Positions 1 to 64,000 of a DNA stretch of 64,000 nt are shown here, piece after piece. The first letter of the stretch is position 1. The number at the start of each line of letters is the position of its first letter. A program made the position numbers and the translations under genes. The DNA comes from Squalus acanthias (Eukaryota). The notes below the pieces were generated by a model, which did not search any database, was not told where the DNA came from, and saw only the letters and a program-made list of their open reading frames with translations. The stretch spans positions 58,716,001 to 58,780,000 of the forward strand of contig CM059432.1 of NCBI GenBank assembly GCA_030390025.1, written 5' to 3'.

Positions 1-309
1 TCAAGCTGTCCTTTTTTTTGCTTTTGAAATGTTTTAATTAATTTTGCTTCCCTGCTTCCTCCACTTTTTTGACTTTTTGGCACATACTGTATTCACTACA
101 GAATTGACATTCTCTAGAATGGCTCTTTCTAGTTTAGAACTATCCTGGATTTCAGGTGGTAATAGCATCAAAGTACCAGGCTCCTTATGTGACAACCTCC
201 TTGCCCTCAAAAGGAAACTTGGGCTCCATTGCTTAGTATGTGCAAAATGTTTCCACTAAGATTGAGACCTTGCAAGGAAAGTAATCTAACTACTGTTTGT
301 TAATCTAAT

Positions 310-2560
310 GCTGCTTGTCAGTCATCCAATATTGGATGAGCAGAAATTTCCTCCAACTAAATGTTGGGATGACCAAAGCCATTGTCTTCAGTTCCTGCCA
401 CAAACTCTGACTCCATCCCTCTACCTGGCAACTGTGTGAGGGTGAACCAGATTGTTCACGACCTTGGTGTTGTATTTGACCCCGAGATGAGTTTCCGACT
501 CAATATCCTCTCAATCACCAAGACCGCCTACTTCCACCTCCGTAACATTGGCTGTCTCCGCCCCTGCCTCCGCTCAGATGCTGAAACCCTTATCCATGCC
601 TTTGTTACCTCTAGACTCAACTATTCCAATGCTCTCCTGGCCGGCCTCCCACCTTGCACCCTCTAAACTTGAGCTCATCCAAAACTCTGCTGCTTGTATC
701 CTAACTTGCACCAAGTCCCGTTCACCCATCACCCCTGTGCTTACTGACTACATTGGCTCCCAGTCCAGCAATGCCTCTTTAAATATTCTAATCCTTTTTT
801 TCAAATTTCTCCATGGCCTCACCCCTCCCTATCTCTGTAACCTTTTGCAGCATTACAACACTCAGATCTCTGTGCTCCTCCAATTCTGGCCTCTTGCGCA
901 CTCCCCGATTTTCATCACCACCATTGGTGGCTGTGCCTTCAGCTGTCTAGGCCCTAAGCTCTGGAATTCCCTCCCTAAACTTCTCCACCTCTCCTCCTTT
1001 GGAGACAGTGGTGAAAACGGGGAATTATACGGTAAGCCTGACCGGTAGTGGGGAAAATGCTAGAGTCCATTATAAAGGATGTAATAGCTGAGCACTTGAA
1101 AAGCAGTGACAGGATTGGACAAAGTCAACATGGATTTACAAAAGATAAATCATGCTTGACTAATCTACTGGAATTTTTTGAGTATGTAACTGGGAAAATA
1201 GATAAGGGAGAACCAGTGGATGTGGTGTATTTGGACTTTCAAAAGGCTTTCGATAAGGTCCCGTATAAGAGATTAGCGTGTAAAGTTAAGGCACATGGGA
1301 TTGGGGGCAAGGTATTGACTTGGATAGAGAACTGGTTGATGGACAGAAAGCAGAGAGTAGGAATTAATGGGTCTTTTTCCGAGTGGCAGGCAGTGACTAG
1401 TGGGGTACTGCAGGGATCGGTCCTTGGACCCCAGCTATTCACAATATACATTAATGATCTAGATAAGGGAACTAAATGTAATATCTCCAAGTTTGCAGAT
1501 GAGACAAAGCTGGGTGGGTGTGTGTGCTGCGAGGAGGATACCGAGAAACTCCAGGATGATTTGGACAGGTTGGGTGAGTGGGCAGAAGCGTGGCAGATGC
1601 AATATAATGTGGATAAATGCGAGGTTGTCCACTTTGGTGTCAAAAACAGAAAGGCAGACTATTATCTGAATGGCAATAGATTGGGAGAAGGGGAAGTGCA
1701 ACGAGACCTGGGTGTCCTTGTGCACCAGTCGCTGAAGGTAAGCATGCAGGTGCAGCAGGCGGTGAAGAAGGCAAATGGTATGTTGGCCTTCATAGCGAGA
1801 GGATTTGAGTATAGGAACAGGGATGTCCTGCTGCAGTTGTACAGGGCCTTGGTGAGACCACACCTTGAGTGCAGTTTTGGTTGCCTTATCTGAGGAAGGA
1901 TGTTCTTGCCATGGAAGGAGTTCAGCGAAGATTCACAAGGCTGGTACCTGGGATGGCAGGAATGACATATGAGGAGAGATTGGGTCGATTGGGCTTATAC
2001 TCGCTGGAGTATAGAAGAATGAGAGGGGATCTCATCGAAACATATAAAATTCTGACAGGTCTGGACAAACTAGATGCAGGAAGAATGTTCCTGATGGTCG
2101 GAGAGTCCAGAACCAGGGGTCATAATCTAAGGATAAGGGGTAAGCCATTTAGGACAGAAATGAGGAGGAATTTCTTCACCCAGAGAGTGGTGCACCTGTG
2201 GAATTCTCTACCACAGAAGGTAGTTGAGGCCAAGTCATTAAATATATTCAAGAATGAGTTAGATAAATTTCTTAAAGCTAAAGGGATCAAGAGATATGGG
2301 GACAAAGCAGGGACAGCGTCCTGAATTTGGATGATCAGCCATGATCTCATCAAATGGCAGAGCAGACTAGAGGGGCTGAATGGCCTACTCCTGCTCCTAT
2401 CTTCTATGTTCTATGTTTAAGACGCTCCTTAAAACCCACCTCTTTGACCAAACTTTTGGTCACCTATCCTAAAATGGCTCGGTGTCAAATTTTGTTTGAC
2501 ATCACTCCTGTAAAGCACCTTGGGATGTTTTCCTATGTTAAAGGTGCTATTTAAATGCAA
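310..2560 (+). mobile_element. L2-clade LINE 3' portion (decayed), split by a CR1 insertion at 1001-2415
   Basis: ORF fragments VHDLGVVFDPEMSF..TAYFHLRNI..LIHAFVTSRLNYSNALLAGLP and ELIQNSAACIL..GPKLWNSLP are typical of L2 ORF2 C-termini; ctcctccttt (1000) resumes as aagacgctccttaaaacc (~2419); tail aaaggtgctatttaaatgcaa. Confidence 0.85.
1001..2415 (+). mobile_element. CR1 LINE, 5'-truncated, RT domain plus 3' UTR
   Basis: ORFs 1048-1893 and 1869-2324 with [40 protein letters not shown]; ends in (ttctatg)n tail. Confidence 0.95.
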
Positions 2561-3756
2561 TTTCTTTTAAAAAAAGTGTGTGACGAAAAGGTGCCTAACT
2601 TTGGCCCTATGTCATGCCAGTTTAGTGAATGAATAACTTGGTCAGATGTTAAAATCTACATTTTCAGTGTAGTGCTGGAAAAAGGTCAAAGGGAGCGATC
2701 ACTATTAAAATTTTTACTTGTTTCTGTTCCCTTCCTCCCTGGCTCTCTCGCGTTATTTCCTGACGTTCTCTTCTGCTTTATTTTTGCATTTGGCTCAGTT
2801 TTTCTCTAACTGTGTAACAGTCCTTGTGCTGTTTCCGCCATCTGTTCAACTTGAACCTGTTGAGATAAATTCCCTCTACTTATCCGTTTTCCACTAACAC
2901 TTCCACTTCTTTTCTGGTTCAGCCCACTGTCTTGTAGACTGCTCCACATTGGTAATGCCTACGATGCTGGCAGCAGCTGTAACAAGGATCAGAAAATTAT
3001 TGACTGCCTGTGAAAATCTCTACAGAAGAACAAAGAGAATTCATCTTCTAGTAAATGCCTATAGTGTAGCAGAGCAGTAATACATTAACCACCTTGGACT
3101 TGAACAACAATTTGTGCCAAAGTACCAAGTCTTTTTTTTCTAGTTCCCTATTAAATAATTTTGTCCCATTTGCTGGCAGTTGCTAAGTGCCAAAGAAGTT
3201 CCCTGAAGAAATATATAATGGAAAGGCTCTGCTTTATGAACCTGGAAGGTTGGAATTTTCATTGTATGTTTTAAATGTAAGCTATCATTTTCCTACCTGG
3301 AAATCATTAATTTGCCATGTACATTTGCAAGCATGGATAGACATGGCATGCCTTCACTGGAAATGTAAATGCACAACTAGTTTCTCCTCCTCTATTTGTG
3401 TTTGTCATTTGTATTGCAACTTTATGTAGTGCTGTTATGTAGAATAGTTTTTTTGTGAGCAGTTTGAACACATTTTTGTCGGGAGGGGAAAAGAGTGCTG
3501 TCCAGTCTTGCCTGAAATATATTCTGGGACTGAATGACTAAAATGCTGATTACTTTGAATTTTTATTTATTGTCAGTACTGACTATGATCTATTAAAGTT
3601 CTGTCAATAAATAAAAATAATTTTGAATATGAATTATAAAATGGCAAAATATGCTAAATCTTGGGCACACAATTATATTCTGACATCCACACTGAAGCTT
3701 CTCATCAATAACTGCTATTAAAATCAGTTCACTGTATTGTTCGCAGTTTATTAGAT

Positions 3757-4160
3757 TTACACTGGCAACGCCTCAATTTTAAAATTTTTATCCTTGTTTC
3801 CAAATCCCTCCATGGCCTCACCCCTCCCTATCTCTGTAACCTCCTGCAGTCCTACAACCCTCTGATATCTGCACTCTAATTCTAGCCTCTTGCACATCCC
3901 TGATTTTAATTGCTCCACCATTGGCAGCCGTGCCTTCAGCTGCCTAGGACCCAAGCTCTGGAATTCCTTCCCTAAACCTCTCAACCACTCGTTCCTCCTT
4001 TTTAAGATGCTCTTTAAAACCTACCTTTTTTGAACAAGCTCTTGGTCACCTATCAATATCTCCTTATGTGGGTCGGTGTCAAATTTTGTTGGCTAGTGCT
4101 CCTGTGAAGCGCCTTTGGATCTTTTACTACGTTAATGGCCCTATATAAATGCAAGTTGTT
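3757..4160 (+). mobile_element. L2 LINE 3' end fragment
   Basis: Similar to 775-1000 joined to 2416-2560, i.e. an uninterrupted version of the same L2 end. Confidence 0.85.
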
Positions 4161-4814
4161 ATGCAACAACAGTCTCTGATAGTACAAAAGAGAAAACTAC
4201 TGTTTGCAGTGAGGGAGAGAAGCTACTTCCAGCAAAACACATCACTGACTAACTTTGAGTGCATGTGCACCCACCCACTCCCCCAATTTTCTTAATTCTT
4301 GTGGGGTGGAACTGCAAAATCTTTGATTCCCATAATGTTAGACCATATAAATTAATTGATTTCCAGCAGAAAGTGGTAGGCAAATGTTCTTGAGATAATG
4401 CTGGAAAATACTACAAGCTTCTCAAGTTTCACTTTTAGCTCTTGCTTTTGTCCTGGTTTCTCATGTAGAGTTTTTCACATCCAACCCATAGATTACGTTC
4501 ATGATTTATAAACTCTTTCCCAGTACAGATGTCAGGAAAAATAGGAGTACTGTTACATCTTCTAAGGCGTTGCTTGTGGGTTGAGGAGCGGAACCCCTGA
4601 AGCAGGAGTACCTTGCTAAGACTGGTTGGGGAGTGAATGACAGCCAAGGATTGAGGCATTGAAGACTGGAATATGCAAAGCTAGTGGCACAGGATTGAAA
4701 CCGGTTGGGTGAGAACTATGGTGGGGAATGAGTTATCAAAGACCAAAACTGCCCAGTCAATAGGCCTGGGGAATGAACAATAGGGAAGGTGAAGGACTGA
4801 TGAGAGTATTGGGG

Positions 4815-5305
4815 AACATAAGAACTGGGAGCAGAAGTAGGCCCTTCGAACCTGTAAGATTATGGCTGATCTTCTACCTCAACTCCACCTTCCTGCACTA
4901 TCCCTATATCCCTTGATTCCCTTAGTATCCAAAACTGAGCATGCTCTGGGTAGAGAATTCCAAAGATGTGCAACCCTTTGAAGAAATTTCTCTTCATCTC
5001 AGTCCTAAATGGCCAACCCCTAGTTCTAGACTCCCCAGCCAGGGGGATAATCCTCCCAGCATCTACCCTGTCAAGCTCCTTAAGATTTTTATGTGTTTCA
5101 ATGAGATTACCTTTCATTCTTTTAAACGCGAGGGAATATAGACCTAGTCTATTCAGTCTCTCCTCATTGGACAATCCCCTCATTCCAGGAATCAGTCTAG
5201 TGAACCTTTGTTGCACTCCCTCTAAGGCAAGTATGTCCTTCCTTCGGTAAGGAGACCAAAACTATATACAGTACTCCTGCTATGATCTCACCAAAGCCTT
5301 ATATA
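4815..5305 (-). mobile_element. CR1 LINE 3' fragment
   Basis: Minus ORF QQRFTRLIPGMRGLSNEERLNRLGLYSL..GWPFRTEMKRNFF; CR1 3' UTR. Confidence 0.9.
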
Positions 5306-6344
5306 AAATGCAATCTGGTGTTGGAAGTAATTTACCACTTGCCTGTTTTTCTACATTTGGGTAGCTGTAAAGAAATGACCAATAAATTGTAAAAATAAGC
5401 TGAATTTTGCCTTTCCTTTTCATTTGTTTAACTGAGATCATAAAGCTAGTGCATGAGACTTTGGACTGAAATAGCTGTGCAAAATGTTTATTATACAAAT
5501 TCTGGAACAATGATATAGCAACTGAAGTAACATTACAGCCCAACTGCTCTTAAATCTTCTCAGAAATGAGATTATTGCAAGATTGTGGCCTCTCCGGGAC
5601 CAGCAAATCTAATAGGCAAGACTCTAAAACAAGCTGTATGGTCTGAATCAAATAGCCATCAATTCAGAGCAAAGTGAAACTTGCCAAACCAAATGCCTAT
5701 GTCTGAGCATGTCCCTCTGTTTTTGAGAAGGTAACCCTACATTTGAGAGGGAACAAAAGACTGAATAATGTCTGCTGAAAAAACAACTATGGGTCACATG
5801 GAATCTTGAGCAAAGAAAGAAAACTTTTTGAAAGAACAGGAAACTAAAGAAATTAAGCCGACAAGACAGAAAACAGCCCCATAAGCTTTATAACCAGCAC
5901 CACAACATGAGTAGAAAGAATAGCACCAAATGCCAAACACAGCAGATGTCTCCGAACTCATTCACCGCCCAACACCCGCACCCAGCTCGCTCACCCTGCC
6001 CCCCTGACACTGAGCAGTAATTCCCAGATCACAATGCAAGTACACCCCCACTAATCATAAATACCTAGACTGGATTAGAAACACATTTTCTCCTTTTCCC
6101 CCACACTGCTGAGCAAAAAGTCAGGAATAGAACCAGAAACCCACACAAATCCTCCCCTACACTGAGCATAAATACTGGGATCAGACCTCAACTCCCCATT
6201 TAATTTCCCCACCCTACTTAAGTGAGCGTGTGATTGTGCCACCCTCCTTGCATTGTCTCCATCCCCCACCCAATGAGTGTAGATATGTGGAAGGAACACC
6301 CCAACCCACACTTGGCATCCCTCTGCACTATGGAGGAAAACTTA

Positions 6345-6514
6345 GTGAGGTGTGTGGAGGAGCCTGTGTAGGAGCAGTGAATGACTGAACGCAACTTCAG
6401 GATTTCCAGGTTGGGCTGCGCATGCACTAAATCCAGAAGTTGCGGTCAGTTTCAAAGGTGAAATGACGGCGAATGCTGCCAGTTTGCCATCAGCAGGACC
6501 ACAAATTCCGGGCC
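6345..6514 (-). mobile_element. Terminal fragment of a Harbinger-type non-autonomous DNA transposon
   Basis: Reverse-complement match to 59548-59700; ends in aaattccgggcc, the same terminus as at 60178-60189. Confidence 0.65.
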
Positions 6515-6779
6515 AAGGTTTCCTGGAGAAGCTCATTTGCATTTCTCTAAGCTTTAGTCTAAAACTGTTGCACATGGCTTAAAATCCTGGAAATTTCTGT
6601 GCAGCCTTTTAAATGCACTGCTCAGCCTTTGCTCGACAGCAGAACACGGTGATGAGAAGGAAAGGTGGGAACACTGCTTGGCTCTTTCATTTTTCTTTCA
6701 AAATACTTCACTGCATGTCTTGCCAATATGTTTTACATTTGGACTGAATTATGAACATTCAAGTGCCATCTGTGCCCAG

Positions 6780-8270
6780 AGGGCAGCAAGCATGGCATCA
6801 AGCCAGAAGTAAATGTTACTCCTTCAGGCCTCCAAGCCTGTCTGGGGGCACTGAAGGCAGGACATACTGATTCCTGGATGTGGGTGCAATCATATAACCC
6901 AGGTGGTACTGGCTGCATAGCCCCTCACCCCCAGGACTGCACAACATTGCCACAGGTTCCACGTCCTCAGCAAGGCAACACACTGAACACTTCTCAGCTT
7001 CCTTCATTGTCCACCCTGGGTACCAGCACACTCTTTGTCCTCTTAAAGCAGCACTTCCATAACTAATCCTCACCATGTTCTATGTTTAAGGGCACCTTTA
7101 TCTTCCTAACCTGCACTATGGCTACACAGCTCCCTGAACACAGAAACTGTCTTGCACTATCCCAAAATGCCCTCCTCCACTTTAACATCCTCACACCCTT
7201 ATTACATCACCTCTATATGCCACTCACCACATGACCCTTAACTGCCAGCTTTGTTTTCCTTTACTTGTGCTCCAACTGCTCCTGCAGAGACAACACCTGG
7301 AAAAAGGCCAGGCATCTCATGGTCATGCATGCACCTCTTGCTGTACAAGATGGTGAGGTCGGCGGCATTTTGCCAGTGCCGGGTTACTGACGGAGCACCT
7401 ACCCTGTCGTCCTGGCATCCCTGTGAAGCGCCACATAGCCACAATCCCCATCCCCTACTGTCTCCTTGCTCCCTAGAGGGTGATGCTCATCTATTCTTGC
7501 CATCTACCCTCCCTTCCTGCAGATTCACCACAATGTGATCTACAGGAGGAGGAGGAGGATGGTGATGATGAAGACCAAGCCCCACAGGAGTCACAGCTTT
7601 ATGATACTGCTAACTCTCAGAACAGTGGTAAAAGCTAGACCTCTAGCTGACTCACCTCACATCCCCCCCTCCCCTCCCAGAACATCATGCCAGTAAAAAG
7701 TGGGAGGCGAGGCCAGGCTACCCAGGAGTGCCCTCCAGAGATGCAGCCAGCCAGTGGGATGAGGTGCCACTTCAGTTCCATGACCTTTCTGTGCAGCAGT
7801 TGGAGCCAACCACTTCCTAGAAGAGGCAGAGAATAGGTGCCCATAGGGAATGCCATACATCCTCCTAAGTACCCCTGATATCTGGGGGTGTGCAGGTTCA
7901 AAATGTTGCACTCCAATCCCCGAGAAACAGTCAGAAGCAAGTGTAGGTGTCTGTAGGCAGAACACATAAGAAATGTTTACTACCTTTTTAAAAAATCTTC
8001 AATTACAGGTCTCGAGCCTTTTTCTACTGCAGGAACTCCTCACCTCCGTCTTTAACAGTTGATTCTGACAGCTGCTACGCCTCATCTCCACAGGTGTTAC
8101 TTGCCCCTGAATGCACTAACTGGTAAGTTCAGAAGAGTCCCATACACAGCGCCACAGGCTCTCTGGCAACCGCATACAAATAAGGCCAGTGGCAGCTGGC
8201 TGGAGAATCACAATGTCCATGTTTACCTGGAACAGCTGTTGTGCCTTAGATGGTGCTGTGTTCGAGGGGG
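6780..8270. mobile_element. Possible highly decayed DNA-transposon (Harbinger-like) interior
   Basis: GC-richer block with an acidic gaggaggaggaggatggtgatgatgaa tract and composition like 28000-30200; no diagnostic motif seen. Confidence 0.25.
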
Positions 8271-8569
8271 TTAAGCTTTGCTAAGATTAGTAACTCCATA
8301 ATCGGGACAAAACTTGGAGAAATCGATGCCTGTTCAGAAGTGAAGAAATCTTGCTGGGTACACATCTGTTTATTTTTAAATGGGTGCTTCTTCAAACTTG
8401 AAATATTCAAACCTCGTCACTTTTTTAAAAAAAAAACCTTTTCAATGTTATAAAAATTGGGGCTTTCCCATTTGGACTCCCTACACCCCCATTAAATAAT
8501 TTTCCTACTTTTCACTCCCTCTTTTCCCTCTCTTCACCTTCTCCACATTCACTCCTCCACACCCTCCCA

Positions 8570-8978
8570 TGGTCCTGTCAGCCGTGGTAGCGCACTCTCC
8601 TCTTGAGTCAGAATGTTGTGGGTTCAAGTCGCAGTCCAGTGTCGTACTGAGGGAGTGCTGCATTGTTGTAGGCGCCGTCTTTGAGATGAGACGTTAATCC
8701 GAGGCACCTCGGGTGGATGTAAAAGATCCCATGGCACTATTCAGAGAAGAGCAGGAGACTTCCCCTGGTGTTCTAGCCAATATTTATCCCTCAACCAACA
8801 TCACTAAAACTCTGTCCATTATCTCATTGCTGTTAGAATTTGCTTTGTTGCTAATTGGCTGCTGCAATTACTACTTTACAACAGTGACTACACTTCAAAT
8901 GTATTTCATTGGCAGTAAAGCACTTTGGGATGTCCTGAGGTTGTGAAAGGTGCTATATAAATGCAAGTCTTTTCTTTA
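8570..8978 (+). mobile_element. tRNA-derived Deu-domain SINE (SacSINE1-like) with L2-type tail
   Basis: B box ggttcaagtc; Deu-like core gtaaaagatcccatggcactattc..gccaatatttatccctcaaccaac; tail gtgaaaggtgctatataaatgcaagtc. Confidence 0.85.
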
Positions 8979-9469
8979 TTATCTACAAGCCCTCTAACTC
9001 TGCTTGACTTGACAGCATTTGGACTTGGCTACCCAAGTGTAACAGCACTGGATATTACTAGTAATACTTTAATTATAAATAATAAATCAGATTGAATGGC
9101 AATTTAGGAAGCAGCGAAGTAGAAGTGATTGGAGCACAGGGGTTTCTCTGCAGTAGAGGTTGAGGAGCTGGGTTCCCTACATTATACTTCAAAAATAATT
9201 CATTGGCTGTGAAGCGCTTTGAGACATCGTGAGATTGTGAAAGGTGTTATATAAATGCAAGTTCTTTTCATTTTGTATCTTTTGACATTTTTATTATATC
9301 CATAGGCCTCGTATGCATTCATTTTAGTTTGTTTCTAATCTCTTCATCTAAGAGAAATTGGCACATAGGACTATAAATCAACAATAGGATATTTTAAGAT
9401 GATACAAAGGTGCAGAATAAACATACACTTTTGTTTAAAATCAATTACTTTAAATTTTAGGAAGCCATA

Positions 9470-12400
9470 AAGGTGATGCTTCTGTTTTTCCTACCAAAGT
9501 GCATCACCTCACATTTATCTGCTGAAGTTCATTTGCCACTGAACTGCCCAGTCTGCAAGTTTTCTAATGTATTTTTGTATTATTTTGTTCTTCCTCTGTT
9601 AGCTATACTCCTCCTCCTCACCCCCCCCCCCCCCTTCCCATTTGGTATCATCTGCAAATTTTGATAATTGAGTTACTTATTCCCAAGTCCAAATCATGAA
9701 TGTAAATTATGAATAACAATGGTCCCAGCTCTGATCCTTGTGGAACACCGCTTTCTGCCTTCCTCCAATCTGAATAACTACCCTTTACCCCTACTCTCTG
9801 CTTTCTATCTTTTAGCCAATTTGCAATCCATTTAGGTATTTGTCCCCTGACTCCACATGCCCTAGTCTTTGTCACAAGCCTACCGTGTGGTACCTTATCA
9901 AAGGCCTTTTGAAAATCCAAGTATACAACATCTATTACATTACCCTTGTTGCCTCTTTCCGTTACCTCATCAAAAAAAGTATGACTTAGCCTTTCAGAAT
10001 CCATTCTGACTTTTTTAAATTAATTTTCTGTCTCTAGGTACTCGTCTGTCACTACTTTTAGTATAGATTCCAGTATCTATCACTGATAAGCTGACTGATC
10101 TATAGCTCCCTTTTTGTATATAGGAATAACATTAGCTGTCTGCCAGTCCTTTGGCACTGCCCCCCTCTTCTATGGAACTTAATGCCTCTGCTATGGGGTT
10201 TTATCCTGTTTCAGTTTTGTCAATTTTTTTTCTCTCTATCCCAACTGTATTCTTTTTAACCTCATCCTCCAGTGAGTGTCTATTTCATTATCTTTTTTAG
10301 TTAAAAACTGAGGCAAAGTAGTTACTCAATACTTCTGTCTTCACCTGAGTTTATCTTGCTCATCCTATCCCTATTTTAATTTTCCTTAGTTATTTGTGTT
10401 TATAGAACATTTGTTGTTTTTATTCCATGGTAATTTGATTTGTAATTTCTGTCTTCCTGATGGTTTTTTAAATTTCTCCCAAGTTCTTCGTATTACCTTT
10501 TGTCCTCCTCCATTAGTTTCTAAGTACTTCTTGTATGTCTTTCTTTAGATTCAATTTTTGCTTTAATTCTTTATTTATCCATGGTGCCCCATGAATGAAT
10601 AAATAATTAGCTTGCTTGTTTTTGGCTTTTAGTCAAATATATTTCTCGAACTCTATTAATTATCCTTTTAAAGATTTCCCACTGTTTTTCTGTCTTTTTT
10701 CAATATTTTCTCCCCAGTTTATCTTCTTTAGTTCCACCATCATTTCCTCTTAATTTGCTCTTTTCCAACCTATTGCCTTAGTCTTTGTCCTACTTGTGTC
10801 ACTCTCGATCCTAATCTTGAACCTTACTATGTTGTGATCACTACTACTAAGATGCTCTCCTACTCTTCTCCTATCTGTTCTGTTTCATGGCCCATTACAA
10901 GCTCCAGTAGTGATTTATTTTTTTGTTGGACTCCTTGCATACTGAGTGAGAAAGGAGCCCTGTATACACTAAAACCTCTATTCTCTCTTCTCCTTTCACT
11001 ATTTCTTCCTGCCAGTTTATTTGGGTATAGTTGAAATCTTCCATGATTAATATTCTATGCCTGCTACTCACCTCTTAAATTTGTCTACCTATTTCTTCCT
11101 CCAATTCCCTTCCACTATTTGATGGTCTCTGGTGGTGTATTAGGGTGATGGAAATCTCATCTTTTAACTCAATCCATATGAATTCTGTATCTACCTTACT
11201 GCTAGTTATATCCTTTTTTCTCTACTGCTATTATGTTATCTCTAACTTTTACAGTGATTCCACCTCCCCTCCTTTCCATTCCTTCCTAAATGTGTTATAC
11301 AGTATTTGGCAATATTTAGTTGCCAATCCATTCTGTGTAGCCATGTTTCAGTCATCCCTACTATATCCTGATCCCCTCTAAATTATTACATTTAGTGAAT
11401 CCATTTTGTTTTGAATACTACATACATTACTGTACCAACAGTTTCAATTATTTTTATTTATTATTCCTCTTGTTTTTTAGTAGTTATTTTGCCTTTATGC
11501 TCTGATTTCATCTGATCTCTGGCCATTTGTGTTATCCTTATTTCTTCCTTTAGATTGTCCTTTATTCTCTTTTCCTGATTCTTTTATTGTTAGGTTTCTG
11601 TAACTTCTAACAGTTCCCTTCCCCCATGTTATTGGTTTAAAATCTTATTTACAGCCCTAGTTAGCCTTTCCACTAGGACCTTGATCCCAGCCCAGTTCAG
11701 GTGGAGCCCATCCCAATGGTACATATCCTTCCTGTCCCAGTACTGGTACCAATGTCTCATTAAATGGAACCTCTCTTTCCCACACCACTCCTTTTAGCCA
11801 CTTGTTCGTCCCTATGCCAATTTGCACATGACTGGGAGATTATTACCAGTGTGGTCCTGCTTTTCAATTTAGCTCCCAACTCCTGATACTCCCTCTTCCC
11901 ATATCTTTCCTATGTCATTGGTTCCGACACAGAGCACAACAACTGGATCCTCCCACTCCCTTTCCAGATTCTTTTCCAGCCGTTTCAAGATGACCTTTAC
12001 CCTGGCACCGGATAGGCAACACACCCTTCGGGACTCTTTACCCTGACTGCAAAGAATACGATCTATTTCCCCCTATAATTACAACCTTTCTGCTCTGCAC
12101 CTCCTCCCCCTGGGCAGCCTCCTGCTCCATGGTGCCTTGGTTGGCATTCTGGCTGCTGTTCCCACAGTCTTTCTCCTTCTCCTCACAGGTGTTGAGTACT
12201 TTGTACTGTGTCTGCTGGACCTCCTTCACTACCTCTCTTGCATTCACCTTACCTGACTGGCTGACAGTCACACTCACCCCTTCCTGCACCTGTGCTTTCC
12301 TCTCGTGTGTGACTGTACTCGAGTAAATTATCCAGTTAATTCCTCCTCTTCCTTGTGTGTCTGAGTGTCTCTAGCTCGGAGTCCAGCTCAATGACTCTGA

Positions 12401-13010
12401 GCTGGAGTGTCTTGATACAGAGACATTTCTTGCAGATATGGTAGTCTGGGACAGTCTTGTTGCCCACAAACTCCCACATACTGCAATCCCGACACGCTGC
12501 CTGCGCTACCATGTCTTTGATTTTAATTTATTTATTTGTTGGTTATCTGTAGTTTATTTCTTGTACTAATTAGTCACTTGATGTTTAGATTTATTCAATA
12601 GGTGGATTTAAAAAGAAAGAAAAATATTTAGTTTGATAAATTAATTAGTTTGATTAATTACTTGGCTATTTCAGTTATTAGTGTCTTTAAATGCAGTTAG
12701 AATTTAATCACTTGACTCATTTTCTTTTGACTTGCACTAATATTAAATCATTATTAAGTCAAGCTTAACACTAACCACTAAAGATACTAAACACACAAAG
12801 GGAGATCTAGATACTTGCCTATATACTTAATTTCCTCTGTGTTGATTATGAAGTCACTTTTTTGATTTTCCTCCAGTGCGATTATTTATATTTAGTGTTG
12901 TCCCTTGGTTTAAATTACTTAGCACCTCCTTCTCCCTCTGCACCAAATTCCCACTCGCACCAAATTCCCATTGCCATACTGTTTAGTTTATTCTTCCAGC
13001 TCTGTGCCAC
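9470..13010 (-). mobile_element. Old near-full-length CR1 LINE (5' UTR, ORF1, decayed ORF2 with deletions)
   Basis: ORF1 from 12512 MVAQAACRDCSMWEFVG..YHICKKCL (Cys motif), esterase-like VGTNDIG and WDGLHLN; RT fragment [28 protein letters not shown] at 9648-10004. Confidence 0.85.
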
Positions 13011-13056
13011 ACAGATCTGTGTTAGCAGCTATCCCTCAAATATATCTCTTTTTGAG

Positions 13057-13135
13057 AAACAAAATAAAAACAGAAAATGCTGGAAATACTCAGCAGGTCA
13101 GGCAGCATGTTTCAGGTCGATGACCTTTCTCAACT
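13057..13135 (-). mobile_element. Penelope-type terminal repeat fragment (hammerhead core disrupted)
   Basis: aaaaacagaaaatgctggaaatactcagcaggtcaggcagcat..gtttcaggtcgatgacctttc matches 15710-15795 with an internal deletion. Confidence 0.75.
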
Positions 13136-13364
13136 TTTTAGAAACTCCCTAGTTACAACTAGTCAGGTACTCACTTACAGCTGATTGACTGTTAACGGAC
13201 ACTAACTTGCAGTTTTAAAGTAAGAAAAGTATGTTAAATTTCACTTTGACAACATGCTATCTGTCCTATTTACCCACTAAACACTCTCCAAATTCCCACT
13301 GCCACTCTGTTGAGCAAGCCACTCCGTTTAGTAGATTTTCCCAGCTCTGCCACACAGCTCACCT

Positions 13365-14500
13365 ATTTACTGTGCCACCTAACTTGGTGTCATCAGCAAA
13401 CCTGGATATACGGCGCTCTTTTCCTTCAACTAAGTAATTTATAAATAGTGAAAAGCTAAAGCCCCAGTACAGATCCCTGGAGTACACCACTAGTCACATT
13501 CTGCCAATTTGAGTACAGGAAACTCTTGTTTAACCGGCACCTAAATATCTGGAATTCTCTCTTAAACGGCAAAAATCATACTCCTGAAAATTCCTCTCAA
13601 ATAACCGGCAATGTTGCCGAGTCCGAGTCTCCCGCGAACGCCGAGTTAGTCAGTGGGGGTAGTTCTCCAAAGTGCCACTACTCGGCCTCTTGGCGCTGTC
13701 GGAAGTCCGAACACTGCAGTAACAGGGGTCTGATTCTCCCGTGCTGCCGGGAGTCTCACTTACTGTTAAGTAATTAAAGAGTTATGGATTACCCTCAACT
13801 GGCAGTACTGTACTTAATCAAGCATCTTCCACCATCCATTTAACACAACATTCTGTAGGTGAGTAACCAAATACTGTATACTGCACATTTCTTGATTTTT
13901 TTATGTTAAAAATAGCCTCGGTAGATATAACTCTCCGTTATCCGGAACTTTCGATCAACCGGCACCACGCCGGTCCCGTCGGTGCCGGATACCAAAGAGT
14001 TTCCTGTACATACCTATTATTCCTACTCTCTGTCTCCTACCTACTCACCAATTCCCTACCCATATCAATATGTTGCCTCCTATTCCATGTGCTCTCACTT
14101 TTGTTAACCGTCTCTTATGTGGAACCTTAGCGTCCATATAAATAACATTCATAGACACTCCCTTATCTACCACATTAGTTATGTCCTCCCAATATTCAGC
14201 TAGGTTAGTTAGACATGATTTACTACAAATCCATACTGACACTCTCAGCAGTTCATATTTGTCCAAGCGCTCAGCCACTAATAACAGATTCTAATAACTT
14301 CCCACAACAGACGTTCGACTAATAAGCCTATAATTTCCTAGTTTATCTCTCCTACCCTTCTTAAATAATGGAGTGACATTGGTAATTTTCCAATCCAAGG
14401 GGACAATTCCTGAATCAAGAGAATTTCGGAGGATCATGACTAGAGCATGTACAGTTTCCTCACCTACTTCTTTTAATACCTTGGGGTGGAAACCATCAGG
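13365..14500 (-). mobile_element. CR1 ORF2 fragment interrupted by a MITE
   Basis: Minus ORF KSCLTNL..VVDKGVSMNVIYMD..KVPHKR; sequence is continuous across 13516-14006 (gagta|catacct). Confidence 0.85.
13516..14006 (-). mobile_element. Tc1/mariner (Tigger/pogo-like) MITE, copy 1
   Basis: TIRs caggaaactcttgtttaaccggcac / gtgccggataccaaagagtttcctg; TA on both sides; opposite orientation to copies at 33003 and 38318. Confidence 0.9.
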
Positions 14501-14831
14501 TCTGCACTGAACTTGGCATTTTTGTTTAAAAAAAAAAAAATAGGCTAAGCTTAACTAGAGTGATATGATTCTGGGACTTTATGCTTTTTTTTCCCCCTCA
14601 CCAGGGTTTTGGGAACTCTTGGTTTTTATTAGTCAGAATTGAGAGCAGCCATGATGCAACTCTTTAAAATGCTTAAAACATATGGATAACTTACAGGTAC
14701 TATAAACTAGATATTTAAATTATGCTTGTAGCACTAGAGGACACAAATATAAAGTTAACCAATTTCAAGTGCTACAAGATCAGAAGAAATCTTCCCCTCC
14801 GAAGCCATGGTAAATGGTACAAGCAATATAA

Positions 14832-15246
14832 TTTTTTTTTATTCATTCACTGGATGTGGACGTTACCAGTAAGGCCAGCATTTATTGATCCATAATTGCC
14901 CTCGAAGGTGGTGGTGAGCCGCCGCCTTGAATACAGCCGAGTGGCTCGCTAGGCCATTTCAGAGGGCAGTTAAGAGTCAACCACATTGCTGTGGGTCTGG
15001 AGTCACATATAGGCCAGACCAGGTAAGGACGGCAGATTTCCTTCCCTAAAGGACATCAGTGAACCAGATGGGTTTTTACGGCATTCTGGTAGTTTCATGG
15101 TCACCATTACTAGCGTTCTTTTTGTTCCAGATTTATTATTTAACTGTATTTAAGTTCCCCGGCTGCCATGATGGGATTTGAACTCATGTCTGCGGATTGT
15201 TGGTCCAGACCTCTAGATTACATAACATAACCACTATGCTACTGCA
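14832..15246 (-). mobile_element. tRNA-derived SINE whose 3' tail matches the LINE family at 38830-40298
   Basis: Minus head agcatagtggtt (A box) and gagttcaaatc (B box); tail gggcaatta..caataaatgctggcctt..cacatcc..aatgaataaaaaaa. Confidence 0.8.
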
Positions 15247-15766
15247 ACATATAATTGTATTAAAATTTTTTTTAAAGAAAAGGTAAAAATGAATTAGAGG
15301 TAGGTTTGAATTTAGCTAAATAAATATTGTGATAAACTATAATGCTGGGATTGTGGAACTGTCACCTGTGAAATGTATCTTCTCGGTTGGATAATGTAAG
15401 TTGCCATATTAGACGGGCATACTGGAGTTTTGGTAGATCAGAGAAATTCAGTGATTTATATTGGAAGTTTTGCCTGTGGATTATTTATCTGAGGAAGTGA
15501 AATAAGTAAGTTGGAGAGTGTTGTTACAGTGCAAATCCAAAGTGATCTTTTGAAATGAATGACCTTCCTTCGTGCTATACTATCTAGCGCTCTTTCCAAG
15601 TAATGAATGTGTGCTTTCAGTAAGTGGAAACATTTTTCAGGATGAAATAACTTTTTTGTTTAATGGTGCTAAGAGCAAGATACTGAAGTACTAAATGTAC
15701 TAAATAACAACAGAAAACGCTGGAAAAACTCAGCAGGCCAGGCAGCATCCGTGGAGAGAGAAAGAG

Positions 15767-15803
15767 AGTTGACGTTTCAGGTCGATGACCTTTCATCAGA
15801 ACT
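15767..15803 (-). ncRNA. Minimal type I hammerhead ribozyme motif (family A), GUC cleavage triplet
   Basis: Minus strand AGTT-CTGATGA-A-AGGTC-ATC-GACCT-GAAA-CG-TC-AACT: core, 5-bp stem II, 4-bp stem I, palindromic ACGT stem III. Confidence 0.75.
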
Positions 15804-16710
15804 GGGAAGAGCTGGAAATCAAATAGATTTAAGGCCAGGGTAAAGCTGGGAAAAGGGGGAGGGGATAAAGGAACAAAGGAGGAGATGAAGAGACATTGAG
15901 AGACATTAAGAGATATGCAAGGCTAGAGGTGGTGTTAATGTGACAGATTAAGGCTGAATGAAGTGTGAAATCTACTGGCAGAATGAAGGACAGCTGCCAG
16001 CTTCTAGGAGGAAAAAAAAAGGTGGGGGGGACAAATAAAAGGGTAGATAAAATAAAATATAAATGTGATTGGAGCTGAGGTTATGATCTAAAATTGTTGA
16101 ACTCGATATTGAGTCCAGAGGGCTGTAGCGTGCCTAAACGAAAGATGAGGTGCTGTTCCTCGAGCTTACGCTGAGCTTCCGTGGAACAGTGTATTAGGCC
16201 GAGGACGGTGAGGTCAGAGTGGGAGTGAAGCGGTGAATTAAAGTGACAGGCCACCGGGAGCTCGGGGTCCCCCTTACGGACTGAACGGAGGTGTTCCGCA
16301 AAGCGGTCACCCAATCTGCGTTTGGTCTCCCCAATGTAGAGGAGTCCACATCGTGAGCAGCGAATACAGTATACTAAATTGCAGGAAGTACAAGTAAATC
16401 GCTGTTTCACCTGGAAGGGGTGTTTGGGGCCCTGGACAGTGGGAAGAGGGGAGGTATAAGGGCATGTGTTGCATCTCCTGCGCGTGCACGGGAAGGTGCC
16501 GGGCGAAGGGGAAGGGGTGCGGGGGGTGGTAGAGGAGTGGACTAGGGTGTGCGGAGGGAGCGGTCCCTGCGGAATGCTGAAAGGGGAGTGAGGGGAAGAT
16601 GTGTTTGGTGGTGGGATCAGCTGGAGGTGGCGAAATGGCGGAGGATGATCCGTTGAATGTGGAGCTGGTGGGGTGAAAGGTGAGACAAGGGGAACCCTAT
16701 CGTGGTTCCG

Positions 16711-17009
16711 NNNNNNNNNNNNNNNNNNNNNNNNNNNNNNNNNNNNNNNNNNNNNNNNNNNNNNNNNNNNNNNNNNNNNNNNNNNNNNNNNNNNNNNNNN
16801 NNNNNNNNNNNNNNNNNNNNNNNNNNNNNNNNNNNNNNNNNNNNNNNNNNNNNNNNNNNNNNNNNNNNNNNNNNNNNNNNNNNNNNNNNNNNNNNNNNNN
16901 NNNNNNNNNNNNNNNNNNNNNNNNNNNNNNNNNNNNNNNNNNNNNNNNNNNNNNNNNNNNNNNNNNNNNNNNNNNNNNNNNNNNNNNNNNNNNNNNNNNN
17001 NNNNNNNNN
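16711..17009. other. Assembly gap (299 N)
   Basis: Run of N. Confidence 1.
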
Positions 17010-17299
17010 TGTGCAAGATACTGAAGTACTAAATGTACTAAATGTTTGAAACCCAAAATGTTTGCCTTTTGTAGATTTGAAATGGGAAGTCATTTTTGTG
17101 ACTCCATATTTATTCATTGTTTTGAATCTCAATCTCTTTCTCTGTCCCTTAACAACTTTTCTAGATTCATTCCATTTTATGTTTTATTTGTTCAAAAAAT
17201 GCTAATATTGTAGAAGTCTGATTCTACTTTCTATTGAAACTTTGTGGACATTTCTTTGTAGATGGAATCATAGAAATTTCAGAAGGAGGCCATTCAGGT

Positions 17300-18349
17300 C
17301 ATAAGGACATAAATAAGAGCAGGAGTAGGCCATTAGGCCCATCGATCCTGCTCTGCCATTCAATAAGATCATGGCTGATCTTCCTCCACTCCACTTTCAT
17401 GCACTATCCCCATATCCTTTGATTCCCTTAATATCCAAAAATGTATCGATCTCTGCCCTGAATATACTCTGACTGAGCCTCCACAGCCCTCTGGGGTAGA
17501 GAATTCCAAAGATTCACCATCCTGAGTGAAAAAATTTCTCATCTCTGTCCTAAATGGCCAACCCCTTATTCTGAGACTGTGACCCCTGTTTCTAGAATCC
17601 CCAGCCAGGGGAAACATCCTCCCTGCATCTACCCTGTCGAGCCCTGTAAGAATTTTATGTTTCAATGAGATCACCTCTCATTCTTCTAAACTCTAGAGAA
17701 TATAGGCCTAGTCTACTCAAACTCTCCTCATAGGACAATCCCCCCATCCCAGGAATCAGTCTGGTGGACCTTCGTTGCACTCCCTCTCTGGCAAGTATAT
17801 CCTTCCTTGGGCAAGGAGACCAAAATTGTACACAATACTCCAGGTGTGGTCTCACCAGGGCCCTATATAATTGCAGTAAGATGTCTTTACTCTTATACTC
17901 CAATCCTTTTGTAATATAGGCCGACATACCATTTGCTTTCCTAATTGCTTGCTGTACCTGCATGTTAACTTTGTGATTCGTGTACAAGGACACCCAGGTC
18001 CCTCTGAACACCAACATTTCCCAATCTCTCACCATTTAAAAAATACTCTTTTTTTCTATTTTTCCTACCAAAGTGGGTAACTTCACATTTCTCCACATTA
18101 TATTCCACTTGCCATGTTCTTGCCCAGTCGCTTAACCTGTCTATATCCCCTTGCAGCCTCTTTGCATCCTCCTCACAACTTACATTCCCACCTAGTTTTG
18201 TATCATCAGCAAACTTGGATATATTACATTTGGTCCCCTCATCCAAATCATTGATATAGATTGTGAATAGCTGAGGCCCAAGCACTGATCCTTGTGGTAC
18301 CCCACTAGTTACAGCCTGCCAACCTGGAAATGACCCGTTTATTCCTACT
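17300..18349 (-). mobile_element. CR1 LINE, 5'-truncated
   Basis: Minus ORFs [49 protein letters not shown]1 3' UTR. Confidence 0.95.
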
Positions 18350-19304
18350 AGGTGTCTATGCTGGTGTAATTTTGCATATTGGAGCTATCTAGTTTAACTC
18401 CATTTCCCTGTCCAGTGCAGTGTTTAATTCCCACTTAAATGCCTTCATTGAACTTGGCTTAAATAGCCACTTGCAGTAATGCATTCTGTATTCTAGAAAC
18501 CCTTTGGGCAGAAAAATATTCTAATCTCTCCCTTCATGCTTGCACTATTCTGTGATGCATTTTTTAAGTTGGAAAGTTGCTTGTGACAGAATTTCCTATT
18601 GAATGTTCTGCAAGCACTTGGAATTGAAGTGCTACACTATCAAACACAGGATCCAGGACCTGTATGCTGTGGAGATGCCAAATCCAAATAGCAGCACAAT
18701 GAAAGGCCACTTATTGTTTGTGGACAGAAGAGAGCTCTTCTCGCAGAGTAGTCTGCTACTTTTCTTAATGTTGTTTTTGTGCGTCATTTTTCTGAATGAC
18801 AAACTTCATACTGTAGGGTGGGGTAAGAGAAGCGGTTTGTTATTGAACTAAAAAGCAATGTCTCTACTAGAGCTTATTTCTGCCTCACTGTTCCAAACCT
18901 CTGCTAGTATGAACCATTTTCTAATTGATTAAAACTAAATCAGCTGTACTTTTTTCTTTTTCTTATTTATGTGACATTCAAAACCTCTATTAAATTAGAT
19001 TCATTTTCTCATTAGCGTTGCAAATTTGTTTAAAGTAAATGCTAAAAAGATTAATGGAGCAGTATTACTGGAAGGTACCTATTCTTCCAGACTGATTTAT
19101 GACTGCTACTTTGTTCAACTCCATTGAATTACTTAAAGGAGGGGGGGGGGGGGGATGGGAAGAGTTTAGGAGCAGAACTACTCTCTTTTCCATCCCCTCC
19201 CATTCTATGGTCCAAAAAAATAGTGCCAGAAGAGTTGACCTTGCTGGGTGTTTTTTTTACCCCTCCGAATTGAGATCAACAGGTGAAGTCAGTTCTTTTT
19301 CTCT

Positions 19305-20105
19305 GGCTCTCCAGTGCCTCTATATCCTTTTTATAATATGGTGACCAGAACTGTACACAGTATTCTTAAGTGTGGTCTAACCAAGGTTTGATACAGGTTT
19401 AGCATAACTTCCCTACTCTTCAATTCTATCTCTCTCTAGAAATAAACCCTAGTGCTTGGTTTGCTTTTTTTATGGCCTTGCTAACCTACGTCACAACTTT
19501 CAGTGATTTGTGTATTTGTACTCCGAGATCACTTTGTTCCTCTACCCCACCTAGACTCGCACCCTCCAAGTAATAGTGACCCCTCTATTCTTCCTACCAA
19601 AATGTAATACCTCACATTTATCTGTGTTGAACTTCATTTGCCAATTATATGCCCATTCTGCAAGTTTATTAATGTCCTCCTGTAACTTGTTGCAGTCCTC
19701 CTCAGTATTGACTCTCTTCCGCCCCCCCCCCCCCCCAAAAATTTGGTGTCAAAGAAAGTGTGTTTTTGATTCCTAAGTCTAAATCGTTAATGTAAATTGT
19801 GAACAGCAGTGGTCCCAGCGCTGATCCTTGTGGAACACCACACCCACCTTCTGCCACTGTGAATAGCTACCCTTTACTCCTACTCTTTGCTTTCTGTCCT
19901 GAAGCCAGCCAGCAATCTATTCTGCTACTTGTCCCCTGACTCTGCTTTCTCTGACCTTATTCATCAGTCTATTATGGGGTAGCTTATTGAAGGCCTTTTG
20001 CAAATCCAGATAAATTACATCTACTGCATTACCAGTGTTTACTCTCTGTTACCTCTTCAATAAATTCAATAAGGTTGGTCAAGCAAGTCTTTCCCTTTTG
20101 AAATC
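19305..20105 (-). mobile_element. CR1 RT fragment
   Basis: Reverse complement encodes [18 protein letters not shown] and TLVRP motifs; similar to 46300-47070. Confidence 0.85.
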
Positions 20106-20304
20106 CTTTGAATAATAAATGGAAGAATACCCATGCATAACAAAATGTCCCTACTTTTGTTGAATTATTTAAAAATCTTTGTTAGCTTGAATCTATTTGT
20201 AGGTTTTTAAAAAAGAAAAACAAATCTGGAAAATGTGAATGTTAAAGATTAATTAACTGGTCCAATATATTACTAAATGGTGCTGTTACTACCTGCTTCC
20301 AACT

Positions 20305-20692
20305 ATAGGGAGCTCTAAAATTTGTTATTTTGAGATCTGAGTCTGAGATTAGTGGTGGGGGACTGAGTTGAGTTGGGGATTGGGGAGGAGTCGTAGATCG
20401 CCGGGGGGCGGGTGAGGTTTGGCCGATCATGGGGTTTGTAAAGCGGTTTGCTTGTTGGGCCTAGAGGAAACGCTCCTGTTTCTGCTGGCCCACAAACAGT
20501 GCTGTAAATGCATTTGCCGCCTTTTGCATGCTGGCATTCTCGAGCCCTGGTAAACCTGCCCTCCATGGCTTTTAAAATTTTTTTTTTTTAAATCCTGTTA
20601 AAATGGAGACATGCTGCCTCCTTTTTAAAAGCTTTTACTGACTGACCGACCGGCCTCCTGAGAGTGGATTGGTCGCCCGTCTTTCTCTTTCT

Positions 20693-20724
<32 letters not shown>

Positions 20725-20837
20725 CCCTGTCCAGCCTTCGTTAAAACTGGAAGGAGGCGGGTTGGGTTTGAGATTTTTAACATTTCTACTCCCCACCCGC
20801 CCACAACCCACCGATCCTTGGGGTTTAAAATGCCCCC
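20305..20837. mobile_element. Probable non-autonomous DNA transposon (Harbinger-type terminus)
   Basis: GC-rich block ending gggtttaaaatgccccc; its interior recurs at 21182-21420; left end uncertain. Confidence 0.5.
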
Positions 20838-21181
20838 CTGTGTGTCAGTTCAAGCCAGCTGTCAGCTGGAGTCTAACTTGTCTATTGTGTGATGTGGATT
20901 AAGAGTGTTGATGCTTTGTGTTGCTAAAAGCAGTGTCCTGGTTTGTTATCTGAAGCCTGGGATGAGATAATCACTGCCCTATTATTTAATGACTCATTCT
21001 TTATAATAAAATGCATTGCTTAATCTTTTGTGCTCTTTATGGAAGGTGGATGTTAGGGTTGCTGTTTGCCAGGATATACATTTGATTTGAGAGGTTCAGA
21101 TTAAGGTCTAGTGATGAATAGAGTTCCAGGGGCTCTGCATTTAGACCTATTAACTTTTTTGTTTTTGGCAGTTTACCTGCA

Positions 21182-21420
21182 GCAGTACTGTAAATGCACT
21201 TGCCTCCTTTTACATGCTGGAATTCCCGAGTCCCAGGAAACCTGTCCTCCATGGGTTTAAAAATAAAAATCCTGTTAAAATGGAAACACGCCACCTTCAA
21301 AGCTTTTACTGACCGACTGGCCTCCTGAGAGTGGATTGGTCGTCTTTTTTTTGTCCCCCCACCCCTGGTCCAATCTCTGTTAAAAAGCAGAAGAAGGCGG
21401 GTTGGGGTCAAGTTTAAGTC
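21182..21420. repeat. Second partial copy of 20497-20770
   Basis: Shared cagt.ctgtaaatgca, aaatcctgttaaaatgga, ggcctcctgagagtggattggtcg, gttaaaa..gaag.aggcgggttggg. Confidence 0.8.
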
Positions 21421-21499
21421 AGGGAATATGGTCTCTTTCTTGACTATCCCTGTTGTCTTTTGTTTTGCTGTTGCTCTTTCCTTTTCTACGTTCTCGACC

Positions 21500-23010
21500 T
21501 CTCCATTGTTTGTGTTGTCAGGCCACTTGTCCGATATCCAGTCATGAAGGAGCTGTAATTTCTTCCAGTTAAACATTGGGAAGACCAGAGCCATTATCTT
21601 TAGCACTCCTCCCCTACAGACTGTTCCCTCGCTAACGATTCCATGCTCCTCCCCAGCCACTGTCTCGGGCAGCCTCTGCATCCTGTATGACTGAGATTCC
21701 AAACTTATATCCTCTCTATCACAAAGACTTCCACCTCCAGAAAATCATGCATCTCAGTCCCTGCCTCAGCAGACCTCCTGCTGAAACCCTCATACATGCG
21801 TTTGCCACCTCCAGACTCTACTGTTGCAATGCTCTTCTAGCTCGCCTCCCATCTTCCACCCTCCTTTATCAACTCCAGCTCATCCAAAACTCGGTTGCCC
21901 ATATCATAATCCATACTAAGTGCCACTCACTCATCACCCCTTGCATGCTAACCTACATTGGACCCCAGTGCCTAAATGCCTCCAATTTAAAATGAAAAAT
22001 GACCATCCTCGTGTTCAAATCCCTTTTATTGCCGCCTCTTTCTTCCCCCCCCCCCCCCCCCCCCCCCCTTGGCATCTCTGCAACCTCCTCTAGCCCTACA
22101 TCCCTCAGAACTCTGTTCCTCCAGCACTGGCCTCTTGTGCATCCCCCAAAACCTTTGCCCCACTATTGGCAGCTGTGCCTTCAGCCATCTAGGCCCTAAA
22201 CTCTAATTTTCTCCCTATACCCCGTCTCTTTCATCCTTTTTAAGACCCTGCCTAAAACCTACCATTGACCAGAAATTTAACTGGACCAGCCACATAAATA
22301 CTGTGGCAACAAGAGCAGGTCAGAGGCTGGGTATTCTGCGGCGAGTGTCTCACCTCCTGACTCCCCAAAGCCTTTCCACCATCTACAAGGCACAAGTCAG
22401 GAGTGTGATGGAATACTCTCCACTTGCCTGGATGAGTGCAGCTCCAACAACACTCAAGAAGCTCGACACCATCCAGGACAAAGCAGCCCACTTGATTGGC
22501 ACCCCATCCACCACCTTAAGCATTCACTCCCTCCACCACCGGCACACCGTGACTGCAGTGTGTACCATCTACGATATGCACTGCAGCAACTCGCCAAGGC
22601 TTCTTCGACAGCACCTCCCAAACCCGCAACCTCTACCACCTAGAAGGACAAGGGCAGCAGGCGCATGGGAACACCATCCCCTGCAAGTTCTCCAAGTCAC
22701 ACACCATCCTGACTTGGAAATATACCAACATTCCGTCAAAGTCCTGGAACTCCCTCCCTAACCGCACTGTGGGAGTACCTTCACCACACGGACTGCAGGG
22801 GCTCACCACCACCTTCTCGAGGGCAATTCGGGATGGGCAATAAATGCTGGCCTTGCCAGCAATGCCCACATCCCATGAACAAATTTTAAAGAAACTTTGA
22901 CCCCTCCTAATATATCTCTTTGGCTCACTGTCAATTCTTGTCTGATTACGCTTCTGTGATGCACCTTGAGTGTTTTCCTACATTAAAGGTGCTATATAAA
23001 AATGCATGTT
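21500..23010 (+). mobile_element. L2 LINE 3' portion interrupted at ~22260-22892
   Basis: ORF AETLIHAFATSRLYCCNALLARLP..QLIQNS; L2 tail aaaggtgctatataaaaatgca. Confidence 0.8.
22260..22892 (+). mobile_element. Second CR1/L2-group LINE family, 3' fragment
   Basis: ATRAGQRLGILRR..YKAQVRSVMEYSPLAW; near-identical to 39640-40290. Confidence 0.9.
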
Positions 23011-23184
23011 GTTGCCACCTTCTCCCTACCTTTTTGTATGCCTCTCTATCCTCTTCTATTTCTGCCCTTTTTTTTTTCCTTTCATTTCAGGTGCGAGGTG
23101 ATATGTGGTGTGGCAGGGAAAGATGCACATGTTAACCACAAACTGCATTTGCCAGTGGAGGTTGTTGGAAAATGTGGTCCCTGC

Positions 23185-23298
23185 GAATGTTCCCTTTAAT
23201 TTTGTTTTGGCTGCGCGGCCCATTCAAAATACCGCGCATGCACATTTTTTCCTATTTATAAACCAGTGAGCCAGCTGCGCAGCTTAAAGGGAACATTG
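23185..23298. mobile_element. Small MITE with hAT-like TIRs
   Basis: 14-bp perfect inverted repeat aatgttccctttaa / ttaaagggaacatt; no clean 8-bp TSD. Confidence 0.6.
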
Positions 23299-24329
23299 GG
23301 GTCTACCTGCTTGAACCCCTGTATCCTACCCTACCTCTTGCCCCACAATTACTGACTTCACCTTTAACTCTTATCCATTCTACCTCTGTCTCATGGGTGT
23401 TAGCAGTGAGAATGTTTACGTTTTACAGTTGTCAAATTAACATAGATTAGATAATTAGCTTCAAAATTCAACTGGTCATCTTTTGAAATGTGAATTAAAA
23501 TTTGCAGGAAAAGTCGATCTCTGTCTACTTAATGCACCTCATGAAGTTTATGTAACACAAAACAAAAGCTACAATTGGTGTGTAATCAGAAGATTCTTGT
23601 AACATTTTCCCTTGCACACAGCCTCTCTTTCCTTTTTTAAAATAAAAACCCTCAACTCTACCTGAATAAAGCTTTTGAAATTTGTCCTCTAGCTTTACTT
23701 CAGATAATTTTGAAAAACAAACAAAAGTTTGTTCGCGATTGGGAGAGACATGCCATCGTTTGGCTAGCTTAAATCCTGCTGATATAACCATGAAAATTGT
23801 GCGCACTGGACTAGTTCAACTGCAGCACCTACCTTAAACTAACTGCGTCACAGCTCTGGGCAGCAGTCCAAGCCATGGCTTTTGGGAGTGGCTGAGGCCT
23901 TTAAGTAAAAGCTTAAATGAAGGCATTGATGAACATGAGACAATTCAATGGATACTTTTAGTTGTTGTGAAATATGTAAATGTTTGAGGTCTTTAATTTT
24001 GTTAAAATTCTTATTTTGGACATTTGCAATTTCAGTTACTGAGGGAGGAAAATGGCAGTTGATTTTTTTTGGTGATTTTTAGGGAAAAGATAATGCAATG
24101 CCAGCTAGTGGCTGCAGTCTGTAATTACATACTGAGGAGCCAATTGATGCTGGGTTTCTCCATTTTAAATGTGAACACAAATATGTAATAGAAAAAGTTG
24201 ACAAGTGTGACAAAAAAAAAATGACGGCAAGTGCATGCAGATGTATGACTTTGTTTAATAAACTGTATAGATGAATAGTACTATTATTACATTTACATAT
24301 TAACTAAAAATACTTTCTGTTCTATTACA

Positions 24330-25100
24330 CTTCTCCTAAATGCCCCAAAGTGCTTCAGGCAATCTTGAAGTGAAGTGACTGCTGTTTCTGTGCAAATGTA
24401 ACTACTGTTTTGCAAATCTCCAATGAATGACCAGTTAATCTGCTTTTGGTAGTAGTGGTGGTTGTTGAGGGAGGAATGACGTCCAGAATTTCTTACTCTG
24501 TTTTAAATAATGCTGTACGATCTTGTGTCCACGTGAATAGACTTGGTTAGTGTCTCATCTGAAGGATGGAACCTCCAGCAATGCAGCAGTGTCTTAGTGC
24601 TGCACTGATTGTCAGCCTAGATTGTGCGCTCAGGTCCTGGAGTAGGGCTTGAATCCACAATCTTCTGACTTGGAGAAAGAAAACAATAAAGACTTGCATT
24701 TATATAGCACCTTTCACGACCACTGGAAGTCCCAAAGTACTTTACAGCCAATAAAGTACTTTTTGAAGTGTAGTCACTGTAGGAAACGCAGCAGCCAATT
24801 TGTGCGCAGCAAGCTCCCACAAGCAGCAATATGATAATGACCAGGTAATCTGTTTCTAAGTGATGTTGATTAAGGAATAACTCCCCTACTCTTCGAAATA
24901 GTGCCATGGGATCTTTTACATCCACCTGAGAGCAGACGGGGCCTCGGTTTAACGACTCACCCGAAAAACAGCACCTCCGACAGTGCAGCACTCCCACAGC
25001 ACTGCATTGGAGAGTCAGCCGAGATTTTTGTGCTCCAGACTCTGGACTGGCATTTGAACCCACAACCGTTTGACTCTGAGGCAAGAGTGCTGCCAAATGA
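24330..25100 (-). mobile_element. Two adjacent SacSINE1-like SINEs (older 24330-24672, younger 24677-25100)
   Basis: Reverse complement of the 8570-8978 motifs (gtgccatgggatcttttacatccacc, ttgaacccacaacc, gacttgcatttatatagcacc). Confidence 0.8.
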
Positions 25101-25117
25101 GCAAAACTACCATTTTT

Positions 25118-25805
25118 ATAGAATCATAGAAGTTTACAGCACAGGAGGAGGCCATTCGGTCCATTGTGTCTGTGCTGGCTGAAAAAGAACTATCCAGCCT
25201 AATCCCACTTTCCAGCTCTTGATCTGTAGCCTTGTCGGTTACGGCACTTCAAGTGCATATCCAAGTACAGTTTAAATGTGATGAGGGTTTCTGCCTCTAC
25301 CAGCCTTTCAGGCAGTGAGTTCCAGACCCCCACCACCCTCCTGGGTGAAATTTATTTTCCTCAACTCCCCTCTAATCCTTCTACTAATTGCTTTAAATCG
25401 ATGCCCCTGGTTATTGTCTCCTCTGCTAAGGGAAATAGGTCCTTCCTAGCCACTCTACCTAGGCACTCAATATTTTATACACCTTAATTAAATCTCCCCT
25501 CAGCCTCCTGTTCCAAAGAAAACAACCCCAGTCTATCTCTAATCCTGGCAACATCCTCATAAATCTCCTCTGTACCCTCTCTAATGCAATCGCATCTTTC
25601 CTGTAATGTGGTGACCAGAACTGTACACAGTACTCTAGCTGTGGCCTAACTAGTGTTTTATATGGTTCTAGCAGAACCTCCCTGCTCTTATAGTCCATGC
25701 CTCGAAAGTATCCCGTATGCCGCCTTAACCATTTTATCTACCTGTCCTACTGCTTTCAGGGGTCTGTAGACATGCACTCCAAGGTTCCTCTGTGCCTCTA
25801 CACTT
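25118..25805 (-). mobile_element. CR1 LINE 3' fragment
   Basis: Minus ORF YKTLVRPQLEYCVQFWSPHYRKDAIALERVQRRF; atagaatcatagaa tail. Confidence 0.9.
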
Positions 25806-26991
25806 CTGATACAGCAATGTGTGCAAGGGTTGGTAAGGAGGAGATTAGTTTTGAAAACTGATTTTTAAGTGAATGGACTCAAATGGCAAATGTCATTGAA
25901 TGTGGCGAAGTGCTGTGTTATGCACATTGGACCATGGGACCAGTGTAACTTGGTGTATGCCTATTCCACACAAGGATGCTCATTAAAAGTAACACAGCAG
26001 GAAACTATGCACATGAAAAAACCATAGCAGCAAAGGGTCTTTGGGGACAGTCATTAACGACACATTTAAAAAATCACGAGAAATGTGAGGCAGCTATAAG
26101 GAAAGAATTTCTTAAAGATTAATATATCATCTGCACTTGTAATGTTGTGGCCAGTTTGCTCTCCCCCTCCTCCCCCCCCCCCCCCCCCCCATATCCCCCA
26201 TTGTTGTAATTCCAATTCTTTTGATGGATTATTGCCTTGGCATGAATCATAGGATCATCTCTGAAGCTTGGTAAATTTGTCCTGGTCACTTTTTTGGTGT
26301 TGCTATAACATGATTGGCAACAGTCTGGCATTGAGCAATAAATGATCTTCCAAAACTCTCTTCATTCAGGAATTGTCCCCTTGGATTGGAAAATTGCCCA
26401 TGTCACTCCATTATTTAAGAAGGGTAGGAGAGGTAAACTAGGAAATTATAGGCCTAATAGTATTCTATTGTGGGGAAGTTATTGGAGACAAAGGTCACGA
26501 AATTCAACCCCGTAGCACCTGTAGTTTTGGCAGTTTTAAAATTTAAAAATGGCGTCCGCCTCACTTCTGGCATAGCCCTCTCTGTTCGCCATCTTGGTGA
26601 GGGCGATAGCACGGGGCTGTGCATGCGCTGGCAGTATGCAGAGTAGGCAGATCGTGACGTCAGTCAGCGTGTAACGCTGATTTGATGCACGACCTACAAT
26701 TTTCGACATTGCCGCTCCATTCAACGCCCACTCCTAAACACGCACAGCTGAAAGTGCATTCAGATGCATGAGCGACCCCCCCCCCCCCCCCACCAGCGCT
26801 AGTTAAAGGGATACATCTAACTTGCAGGTAAGTTGCTTATTGCTTTTGTACTGGATCTTGCAGAGTTTGTTGGAGTACTGGGTTGCTGTAAGAGATTTGA
26901 AAAGTTGTTGGTGTGCAGGGAATGCTGCTGCACGTTGGGAAGGCGTTTGCTGCTACTGGAAGGCCTCTGAGAACGCCACTTGCTCCCTGTC

Positions 26992-27966
26992 ATGGGGGCT
27001 CGAGTTGTAGCATGACGGGGAGATGGAGCAGAGGCAGCAAAGACAAGCTGCTCGCAGAGGGAGGAGGAGGGGAACGAGGACTCTCGGCAGAAGACCTTAC
27101 GCACCTAGGGTCTTCAGGGAGCACTTCTCCTACCTGCACGTAAGCCAGGAGCAGTGTGTTCGGTGGTTCCACTTCACGAACTCTGCCACCTCTTGGAACC
27201 AGACGTGCAGTCTCGGAGCAGGGTGACGACTGCTCTGCCAGTGTCCCTCAAGGTGACCATGGCCCTGAATGTTTTCGCCAGCGGATCCTTCCAGACTGGA
27301 ACAGACAACATGGACAGAAAACTGCGAGGTTTTTGCTATCACTGCATCGGGGAGGTCACAGACGCTCTGTATGCTCAGAGAGGGGACTTTTGTCTTCTCT
27401 CTAAACAGAGCGAAGGATGCACGTGGCTTTGCCAGGATAGTGGGCTTCCCCATGGTGCAGGGTGCCATCGACTGCACACAAGTGGCTCTGAGGGTGCCGC
27501 ATCTCAATGGTGAGATGTTCCGTAACCGCAAATTGTTCCATTTCAATTGACGTGCAGTTGGTGTACGACCACGCCCAGCACATCATGCTGGTGAATGCCC
27601 GCTATCCTGGCAGCAGTCATGATGCCTTCATCCTGCGCCAGTCCGCTCTACCAGCAATCTTCCAGCCACCACATCGAAACAGAGGGTGGCTGCTTGGCGA
27701 CGAGGGCTCTACACCTGGCTGATAACTCCCCTCTGCAGCCCCACCACTCGTGGCCAGCACACACAATGAGAGCCACGAGGGACGTCATCGAGCAGATCAT
27801 CGGGGTGCCGAAGCAATGGTACCGCTGCCTTGACTGCTCTGGAGGAGCCCTCCAGTACTTCCAATTCGTGGTGGTCTGCTGCTTCCTCCACAACCTGGCC
27901 ATCATGAGGGCGCAGCCCTTGCTATCACGGCTTCTGCAACCACCTCAGGAGGAAGGGAGGAGGTAG
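26992..27966 (+). pseudogene. Harbinger DDE transposase (HARBI1-like), frameshifted
   Basis: ALNVFASGSFQ, GFPMVQGAIDCT, FRNRK, ARYPGSSHDAFIL, WLLGD, TRDVIEQIIG, CCFLHNL spread across frames. Confidence 0.92.
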
Positions 27967-28199
27967 CCTGCATTTCCACTTTCCAGATGGGCTATGCATA
28001 AGCACATCAGACTCCGGTTCCCCTGAATGAAATTCCAGATCCCCGTTGCTCAGCACTTCCCCACCTTACCATCCCTCTGTCACAGAACATCGCGGCTTCT
28101 TCTTGGTCACAATGCTGAAATGAAAGCCATCACAAAACAAACATTCCAAACCACATTTATAAATCATTCAATTCAATACTACATAACAAAGTCAGTTAA

Positions 28200-29981
28200 T
28201 CACCCTTGTGCATTCCCTTAGTGCCTGTCTTACATGTGCCTTTGCCTGTCCTAGTGCTCCTATGAAGTTCTACTCCAGTGGCTGCAGCATAGCTGGTGAA
28301 AGGCTGCTGACTTTCAGTGTGGGAGACTGCAGATGGCCTTGCAGGATGAGCTCTGGGCCTAGAAGACCCAGCTATAGACTGCACCACTTTGACATAGGTG
28401 GCAGTAGTCTGGGCTGGTTGGCTGACCAGACAACAGCAAGGGCACTGGTAGAGTGGCAGTGGTGGAAGTATGAATGCTGTCATCCTAAAAGGACAGCAGG
28501 TTCATGTTGCACGGCGCCACTGCCACTACCCCGGGGCAACGCCTCAGCAATCCTAGTAATCTGTTGGAGAACAGATTGCTGGACTGCTGTGACACCCTGT
28601 AAGCCCCTTTCCACACTGGTAAACGCAGCCATGATGGCAGCAGTCTGAGCTTGCATGACAAAGTCTGAACTTCCACTGCAGCACTCAGATGTCACTTCTG
28701 CTTGTGCTGCAATGGAAGCTGAGACATCAGCCATCAGACCCTGCATCATGGTTGGGTCCACGTGTGCTAATGGAGTTGGCCATCACTTCCATCCTGGAAA
28801 TCATGGGCTCCAAGGTCCGTGCAAAGCCCTGTGCGAAGTTGGTGCCGGATTCCTCCATGCTCCTTGACGTGACAACAGGCTCTCTGGTAGGCCTGCCAAT
28901 GCAGCAAGCATTTCTGTGTGCATGCCCATCACCCTTCTTCTGTAGGCTGCCCTAGTCCTCATTTGAGTCCTCTGCAGCAGAACTCGTGTGACCTCTCCCT
29001 CCAGGGAGCTGGCACCTGCGCAACCCTTTCACCGTGCCCAGTGACTCACCACATGAAGATCCCGCCTTGATACGACCCTCTAAAGTACGCACAGTGCCAG
29101 TTTCTTAGCTGGTGCCTGAGAGTATGAGATTGAGTGACGGTGGCTCTTCTCTATCACTCTCCTCTTGCTCTTCCTGCACTTGCTGGCCAGGTTGGAGTTC
29201 TTTGGTATCTGAAAAGAAAAAGGCAAAAGGGTAGGGTTGTGGGGAGGGGGGAAAGCAAGATGTGCATGCTTACACCATCAGCAGCTTGTAAGCGCGAACA
29301 GATTGTGGGATGTGAGGAGGAGGATTAGGTATGAACATACCGTCATAATGGTTTCAGCCTGACCAATCGCCTCCGTGTCGGGCCCTCCAATAATGTCAAG
29401 CACGGTCTCCTCCAGCTGGGTCAGGATGTGCAGTCTTGCCCATCCTCTGCCGGTTAGCTGCTGCTGCCTGCGGTTATGAGCCACTTTGCACTGCGAGAGA
29501 GGGAAGTGTGTGAGTGAGTGTGGTGCAATGTGATTGGGCGATGTCGTGGTTGAATAGCGAGATGTGGATGTGAGGCTTGCAGCAGTGGTAAGTGTGTGAG
29601 GGTGAAGTGAAGCTAGGAATGTGAGGTATGGATCATGATTGCTAGAGATTGTTGGTAGGTGAGTGATGAGGTGTGGTGTGTTGAGCAGGGTGAGGCTAGT
29701 AGTGCAGTTGTTGGGAGATGGCTTTTTTAAGATGAATTCACTGACCTTGACCACTTGTGAGGACATTGAACTTCTTTTGGCACTGGATCCAGGTCCTCGG
29801 GGCAAGACTGTTGGCAGTGACTGCTTCGGCTATCTGTTCCCACTGCCTTCTGACTGTGTCTAGAGGGCCTCCTGGCCCCCTGCGGGTACAGGACCTGTCT
29901 CCTCCTTTCTACCCCCTGCACTAAGGCTGCCAGTGCTGCATCGGAGAACCTTGGTGCCCTTTCTCTGCCCTGTTGAGCCAT
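28200..29981 (-). pseudogene. Harbinger Myb/SANT-like (trihelix) DNA-binding protein, spliced and decayed
   Basis: MAQQGRERAPRFSDAALAALVQGVERRRQVLYP then APRTWIQCQKKFN; later segment KVAHNRRQQQLTGRG..LTQLEETVLDIIG; 3' end approximate. Confidence 0.8.
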
Positions 29982-30883
29982 TACTCAGTCACGGTTGCCT
30001 TAATGAGCACCTCAAGCAGCTGCTGAATGCACCTCCCCTTTTAAGAGGTGCAGGCTGCCTTTAAAAGTGGAGGCTAGCCTCACACAAACTTCACAGCCAC
30101 TGAGCAGCGCACTCCGCACTGGGCTGCATGCATCAATCATGGTAATTAGCAGGCAGCACGAAAGTCGCGTGCTGCCTGCATTACTTTCAACGGCCACGGG
30201 CCAATCACTCATCGCTATCCCCTCCCCCGTTTTTGGGCCTAATCGAGTTTTTAACCCAGAGTGACTGAGTACTTGGACAAATATGAACTGCTCAAAGCGC
30301 CAGCATGGTTATGTAAACAGCAAGTCATGTCTAATGAACCAAGTTGAATTTTTTGAGGAGGTAACTAATGTGGTAGATAAGGGTGTATCTATGGATGTTA
30401 TTTATATGGACTTCCAAAAGGCATGTTCCACATAAGAGATTGTTAACAAAATTGGGAGCACATGGAATTAGAGGCAACCTATTGACATGCGTAGGGAATT
30501 GTTTAGGAGGTAGGAGACAGAGTAGGGATAATGGGTATGTACTCAAATTGGCAGGATGTGACTATTGGTGTCTCCCAGGGAGCTGTACTGGGGCCTCATT
30601 TTTCACTATATTGATAAATGACTTGGATAAAGGAATAGCAAGCCATATATCCAAGTTTGCTGATGACACCAAGTTAGGTGGCACAGTAAATAGTGTAGGT
30701 GGGAGCAGAAAGTTGCAAAGGGACATTGATAGATTAAGTGAGTGGGGAAAAACTCTGGCAGATGGAGTTCAATGTGGGGAAGTGTGAGGTCATCCACTTT
30801 GGGCCTAAAAGATAGATCAGAGTATTCTCTAAATGGTGATAAGCTAGGAACTGTGAAGGAGCAGAGAGGGGTCTAAGTACAGA

Positions 30884-31290
30884 CATACTCTTTGGAGTTT
30901 AGAAGAATGAGGTGATCTCATTGAAACACAAGATTCTGAAGGGGATTGACAGGGTAGATGCTGAGAGGTTGTTTCCCCTGGCTGGAGTGTCTAGAACTAG
31001 GGGGCATAGTCTCAGGATTAGGGGGTAGGCCTTTTAAGACTGAGATGAAGAGGAATTTCTTCACTCAGAGGGTTGTGAATCTTTGGAATTCTTGGCCCCA
31101 GAGGGCTGTGGATGCTGAGTCTTTGAGTATATTCAAGGCTGAGATAGATTGTTAGACTCTAGGGGAATCGAGGGATATGGAGATTGGGCGGGAAAGTGGA
31201 GTTGAGGTGGATGATCAGCCATGATCTTGAATGGCGGAGCAGGCTCGAGGGGTCATATGGCCGCCTCCTGCTCCTATTTCTTATGTTCTT
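30884..31290 (+). mobile_element. Younger CR1 3' fragment nested in the host CR1
   Basis: YSLEFRRM..PFKTEMKRNFFTQRVVNLWNS and tail ttcttatgttctt; host resumes at aaatcattaaaagc. Confidence 0.85.
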
Positions 31291-31390
31291 AAATCATTAA
31301 AAGCTGGTGGACAAGTACAAAAAATAATTTAAAGGGCTATTGGAATGTTGCCCTGGAATACAAAGCGATGGAAGTTGTGTTAGTTATGTC

Positions 31391-31427
31391 AGTTCTGATG
31401 AAAGGTCATCGACCTGAAACGTTAACT
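31391..31427 (+). ncRNA. Hammerhead motif (family A) in a Penelope repeat fragment (31390-31492), sense to the host pre-mRNA
   Basis: AGTT-CTGATGA-A-AGGTC-ATC-GACCT-GAAA-CG-TT-AACT. Confidence 0.7.
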
Positions 31428-31532
31428 TTGTTTCTCTTTCCACAGATGCTGTCTGAGCTGCTGAGTATTTGCAGCATTTTTTGTTTTTATTTAATTATAT
31501 CAAGCCCTGGTTAGACCCCATTTAGAGTACTG

Positions 31533-31786
31533 TGTACTCCACACCTTGGGAAGGAGATATTGCCCTTGGAGGGGGTGCAGCAGATTAACCAGAATGATAC
31601 CTGGGCTAAAAGGATTAAATTATGAGGACAGATTGCATAGACTAGACTTGCATACCCTTGTACTCCACACCTTGGGAAGGAGATATTGCCCTTGGAGGGG
31701 GTGCAGCAGATTAACCAGAATGATACCTGGGCTAAAAGGATTAAATTATGAGGACAGATTGCATAGACTAGACTTGCATACCCTTG
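31533..31786 (+). repeat. Perfect 126-bp tandem duplication
   Basis: tgtactccacacc..cataccct starts at 31533 and again at 31659. Confidence 0.95.
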
Positions 31787-31979
31787 AGTATTAAGGGGTG
31801 ATCTAATTGAGGTGTTTTAAGATGATCAAAGGAGTTGATAGGGTAGATAGAGAAACTATTTCCTCTGGTGGAGGAGTGCAGAACAAGACGGCATAACCTT
31901 TAAAATGAGAGAGAAGCCATTCAGGGGTGATGTCAGAAAGCACTTCTTCACAAAAAGGGTAGTGGAAATCTGGAACTCT

Positions 31980-31984
<5 letters not shown>

Positions 31985-32022
<38 letters not shown>
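31985..32022. repeat. (CT)n microsatellite
   Basis: Direct reading. Confidence 0.95.
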
Positions 32023-32029
<7 letters not shown>

Positions 32030-33002
32030 CCCCCCCCAAAAAAAGCTGCTGAGGTTAGGTCAATTTAAAATTTCAAAACTGAGTGATAGATTTTTGTCAG
32101 GCAAGGGTTATGGAACCAAGGCATGTAGATGGAGTTGAGATACAAATCAGCCATGATCTAATTGAATGGTGGAACAGGTTTGCGGGGCTGAATGGCCAAC
32201 TTCTGTTCCTATGTTCCTAAATCCTATGTTGAGGTTTGTCATTGACTGATTGATACAGGGACTATCTCAGTCTCCATATCGTAGATATTAAAATTTCTCC
32301 CAAGTGCTTTTGTCTTGTGCTCACAACAAAAAGGCAGTTTCCATTAGCAAACCTTCAATGGGTGTTGAGTGGGGATAACGTGCTACGGGACTAACGGTTG
32401 CTCCTTGATTATGGTATTGACTACTAGATTACCTAAGACACCCCCTTTGAAAGGGGGGCAGTTTCTGTTGGACCACGATATACCGATTAAAACTAGGTCT
32501 GATTTATTTGCAAGTAAACTAATGTACATGAGCTGTGAGGCATAGCAAGGTAGAGGGTCCCAATTCACAGAACACAAAAATAAAACAGTACTTTAACCCC
32601 TTGTGCAAACATTCTAGCGTATTTCTTGCATAGCTTGATAATCAGTAAGACTTTTACATACTGCAATGTTGTGAGGGTTATATTGAATTTGTTCTGCCAT
32701 GAAGTTCAAATTTCTAGTCAGAAGTAAAGATGAGAACATTCCCAATTTTGAAAAGCACAAAAGCCCCTGAAGCCAGACCTGTTAATCATCGTGTACTAAA
32801 AGCAATAGTAGGTGATATTGAAGATCCTGCTAAGTGGCAGGTGTGCACATCTTATCCAGGTCATCTTACCTGCTAATGCTTTCAGCATGTATAATTTAGT
32901 TAGCATCTAATTTACAAGACAACAACCTGGCCTAGAGCTTGCCGGCCAGTAGGCTCTGATCTCAATTTTGAAATTTGGTAAGGAAATGCAGTTTCCATTT
33001 TA

Positions 33003-33421
33003 CAGGAAACTTTCGTTTATCCGGCATCGACGGGACCGGCGTGGTGCCGGTTTATCGAAAGTACCGGATAACGGAGAGTTATATCTACCGAGGCTATTTT
33101 TAACAAAGAGACTCCAGGCAGTGTGGGAGAATCAACTCCTGCTACTGCAGTGTTTCGGACTTCCGACAGCGCCAGGAGGCCGAGTAGTGGCACTTTTGAA
33201 AAGTACCCCTACTGACTAAATCGGCGTTCGCGGACTCGGACTCTGGATCGGCAACATTGCCGGTTATTTGAGAGGAGTTTTCGGAGCACTCGGCGTTCGC
33301 GGAGACTCGACTGCGACTCGGCAACATTGCCGGTTATTTGAGAGGAGTTTTCGGAGGATGATTTTTGCCGGTTAAGCGAGAATTCCGGATATTTGGGTGC
33401 CGGATAAACGAAAGTTTCCTG
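33003..33421 (+). mobile_element. Tc1/mariner (Tigger/pogo-like) MITE, copy 2
   Basis: Perfect 24-bp TIR caggaaactttcgtttatccggca, TA TSD; internal ~70-bp tandem repeat at 33221-33356. Confidence 0.93.
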
Positions 33422-33564
33422 TACTTCTACCTCCTTTAAAACACTGCATAAAATGAAGTTAGAAATTCTTTTATTTCAACACTCAGCAGTTCTGCAGCTT
33501 AATCGTTTAGCCTGAGTAAACGTTGTCACTCCTTCTGATCCCTCTGTTGGTAGATAACAATTTA

Positions 33565-34023
33565 CATAAGAACATAAATAGGAGCAGGAGTAGGCCATAC
33601 GGCCCCTCGAGCCTGCTCCGCCATTCAATAAGACCAGGCTGATCATCGACCTCAACTCCACTTTCCCGCCCGATATCCATATCCCTTGATTCCCCTAGAG
33701 TCCAACAATCTATCTATCTCCGCCTTGAATATACTCAACGATTCAGCATCCACAGCCCTCTGGGGCAGAGAATTCCAAAGAATCACAACCCTGAGTGAAG
33801 AAATTCCTCCTCATCTCGGTCTCAAATGGCCAACCCCTTATCCTGAGACTATGTCCCCTAGTTCTAGACACTCCAGCCAGGGGAAATAACCTCTCAGCAT
33901 CTACCCTGTCAATCCCCTTCAGAATCTTGCATGTTTCAATGAGATCACCTCTCATTCTTCTAAACTCCAGAGAGTATAGGACCATTCTACACAATCTCTC
34001 ATCATAGCACAGCCCTCTCATCC
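33565..34023 (-). mobile_element. CR1 LINE 3' fragment
   Basis: Minus ORF MRGLCYDERL..YSLEFRRMRGDLIET..EMRRNFFTQ; cataagaacata tail. Confidence 0.92.
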
Positions 34024-34399
34024 TTTATACAGGATTGTACACCAGTAGGCCACAAACATTTTCAGAGTCTCATTATAAAACAAAACTCCATGAAATTCTT
34101 GAATATCTGGTTGAAGTTTTAAACATTCATAGCCAAAGTCTGAATCTTGTCTTCAAGTACAGATCACAGATGTAAAATAACAAGTATTGTTCCCATTTAA
34201 TAACTATTCCAGACTCAAACTATAAAATTTTTACATTCTAGTAACAAATTGTTCATACAGTTCAGCGTCTAGAACTGTGTTGATTATTGTGAATTGATTT
34301 GAATTTAGAATGCTGCAAGGAAACAGTGACCTTTTTGAGACCAAATTTAAAATGTCTATTGTAATGTTGTGTCTAAATAAATATAAAAACACTTGCAAT

Positions 34400-35185
34400 C
34401 ATAGATATGATGGGGTTATAGGGTGTATTCACAGGGTAATTCACTATAAAACACAGCATACCATTTTGTCCTTGTCCAAGATCTTGGTTAGGCTTCAGTT
34501 AGATTACGGCGTCCAATTTTGGTCTTCTCACATGGGACATATTGAGGCTTTGGAAAGGTACAGAGTAAGACCACAAGATTAATTTCCAGTTTAAAATGCC
34601 TTAGTTACCCAGATAGGCTCAACAAAGTTATGTGTCTCTACTTTTAGCTGAAGCATTGACTTAGGGTGATTTGATTGAGGTTTACAAAATAATGAAGGGA
34701 CTAGATTGCATTTATGTAGACCATTATTTCAACTTGAATAAGTTAGAGAGGACTGGGGGTCACGCTTACAAGTTATATAAGGGCAAAACTAGGTTGGATG
34801 TTAGGCGGTTTGTCTTTCCCAGAGAATAGTGGAATAGGTTGCTGACTCATGCGGTGACTGCTGATTCGTTGTTTTCCTTCAAGTGAGAGCTGGACTTGTT
34901 TCTGGCTGGAGCGGAGGTCACCTTGTACAAGAGTATCCTGTAATGGAAATCCGGATCAGTGTGATCTCCTGGGCTAGTTTTGATTGCTTAAGGGAGTCGG
35001 AGAGGAACATTCTACTTTTGTTTTGCCCTAATTGGACTAGGTTTTTATCTAGTTTTTTCACCTCTTCTAGGAGATTGCTTAGGTAGGGAGTATATGTATT
35101 GTGATGCATAAGGTATCAACTGTGCGGGACAGGCTTTATGGACCAGTAGGTCGGTCTTGTCCATTATTTTTGTACGTTCATGTAT
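34400..35185 (+). mobile_element. Divergent CR1 subfamily 3' fragment
   Basis: LVRLQLDYGVQFWS..ALER, GDLIEVYKIMKG, TGGHAYKL. Confidence 0.75.
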
Positions 35186-35403
35186 TTGTAATAAGGTGGC
35201 TGGCTGGTGAAGCAATTGAGAACTAAAATGTAAAGAATATCGAACCTATTTAACTCTCAATGTATGTCAAGGATGTTAGTGTTCAGGGACTACAGATTAG
35301 ATGTCAAATGCAGTGGTGTCGCTTAGTAATGGACACCCGGGAGGTAAAGGAAGAACCCCCATTGGTACAGTAGCTTTCCAATGCACTACTGGATTTGGAA
35401 ATA

Positions 35404-37373
35404 CAATCTACTCAATTTGAAGTTGCTTAATTCAAATTATTTCTAATTCTAATTGAAACTGCAAAGATCTGCATCCCATTGTAGATGAATTGGTTAATTT
35501 GAGCCTTTTTAATTCAAATTATTGGTTAATTAAATTCCCACCCCAAATGGGTCGTAACTAGTGAAATATGCTGCTTAATTCTAAATCAAACCTGTGATCA
35601 ATACCTGGTGCCTTGGTGTGGCAGCCCTCTAGCACCCTAGTGCAGTACACAATTGATTGGAGTTGTAGCGCAGTCTGAAAGAAGTTTTAGGATGGGTTTG
35701 AAGGCACGGCTAGCCAGAAGTACCACTGAGGAAAAGTACAAGATCATTAAATATATGGAGAAGCACAATGAAGAACATTGTGGCACAGAAATTTAACATC
35801 ACCCTCTCCACCCTCTCCGCCTATCTAGAAATGAGAAGAGAATCACTGCTGATTAGCAGCAGAATTTTTCCAGCTGTAGGAATAGGATACCTACCTGAGC
35901 TTGTCCTAATACTGAATCATCTGTGAGCTGGTTCAAGCACGGTAGAACAGCTAACCATCTTGGACTATTTCATCTTATCACTGAATAAGTGAATTTGCTG
36001 AAGAAATTGGAACCGACCCTGTTTCTGCATGATTTATCAGCTACCTACACTGGTGGGAGGATGTAATTCCAGCGTGACAAGTTTACATGGGTATTGTACG
36101 TGTGGACATCGCATCATAATTCAAAAAGTTGTCAGGAAGTGTGCGCAGAAGGTTTTTAATGTTACTAGTTGGTCTTCTGTGGTGATGCTCATGTAAGTCC
36201 AGGTTAAACGTAGTATTCATGTCAAAGATGTAAGTACAAGAGTGGGAAGGTGGAAGGCAAGGAGGCAGGTTGAGGATGGTGGAGGGGCAGATGGGAAATG
36301 TGCTCGTGAGGGGAGAAACCTGCTCAGTGAGGGTGGGGGGAAAATAAGCTCAGCAAGGAGAAGTAAAGGGGCTTATGTGCTGCCGATACAACTCTTGTTT
36401 CTGTGCTGCTGGGATAAGTCATGCTTCTTGGCCACTGGGGAAAAACTGAGCTGCTGTGCTGTCTGGAGAAATGTAGTTTCAATGCAGGACTTGAAGTACA
36501 GTTGATGGGACATTGATTCAGGTGGCTGTAACATTAAAGAAAAGGGAGGGGAGAACATTGCTTTGAATCATGTTAAACCACACTTTCTAGCATGTGAATG
36601 CAACTGAGCTAATATTTCTACTACCAAACACAACATTTATGATCCAGCCAATGGGATGCTGGTGTGATTTTTATGCTAACCAGAAATATTAGGTGTAAAA
36701 AATGATTGCTGTGTGCGATGCTGGTGTGCTATTTTTGTTAAATATTCTGAATGCAATCCACATGATCCATTCATCACGGGGAGTTGAAAGCAGAGTTCAT
36801 CGCCAACTGCTTTGGTATTGTAAAATCATCCCAGCAGGGAGGAAGCCGCTCCATCTGACAGTTGAGAATGCAATAAACATACTGATTGCTAACTCTGAAG
36901 CAGTGAACCTCTAAGCGCAAGAGTTCACTGTCACTGCCAGAAAATGTAACTTTTGAATCCATTATTGGTGTTGATAAGGAAGTTCTCATGTCTGGATTGC
37001 TGACTGATGGAGTTTGTTGATGCTGAATGGGAGGATGGTGGAGTTAGTGAAAGTGAGGAAGGGGTCCTGGTGAATGTATCCAATGAGCAGACAGAGTATG
37101 AACCAGCTCACGCAACTGATTTGGTGTCTAGTTATGTGTGATTGTTGAGCAAGTGGCTGACAATTAAGTCAGATGTCCCTATGGAATTTTTATTTTCGTG
37201 GACCAATCTGCTGTGGGGAGGAAACAAACCACAATTAGAGTAGCTTGTGAAGTGACAGAACTTAGTTTTGTTTAATGCCATTTTAAATGTTGCATTAAAA
37301 TTGCTTAATTTAAACTGTTGGAAAATTCTATATTTTTCAAGCAAATGTCTACTTTAAATTAACGAGTAGACTG
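35404..37373 (+). mobile_element. Ancient Tigger/pogo-like autonomous transposon fossil
   Basis: TA-flanked TIRs caatctactc..aatttgaagt / actttaaatt..gagtagactg; CENP-B-type HTH EEKYKIIKYME..VAQKFNITLSTLS (~35730-35820); DDE_1 motif ELIFLLPNTTFMIQPM/DAGVI (36606-36670). Confidence 0.8.
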
Positions 37374-37839
37374 TATGTGGTGAGAATGAAATAAAGGCCA
37401 TAGTAGCAATTTGATATAAACCAGCAGGTCAAAACAAAAAAAGGAACGGATTATTCTATGTACACAAGCTCCTCATCGCTTCAAAGTTGATAAATTGGTT
37501 AAGGTCCCCATTAACATCTGGAATCTGACTCCTTAATGACAAGTGACCCAGATAGGATGCTGTGGACACATAATGTTGCACTTGTGTGACATCAAACATA
37601 ATGTGATCAAATTTGACATGATATAGGATAAACTAATACCCAGGTATACAAATTTAAAAGGATAACTTCAGAGAAATGAGGAAACAGCTTAATCAAATTG
37701 ACGGGATAAGAAAACCTTACTTGTGGGGAAAATTAAATATTTTTAAAGATGTTTATATTGAGGACTGTAAACTCTTCAGATGCATTAACAAAACAATGCA
37801 AAAGTGAAAGAAAAAGAAAAAAAAACAAGCTCTACAAGC

Positions 37840-37998
37840 TTTGGCCAATATTTATCCCTTGACCAAAAACAGATTAATTGGTAATTTTATCATCTTTGCT
37901 GCTTGTGGGACCTTGCTGCAAGTAAATTTCCTGCGTAACCGTGATTACACTTTAAAAGTAATTCATTGGTTGTGAAGCATTTTAGGATGTGAAAAGGT
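37840..37998 (+). mobile_element. SacSINE1-like 3' fragment
   Basis: ggccaatatttatccct..aagtaattcattggttgtgaagca..gtgaaaaggtgct. Confidence 0.65.
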
Positions 37999-38317
37999 GC
38001 TGGAACAACATGTACTTGTATCGCACCAGTGGTGGTAGAAGGGGTAGGCATGTACAAGAGTTGGGTGAACAGGGTTTTGGGAGGAGAGGAATAGCACTGT
38101 AGGAGATCAGAGATTGGGTAGTGTGAGGTCACGCAGGGATTGAAAGATGATAAATTTTGGTATTGGTGGATGGGGAGCTAATGCTAGTGAGTGAGGACTG
38201 GGGTGATGGGTTAGCAGGGATTGGTGTGGGACTGGATATGTTTTAGACAAGTTGGAGTTTGGAGGCCAGCAAGGAGAATTTTGGTGTAAGTGAGTTTGGA
38301 GGTGGCAAAAGCATATA

Positions 38318-38672
38318 CAGGAAACTCTTTCGTATCCGGCACCGACGGGACCGGGATGGTGCCGGTTGATTAAAAATTCCGGATAACGGAGAGGTATATC
38401 TACCGAGGCTATTTTTAACAAACAAAAATAAAAAAATCAAGAAATGTGCAGTATAATTGGGTACTCCCCAACAGAATGTTGTGTTAAATGGATGGTGGAA
38501 GATGCTTGATTAAGTACAGTAATGCCAGTTGAGGGTAATCCATAACTCTTTAATTACCTAACAGTAAAACAAAACTGATAAACGACTGTATACTGTAGTT
38601 TTCGGAGTATGAATTCTGCCGGTTATTAGAGAATTCCGGATATTTAGGTGCCGTTTAAACGAGAGTTTCCTG
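38318..38672 (+). mobile_element. Tc1/mariner (Tigger/pogo-like) MITE, copy 3
   Basis: TIRs caggaaactctttcgtatccggcac / gtgccgtttaaacgagagtttcctg; TA TSD. Confidence 0.9.
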
Positions 38673-38829
38673 TATAAGGATTAATCCATATAAGTAGCAA
38701 TTGGGGTTGAGGTAAGGGATGAGGTGGGCAATGTTGTGGGTGTGAAAGTAAGCAGGCTCTTTGTAATGGATAGGATATAGGGTTTCAAGCCAAACTCTGG
38801 CCAAACAGAACAATGAGGTTGCACACTGT

Positions 38830-40298
38830 TCCAGTACAGCGACAACATTGGCATCTATCCTACAATGTGGAAAACTGCCCAGGTATGTCCTGTCAACAAA
38901 AAGCAGGACAAATCCAATCCGGCCAATTACCACCCCATCAGTCTACTCTCAATCTTCAGCAAAGTGATGGAAGGAGTCATCGACAGTGCTATCAAGCGGC
39001 ACTTACTCACCAATAACCAGCTCACCGATGCTCAGTTTGGGTTCCGCCAGGACCGCTTGGCTGCCGACCTCATTATAGCCTTGGTCCAAACATGGACAAG
39101 GGAGCTGAATTCCTGAGGTGAGGTGAGAGTGACTGCCCTTGACATCAAGGCAGCATTTGACAGTGTGGCAGGAAGGAGCCCTAGTAAAACTGAAGTCAAT
39201 GGGAGTGGGGGGGGGGGGGAGGGGGAAGGAACTCTCCAGTGGCTGGAGTCATACCTAGCACAAAGGAAGATGGTTGTGGCGATTGAAGGTCAATCATCAC
39301 AGCCCCAGGACATAGCTGCAGGAGTTCCTCAGGGCAGTGTCCTAAGCCCAACCATCTTCAGCTGCTTCATCAATGACCTTCCCTCCAACATAAAGTCAGA
39401 AATGCGGATGTTCGCTGATGACTGCAGTGTTCAGTGCCATTCACAACACCTTAGATAATGAAGCATGCAACAAGACCTGGACGACGTTCAGGTTTGGGCT
39501 GATAAGTGGCAGGTAACATTCGCGCCACAGAAGTGCCAGGCAATGACTATCTCCAACAAGCGAGAGTCTAAACACTGCCCCTTGACATTCAATGGCATTA
39601 CCATCACCGAATCCCCCACCATCAACATCCTGGGGGGTCACCATTGACAAGAAACTTAACTGGACCAGCCACATAAATACTGTGGCAACAAGAGCAGGTC
39701 AGAGGCTAGGTATTCTGCGGCGAGTGTCCCCCCTCTTGACTCCCCAAAGCCTTTCTACCATCTACAAGGCACAAGTAAGGAGTGTGATGGAATACTCTCC
39801 ACTTGCCTGGATGAGTGCAGCTCCAACAACACTCAAGAAGCTCGACACCATCCAGGACAAAGCAGCCCGCTTGATTGGCACCCCCTCTACCACCTTAAAC
39901 ATTCACTTCCTCCACCACCGGCATACCGTGGCTGTAGTGTGTACCATCTACAAGATGCACTGCAGCAACTCGCCAAGGCTTCTTCGGCAGCACCTCCCAA
40001 ACCCGTGACCTCTTCCACCTAGAAGGACAAGGGCAGCAGACACATGGGAACACCACCACCTCCAAGTCGCACATCATCCTGACGTAGAAGTATATCGCTG
40101 ATCCTTCATCATTGCTGGGTCAAAATCCTGGAACTCCCAACCTAACAGCACTGTGGGAGTACCTTCACCACACGGACTGCAGTGATTCAAGAAGGTGGCT
40201 CACCACCACTTTAAGGGCAATTAGGGATGGGCAATAAATGCTGGCCTTGCCAGCGACGCCCACATCCCATAAAAACGAATTAAAAAAATAAATAAATA
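38830..40298 (+). mobile_element. Second CR1/L2-group LINE family, 5'-truncated RT copy
   Basis: WKTAQVCPV..YHPISLLS..QFGFR, ALDIKAAFD, GVPQGSVLSP, MFADD; A-rich tail; 7-bp TSD acactgt (38823-38829 / 40299-40305). Confidence 0.93.
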
Positions 40299-40520
40299 AC
40301 ACTGTCTGGATCAACGTGAGACCGCAGTTGGGGAGGAAGATGGAATAAGCAGCAATGAAGTGATGTTTGTGGCGGGGGCAGACGATTGCTTCAATCTTCT
40401 CAGTGCTGAGGTAGAGTCTCATTCAAGATTGAATGTTGGACTGGCAGTACACAACCAATCTAGGGATCAAAGTGAGAGGTCGCACAACACCAGGTTATAG
40501 TCCAACAGTTTTATTTGAAA

Positions 40521-40558
40521 TCACAAGCTTTCGGAGCTGCTGCCCCTTCGTCAGGTGA
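40521..40558 (-). ncRNA. Hammerhead motif (family B), antisense arm
   Basis: Reverse complement TCAC-CTGACGA-A-GGGGC-AGCA-GCTCC-GAAA-GC-TT-GTGA. Confidence 0.7.
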
Positions 40559-40591
40559 AGTGAAGGAATACGAATCGGCAAAGCCTTCACT

Positions 40592-40629
40592 TCACCTGAC
40601 GAAGGGGCAGCAGCTCCGAAAGCTTGTGA
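40592..40629 (+). ncRNA. Hammerhead motif (family B), sense arm
   Basis: TCAC-CTGACGA-A-GGGGC-AGCA-GCTCC-GAAA-GC-TT-GTGA. Confidence 0.7.
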
Positions 40630-42491
40630 TTTGAAATAAAACTGTTGGACTATAACCTGGTGTTGTGCGACTTCTCACTTTTGTCCACCCCAGTCCAACA
40701 CCGGCATCTCCGAATCTAGGGATCAAGAGAGGTGGTGGAGATAAAGCTGATTTTCATCGGCATACATGTAGAAACCGACCATGTCTGCTGCTGATGCAGT
40801 CAAATGGAGGAGAGTTGTTGGAGGAGGATGATCAGCCATGTCGAATGTTGTGGTGTGGAGAGGTTGGAGGGATAAGGCGCCACTGTTTTTCAGTTCTTTA
40901 ACTATGTAGATTCTCATGATAATTGAAGGGAGGAATAAAACTTTGCAGGACAAAATTAGTAGATTGTTCCGTGTTGTAACTTTGCAGTGCTCACTTGTGG
41001 TTTATTTTATGTTCATAGTTTAATGCAGTGGAATCTCAATTTGGTGGTAAATTAAGAAAATGAATAAAGGTGCCACTGGAGCCAAGAATTGGCACCTGAG
41101 TAGCTGAAGAGCTCGCATGTCTTGGCACTGGCCAATGAAGTGTTTTTTTTTTGGAAACAAGGCATTTCTACAGCATATGAACTAGATTCCAGTGCAGTTA
41201 GGAAGTATTTTTCTCCAGTGGAAATGCAGCATTGGTGTTAATTGTTCAATAGCTGCTTTTATTTCAAAGCCTTTGGTAAATTAGGATTAGGCCCAAAGAA
41301 ATTTTGTGTTTTTAATGGATGAGGGTACTATTTAGTATAATTATTTTTATGCTAGGTAAAGTGATTATTTGAAATCCCAAGCTATATTGTAGGTGGAATC
41401 TGGGAGAAAGTTGCTGTACCCAAGGAGGGGCAATATTGGCAATTAAATCATTTTTTTAATAAATTCATCAAGAACACCACCAATGTGTGACATTGATTTT
41501 TTTTTTGGCTGGTGGGACAGGTCCTCGCAGCACCTGGGCTTAATTACAGCCCTTCTGGAAAACAGATGGATGTTCTACACAAGAAAGGACATTACTAGGC
41601 TTTGTAATGAAGCTATGTATTAAGTGCCTAAGTGTTGCAAACTGGAGCATTCCCTGCTGGGTTTTGATTTTTTTTAAATGTTAATTAGTTCAGTCTATTT
41701 AAACTGGATGAAGGTCACTGGTAAAGAAAATTAACTGCATTTATATGTCCTGTTTTGTTTCTATCAATGCAAGTACAAGGCTGGTACAGTTTATTTTCGT
41801 GCTGCAGCACTAAACCACTTGCAGGTTGTTTCACAGCACTCGTATCATTTTTCATAAGCTGAGGATTTTGTTTTAAGATGGTTTTTGCAACGTGCATGCT
41901 GCTCATCAAAGGAAGGTGTTTGCAATCCCATTTATGGGTTTACCTCGTGTCATATACATTACACTGGGTACTGTCATTGAGCTGACCTTATTGCCTAAGT
42001 AGAATTACCAGATGACCATACTTCCTAAATGCCAGTGAACAAACAGAAATCCTTCTCTAATTGCAGTATGTTATATTCTCCACTGTTGTCAAATGTGAGT
42101 AACAGCCTGCTTCCAAATTTGTGTAAATTTGCATTCAGTCAGCATTTCCATGAACAAAAGTAATCTGGAATACTTTTTTTTTAAAAAAAAGCTCATCTTA
42201 ATTGTTACTGGAAGCAGTTTTATATTGTAACCATAGCAATGCCAAATGCTTCAGTTGTAAAAGTTCTCTCCACCGGTAAAGCAAAATGTTATAAGAGGAG
42301 ACATTTTGCATAGTGCCGTTTACTGTGAGCGACAAATGAGTGCTTTGCCACACACTCAAAGAAGTTCTGATTTAAGGAAATATGCATTTGTTTTTAAATA
42401 GTTGAGCCCAAAGTTAGACATCTATCCATGCTTATTCTGAGATTCATTGTTTTTGGTAACTAAAGTGTGTTCGTCCGACCAAATCTTGTCT

Positions 42492-42755
42492 CTGGGCTGC
42501 CAAAGAAGCCTTGGCGAGTTGCTGCAGTGCATCTTGTAGATGATGCACACTGCTGCAATGGTGGTTTGGTGGTGGAGGGAGTGATTGTTTAAGGTGGTGG
42601 ATGGCGTGCCAATCAACCGGGCTGCTTTGTCCTGGATGGTGTCGAGCTTGATTTTTGTTGGCGCTGCACTCCTCCAGGCAAGTGGAGAGTATTCCATCAC
42701 ACTCCTGTGTTTTGTAGATGGTGGAAAGGCTTTGGGGAGTCAGGAAATGAGTCAA
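42492..42755 (-). mobile_element. Fragment of the second LINE family
   Basis: MEYSPLAWRSAAPT..LDTIQDKAARLIG as in 39790-39990. Confidence 0.9.
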
Positions 42756-42929
42756 TTCAACTGACTGGTGAAAATATAATCAACTTTTTCTGAAACTGTC
42801 ATAATAGCTTGAGCTTGCAACATCAAAATATCAGCCCGTGGCCTTTTAGGAGTTCTCCCAAATGTTATAAGAACAAGATGATGCGTGCAAGCCTATTTTG
42901 CAGCACTACTAATTGAGCTTGATTTAGAA

Positions 42930-43395
42930 TACTCAATCACTCCCTCACCTCCACCTTTTATGCCCTTGTCCCTAGTAACACCCTTACTCTCGCCCCACTT
43001 GGTTGTTTCTCACTGCTACGGCCCCATCTTTTCACCTTCAAGTCCAAAGATGCAGACCTGAATATATCTGGTGCACATGGTTTGGCCATCCATCAGATCT
43101 AGCTGGACCACATCAAGCACTGTTGGGCCTAGCTCTCCTCTATCAAAATTGCTCACTACACCAGGGTCATTCCAGAATGCAAAGATAAGCCCTGGATTTT
43201 TTTTCACCACTACAAACCTGCTTAAACCCCTCTCCGCCCTCTCCTCCAACAGAAGAGTGAGGAGCTCATGGACCTCATGTCAATAAGATTGAGACCATCT
43301 GTTCAGTGGCCTCGGCCACAACCCACTTTCCCTTACCCACCAAACCAAGGCTCCTGCTCTCTCAATCCACTAAACTGCTAACCACACATTCTCTC
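42930..43395 (+). mobile_element. Decayed L2 ORF2 internal fragment
   Basis: C-rich; GLAIHQI.LDHIKH and FFTTTNLLKPLS resemble the L2 linker upstream of the RT. Confidence 0.55.
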
Positions 43396-44004
43396 CATGT
43401 GTATATGTAGGTGTGTGTAAAATGAAAGAACTTACATTTATATAGCACCTTTTATGACCGAAGGACATCTCAAAGCGCTTTACAGCCAATGAAGTACTAT
43501 ATACTGGTTTCTGGTCTATATAAGCGTGCTTGATCACAGCTTTCTGGATTATCAGTCTGTCCAGTGAACTGATGGCAAGTCATTACATGCAAATTAAAAT
43601 ATGTAATGAAACTAGTGTTAAATGTTACTTGAGAATAAAGTGACTGAGGGTGTTCTAATTATGCGTGAAATTGAGAGCATTAGGTTTGGTTTCTTTTGAC
43701 TAACCTGAGCATGACTGAAATTGATCTACTGAAATACACAAGATAAGTTATTTTACTGGTAGCTTAGAGAAAATGTTTTTTGTTGTGACATGCATAGTGT
43801 TCCCAATGTATATTCTACTTTATATAATGTACACAACCTTCTGCATAATCGTGTCAATTGACTTGATAGTAATTGTTTTTGCTAGCTCGCTTTCAAATTT
43901 CTATTACTTTGAGGGAAGGATTAAAGAAAGAAAGAGAATGATATACAAGTCTCTGGACGTCCCAAAGCACTTCACAGCTAATGATTCTCCTGAGTGGGTG
44001 AAAT

Positions 44005-44482
44005 AGAGAAAGAAAAAAAATTGCATTTATATAACGCCTTTCACGACCTCTGGACGTCCCAAAGCGCTTTACAACCAATGAACTACGTTTGAGCTGTAGT
44101 AACTGTAATGTAGGAAACGCGGCAGCCAATTTACACGCAAGGTCCCTCAAGTGCGGCAGCCAATTTACACACAGCAAGATCCCACAAACAGTAATGCGCT
44201 CATGACCAGATAATCTATTAGTGATGTCGGTTGAGGGATAAATGTTGGCCAGGACACCGGGAGACAGCCCTGCTCTTCTGAAATAATGCCATGGGATTTT
44301 CTTACATTCACCTGAGAGCAGATGGAGCCTCGGTTTAACGTCTTCTCCACCTCCAACAGTACAGCACTCCCTCAGTAATGCACTGAAGTGTCAGCCTAGA
44401 TTTATGTGCTCAAGGCTCTGCTGTGGGCCTTCAACCCACGACCTTCTGACCTCTGAGGCAAACGTGCTACCAATGAGCTAAG
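44005..44482 (-). mobile_element. SacSINE1-like SINE (tail fragments also at 43422-43497 and 43930-43985)
   Basis: ttgcatttatataacgcctttcacgacc..ttgagggataaatgttggccaggacacc..ttcaacccacgaccttctgac. Confidence 0.85.
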
Positions 44483-45533
44483 GTGGACACCTCTGACACC
44501 AGAGCACAGACCTCTGCCAAAAAACGTAATAGTTCCTGATGCGAAGTTGCAGAACTTCAAGATACGAAAATACAGTATTGAATGTTAAAATCTACTGAAG
44601 GCCCATAATGTCGTAAATGCATCTTCACCTGCTTTCTGTATACTGTATACTTTAAAGGGGGAAAAATAGAACACTATGGAGCTCTGCCTTTTTACTTTGA
44701 GAATAAATAGTCCTACTATGATTGGTGAGCTTTAGGGATATGAAATTTCTGGAACTGCGTATACACCTGCTGGGTTAGGTATACTTCTTAAGACCTTGAT
44801 TTGAATGAACTTTATGCAGATGCGTGTTGCCCTTATTAGTGTTCTCCATAGATGGCCTGCAGTTCTGAGATTGTACCTTGTGAACTTGGCACAAGTCGCT
44901 GTAAACCTGTAGTATCATGCTGTTGCTCATCTTCTTTAAAGCATCTTGCTGTTTCCTACAGTTCAATATCCTCACCGAGCCATCAGTCTAATCTTTCAAA
45001 TCCTATTTATAGCAAAGGAGAATGTTTCCATTTGGTGCATGTTTACAACAACTGTGAAATGTAGAGTTGTACTGTGGTTGTTCAGGATAACAACATTGCT
45101 GGTACTTGACCTCCAAGGTGGCTGAGGCTACAAGAATGGCCAATTCAAAATCTGCTAAATTGAAAAGCATTTGGTGAACAGGTAATTAAATGCCTCTAAT
45201 GCATGTTCTGAGCTGGAGAAACATTTTTCAATTAAATTTTCAGTTTGTGTAATTCTAGACTGACATGACCAGTATCTCTCTGGTTCTGAAAGTGGAGCAT
45301 TTTAACATAAGAGATAATCACCATTGTATTTTGAGGTCTTGTATCCCAGTTTTGACATCCTGTTTGTATAGCCAGTGGCCATACTTGTTGCTGATTAGAA
45401 AGTTATTTCTCTGATAAACTCATCTAGTGTTACTGTAAACAGAGTCCAAAGATCATCTGTCTGACTATGGGTATACAATTCTGTAGGTGCAGTGAAATCT
45501 AAGTCTTAAGTCTGAAGCTACAGAGTGTACAGG

Positions 45534-45624
45534 ATGCGAAGGTATATTCAGGTACCAAGAGCGGAACCTGAACAAGTCTACAGGTTTAACACTGGGTGGG
45601 AACCAAGACCCTTGCTGTCCTGTG
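45534..45624 (+). CDS. Candidate alternative first coding exon of EFR3 (unverified)
   Basis: aggATG (A at -3), 30 open codons MRRYIQVPRAEPEQVYRFNTGWEPRPLLSC + G, then GTAAGT; phase 1 matches the exon at 53673. Confidence 0.3.
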
Positions 45625-45862
45625 GTAAGTTAGAATAATGTACATTATATTTATACTGCACTTTGTTTTATTATATAAATCTAGACTGTTTCTGTAGGAG
45701 ATGTAATAAGTTTGATATCTGAAAATTGAGGATACTAACCCCTCAATCAATTCATAGTATTTTTTATAGGGTTTCTTGTGATGCAGATAGAATAATGTAA
45801 ATCTCTTGTATACATATCTTCAAACTTTTGGACTAAGATGTTTTCAGTGTACTATAAACCAT

Positions 45863-46018
45863 GGTGTAGATTTTCCACAGGGGTGCTTTGATCTCCTGCG
45901 TAACTTGGAAACGCCAGAGAAACGGCATAAACTGGTGTTCGCACGGTTTCCCAAGGGTTCTGCCGATCTTCCACTGAAGTTACGGCAAATGATTGGAGAA
46001 TCCTGTGAAAATTCCAGG
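45863..46018. mobile_element. Degenerate hairpin MITE
   Basis: Nested inverted matches attttccacagg/cctgtgaaaat, gtaactt/aagttac, gaaac/gtttc. Confidence 0.55.
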
Positions 46019-46094
46019 CGGATATAAGTTGCAGTATATATTGTATGTTGAATTCCTAAAACCAGCCTTGTATTGATTATTTACAGAATATTAC

Positions 46095-47937
46095 AAAGTG
46101 TTTACAGTACAGAAACGGGCCATTTGGTCTAACTGGTCTACCCTATCCAACCCTTTCATAATCTTAAAGACCTCTATCAAGTCACCCTCCAGTCTTCTCT
46201 TTACTAGAGAAAAGAGACCTAGGCTGTTCAATCTCTCCTGATGGATAAAACCTCTTGGTTCTGGTATCATTCCAGTAAATCTTTTTTGCACCTACTCCAG
46301 TGCCTCTATATCCTTTTATTAATATTGAGACCAGAACTGTTCACAGTACTACAAAGTGTGGTCTAACCAAGATTCTATACAAGTTTAACATAACTTCTCT
46401 GCTTTTCAATTCTATCCCTCTAGAAATGAAGCCCAGTGCTATGTTTGCCTTTTTATGGCCTTATTAACCTGCGTCGGTACTTTTAATGATTTGTGAATCT
46501 GTACCCCCAGATCCTTCTGTTCCTCTACCCCATTTAGACACTTATTTTCCAAGGATTATGTGGCCTCCTTATTCTTCTGCTAAACTGTAGCATCTCCCAA
46601 TTCTCTATATTGAAGTTCATTTGCCAATTACACGTCCATTCTGCAAGTTTATGAATGTCTTGTATTTTGTCGCAGTCCTCCTCTGTATTAACTACACCCC
46701 CTCCTCAATTTGGTGTCGTCCGCAAATTTTGAAATTGTACGGATTCCCGAGTACAAATCGTTCATGTAAATGGTGAACAGCAGTGGTCCCAGCACCAATC
46801 CTTGTGGAACACCTTCCTACCTTTTGCCAGTCTGAGTACCTTTAACCCCCCACTCTCTGTTTTCTGTTTTGTAGCCAGGTTGCTATCCATTCTGCTACTT
46901 GTCACCAGCTCTACATGTTCTGACTTTCGTCACGAGTCTATTATGCGATACCTTTATCGAAGGCCTTTTGGAAATCTAAATATATTACGTCTACTGCATT
47001 ACCCTTATCTACCCCTTTAGTTACTACTTCAAAGAATTCAATAAGGTTGGTCAAGCATGATTTCTCTTTTGAAATCCATGCTGACTACTCTTTATTACAT
47101 TTTCAGTTTCTAGATGGTTTTTCTATTACATCTTTGCGTAAGGATATCTCTTCCCTAACCTCTCTTAATATGTGTGGATGCTATCCGTCCAGAGCAGGGG
47201 TTTTATCCTCTTAAGTTTGATTAGTTTATCAATTATCTCCCTCTTTCTATCTTAAATGTATTGTTTTGATCTCTTCATCTAATGTCATGTCTATCATTTT
47301 ACTCTCCCTGGTAAATACCGAGGCAAAGTAATTAATATTTCTGCCATTTTGCTGTTTATTGTGTGTATCCCTTAGTGGCCATATCCCTATCCTGATTTTT
47401 CTTTTGTTATTTATGTATCTGTCATACTTTATTTCTTTTTATATTTCTTGACAATTTAATTTTGTAGTTTCTCTTTGCCACCCTAATTGTATTTTGACTT
47501 CTTTCCTAACCTTTTCATATTCCCTTTCGTCATCCTCTCCTTTGTCGTCTATATACTTAGTGTATGCCTTTTTCTTTTAGTTTTAACTTTGCCCTTATTT
47601 CTTTATTCATCCATGGTGTGTCCTTACTGGCTAGTTTGTTCTTGATTTTTAGTGGGATATATTTCTCCTGGACACTCTTGATCACCGTTTTAAATGATTC
47701 CCACTGCTGTTCTGTTTCTTTGTCAGTAAATGTTTCCAGTGTGTTTTCCTTAGTTCCATTCTTCTCCTCCTAAAATCAGCTTTTTTCCCATTTATTACTT
47801 TGGTCTTTGTCTTACTTATGTCCTGCTCAATCTTAAACCTTATTATGTTGTGATCGCTATACCCTAGATGGTCCCCTACATTTACTTCTCATATCTGTTC
47901 TCGTTCATTTCCCATTACTAGATCCAACAGTGCTTCC
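46095..47937 (-). mobile_element. CR1 LINE (ORF2 with internal deletions)
   Basis: Minus QKRFTGMIP..EGDLIEVFKIMKG, FADDTK (46712-46729), DFQK. Confidence 0.88.
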
Positions 47938-50726
47938 TCTTTTTACATACTGAGTAACTGTGGTAAGTAAGGTAAAAGTGTCAAATTTAGTATCTTTTAT
48001 ATTTTCTAGATTTTTTTTTGTTCTCTCCAAATGGCTACTCTGCTTAATTTCTGGTGGCAGATGAACAGTTTTTGTGCCAGAAGGATGGACAGTTGGGCCA
48101 TTTTTAAGCTGACAGTTATTGCTGCTAAATGTGTTGCATTTAATTCTCAACTATAACACTGGTATGGATGGCAGTGATTTTCTTTTTGTTGTAGAAGTAG
48201 AATGTAGTGACCTTGATTTAATGCACTAAGGATGATGTCTGGGTTCTGTGTGTTGTCTGTTACTGTATGTAACAAACCCTTAACTGCTACACAGGAAATA
48301 CACACCGAATACATTGTATTGACCACTTCCACGCAATAACTCATTGAACTATTATACATGATTTTATGGTTCCTGATTGTTACTTGTCACATCATAGTTT
48401 GTTCCATTTAAGGAAACTGTCTTGTGTTTATAATTAATAGAAAATGGAATGCCTAAGTTGCATCTACATATAATTTACCAGTTGTAAACATATTTAAAAT
48501 TGTTACAGACTACTGTTAATACAGTTCTCTATTCAACTCTGATTTTTGAGATCATATCACCCAAATTGCATTCATTCAATCAGCATTTGTCCTCATCCCA
48601 CTTTGTAGTGTTCAGCCAGTTGGAACACTTCATTTTCAAACAGATCAGAAAATCTCGAGGTGCTGCTGACTGGATGTCATCAGCACAAAAAAAACACGTG
48701 CCGTGTTCTTACCAGTATCTTTTTTTATTCTCCATTATTTTTCAGTTCACTGCCATGCAGTGGTAAATGGGGAAGCGGTAAAGAGGGAGATGGAAGGAAT
48801 TGGAGTGGAACCATTTGAGGCTCAAGACAGTTATGAAGGGTGATGGAAGGTGGGAAGGATAATGGCTGTTTCTCTTCCCACTGCCCTCTTTTCCACTCCC
48901 CCCAAAACCCCACAAAAAAATCCTGCAAAAGTAGAAGGAACACAGGGATTTTAGTCTTGTCATAATTCTGTTGATTTATGTTCATTTACTACAGTAAAAA
49001 AAGGTTTAGTCGCATAGCATAACTGGTTCTGTCTCGGGTTTCTGTTCAGTTTTAATTGAATAATTAATTGCTGACTTGGTCTATGCAATTTTTATGCATT
49101 TTTTAGTGCTGAGACTAGATTTGTGTTCAGAATAATGGATACCATGTTGATAAAACTTAATTTAATATCAGGAAGAGCCTCTGCTACAGCAGCTAGAGTT
49201 GCAGGTGGTGGTTGTATATCTGCAGTTCAGCAATACTGAGAAATTAACTGAGTTTCTCAGCAGTATTTTGAGCCGCGTCAATGACAAGTTTGTTTATCAC
49301 CTTAGGGGTTTACTGGCTTAGCTTATGTGCTTTAATCATGAATATCATACATTGCTGAGTAGGTAAGTGTTAAAGAATTTTGCTAATGCACTGTTTCTTG
49401 CTGCTATACAGTATGTGTTTAAAGACTATTCAAAACTTTAACATGGATGATTTAAATATTTCTCCCCCAGATCCCCCCTCCAAATTATTTTAGCTCTAAT
49501 TATTCTAGGCAATGGGATTAAGCTTATTAATTAAGCTAATAACTATATTGTGATGCCGACTGGGAAAGCCTGCCTTAACCCATCAGTAGAATGCCGCTGT
49601 GCTAAGTGATAAACATAAGAGCTTACACTAAAGAGAATATAACCAATAGGCACTAATAAATGTAGAAGTGAGTGCGATCCCGTACAAAGTATATTGCAGC
49701 TGTTGCTGTTTTAAATAGTCTTGAATTGGTTAATTATAATCGGTAATATCTTTTGCTTCAGTAATAAAATATTATAATTGCAACACAAGCTGCTTGATAT
49801 CTGCACTGACTACTGTTTTTGATAGCTTCTCATTGTCCTTTTACTGTTGGAACAAATTCAGGCATACAGTGTAGTCCAGTTATTTAATATCTTCTATTTA
49901 ATACATTTATGCAAGTTAAGGACTATATACTGTTGGGGCCTATCTGAGACTAGACAGTTATTTAGTTTGATCCTAAAAGCAATGAATACTTTACCATTGT
50001 GCAATATTTCCATATATTTTGGATTGCAACACTCCCTTAAATCTGCCACTTATTCAGAATATATTTTGAAGGAAAGCTATTATAAAATCCTGTTAAGTCC
50101 CCTGTTGTGTACTGCCACCTGCAACAAAAGTAGATGATTACCTCATTTGATGCATCTCTGGTGCATATAATAGTTAATTGGGTGGTGGGGATAAGAGCTA
50201 ATGGTGTGGTGGTCCATCAGCTCCACAAGTTCCTCTTCACAGCCTTCCTTCTGATTTTTTTCCTTGTTTGTGCTTGTCCCTTCATTTATATGGCTAAGAT
50301 TGAGGAATCCTCGTCAAAGTGAAATTGTACTCCATGCTGCGGTATATCTACTTGACCCAGCTACACCACCAGGCTGTACAAACCAGTTTATGTCTCTTGA
50401 ATTACTAGTCAACATTAAATGGGTCAGGTAAATGAGATTGCCCCAGTTGATTTTAAATAACACAATTTCAATTCATTCATTCTTTCAAATTGCTTTAAAA
50501 ACCAAAGGTCAGTTGCTCTCAATGGTTTGGATAAACAAAAGGCATTTGGACATTTCTAAGCAGTAAATCGCAAAGCATCTCTGTCTTATTCTGAGCACAA
50601 ACATTACTTATTTTCAAGGTATTAGTAAAATATTTTATATTTGGGATTGCACTTTCATTGGAATTTTAAGTTTGCACATTTTATCAATGCACCCTTTCTT
50701 GGCTATAATCTGACATAACTGTGATA

Positions 50727-53652
50727 AAATCAGAGTTTCACAGCACAGAAGGAGCCATTCGGCCCGTTGTGCTTGTGCCAGCTCTTTGAAAGAGCTACCC
50801 AATTTTTTTTATTCGTTCCTAGGATGTGGGTGTTGCTGGCAAGGCCCACACCCCAGCTTTTTCCCATAACCTGACAAATTAGCCCTCTTCAACTTCCAAT
50901 TGCCTTTTGAAAGTTCCTGTGGAATCTAATTCCACCACCCTTTCAGGTAGTGCATTCCAGATCTTAACCTAATTTCCCCTGTAGTTCTTTTGCCAATTAT
51001 TTTAAATCTATGACCTCTTGTTACTGACCCACTTGCCAGAGGAAACAGTTTTGCAATACCTGCAAAACCCCTCTATTTTGAATACCACTATTGGGTCTCA
51101 CCTTAACCTTCTCTGCTCTAAGGAGAACAATCCTAGCTCCAATCTCTCCACATAACTGAAGTCCCTCATCCCTGGTATCATCCTGGTGAACCTCCGCTGT
51201 ACCCTCAAAGACCTTGGCATCCTTCCCAAAGTGTGGTGCCACAGTACTCCAGCTGAGGCCTAACCAGAGATTTGTAAAGGTTTAGCATGACTGACTGTTT
51301 TTGTCGTCAATGCCCCTATTTACAAAACCAAGTATCCCATACGCTTTCTTAACTGCCTTATCAACTTGCCCTGCCATCTTCCAAGATTTGTGAATATGCA
51401 CCTCCTAGGTCTCTCTGCTCTTGCACCCCCCTCAAAATAGTGCTATTTAGATTATATTGCCTCTCCATGTTGTTTCTCTCAAAGTGTATCACTTCACACT
51501 AATCCGCATTAAATTGTGTCTGTCCATTTCACCAGTCTGTCTATATCCTCCTGAAGTCTGCTACTATCCTGCTCAGTATTTACTACGTTGCCAAGTTTTG
51601 TATCAGCCGCAAACTTCAAAATTGTTATCCCTATACCCAAGTTCATGTTTATATATAACAAGAAAAGCAATGGTCCTAATACGACCCCTGGGGGACCCCA
51701 CTGCATACTTCTCTTCAGTCAGGAAAAACTCCGTTCACCGCAACTCTTTCCCTCTTATCCCTTAGCCAATTACGTACCCAAGTTACCACTGTCCCTTTAA
51801 TCCCATGTACTTCTATTTTCTAAATAAGTCTGTTACATGGCACTTTATCAAATCCCATTTGAAAGTCCACATATATGACATCTACTGCACGTCCTTCATC
51901 AACTCTGTTACTTCATCAAGTAACTCAATCAGGTTAGTCAGACATGATTTGTTTTTAACAAACCCATGCTGGCCGTTCCTTATTAACCCTTGTTTCTCCA
52001 AGTGAGACTTAATTTTGTCCTTGACAATGATCTCTAGTAATTTTCCCACCACTGATGTTCGATTGATTGGCTTGTAGTTATCAGGTTTATCCCTTTTTTT
52101 GAACAGGGGTGTAACATTTGCAAACCTCCAGTCCTCTGGCACCACTCCCATATCCAAGGATGATTGAAAGATTGTGGACAGCGATTCTGCTATCTCCACC
52201 CTTGCTTCCCTCAGCAATCTAGGATGCATCCAATCGCGGGTGATTTGTTAACTTTGAGTGATACCAGGCAATTTAGCACCTCCTTTCTAATTTTTATCCT
52301 ATCCAATATCTCTACTCTTCTCCCCCTGGCCCACCCCACCCCTACTGCAGCATTAGCTTCATCGTCTTTGTTTGTGAAGACAGATGCAAAGTTACTCATT
52401 CAGTATCTGTCATGCCCTGTGCCTCCAAGATTTGTTTTTTGTCCCTAATTGGCCCTACCATTCTTTTTAATTACCCCTTACTTTATGCTTATATAAAAAA
52501 AATTGGGTTCCTTTTTATGTTTTCTGCTAATCTTTTCTCATACTCACTCTTTGCTGCCCTTGCATCCTTTTTCAGTTTCCCCCTGCACTCTCTGTATTCT
52601 GCCTGGTTTTCAATTGTATTCTGTACCTGACACTTGTAATAAACCTTTTTCTGTTTTATTTTAAACTTTGTCATCCAGGGAGCTCTAACTTTATCTTTCC
52701 TCCTTTATGGAAAATGCTTGGTTTGTACCTGAACTACCTCTACCTTGAAGGCCTGCCATTGCTCATTTACTGTTTTCTTGGACAATCTTTGTTTCCAGTC
52801 CACCTGTGCTTTCTCAAATCACTGGAATTGGCTCTCTTCCAGTTGGGTATTTTCACCTTTTTGATTTTTCTTTGTCCCCTTCCATAACTACTTTTAAACC
52901 TAATTATATTATGATCGCTATCAGTCAGATGTTCTCCCACTGAAACACTCCTCTTGCCCGACTTCATTCCCCAGAACTTGATCCAGCACTGCTTCCTTCC
53001 TTGTTGGGCTACTAATTATGAAAGTGTTCCTGTACACAATTTAGTAATTCTTCACCCTCCTTGCCCTTTTACACTGTTTTTCCCCCGGTCTATATTTGGG
53101 TAATTGAAGTCCCCTACTATTACTGCTCTATTATTTTTGCATTTCTCTGAAATTTGCCTACAGATTTGTTCATCTATCTCCTTCTCACTATTTGGGGGTC
53201 TATAGTAAACACTCAGCAATGTAACAGCTTCTTGTCTGTTCCTTAACTCTAACCAAATGGATTCAGTCTTTGAACCTTCTAGTATATCGTCCCTCTAATA
53301 TTATTATTGATCAATACTGCCACCCGTCCCTCCTGAATACATTGTAGCCAGGAATGTTTAGTTCCCATTCCTGCCCATGTTTAAGGCAGGTCTCTGTTAC
53401 AGCCACTACGTCATAACGCCATGTGGCAACTTGCACCTGTAGCTTGTCAACCTTATTTATAACATTCCTCGCATTAACACAAATGCATTCCAACACCATG
53501 CTAGTCTGCTTTGCTTTTTTCCTCCAGCTAATTCCTGCTCGATCTGCACTATTCTTTGTTCTGTTGCTGTTTATCCCTCCAATGTTCCATGCACCTTGTC
53601 TCTCTGCTGCTGCATCCTGATGCCCCTCCCCCTGCCAAGTTAGTTTAAACCC
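50727..53652 (-). mobile_element. CR1 LINE (end of ORF1 through ORF2 to 3' UTR), antisense, abutting the EFR3 acceptor
   Basis: Endonuclease start CICVNARNVINK..VAVTET, DSDHN, QHGFVK..CLTNL, KFAADTK; ORF1 terminus ggtttaaactaa at 53640-53651. Confidence 0.92.
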
Positions 53653-53672
53653 TGATATTTATATTTCTACAG

Positions 53673-53749
53673 GAGTATGCGGCTGCTGTGGTGCTTTGCG
53701 CCCACGATACAAACGCCTGGTAGATAACATCTTTCCTGAAGATCCAAAG
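53673..53749 (+). CDS. EFR3A: EFR3 homolog, coding exon (equivalent to exon 2), 77 nt
   Basis: ttctacag|GA GTA TGC..CCA AAG|gtaagt; (G)VCGCCGALRPRYKRLVDNIFPEDPK, the EFR3 palmitoylation/basic motif. Confidence 0.95.
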
Positions 53750-55488
53750 GTAAGTGAATAATAATAAGTGAATAAAGGTAAGTAACAGAAATTTCAGTTG
53801 CTAAACTTGTTTTTTTTTAAAATGGAAATGTTTAACTCTCTTGTTTCAGTTGGGCTTCATGGAGCTGCATCTTCTACAATACTCAAAACATTATAAATAC
53901 AGTTAAATATATTAACTGAATTTGTTCTAGTTTTGCTCAACCAGGAGTAATTTGGTAGAATAGTGAGCATACATTTTTTTTTTAAAGTGATTATCACTAG
54001 GGTCATTAAGTGTAGCAGGCTTGATGTACTATTAGTCAACATGGCCCAATATACTTTAACTGCAGTATGGTAGACTATTATCTATCAACTGCTGCTATTA
54101 GTACAGGTTGGCAGATTGAAACCACTCAGGTTTTGTAAAATGGCTTCATACTCTGAGCTTTATGGGTTAGCCTTGACTCCATTTGTAGGAAAGTGATTCT
54201 CTACCTGTAGAGTTAGTGAGAGATTATGATGGAGGGAAAATAAATCAAATCAAATCTGTGAATACACACCAGATAGCAATGACCATCATTTACACTTTAC
54301 CAAAATGTTTGAAGTAGTTCATTGACTTGTTGATGTTGCTCCTGCTGCTATGTTCCAGCGTGATTGGTATTGATTCTAGTGAGATATTTCAACAACAAAA
54401 GAAAACAAAACTGTCCATCACACTACTGCTTCTGGGTGACTGGATCTGTAGATCTGAATTCCAGTGGTTGAAAGCTGCCACCCTGAAGTGATCTATTTAC
54501 CACCAGATGGTTTTCTTGTATTGTTGAATATTAACTCATTAACTCATTCACTGCTAGAGATGAAATTTGTCACCAACCCTATCTGGTCCAGGGATTACAG
54601 AATGACCTTGGGTACATCCTTCAGTAGTAAAGCAGTAGCTTAAAAAATCAAAACACAGGTCAAAGTGAAGAACAATAGATAGTTTGGACTGAGTAACTCA
54701 ATTGATTTTGGCTGTCATGTTTCAGGATATTGAGAGATTGTGCTACAGCCTTCTTACTCAGATGTACTTTTTTTTTAGACTTCAAGTTCACTGGGATTCA
54801 TGGATTATAGTGCCTGACTTAATTGTGCAAATGTTGAAATTTATGTACAAATCTGACATCTGCATTATCTGTTTCAAAAGCTGCCTTGTTTATATTAAGT
54901 GCAGTTTTCTGAGCTAGCTGTGTGTAGGGTTGTTGGAGGAAGGGAAATACTATAACACATACTTCCCTTTTCACTGTCGGGACATCATCGCCTCTTACAG
55001 ATTGCTGGAATTTGATGTCTTCCATTATCAGTAAAGCTTAAATGCCATTGACCTATCCATGCTCTCATGTCTCACCAAGAGCAGCTTTACATACTGATAG
55101 AAAGGTGTTTGAGCTGGAAAATCTTAGTACTGGCACAGCCGAAAGCAGGTTGAATGTATGAATGTCTCCTCTCTGGTAGATAAGTCCTCACTTATTTTAA
55201 ATATCTGGATTTTGTTTGGGAGAGTTGTTTGCTTAAATTAATATTTAGTGTTATCCTCCACACTTCTGTTTTTAAACTTGCATTTCTGCCTGAAAATATA
55301 GTTACCACTATGGAGATAAAATAGTATTACCCTGAGTGGTATTCCGTCTGGAGGTAATTTTGGGAGATTTACTCAAATGCAGAAAATGGCAATCTATGCG
55401 TTGAGCTGTATTTGGGCAGTACCTATGCCCGTTTACAAATTTCAATATAGGTTTAACACTGGTAATTCTTTTGGGCCAGTAATTCTTA

Positions 55489-55943
55489 GGGGCAACACGG
55501 TGGCATAGTGGTTAGCACTGGTGCCTCACAGCGCCAGAGACCCGGGTTCGAATCTGACCTCGGGTGACTGTCTGTGTGGAGTTTGCACATTCTCCCCGTG
55601 TCTGCGTGGGTTTCCTCCGGGTGCTCCGGTTTCCTCCCACAGTCCAAAAATGTGCGGGTTAGGTTGATTTGGCTATGATAAATTGACCCTTAGTGTTAGG
55701 GGGGGATTAAATATGTGGGGTTACGGGGATAGGATGGGATATGTTAGGGGGAATTAAATACGTGGGGTTACGGGGATAGGGTGGGATATGTGTCGGTGCA
55801 GGCTCGATGGGGATTCTGTGTGAGAAAGCAGGGACAGGGTACTGGATTTGGATGATCAGCCATGATCGTATTGAATGGTGGAGCAGGCTCGACGGGCCGA
55901 ATGGCCTACTCCTGCTCCTAGTTTCTATGTTTCTATGTTTCTA
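55489..55943 (+). mobile_element. HE1-like V-SINE joined to a CR1 3' end
   Basis: A box tggcatagtgg, B box ggttcgaatc, V domain tgtggagtttgcacattctccccgtgtctgcgtgggtttcctccgggtgctccggtttcctcccacagtccaaa; tail (tttctatg)n. Confidence 0.9.
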
Positions 55944-56571
55944 AACCAAAAAACCGCAATATGGCCAATTAACTTCGGACACATCTCTAATTTCAAACTT
56001 GAGTCTGTCAGGCCAGCATCTGCCAATACATCCTCTTTTATTCAACTTCAATCTTTGACCCAAGATCTGCTAGCCCTGCAATGCTCTTTGGGGATTTAGC
56101 TCCATGTTAGAAGTTTCATCAAAAGAAATCTGAGCGTGTAGTGGGGAGAAGAAGGGGAAGCGAGCTGGATGGTTAGACACTGCAATATCACCTCTAGAAT
56201 CTAGTTTCAATCCACCTCCGACTGATGGGATAAAAATATCTCCTGAGGATGGAAGATCTCAATACAGCTCCAAGTGTGCATAGGCCTAAAGCACAACCCT
56301 ACTCCTAATTGGCAGTAAATTGCTGAGGTTCAGTCTCTACACTTTTATATATACACACATACCCACACCACATTTACCCATCATCTCCAGCTTCGCTAAC
56401 TTACACTGGCTCCTCATCCCCTAATGCATTAAATTTTAAATCCTTACCTCATTCATAAATCCCTCCGTGGTCTGTTGTCACCTTACCATTGCCCAATATC
56501 CCCATCCCTGCTGCTGAGTTCCTTGGCTTGTTGTGGCTCTCCTCAAGTGGCTCTTGTTAGTTAAAAGCAAT

Positions 56572-57301
56572 GGGGCTGAATTTGCAGTCGGTATGACTGT
56601 GTACTCGGAGTACTCTCATACCGCCTTTTGAAATGGACAGCAAGTTCGGGATTATGCGCTAAATCCCGAACTTGCGATCTGTCAAATTTCGACTTGACAG
56701 ATCATCCACTCCGACTGTATTATCCTCATTGCTGGCGCAGAATTAGGCTAATTGCCCAACAACTGACCCGCAATTACGCATGGAAATTTTACGGCTGGTG
56801 CAAACAGGTGCAGGAACCTGTTTGCACAGTGTAAGGGGATAACCATCATGATAAATCTTAATCTGATGCTATTTTGTTTTAAATTACTGTAACTGTGTTT
56901 GCCCTTTACACTGAGCCAGCCTGAGGGATTAGCAAACCTCCAAAAGTTCCGTTGAATATTATCTGAATGTACATCTATGCTTGAATAAAGTAGTTAAGCA
57001 GCCTGCAGTATAGTGTGATTGCTTCTGTCTATTGATAATTTCCCCCAAAATTGATTTCTAATTCTAAATGTAAATCCAGACTGGGATGAGTGAGACTGGG
57101 GGTGAATGAGAGACCTTCTGTTCTGATTGGAGCACCGTCCCACACGGTGCACCCCTGGGATTCATGGGCCACTACTATGCTGTGCTCTGCTCCGCAGTGT
57201 CTGACAGTAACTTCTCGAAGGAGGGTTCCCAGCAGGTAAGTGTGCATTTCGTTTGGAGGTTGGTGGCGTACTCCATAGCTGCCGACTGCAATTTCAGGGC
57301 A
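56572..57301. mobile_element. Harbinger-type non-autonomous element
   Basis: TIRs ctgaatttgcagtcgg / ccgactgcaatttcag; 3-bp flanks aat / aat. Confidence 0.75.
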
Positions 57302-58774
57302 AATATCTTCTGAGGTTTATTGAGATTGTTTAACATTTATGGCCCTCCCATTTTACCCTTTTGTGGTGATTGTATTCAACTACTGGGAGTATCTCCTTCA
57401 TTGTGTATAGGGTGAGAATGAGGAAATAGATAAATGTACCAAACATTGTTGCCCTCTTGTCGATGCCTCTTCTGCAATGAAGGCCATCTTTGACTCTCTA
57501 CAACATGCCTCCTTGTACTTCTGTGCCATGTCCTAGAATTTTCCAATCGGTTCCACATGCCAGTTATCACCAGTGATTTTATAGGGGCCAATACTTCATT
57601 AACAATATGTTTGGGTGCGAAATTATGACGACTGCAACTGTGTGTAGGTTAGGTTAGTAAGTGAGGATGCTGTATTCTGGAAATTGCAATGTTTGTTCTT
57701 GGATGGTAAGTGGTGATGCTTCCCACCGTTTGACTCGGCAAAGTGCCTGAAAAACAGCAAGTAAGCACCAAGGATACCACTGCGGCTGATTTCAGTCATA
57801 TCTACCCTAATACTTTAATTGGCCCCTTTTAGTTGATTTAATTCCAAGCATTCCCAATCACTATCTTAGAAATAAAGTACTGGAATGCCACCAGTGGAAC
57901 CATACATACCAAGTGCTAAATGTATGTCAAAAGGGATGCTAACTGGGTGTGGGACAATCCTGTAGTCAGTGGGGTTTCAATTGATGCGGGAAATTACTTT
58001 CCTTGCACAACTTTGCTTCTAATCCAATTCTTCCATTTACAAATGTGGTACAAATCAAGAGGTATAATGCCACCTAGTGGTCAAAGCATTGACAACAGTA
58101 CTAGTCTGCACCAGTTCTAAGCTGACTACCTTAAGAAAGGAACTGCTTATATCACATTGGTGAAGTTTGAACTCTATGGTTGGAGTTTTATTCCTAAATA
58201 TTGTTACACTCTAGTAGACTATAATTGATACTGTAAGGTGTAGCTGTCCTCAATGGGCTAACCAGATTGGTTACTGGTTTAAACTATTAGCCATGTGGTC
58301 AATCTTTGCAGACTTGTTGGTAAAGTTTAACCAATTTTTGCCTGGTCACAGGACAAAATGCAAGTCAGTCATAAAGGAGCTTTAAAGCTAAATTTTCATT
58401 TTTGCAACTTTGTGAAAGAAATAGAGCCTTGTAACACCAGAACTTTGTTTACTATTGTAATTTAAAGGTGTTTATAGTGCCGAGTTTAAATAGTGTTGGT
58501 TCATGATTGGTAATCTATGAGATCGATAATGAGGTTTGGGTTAAAGTATGTTGTCTATCAAGAGTAGAGGGGTTTAACTCTACATCTGGGAATACTTGGT
58601 GGGGACACCACTTCCCAAAGTGGATGAGTGTTGCATTCCCTAACTAGACATCCCTCACCTGGAACAAAGCAATTTGGATAAAATGTATAATACCAAGTCA
58701 GCATCTGGTACAAAGAACAGACATTAAACTTTTAAAAAAGGTGCTTATTGACATAGTCAGTCTTTTCTTATTAG

Positions 58775-58902
58775 GATGGTCTTGTGAAAGCTGACATGGA
58801 GAAGTTGACCTTCTATGCAGTTTCGGCTCCAGACAAACTGGATCGAATAGGGAAGTACCTTGCAGAACGGCTCAGTCGGGATGTTGTCAGGCATAGATGT
58901 GG
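58775..58902 (+). CDS. EFR3A: EFR3 homolog, coding exon (equivalent to exon 3), 128 nt
   Basis: ttattag|GAT GGT..TGT GG|gtaggt; DGLVKADMEKLTFYAVSAPDKLDRIGKYLAERLSRDVVRHRC(G); in frame with both neighbours. Confidence 0.96.
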
Positions 58903-59360
58903 GTAGGTAACTTTTATTGTTTAAAAATTGTGTGGTAATTTATTTCAATATACTGCTAGCTTAAAAAGTGACTCAAATAATAAATGATACCAGGAGAGAA
59001 ATAAATTGGTGTGGGCAATCACAAAAAGTATAACTGTTTGGAATCTGATTTTCAGTACTGAACTGAGTAAAACATACATTTCCCATGAGGTGTGATGCGC
59101 TGCGCCTCTGACTTCAGGAGAGCATGAGAAAATGGTGGAGAGGGGATTAATTTTCAGAGCCTGACTCTTGAACAAATCCTGTTGAGATCTTCCAATTCCC
59201 TGATTGCACCATTCCTCATTTTATTGTCCCCATTCCTTTTAACTTGTTCCGTGATGAGACTATACGATAAGTAGGGGCGATGCCGTGGCTTGTGGGTATA
59301 AGCATTCTTTTTGTTTCTAGAAAACAGATTACTTCCCAGCACTAGTTTTAAAAATTGTGA

Positions 59361-59451
59361 GGTCGCACAACACCAGGTTATAGTCCAACAGTTTTATTTG
59401 AAATCACCAAGCTTTCGGAGCTATCGATCGCCCCTTCCTCAGGTGAAGTAG
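59361..59451 (-). mobile_element. Single-arm copy of the family-B Penelope repeat with hammerhead motif (59404-59446)
   Basis: Matches 40479-40561; core CTGAGGA..GAAAGCTT on minus strand; flanked by attgtga (59354-59360 / 59452-59458). Confidence 0.8.
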
Positions 59452-59547
59452 ATTGTGACATAAATAAATTGTTGCTTGCTGTATAAGCACAACTTGTCTT
59501 TGTGTAAATTCTCTTTGGTCATTGGCTAAAAATCTAGGTAAGTTCTT

Positions 59548-60189
59548 GGCTCAGAATCTATGGTTCTGATGACTGCAAACTGGCAGCGTTCACCGTCATT
59601 TCACCTTTCAAACTGACGGCAACTCCAGGATTTAGCACGTTCGCAGCCTAATGCGGAAATCCTGAAGTTGCGGTCTGTCATTCACTGCTCCTCCACAGGC
59701 TGCGCTGTGCGCCCTTCACCCCCTCTCAGAGCTGGCAATCAGTGAAATCTCTCAAATCATGCAAACTGACAAACTTTGGCTCTTCTGCGGTAATGACGCT
59801 GTTAAATTCCCCATTAAAAGTTAGACCCAAAGGGATTAGGTGTAACTTGGGTTTTAACAGCGAATTGACTGCTAAACAAAGGTTATGGGCCTGAAAAACT
59901 AATTTAAATTTTGTGCAGTGTCAAATTTATCCATTTTAATGAAAAAAATTCTTAAACTTTTTTTTTCCTTGTTCGAGGTCTGAGAATTCTGAGTTTTGAT
60001 TGGCTGTTTAGACAGCTTGTTGACGTCACAGCAGCTCGCAATATGGGATTCCCACTATACTATGGTGATTTCAATTGCACATCAGAAAACCTGAACTTCA
60101 AGACAGAGATTGCGAGATCTTTGTGCAAATTTTACTTCGGGGCCAGCGGCGAATGCCTTTGCTTCGCTGCTGACTGCAAATTCCGGGCC
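59548..60189. mobile_element. Harbinger-type non-autonomous element
   Basis: Termini ggctcagaat / gactgcaaattccgggcc; related to 6345-6514 and to the TIR at 56572. Confidence 0.7.
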
Positions 60190-60685
60190 ATTAAGTCCAA
60201 AATATCAGAGGCCTAAAGCCTTAGGACATTAGGCTGTTAAGGACTTAACATCATAACTCCACTTTTCTGTCACCATTCTCATGCAAGGAGAATCATTTGA
60301 ATTGATCATCCTCCTGTTGATGACTGTTATCTGGAATTTCAATTTCTTCTAGTATTTCCTCCATTCCCCCAGGAAATTTAACTACCAGCCTATGGCGGCT
60401 TCATTGAACACAGAAAGAAATTGTTTAGTATACTTATTTGCTATCCAGTCATCTTTGGGCTCTTTCAATGGCCCCATAGTTTCCTTTTTTAACCTACTTG
60501 GTGAGAGTATATCTATAGAAGTAATCGCAATTCTCTTTCTAATCTGTTTTAACTCTCTCGATATGTTTCTTCAACCCCCCTCCCCCACCCCCTTGGTTTT
60601 ATGTTCATCCTGGTCCACGTGGTGCACTTTAGGAACATTATTTTTGCCCTATTTTCCCATTTGGTGACCAGAAATCAATGCCCTA

Positions 60686-61052
60686 ATACAAAAACAAAAT
60701 ACTGCAGATGCTGGAAATCTGAAATAAAAACAGAAAATGCTGGACATACTCAGCAGGTCCGGCAATATCTGTGGCGAGAGAAATAGAGTTCATGTTTCAG
60801 GTCCATGACCTTTCCTCAGAACTGGAAAAAGTTGGAGATGTAACAGTTTTTAAGCAAGTACAGAGGCAGGGAAAGAGGTGGGGGGGGGGGGGGGGGGCGG
60901 TGGTGGAGGTGCAGATGGGAGGAAAGAACAAAAGAGAAGGTCTGTGATAGGGTGGGAATCAGGAGAGATTAAATAACAAAAGGGATGCCAGTGCAAGACA
61001 AAAGTGGGTGGTAATGGGACAAGTAAAGAAACAAAAGATGGGTCTGGAGGAT
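60686..61052 (-). mobile_element. Penelope-type terminal repeat (family A) with decayed hammerhead at 60787-60823
   Basis: Similar to 15706-15900; minus AGTT-CTGAGGA-A-AGGTC-ATG-GACCT-GAAA-CA-TG-AACT. Confidence 0.8.
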
Positions 61053-61166
61053 CTGAGCCAGTTAGGGCCAGGAATCTGTAAACTGTTGAGGGGGGCAGGG
61101 GGAGGAGGAAAGGGAAAAAAGTGGTCGTCTTATATGTATTAGAGTTGATAAATTTGTTGTCTGCAG

Positions 61167-61317
61167 GTATGTTTTCATTGCGATGGAGGCACTGGACCAG
61201 CTTTTGATGGCTTGTCATTCCCAAAGCATTAACCTGTTTGTTGAAAGCTTCCTTCAAATGGTAGCCAAACTGTTGGAGTCGGGAGAGCCTGAATTACAAA
61301 TTCTTGGCTCCAATTCG
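61167..61317 (+). CDS. EFR3A: EFR3 homolog, coding exon (equivalent to exon 4), 151 nt
   Basis: tctgcag|G TAT..AAT TCG|gtaagt; YVFIAMEALDQLLMACHSQSINLFVESFLQMVAKLLESGEPELQILGSNS. Confidence 0.96.
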
Positions 61318-61767
61318 GTAAGTGGTGTGAGCAGGCATGTTCATTTAAATTGGATGTGGATCATAACCATCCCACGCATTTTAGCTCATTTCCCAAATGC
61401 TTCTGAAAAATCTGTTGCAGATATTGTTGAGGTGATGCAGAAGCCTGCATATTGAAAAGTGTTTGCAGATTTTTATAAGCTGTGAAACTCACTATGCCAA
61501 ACCATAATTTATTCTGTATCTGGAACATATGTCTATCTAATAAGTGATAAAATTTCAGAGCTGGATACAGGTGCATCTCCTTCATGGTTCAGATGTTACC
61601 AGCTGCGACTTACTTTGTTAGAGTGCTTATTTTCTCCATCCTTCCAATTCCGTGTTCACTTTCTAATGATTTCGGTGGGAGATGGCCCTTATTTCTACTA
61701 TTTTCTCTTCCACCTCCTCGAGTGATGTTACCAACCACAGATGTTCATTCTTCTCTTTCCCGCTTTC

Positions 61768-62478
61768 TCATAGAATCATATAGCACAGAAGGTGGCCATT
61801 TGGCCCATCGTGCCTGTGCTTGCTCGTTGAGAGTTATCCATTTAGTCCCACTCCCCCGCCCTTGAGGAAGATAGGAACAGGAGTAGTCCATTCAGCCTTC
61901 GAGCCTGTTCCGCTGATCTGTATCTTAACTCCATTTACCTGCCTTGGTTTCATATCCCTCAATACCCTTACCTAACAAAAATCTATAAATCTTGGTTTTA
62001 AAATGTTCAATTGACTTAGCCTCAACAGCTTTTTGGGGAAGAGAGTTTGAGATTTCCACTACCCTTTGAGTGAAGAAGTGCCCCTTTGTATTCTGGCCCC
62101 CTTGAGATGAAGGCTAACATTCAATTAACCTTTTACTCCTCCATAGTTCCTAGCTTCTTACCATTTAGAAAATATTCTTATCTATCTTTCTTGGGTCCCA
62201 AGTGGATGACCTCACACGTCCCCACATTGAACTCCATCTGCTACAGTCTTGCCCACTCAATCTATCAATATCCCGCTGCAACTTTCTGCTCCCATCTACA
62301 CTACTTACTGCATCACCTAACTTGGTGTCGTCAGCAAATTTGGATATACGGCTGCCTATTCTTTCATCTAAGTCATTTATAAAGATAGTGAAAAGCTGAG
62401 GCCCCTGCACAGATCCCTGGGGAACACCATTAGTCACATCCTTTCTCTGTCACCTACCTCCTAACCAAATCCCATTCT
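61768..62478 (-). mobile_element. Cluster of CR1 fragments (two 3' UTR pieces and an RT piece)
   Basis: catagaatcatat tail; minus ORF GVPQGSVQGPQLFTIFINDLD..KFADDTK. Confidence 0.85.
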
Positions 62479-63054
62479 TTCTCTTTTATTTTGCTTGTGC
62501 TCCCTATACAATTTTTATGTCTTTCTATTTTATTAAAGCTCATTAAAAAGAAACAAATGTACATTTCTCTTTCAAACTTGTGTAGGGCTGCTTTCAGTAA
62601 GATGTCTTTCTGAAATGGTGTATTCTTTTGAAATGGTGTATTGTTTTTGAAGTTTTTTAGTACAGGCATGTTTTGGGCTGACTGAGAAGTAGCATCTGGT
62701 ACCTTCAAATAATTGGGTCGGATTTTTAAATAAACACTAAACCACCCAGTTTAAGAAAAAAATAAGGTGGAGTGCGTATATAGCATACAGGTTACTTGCT
62801 GACCTTGTAGCAGCAGTGACATGGGAGTGCTGAAATTTTGTTCCTTTTTTGTTTAAGTAGTCTGTCAGCTGAACTGCTTTTTACTTCACCTTTTTCCAAC
62901 ACACAAAGCAAAGTAGCTTCACTTCAAAAGCATGATTTTATTAAAAAGTATATCCTGAAGCTCAATATATTTAGAATCGCATAGATATAAGGAAAATATT
63001 TTGTTCAGTGGTCAGACTATTGCATCATCAGTTAGGCCCTGAATACTGATTCTT

Positions 63055-63982
63055 AGTGTCGTCAGCAAATTTGGATATACGGCTCCCTATTCCTTCATCT
63101 AAGTCATTTGTAAATGTACTGAAAAGCTGAGGCCCCAGTATAGACAGATTAAGTGAGTGGGCAATAAGGTGGCAGATGGAGTATAATGTGGGGAAATGAG
63201 TTATTCACTTTGGTAGGAAGAATAGAAAAACAGAATATTTTTTAAATGGTGAGAAACTATTTAATGTTGGTGTACAGAGAGATTTAGGTGTCCTCATACA
63301 GGAAACAGTTAGCATACAGGTACAGCAAGCAATTAGGAAGGCAAATGGCATGTTGGCCTTTATTGCAAGGGGGTTGGAGTAGAAGAATAAGGAAGTCTTG
63401 CTACAATTGTACAGGGCTTTGGAGAGATCACACCTGGAGTACTGTGTGCAGTTTTAGTCTCCTTGTCTGAGGAAAGATATATTTGCCTTGGAGGTGGTGC
63501 AATGAATGTTCACTAAATTGATTCCCGGATGAGAGGGTTGTCCTATGAGAAGAGATTGTGTAGAATGGGCCTATACTCTCTGGAGTTTAGAAGAATGAGA
63601 GGTGATCTCATTGAAACATATAAGATTCTGAGGGGAATTGACAGGTTAGATACTGAGGTTTCCCCTGGCTGGAGTGTCTAGAACTAGGGGGCATAGTCTC
63701 AAGATAAGGGGTCAGCCATTTAAAACTGAGATAAGGAGGAATTTCTTCATTCAGAGGGTTGTGACTATTTGGCATTCTCTACCACGAAGGGCTGTTAATG
63801 CTGAATCGTTGAGTGTGTTCAAAGCTAAGAAGGATAGACTTTAGACTCATGGGGAATCAAGGGATATGGAGATCGGGTGGAAAAGTGGAGTTAAGATTGA
63901 AGATCAGCCAAGATCTTCTTGAATGGTGGAGCAGGCTCGAGGGGCTGTTTGGCCTACTCCTGCTCCTAATTCTTACGTTCTT
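63055..63982 (+). mobile_element. CR1 LINE 3' part with an inverted 5' segment (63055-63140)
   Basis: + strand DRLSEWAIRWQMEYNV..HLEYCVQF..3' UTR; the preceding ~85 bp encode LGPQLF..KFADDT on the minus strand. Confidence 0.88.
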
Positions 63983-64000
63983 CAAACTTGTACAACATTT

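Follow-up and report, generated by a model that had tools for sequence, protein, structure and literature searches.

The closest described systems are insertions of EN+ Penelope-like elements (PLEs), whose units carry a tail of 30–40 nt according to the accessible portions of PMC3846280, PMC8557442 and PMC2377424. The insertion analysed here, found in a 64-kb window (i.e. the whole stretch of DNA that was analysed), shares with these units an inverted 5'-truncated pLTR in a head-to-head arrangement, a one-ended tail, a short target-site duplication, a parent with RT and GIY-YIG domains, and TATA-like and initiator-like motifs in the pLTR. Unlike the published units, it retains pLTR sequence only (242 bp). 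The minimal hammerheads of metazoan PLEs (PMC4209133) have no true helix III, a palindromic 15.2-16.2 region, a short helix I and an extra nucleotide between 9 and 10.1, all of which recur at this locus. Helix II is 5 bp long in the window as compared to 7–8 bp in Schistosoma motifs, and the two hammerhead cores of the insertion are ~40 nt apart. Pairs on opposite strands, as in the insertion, are also reported for PLEs, at distances of about 100–700 bp (PMC4209133). The Poseidon element PAc of the green anole, as characterized in vitro (PMC11167929), resembles the window's family in having two end points approximately one tail length apart, in using either target strand and in that the position of the hammerhead cut does not determine where copies end. 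In the window's family, both end points and the hammerhead lie upstream of the start codon, whereas the PAc start sites are inside the ORF (PMC11167929), and the window's parent differs from PAc in having a Neptune-type cysteine linker. Animal non-LTR retrozymes, in the accessible part of their description (bioRxiv 10.64898/2026.07.22.740005), are likewise small, non-coding, hammerhead-bearing and pLTR-derived, but consist of units repeated in tandem, head to tail, each of which has a hammerhead, whereas the window has an inverted pair with a unique junction. Identity with a non-LTR retrozyme was rejected, as the inverted pair was found without a tandem unit. In L1 twin-priming inversions, both target strands prime and the arms are non-overlapping parts of one RNA, without a palindrome. 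The window insertion is similar to these inversions in that an inverted piece lies inside the target-site duplication and the junction has a short overlap, but differs in that both arms start near the same element end.

The insertion is flanked by 14-nt target-site duplications at 40457–40470 and 40713–40726 (+ strand), of which the right is an exact repeat of the left and the last 2 nt of the left also match the element end. An inverted tail-less pLTR copy (40469–40584, minus strand), with its 5' end 29–30 nt upstream of hammerhead C3, overlaps by 1 nt at 40584 with a sense pLTR copy (40584–40712, + strand), whose 5' end is 12 nt upstream of C3 and which alone carries the PLE 'tail' (40682–40712, + strand, 31 nt). 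Sequence comparison within the window gave arms of 98 nt each (40469–40566 and 40584–40681) with 17 nt between them and mismatches only at 40478/40672 and 40517/40633. The ~240-bp insertion with an exact 14-bp duplication and ~98-bp inverted arms with about two mismatches, as described in a sequence-only reading, was thereby borne out. The 17-nt 'spacer' of that reading (40567–40583) was correct in length but not in nature: on the minus strand it is the stretch of the element that immediately precedes the arm and separates the TATA-like box from the initiator-like motif, and hence part of the inverted copy. It matched 43 stretches with ≤2 mismatches (28 of them exact) among 274 family loci, some of which overlap, and positions 1–114 of the insertion query aligned without interruption to other copies, on the opposite strand. 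The supposedly unique tail was also not unique, as the tail 24-mer has 34,667 exact copies genome-wide (control, 0). The site was empty in a related organism, one of whose contigs (run X16, record 17) has 40456 directly abutting 40713, the 14-mer present once and flanks differing from the window at 25 of 396 letters, indicating that the 14-nt repeat is a true target-site duplication and that the insertion is younger than the split from this relative. The right junction was found in a second individual of the window's species (X5 record 31), and contigs of run X10 contained flanks only, compatible with a filled or an empty site. No RNA run was listed for the hairpin itself, a sequence swamped by family copies.

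A Penelope-like origin, as proposed from the letters of the window, was upheld by longer copies that carry the same end and run in one piece into RT and GIY-YIG coding sequence, with Pfam matches that were weak and under the cut-off (e.g. PF01541, GIY-YIG, just under it in L045 with E 1.5e-4). A full-length copy of a sister subfamily, L076, exhibited a pLTR-ORF-pLTR structure with an inverted tail-less copy upstream. Its pLTRs (3078–3218 and 6214–6354) are identical over 141 nt, and the sense arm of the window is 91.6% identical to both and up to 99% identical to other copies. The L076 ORF (848 aa) starts just after the tail and has a frameshift near its end; in full-length copies the start codon lies a few bases past the tail. 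This ORF gave an RVT_1 match above the cut-off (E 2.2e-9) and contains DKG, YIDD, CX4CX2C and GIY-YIG-type motifs. The CX4CX2C linker, at residue 753, points to placement of the parent with the Neptune/Nematis type, for which a CX2-5CxxC linker between RT and EN is given as a feature in the accessible part of PMC8557442. A PDB search with the parent ORF yielded 0 matches. The features of EN+ PLEs found were the RT and GIY-YIG ORF, paired pLTRs, an inverted 5'-truncated copy, a 30–40-nt tail and a target-site duplication. Judged by sequence, the window insertion is two 5'-truncated pLTR copies, arranged head to head, of an abundant PLE with RT, GIY-YIG and a Neptune-type linker.

The hammerhead core CUGACGA...GAAA was present on the + strand from 40596 and on the minus strand from 40554, in agreement with the reported motif on both strands. 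The sense motif spans 40592–40629 (+ strand; stem I, 40592–95 with 40626–29) and the inverted motif 40521–40558 (minus strand). Stem I is 4 bp and stem II 5 bp long, an extra A follows A9 and a palindromic AAGCUU replaces helix III, with cleavage of the sense motif predicted after 40625. The core was kept in 81 of 111 anchored arms (as counts without a shuffle control), the others being mostly cut short, and all four bases occurred at position 7 of the core in these arms. Compensatory changes were observed in stem I (CAC/GUG versus UAC/GUA) and in stem II (GGAGC/GCUCC versus GGAGU/ACUCC). The core, the extra nucleotide and the compensated stems I and II assign the motif to the minimal type I hammerheads, as a putative ribozyme. 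An Rfam scan, suggested as a check of the motif, produced no match to a hammerhead model to E 10 and returned only miRNA-precursor matches, below the gathering score and caused by the hairpin. The hairpin itself folds with -200.9 kcal/mol (z -27), a value equalled by 0 of 200 shuffles. Folding prediction gave stem I + II pairing of ~1.0 for the isolated sense arm, 0 for the complete insertion and only ~0.05 for the minus-strand arm with the 17-nt extension. This supports the proposal that the hairpin and ribozyme folds are mutually exclusive; in pre-mRNA the hammerhead would be locked in a hairpin of ~200 kcal/mol and no cleavage would take place. Of the further proposal that the first arm silences the sense ribozyme, the predicted fold exclusion stands, but silencing probably has little to act on, since single minimal PLE hammerheads are reported as inactive, with no cleavage in vitro (PMC4209133). 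The anole PLE hammerhead needed its protein (PMC11167929).

The abundance and forms of the family were examined in the 3.7-Gb genome. Using the insertion as a query, 40 of 518 candidates were scored and gave 84 matches, and the 46-nt hammerhead variant of the window had 1,410 exact copies. A tail-anchored sample drew on 90 of the 100 tail copies listed first for C1, less two segmental duplicates, giving 88 loci that span 8 Mb of one chromosome. An inverted partner adjoined at least 71 of these loci, 14 were scored as having none (of which L137 and L144 do contain inverted parts) and three run off the locus, single values being rough as the L060 subfamily was missed upstream by the references used. 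The inverted partner ended a median of 31 nt inside the end of the tail 24-mer, and arm lengths ranged from <100 nt to ~1.8 kb and beyond. Insertions of the window's inverted type are not rare: mini-palindromes (i.e. both arms ≤140 nt) made up about half of the sampled copies (42/88), a share not reported in the accessible parts of PMC3846280, PMC8557442 and PMC2377424, and extrapolating this fraction to the 34,667 tail copies gives an order of ten thousand minis genome-wide. Among the 20 distinct best palindromic loci (window included), a set biased toward symmetric matches, the centres were all different and 19 had a shared 11–14-nt flank. Several copies depart from the usual forms. A 3.6-kb palindrome (L031:885-4448) contains two coding-region copies with a tail at both ends, breaking the one-tail rule; L033, L037, L038 and L040 (all C10) have the same 1.3-kb palindromic insertion inside a larger segment repeated four times; and L060, L085 and L089 represent a subfamily that differs in the sequence upstream of the hammerhead and may also have an internal deletion. 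Target duplications often overlapped the last bases of the element at both ends (e.g. L007, L010 and L019), which suggests short base-pairing at priming.

Very probably, the window locus is a head-to-head pair of 5'-truncated PLE end-repeats in EFR3 intron 1, likely the product of one insertion event and likely a dead end. In vitro, the protein of the anole PLE nicks both target strands and extends them from two start sites in the RNA, separated by the tail, and hammerhead cleavage is dispensable (PMC11167929). By analogy with this element, the endonuclease would nick both target strands 14 nt apart and RT would extend each of these nicks by starting at one of two sites on the element RNA, of which the outer would yield the tailed arm and the inner the tail-less arm. 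Having stopped shortly past the hammerhead, both cDNAs would be linked through their 3' ends, which at this locus overlap by 1 nt. The hammerhead would be inherited cargo. The narrow band of tail-less ends (i.e. the median of 31 nt) fits such two-start-site priming.

The strongest alternative, although we consider it unlikely, is that one cDNA snaps back at its 3' end, copies itself and stops ~31 nt short of the tail. Arms within one locus are indeed far closer than arms of different loci (1.8% versus 6.3% divergence), four variants among 63 loci were private to both arms of a single locus, many junctions have 0–35-nt loops or palindromic centres, and the accessible part of PMC3846280 reads junction palindromes as self-priming. 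Arm lengths also correlate within pairs (rho 0.62, n=71), the correlation in the 29 non-mini pairs not being significant (rho 0.31, p 0.10). Both double priming and fold-back would produce similar arms of correlated length, such that these data do not separate the two. The narrow band of tail-less ends, however, coincides with the inner start site of RT reported in PMC11167929, the two arms of a pair can differ greatly in length (e.g. 129 versus 1446, 29 versus 480 and 137 versus 2919 nt), and the arms of L122, L189 and L197 bear different hammerhead loop variants, all of which argue against self-copying.

The location of the insertion in the EFR3 pre-mRNA, another element of the sequence-only reading, was confirmed by spliced contigs in which an upstream exon, 15.5 kb before the window on the + strand, is joined to exon 2 (53670–53750, + strand) and then to an exon near 58776 (exon 3, 58776–58897, + strand, boundaries approximate), placing the insertion in intron 1 on the transcribed strand. 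The Pfam EFR3_ARM match at 58775–58897 was just under the cut-off (E 1.2e-5). A PF21072 family search of the genome found no match, with its control equally silent, and a PDB search with the EFR3 exon gave nothing useful. Part of an alternative EFR3 first exon, spliced to exon 2 in one RNA run, was observed at 45594–45617, downstream of the hairpin. Other repeats in the window include a second single arm, which lacks a tail, belongs to a sister subfamily, bears a hammerhead motif and closely follows EFR3 exon 3 (59351–59449, minus strand); a fragment of the end of another GIY-YIG-encoding Penelope-like ORF with a cysteine linker (16171–16663, minus strand); and hammerhead-like core motifs of a second repeated family at 15775–15799, 31395–31419 and 60795–60819. 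A GC-rich region at ~26000–30000 has open frames that resemble those of a Harbinger-type transposon. It is highly improbable that the insertion regulates EFR3 as a functional RNA switch or as a dsRNA element. Such a role would be in keeping with the intronic position on the transcribed strand, with the predicted loss of stem I + II pairing between the sense arm alone and the whole insertion, and with the presence of the right junction in a second individual, but the site is empty in a relative with flanks differing at 25 of 396 letters, the insertion is one among thousands of similar stumps, single minimal hammerheads are inactive in vitro (PMC4209133) and the alternative first exon seen in one RNA run lies downstream of the hairpin.

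The sequence-only reading had left a choice between a one-off inverted insertion and a non-coding hairpin family. The centre junction of the window had one match genome-wide with ≤1 mismatch allowed; the one-off insertion thus holds for this junction, and a mobile family, including a MITE- or SINE-like non-autonomous hairpin family, was rejected in the absence of a second genome copy of the palindromic junction. Two other junctions, both chosen because they recurred in the sample, are shared between insertions. The first contains an untemplated TG and is present exactly four times in the genome (L189, L190, L197 and L199), always on C1 at 12.2–14.6 Mb. No two of these copies share a target site, their arm variants are specific to the locus, and in L199 it is the opposite arm that bears the tail. 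The six related junctions that have another dinucleotide instead are scattered. The second, an asymmetric junction, is shared by L119, L122 and L123 (C1, 3.43–3.98 Mb). L122 and L123 form a segmental duplicate, and the hammerhead loop of L122 differs between its two arms. As only three local copies exist, this junction was rejected as a mobile family. Recurrence at sites with different target duplications means that the rule of every palindrome being built anew has exceptions. Copying of the hairpin whole as a non-autonomous mobile unit is nevertheless scarcely credible: it is favoured by two junctions at several sites with different target duplications (one at three places in a 550-kb interval, of which two form a segmental duplicate, and another at four within 2.4 Mb), but both cases are local and not dispersed, the opposite tail of L199 and the locus-specific arm variants of the four-copy case are left unexplained by it, and the single-copy junction refutes it for the window copy in this assembly. 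Across 90 loci, 17 of 67 identical-junction pairs lay within 3 Mb as compared to 5.9 in shuffles (p 0.0006). Without the discovery cluster, the numbers were 11 of 61 pairs versus 4.9 (p 0.013) at 3 Mb, with no significant excess at 1 Mb (p 0.11) or 5 Mb (p 0.09), making for weak evidence of a general excess of shared junctions among neighbours. Our best guess is that shared junctions result from short ectopic conversion at fragile hairpin tips.

The 5' ends of the copies were also unevenly distributed. Among sense arms, 34 of 85 ends lay 110–130 nt from the tail end, and 27 of 71 inverted-arm ends fell in the 120–130 bin alone, with a sharp fall above 130. The commonest single start, in 13 of 103 cores, was an A located seven bases before the core, and this A sits in an initiator-like motif (initiator consensus, YYANWYY) 30 nt below a TATA-like box. 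A similar TATA-like and initiator-like pair is present in a rotifer PLE according to the accessible part of PMC3846280, and the Drosophila element is described as TATA-less in that of PMC2377424. In the genome as a whole, the start A directly follows a non-element purine in 4,152 copies; such a purine stands one base further up in 882, and 25,245 copies read through. The purine before the A was G in 82 of the first 100 listed versus 56 of 100 at a control position (by eye; Fisher p 1.1e-4). A script applied to 90 loci, which account for 92 of the 100, detected 31 gaps, 27 ending in G and four in A; removal of partner-templated or slipped cases, with one cluster counted once, left ~11 G versus 2–3 A by eye, often as TG or TTG. 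G, TG or TTG in front of the initiator-like A was observed in L172-L201 and L206-L265 and family-wide. Retroviral RTs on capped RNA add C, then A, in the accessible part of PMC6885630, and the G before the start A suggests a possible cap signature, i.e. run-off at the RNA cap. A 1-nt A overlap with a GA-rich partner arm could, however, account for a large part of the G excess (partner ends at the two such A-overlap positions occurred in 20 loci), and a peak would likewise be expected if RT stalled after the hammerhead fold. Hammerhead cleavage was rejected as the source of the 5' ends, cut-site ends being a small minority beside the peak upstream of the core, and an intron ending at the peak position was rejected, as the preceding base is not the end of an AG acceptor.

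We tentatively propose, as a reading that falls somewhat short of probable, that the minis are strong-stop-like cap run-off products whose neighbours swap junctions over 1–3 Mb, the genome thereby recording PLE start, capping and priming. RT would prime twice inside the 5' pLTR of the transcript and would run off its capped 5' end at the initiator 30 nt below the TATA box; the cap would be copied as an extra C, the two short cDNAs would then be joined, and neighbouring hairpins would sometimes swap centre junctions, as if broken tips were repaired from nearby copies. The window copy fits cap run-off only in part, as its arms start 12 and 29–30 nt upstream of the core and not 7, indicating that at least the inverted arm came from an RNA reaching further upstream. 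The architecture, tail and hammerhead are already published for PLEs, whereas cap run-off and shared junctions are family-level leads for which no matching paper was found. A literature search of titles and abstract starts, with most subscription papers beyond it, found no description of either in PLEs, and the accessible part of PMC2386082 contains nothing on cap copying. The novelty of both leads may be affected by Fig. S2 of PMC11167929 and by the consensus files that accompany PMC8557442.

The window copy itself is of little importance: it is the stump of a transposon that inserted recently into an intron, and its type has been published. The genome, by contrast, contains tens of thousands of almost identical ends that make priming sites, stop sites and junctions countable, and the thousands of near-perfect 80–130-bp hairpins would be a likely source of dsRNA and likely fragile sites. 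If cap run-off is true, the internal priming seen in vitro would also occur at the 5' repeat in vivo, and the dominance of tiny hammerhead-bearing palindromes would be explained.
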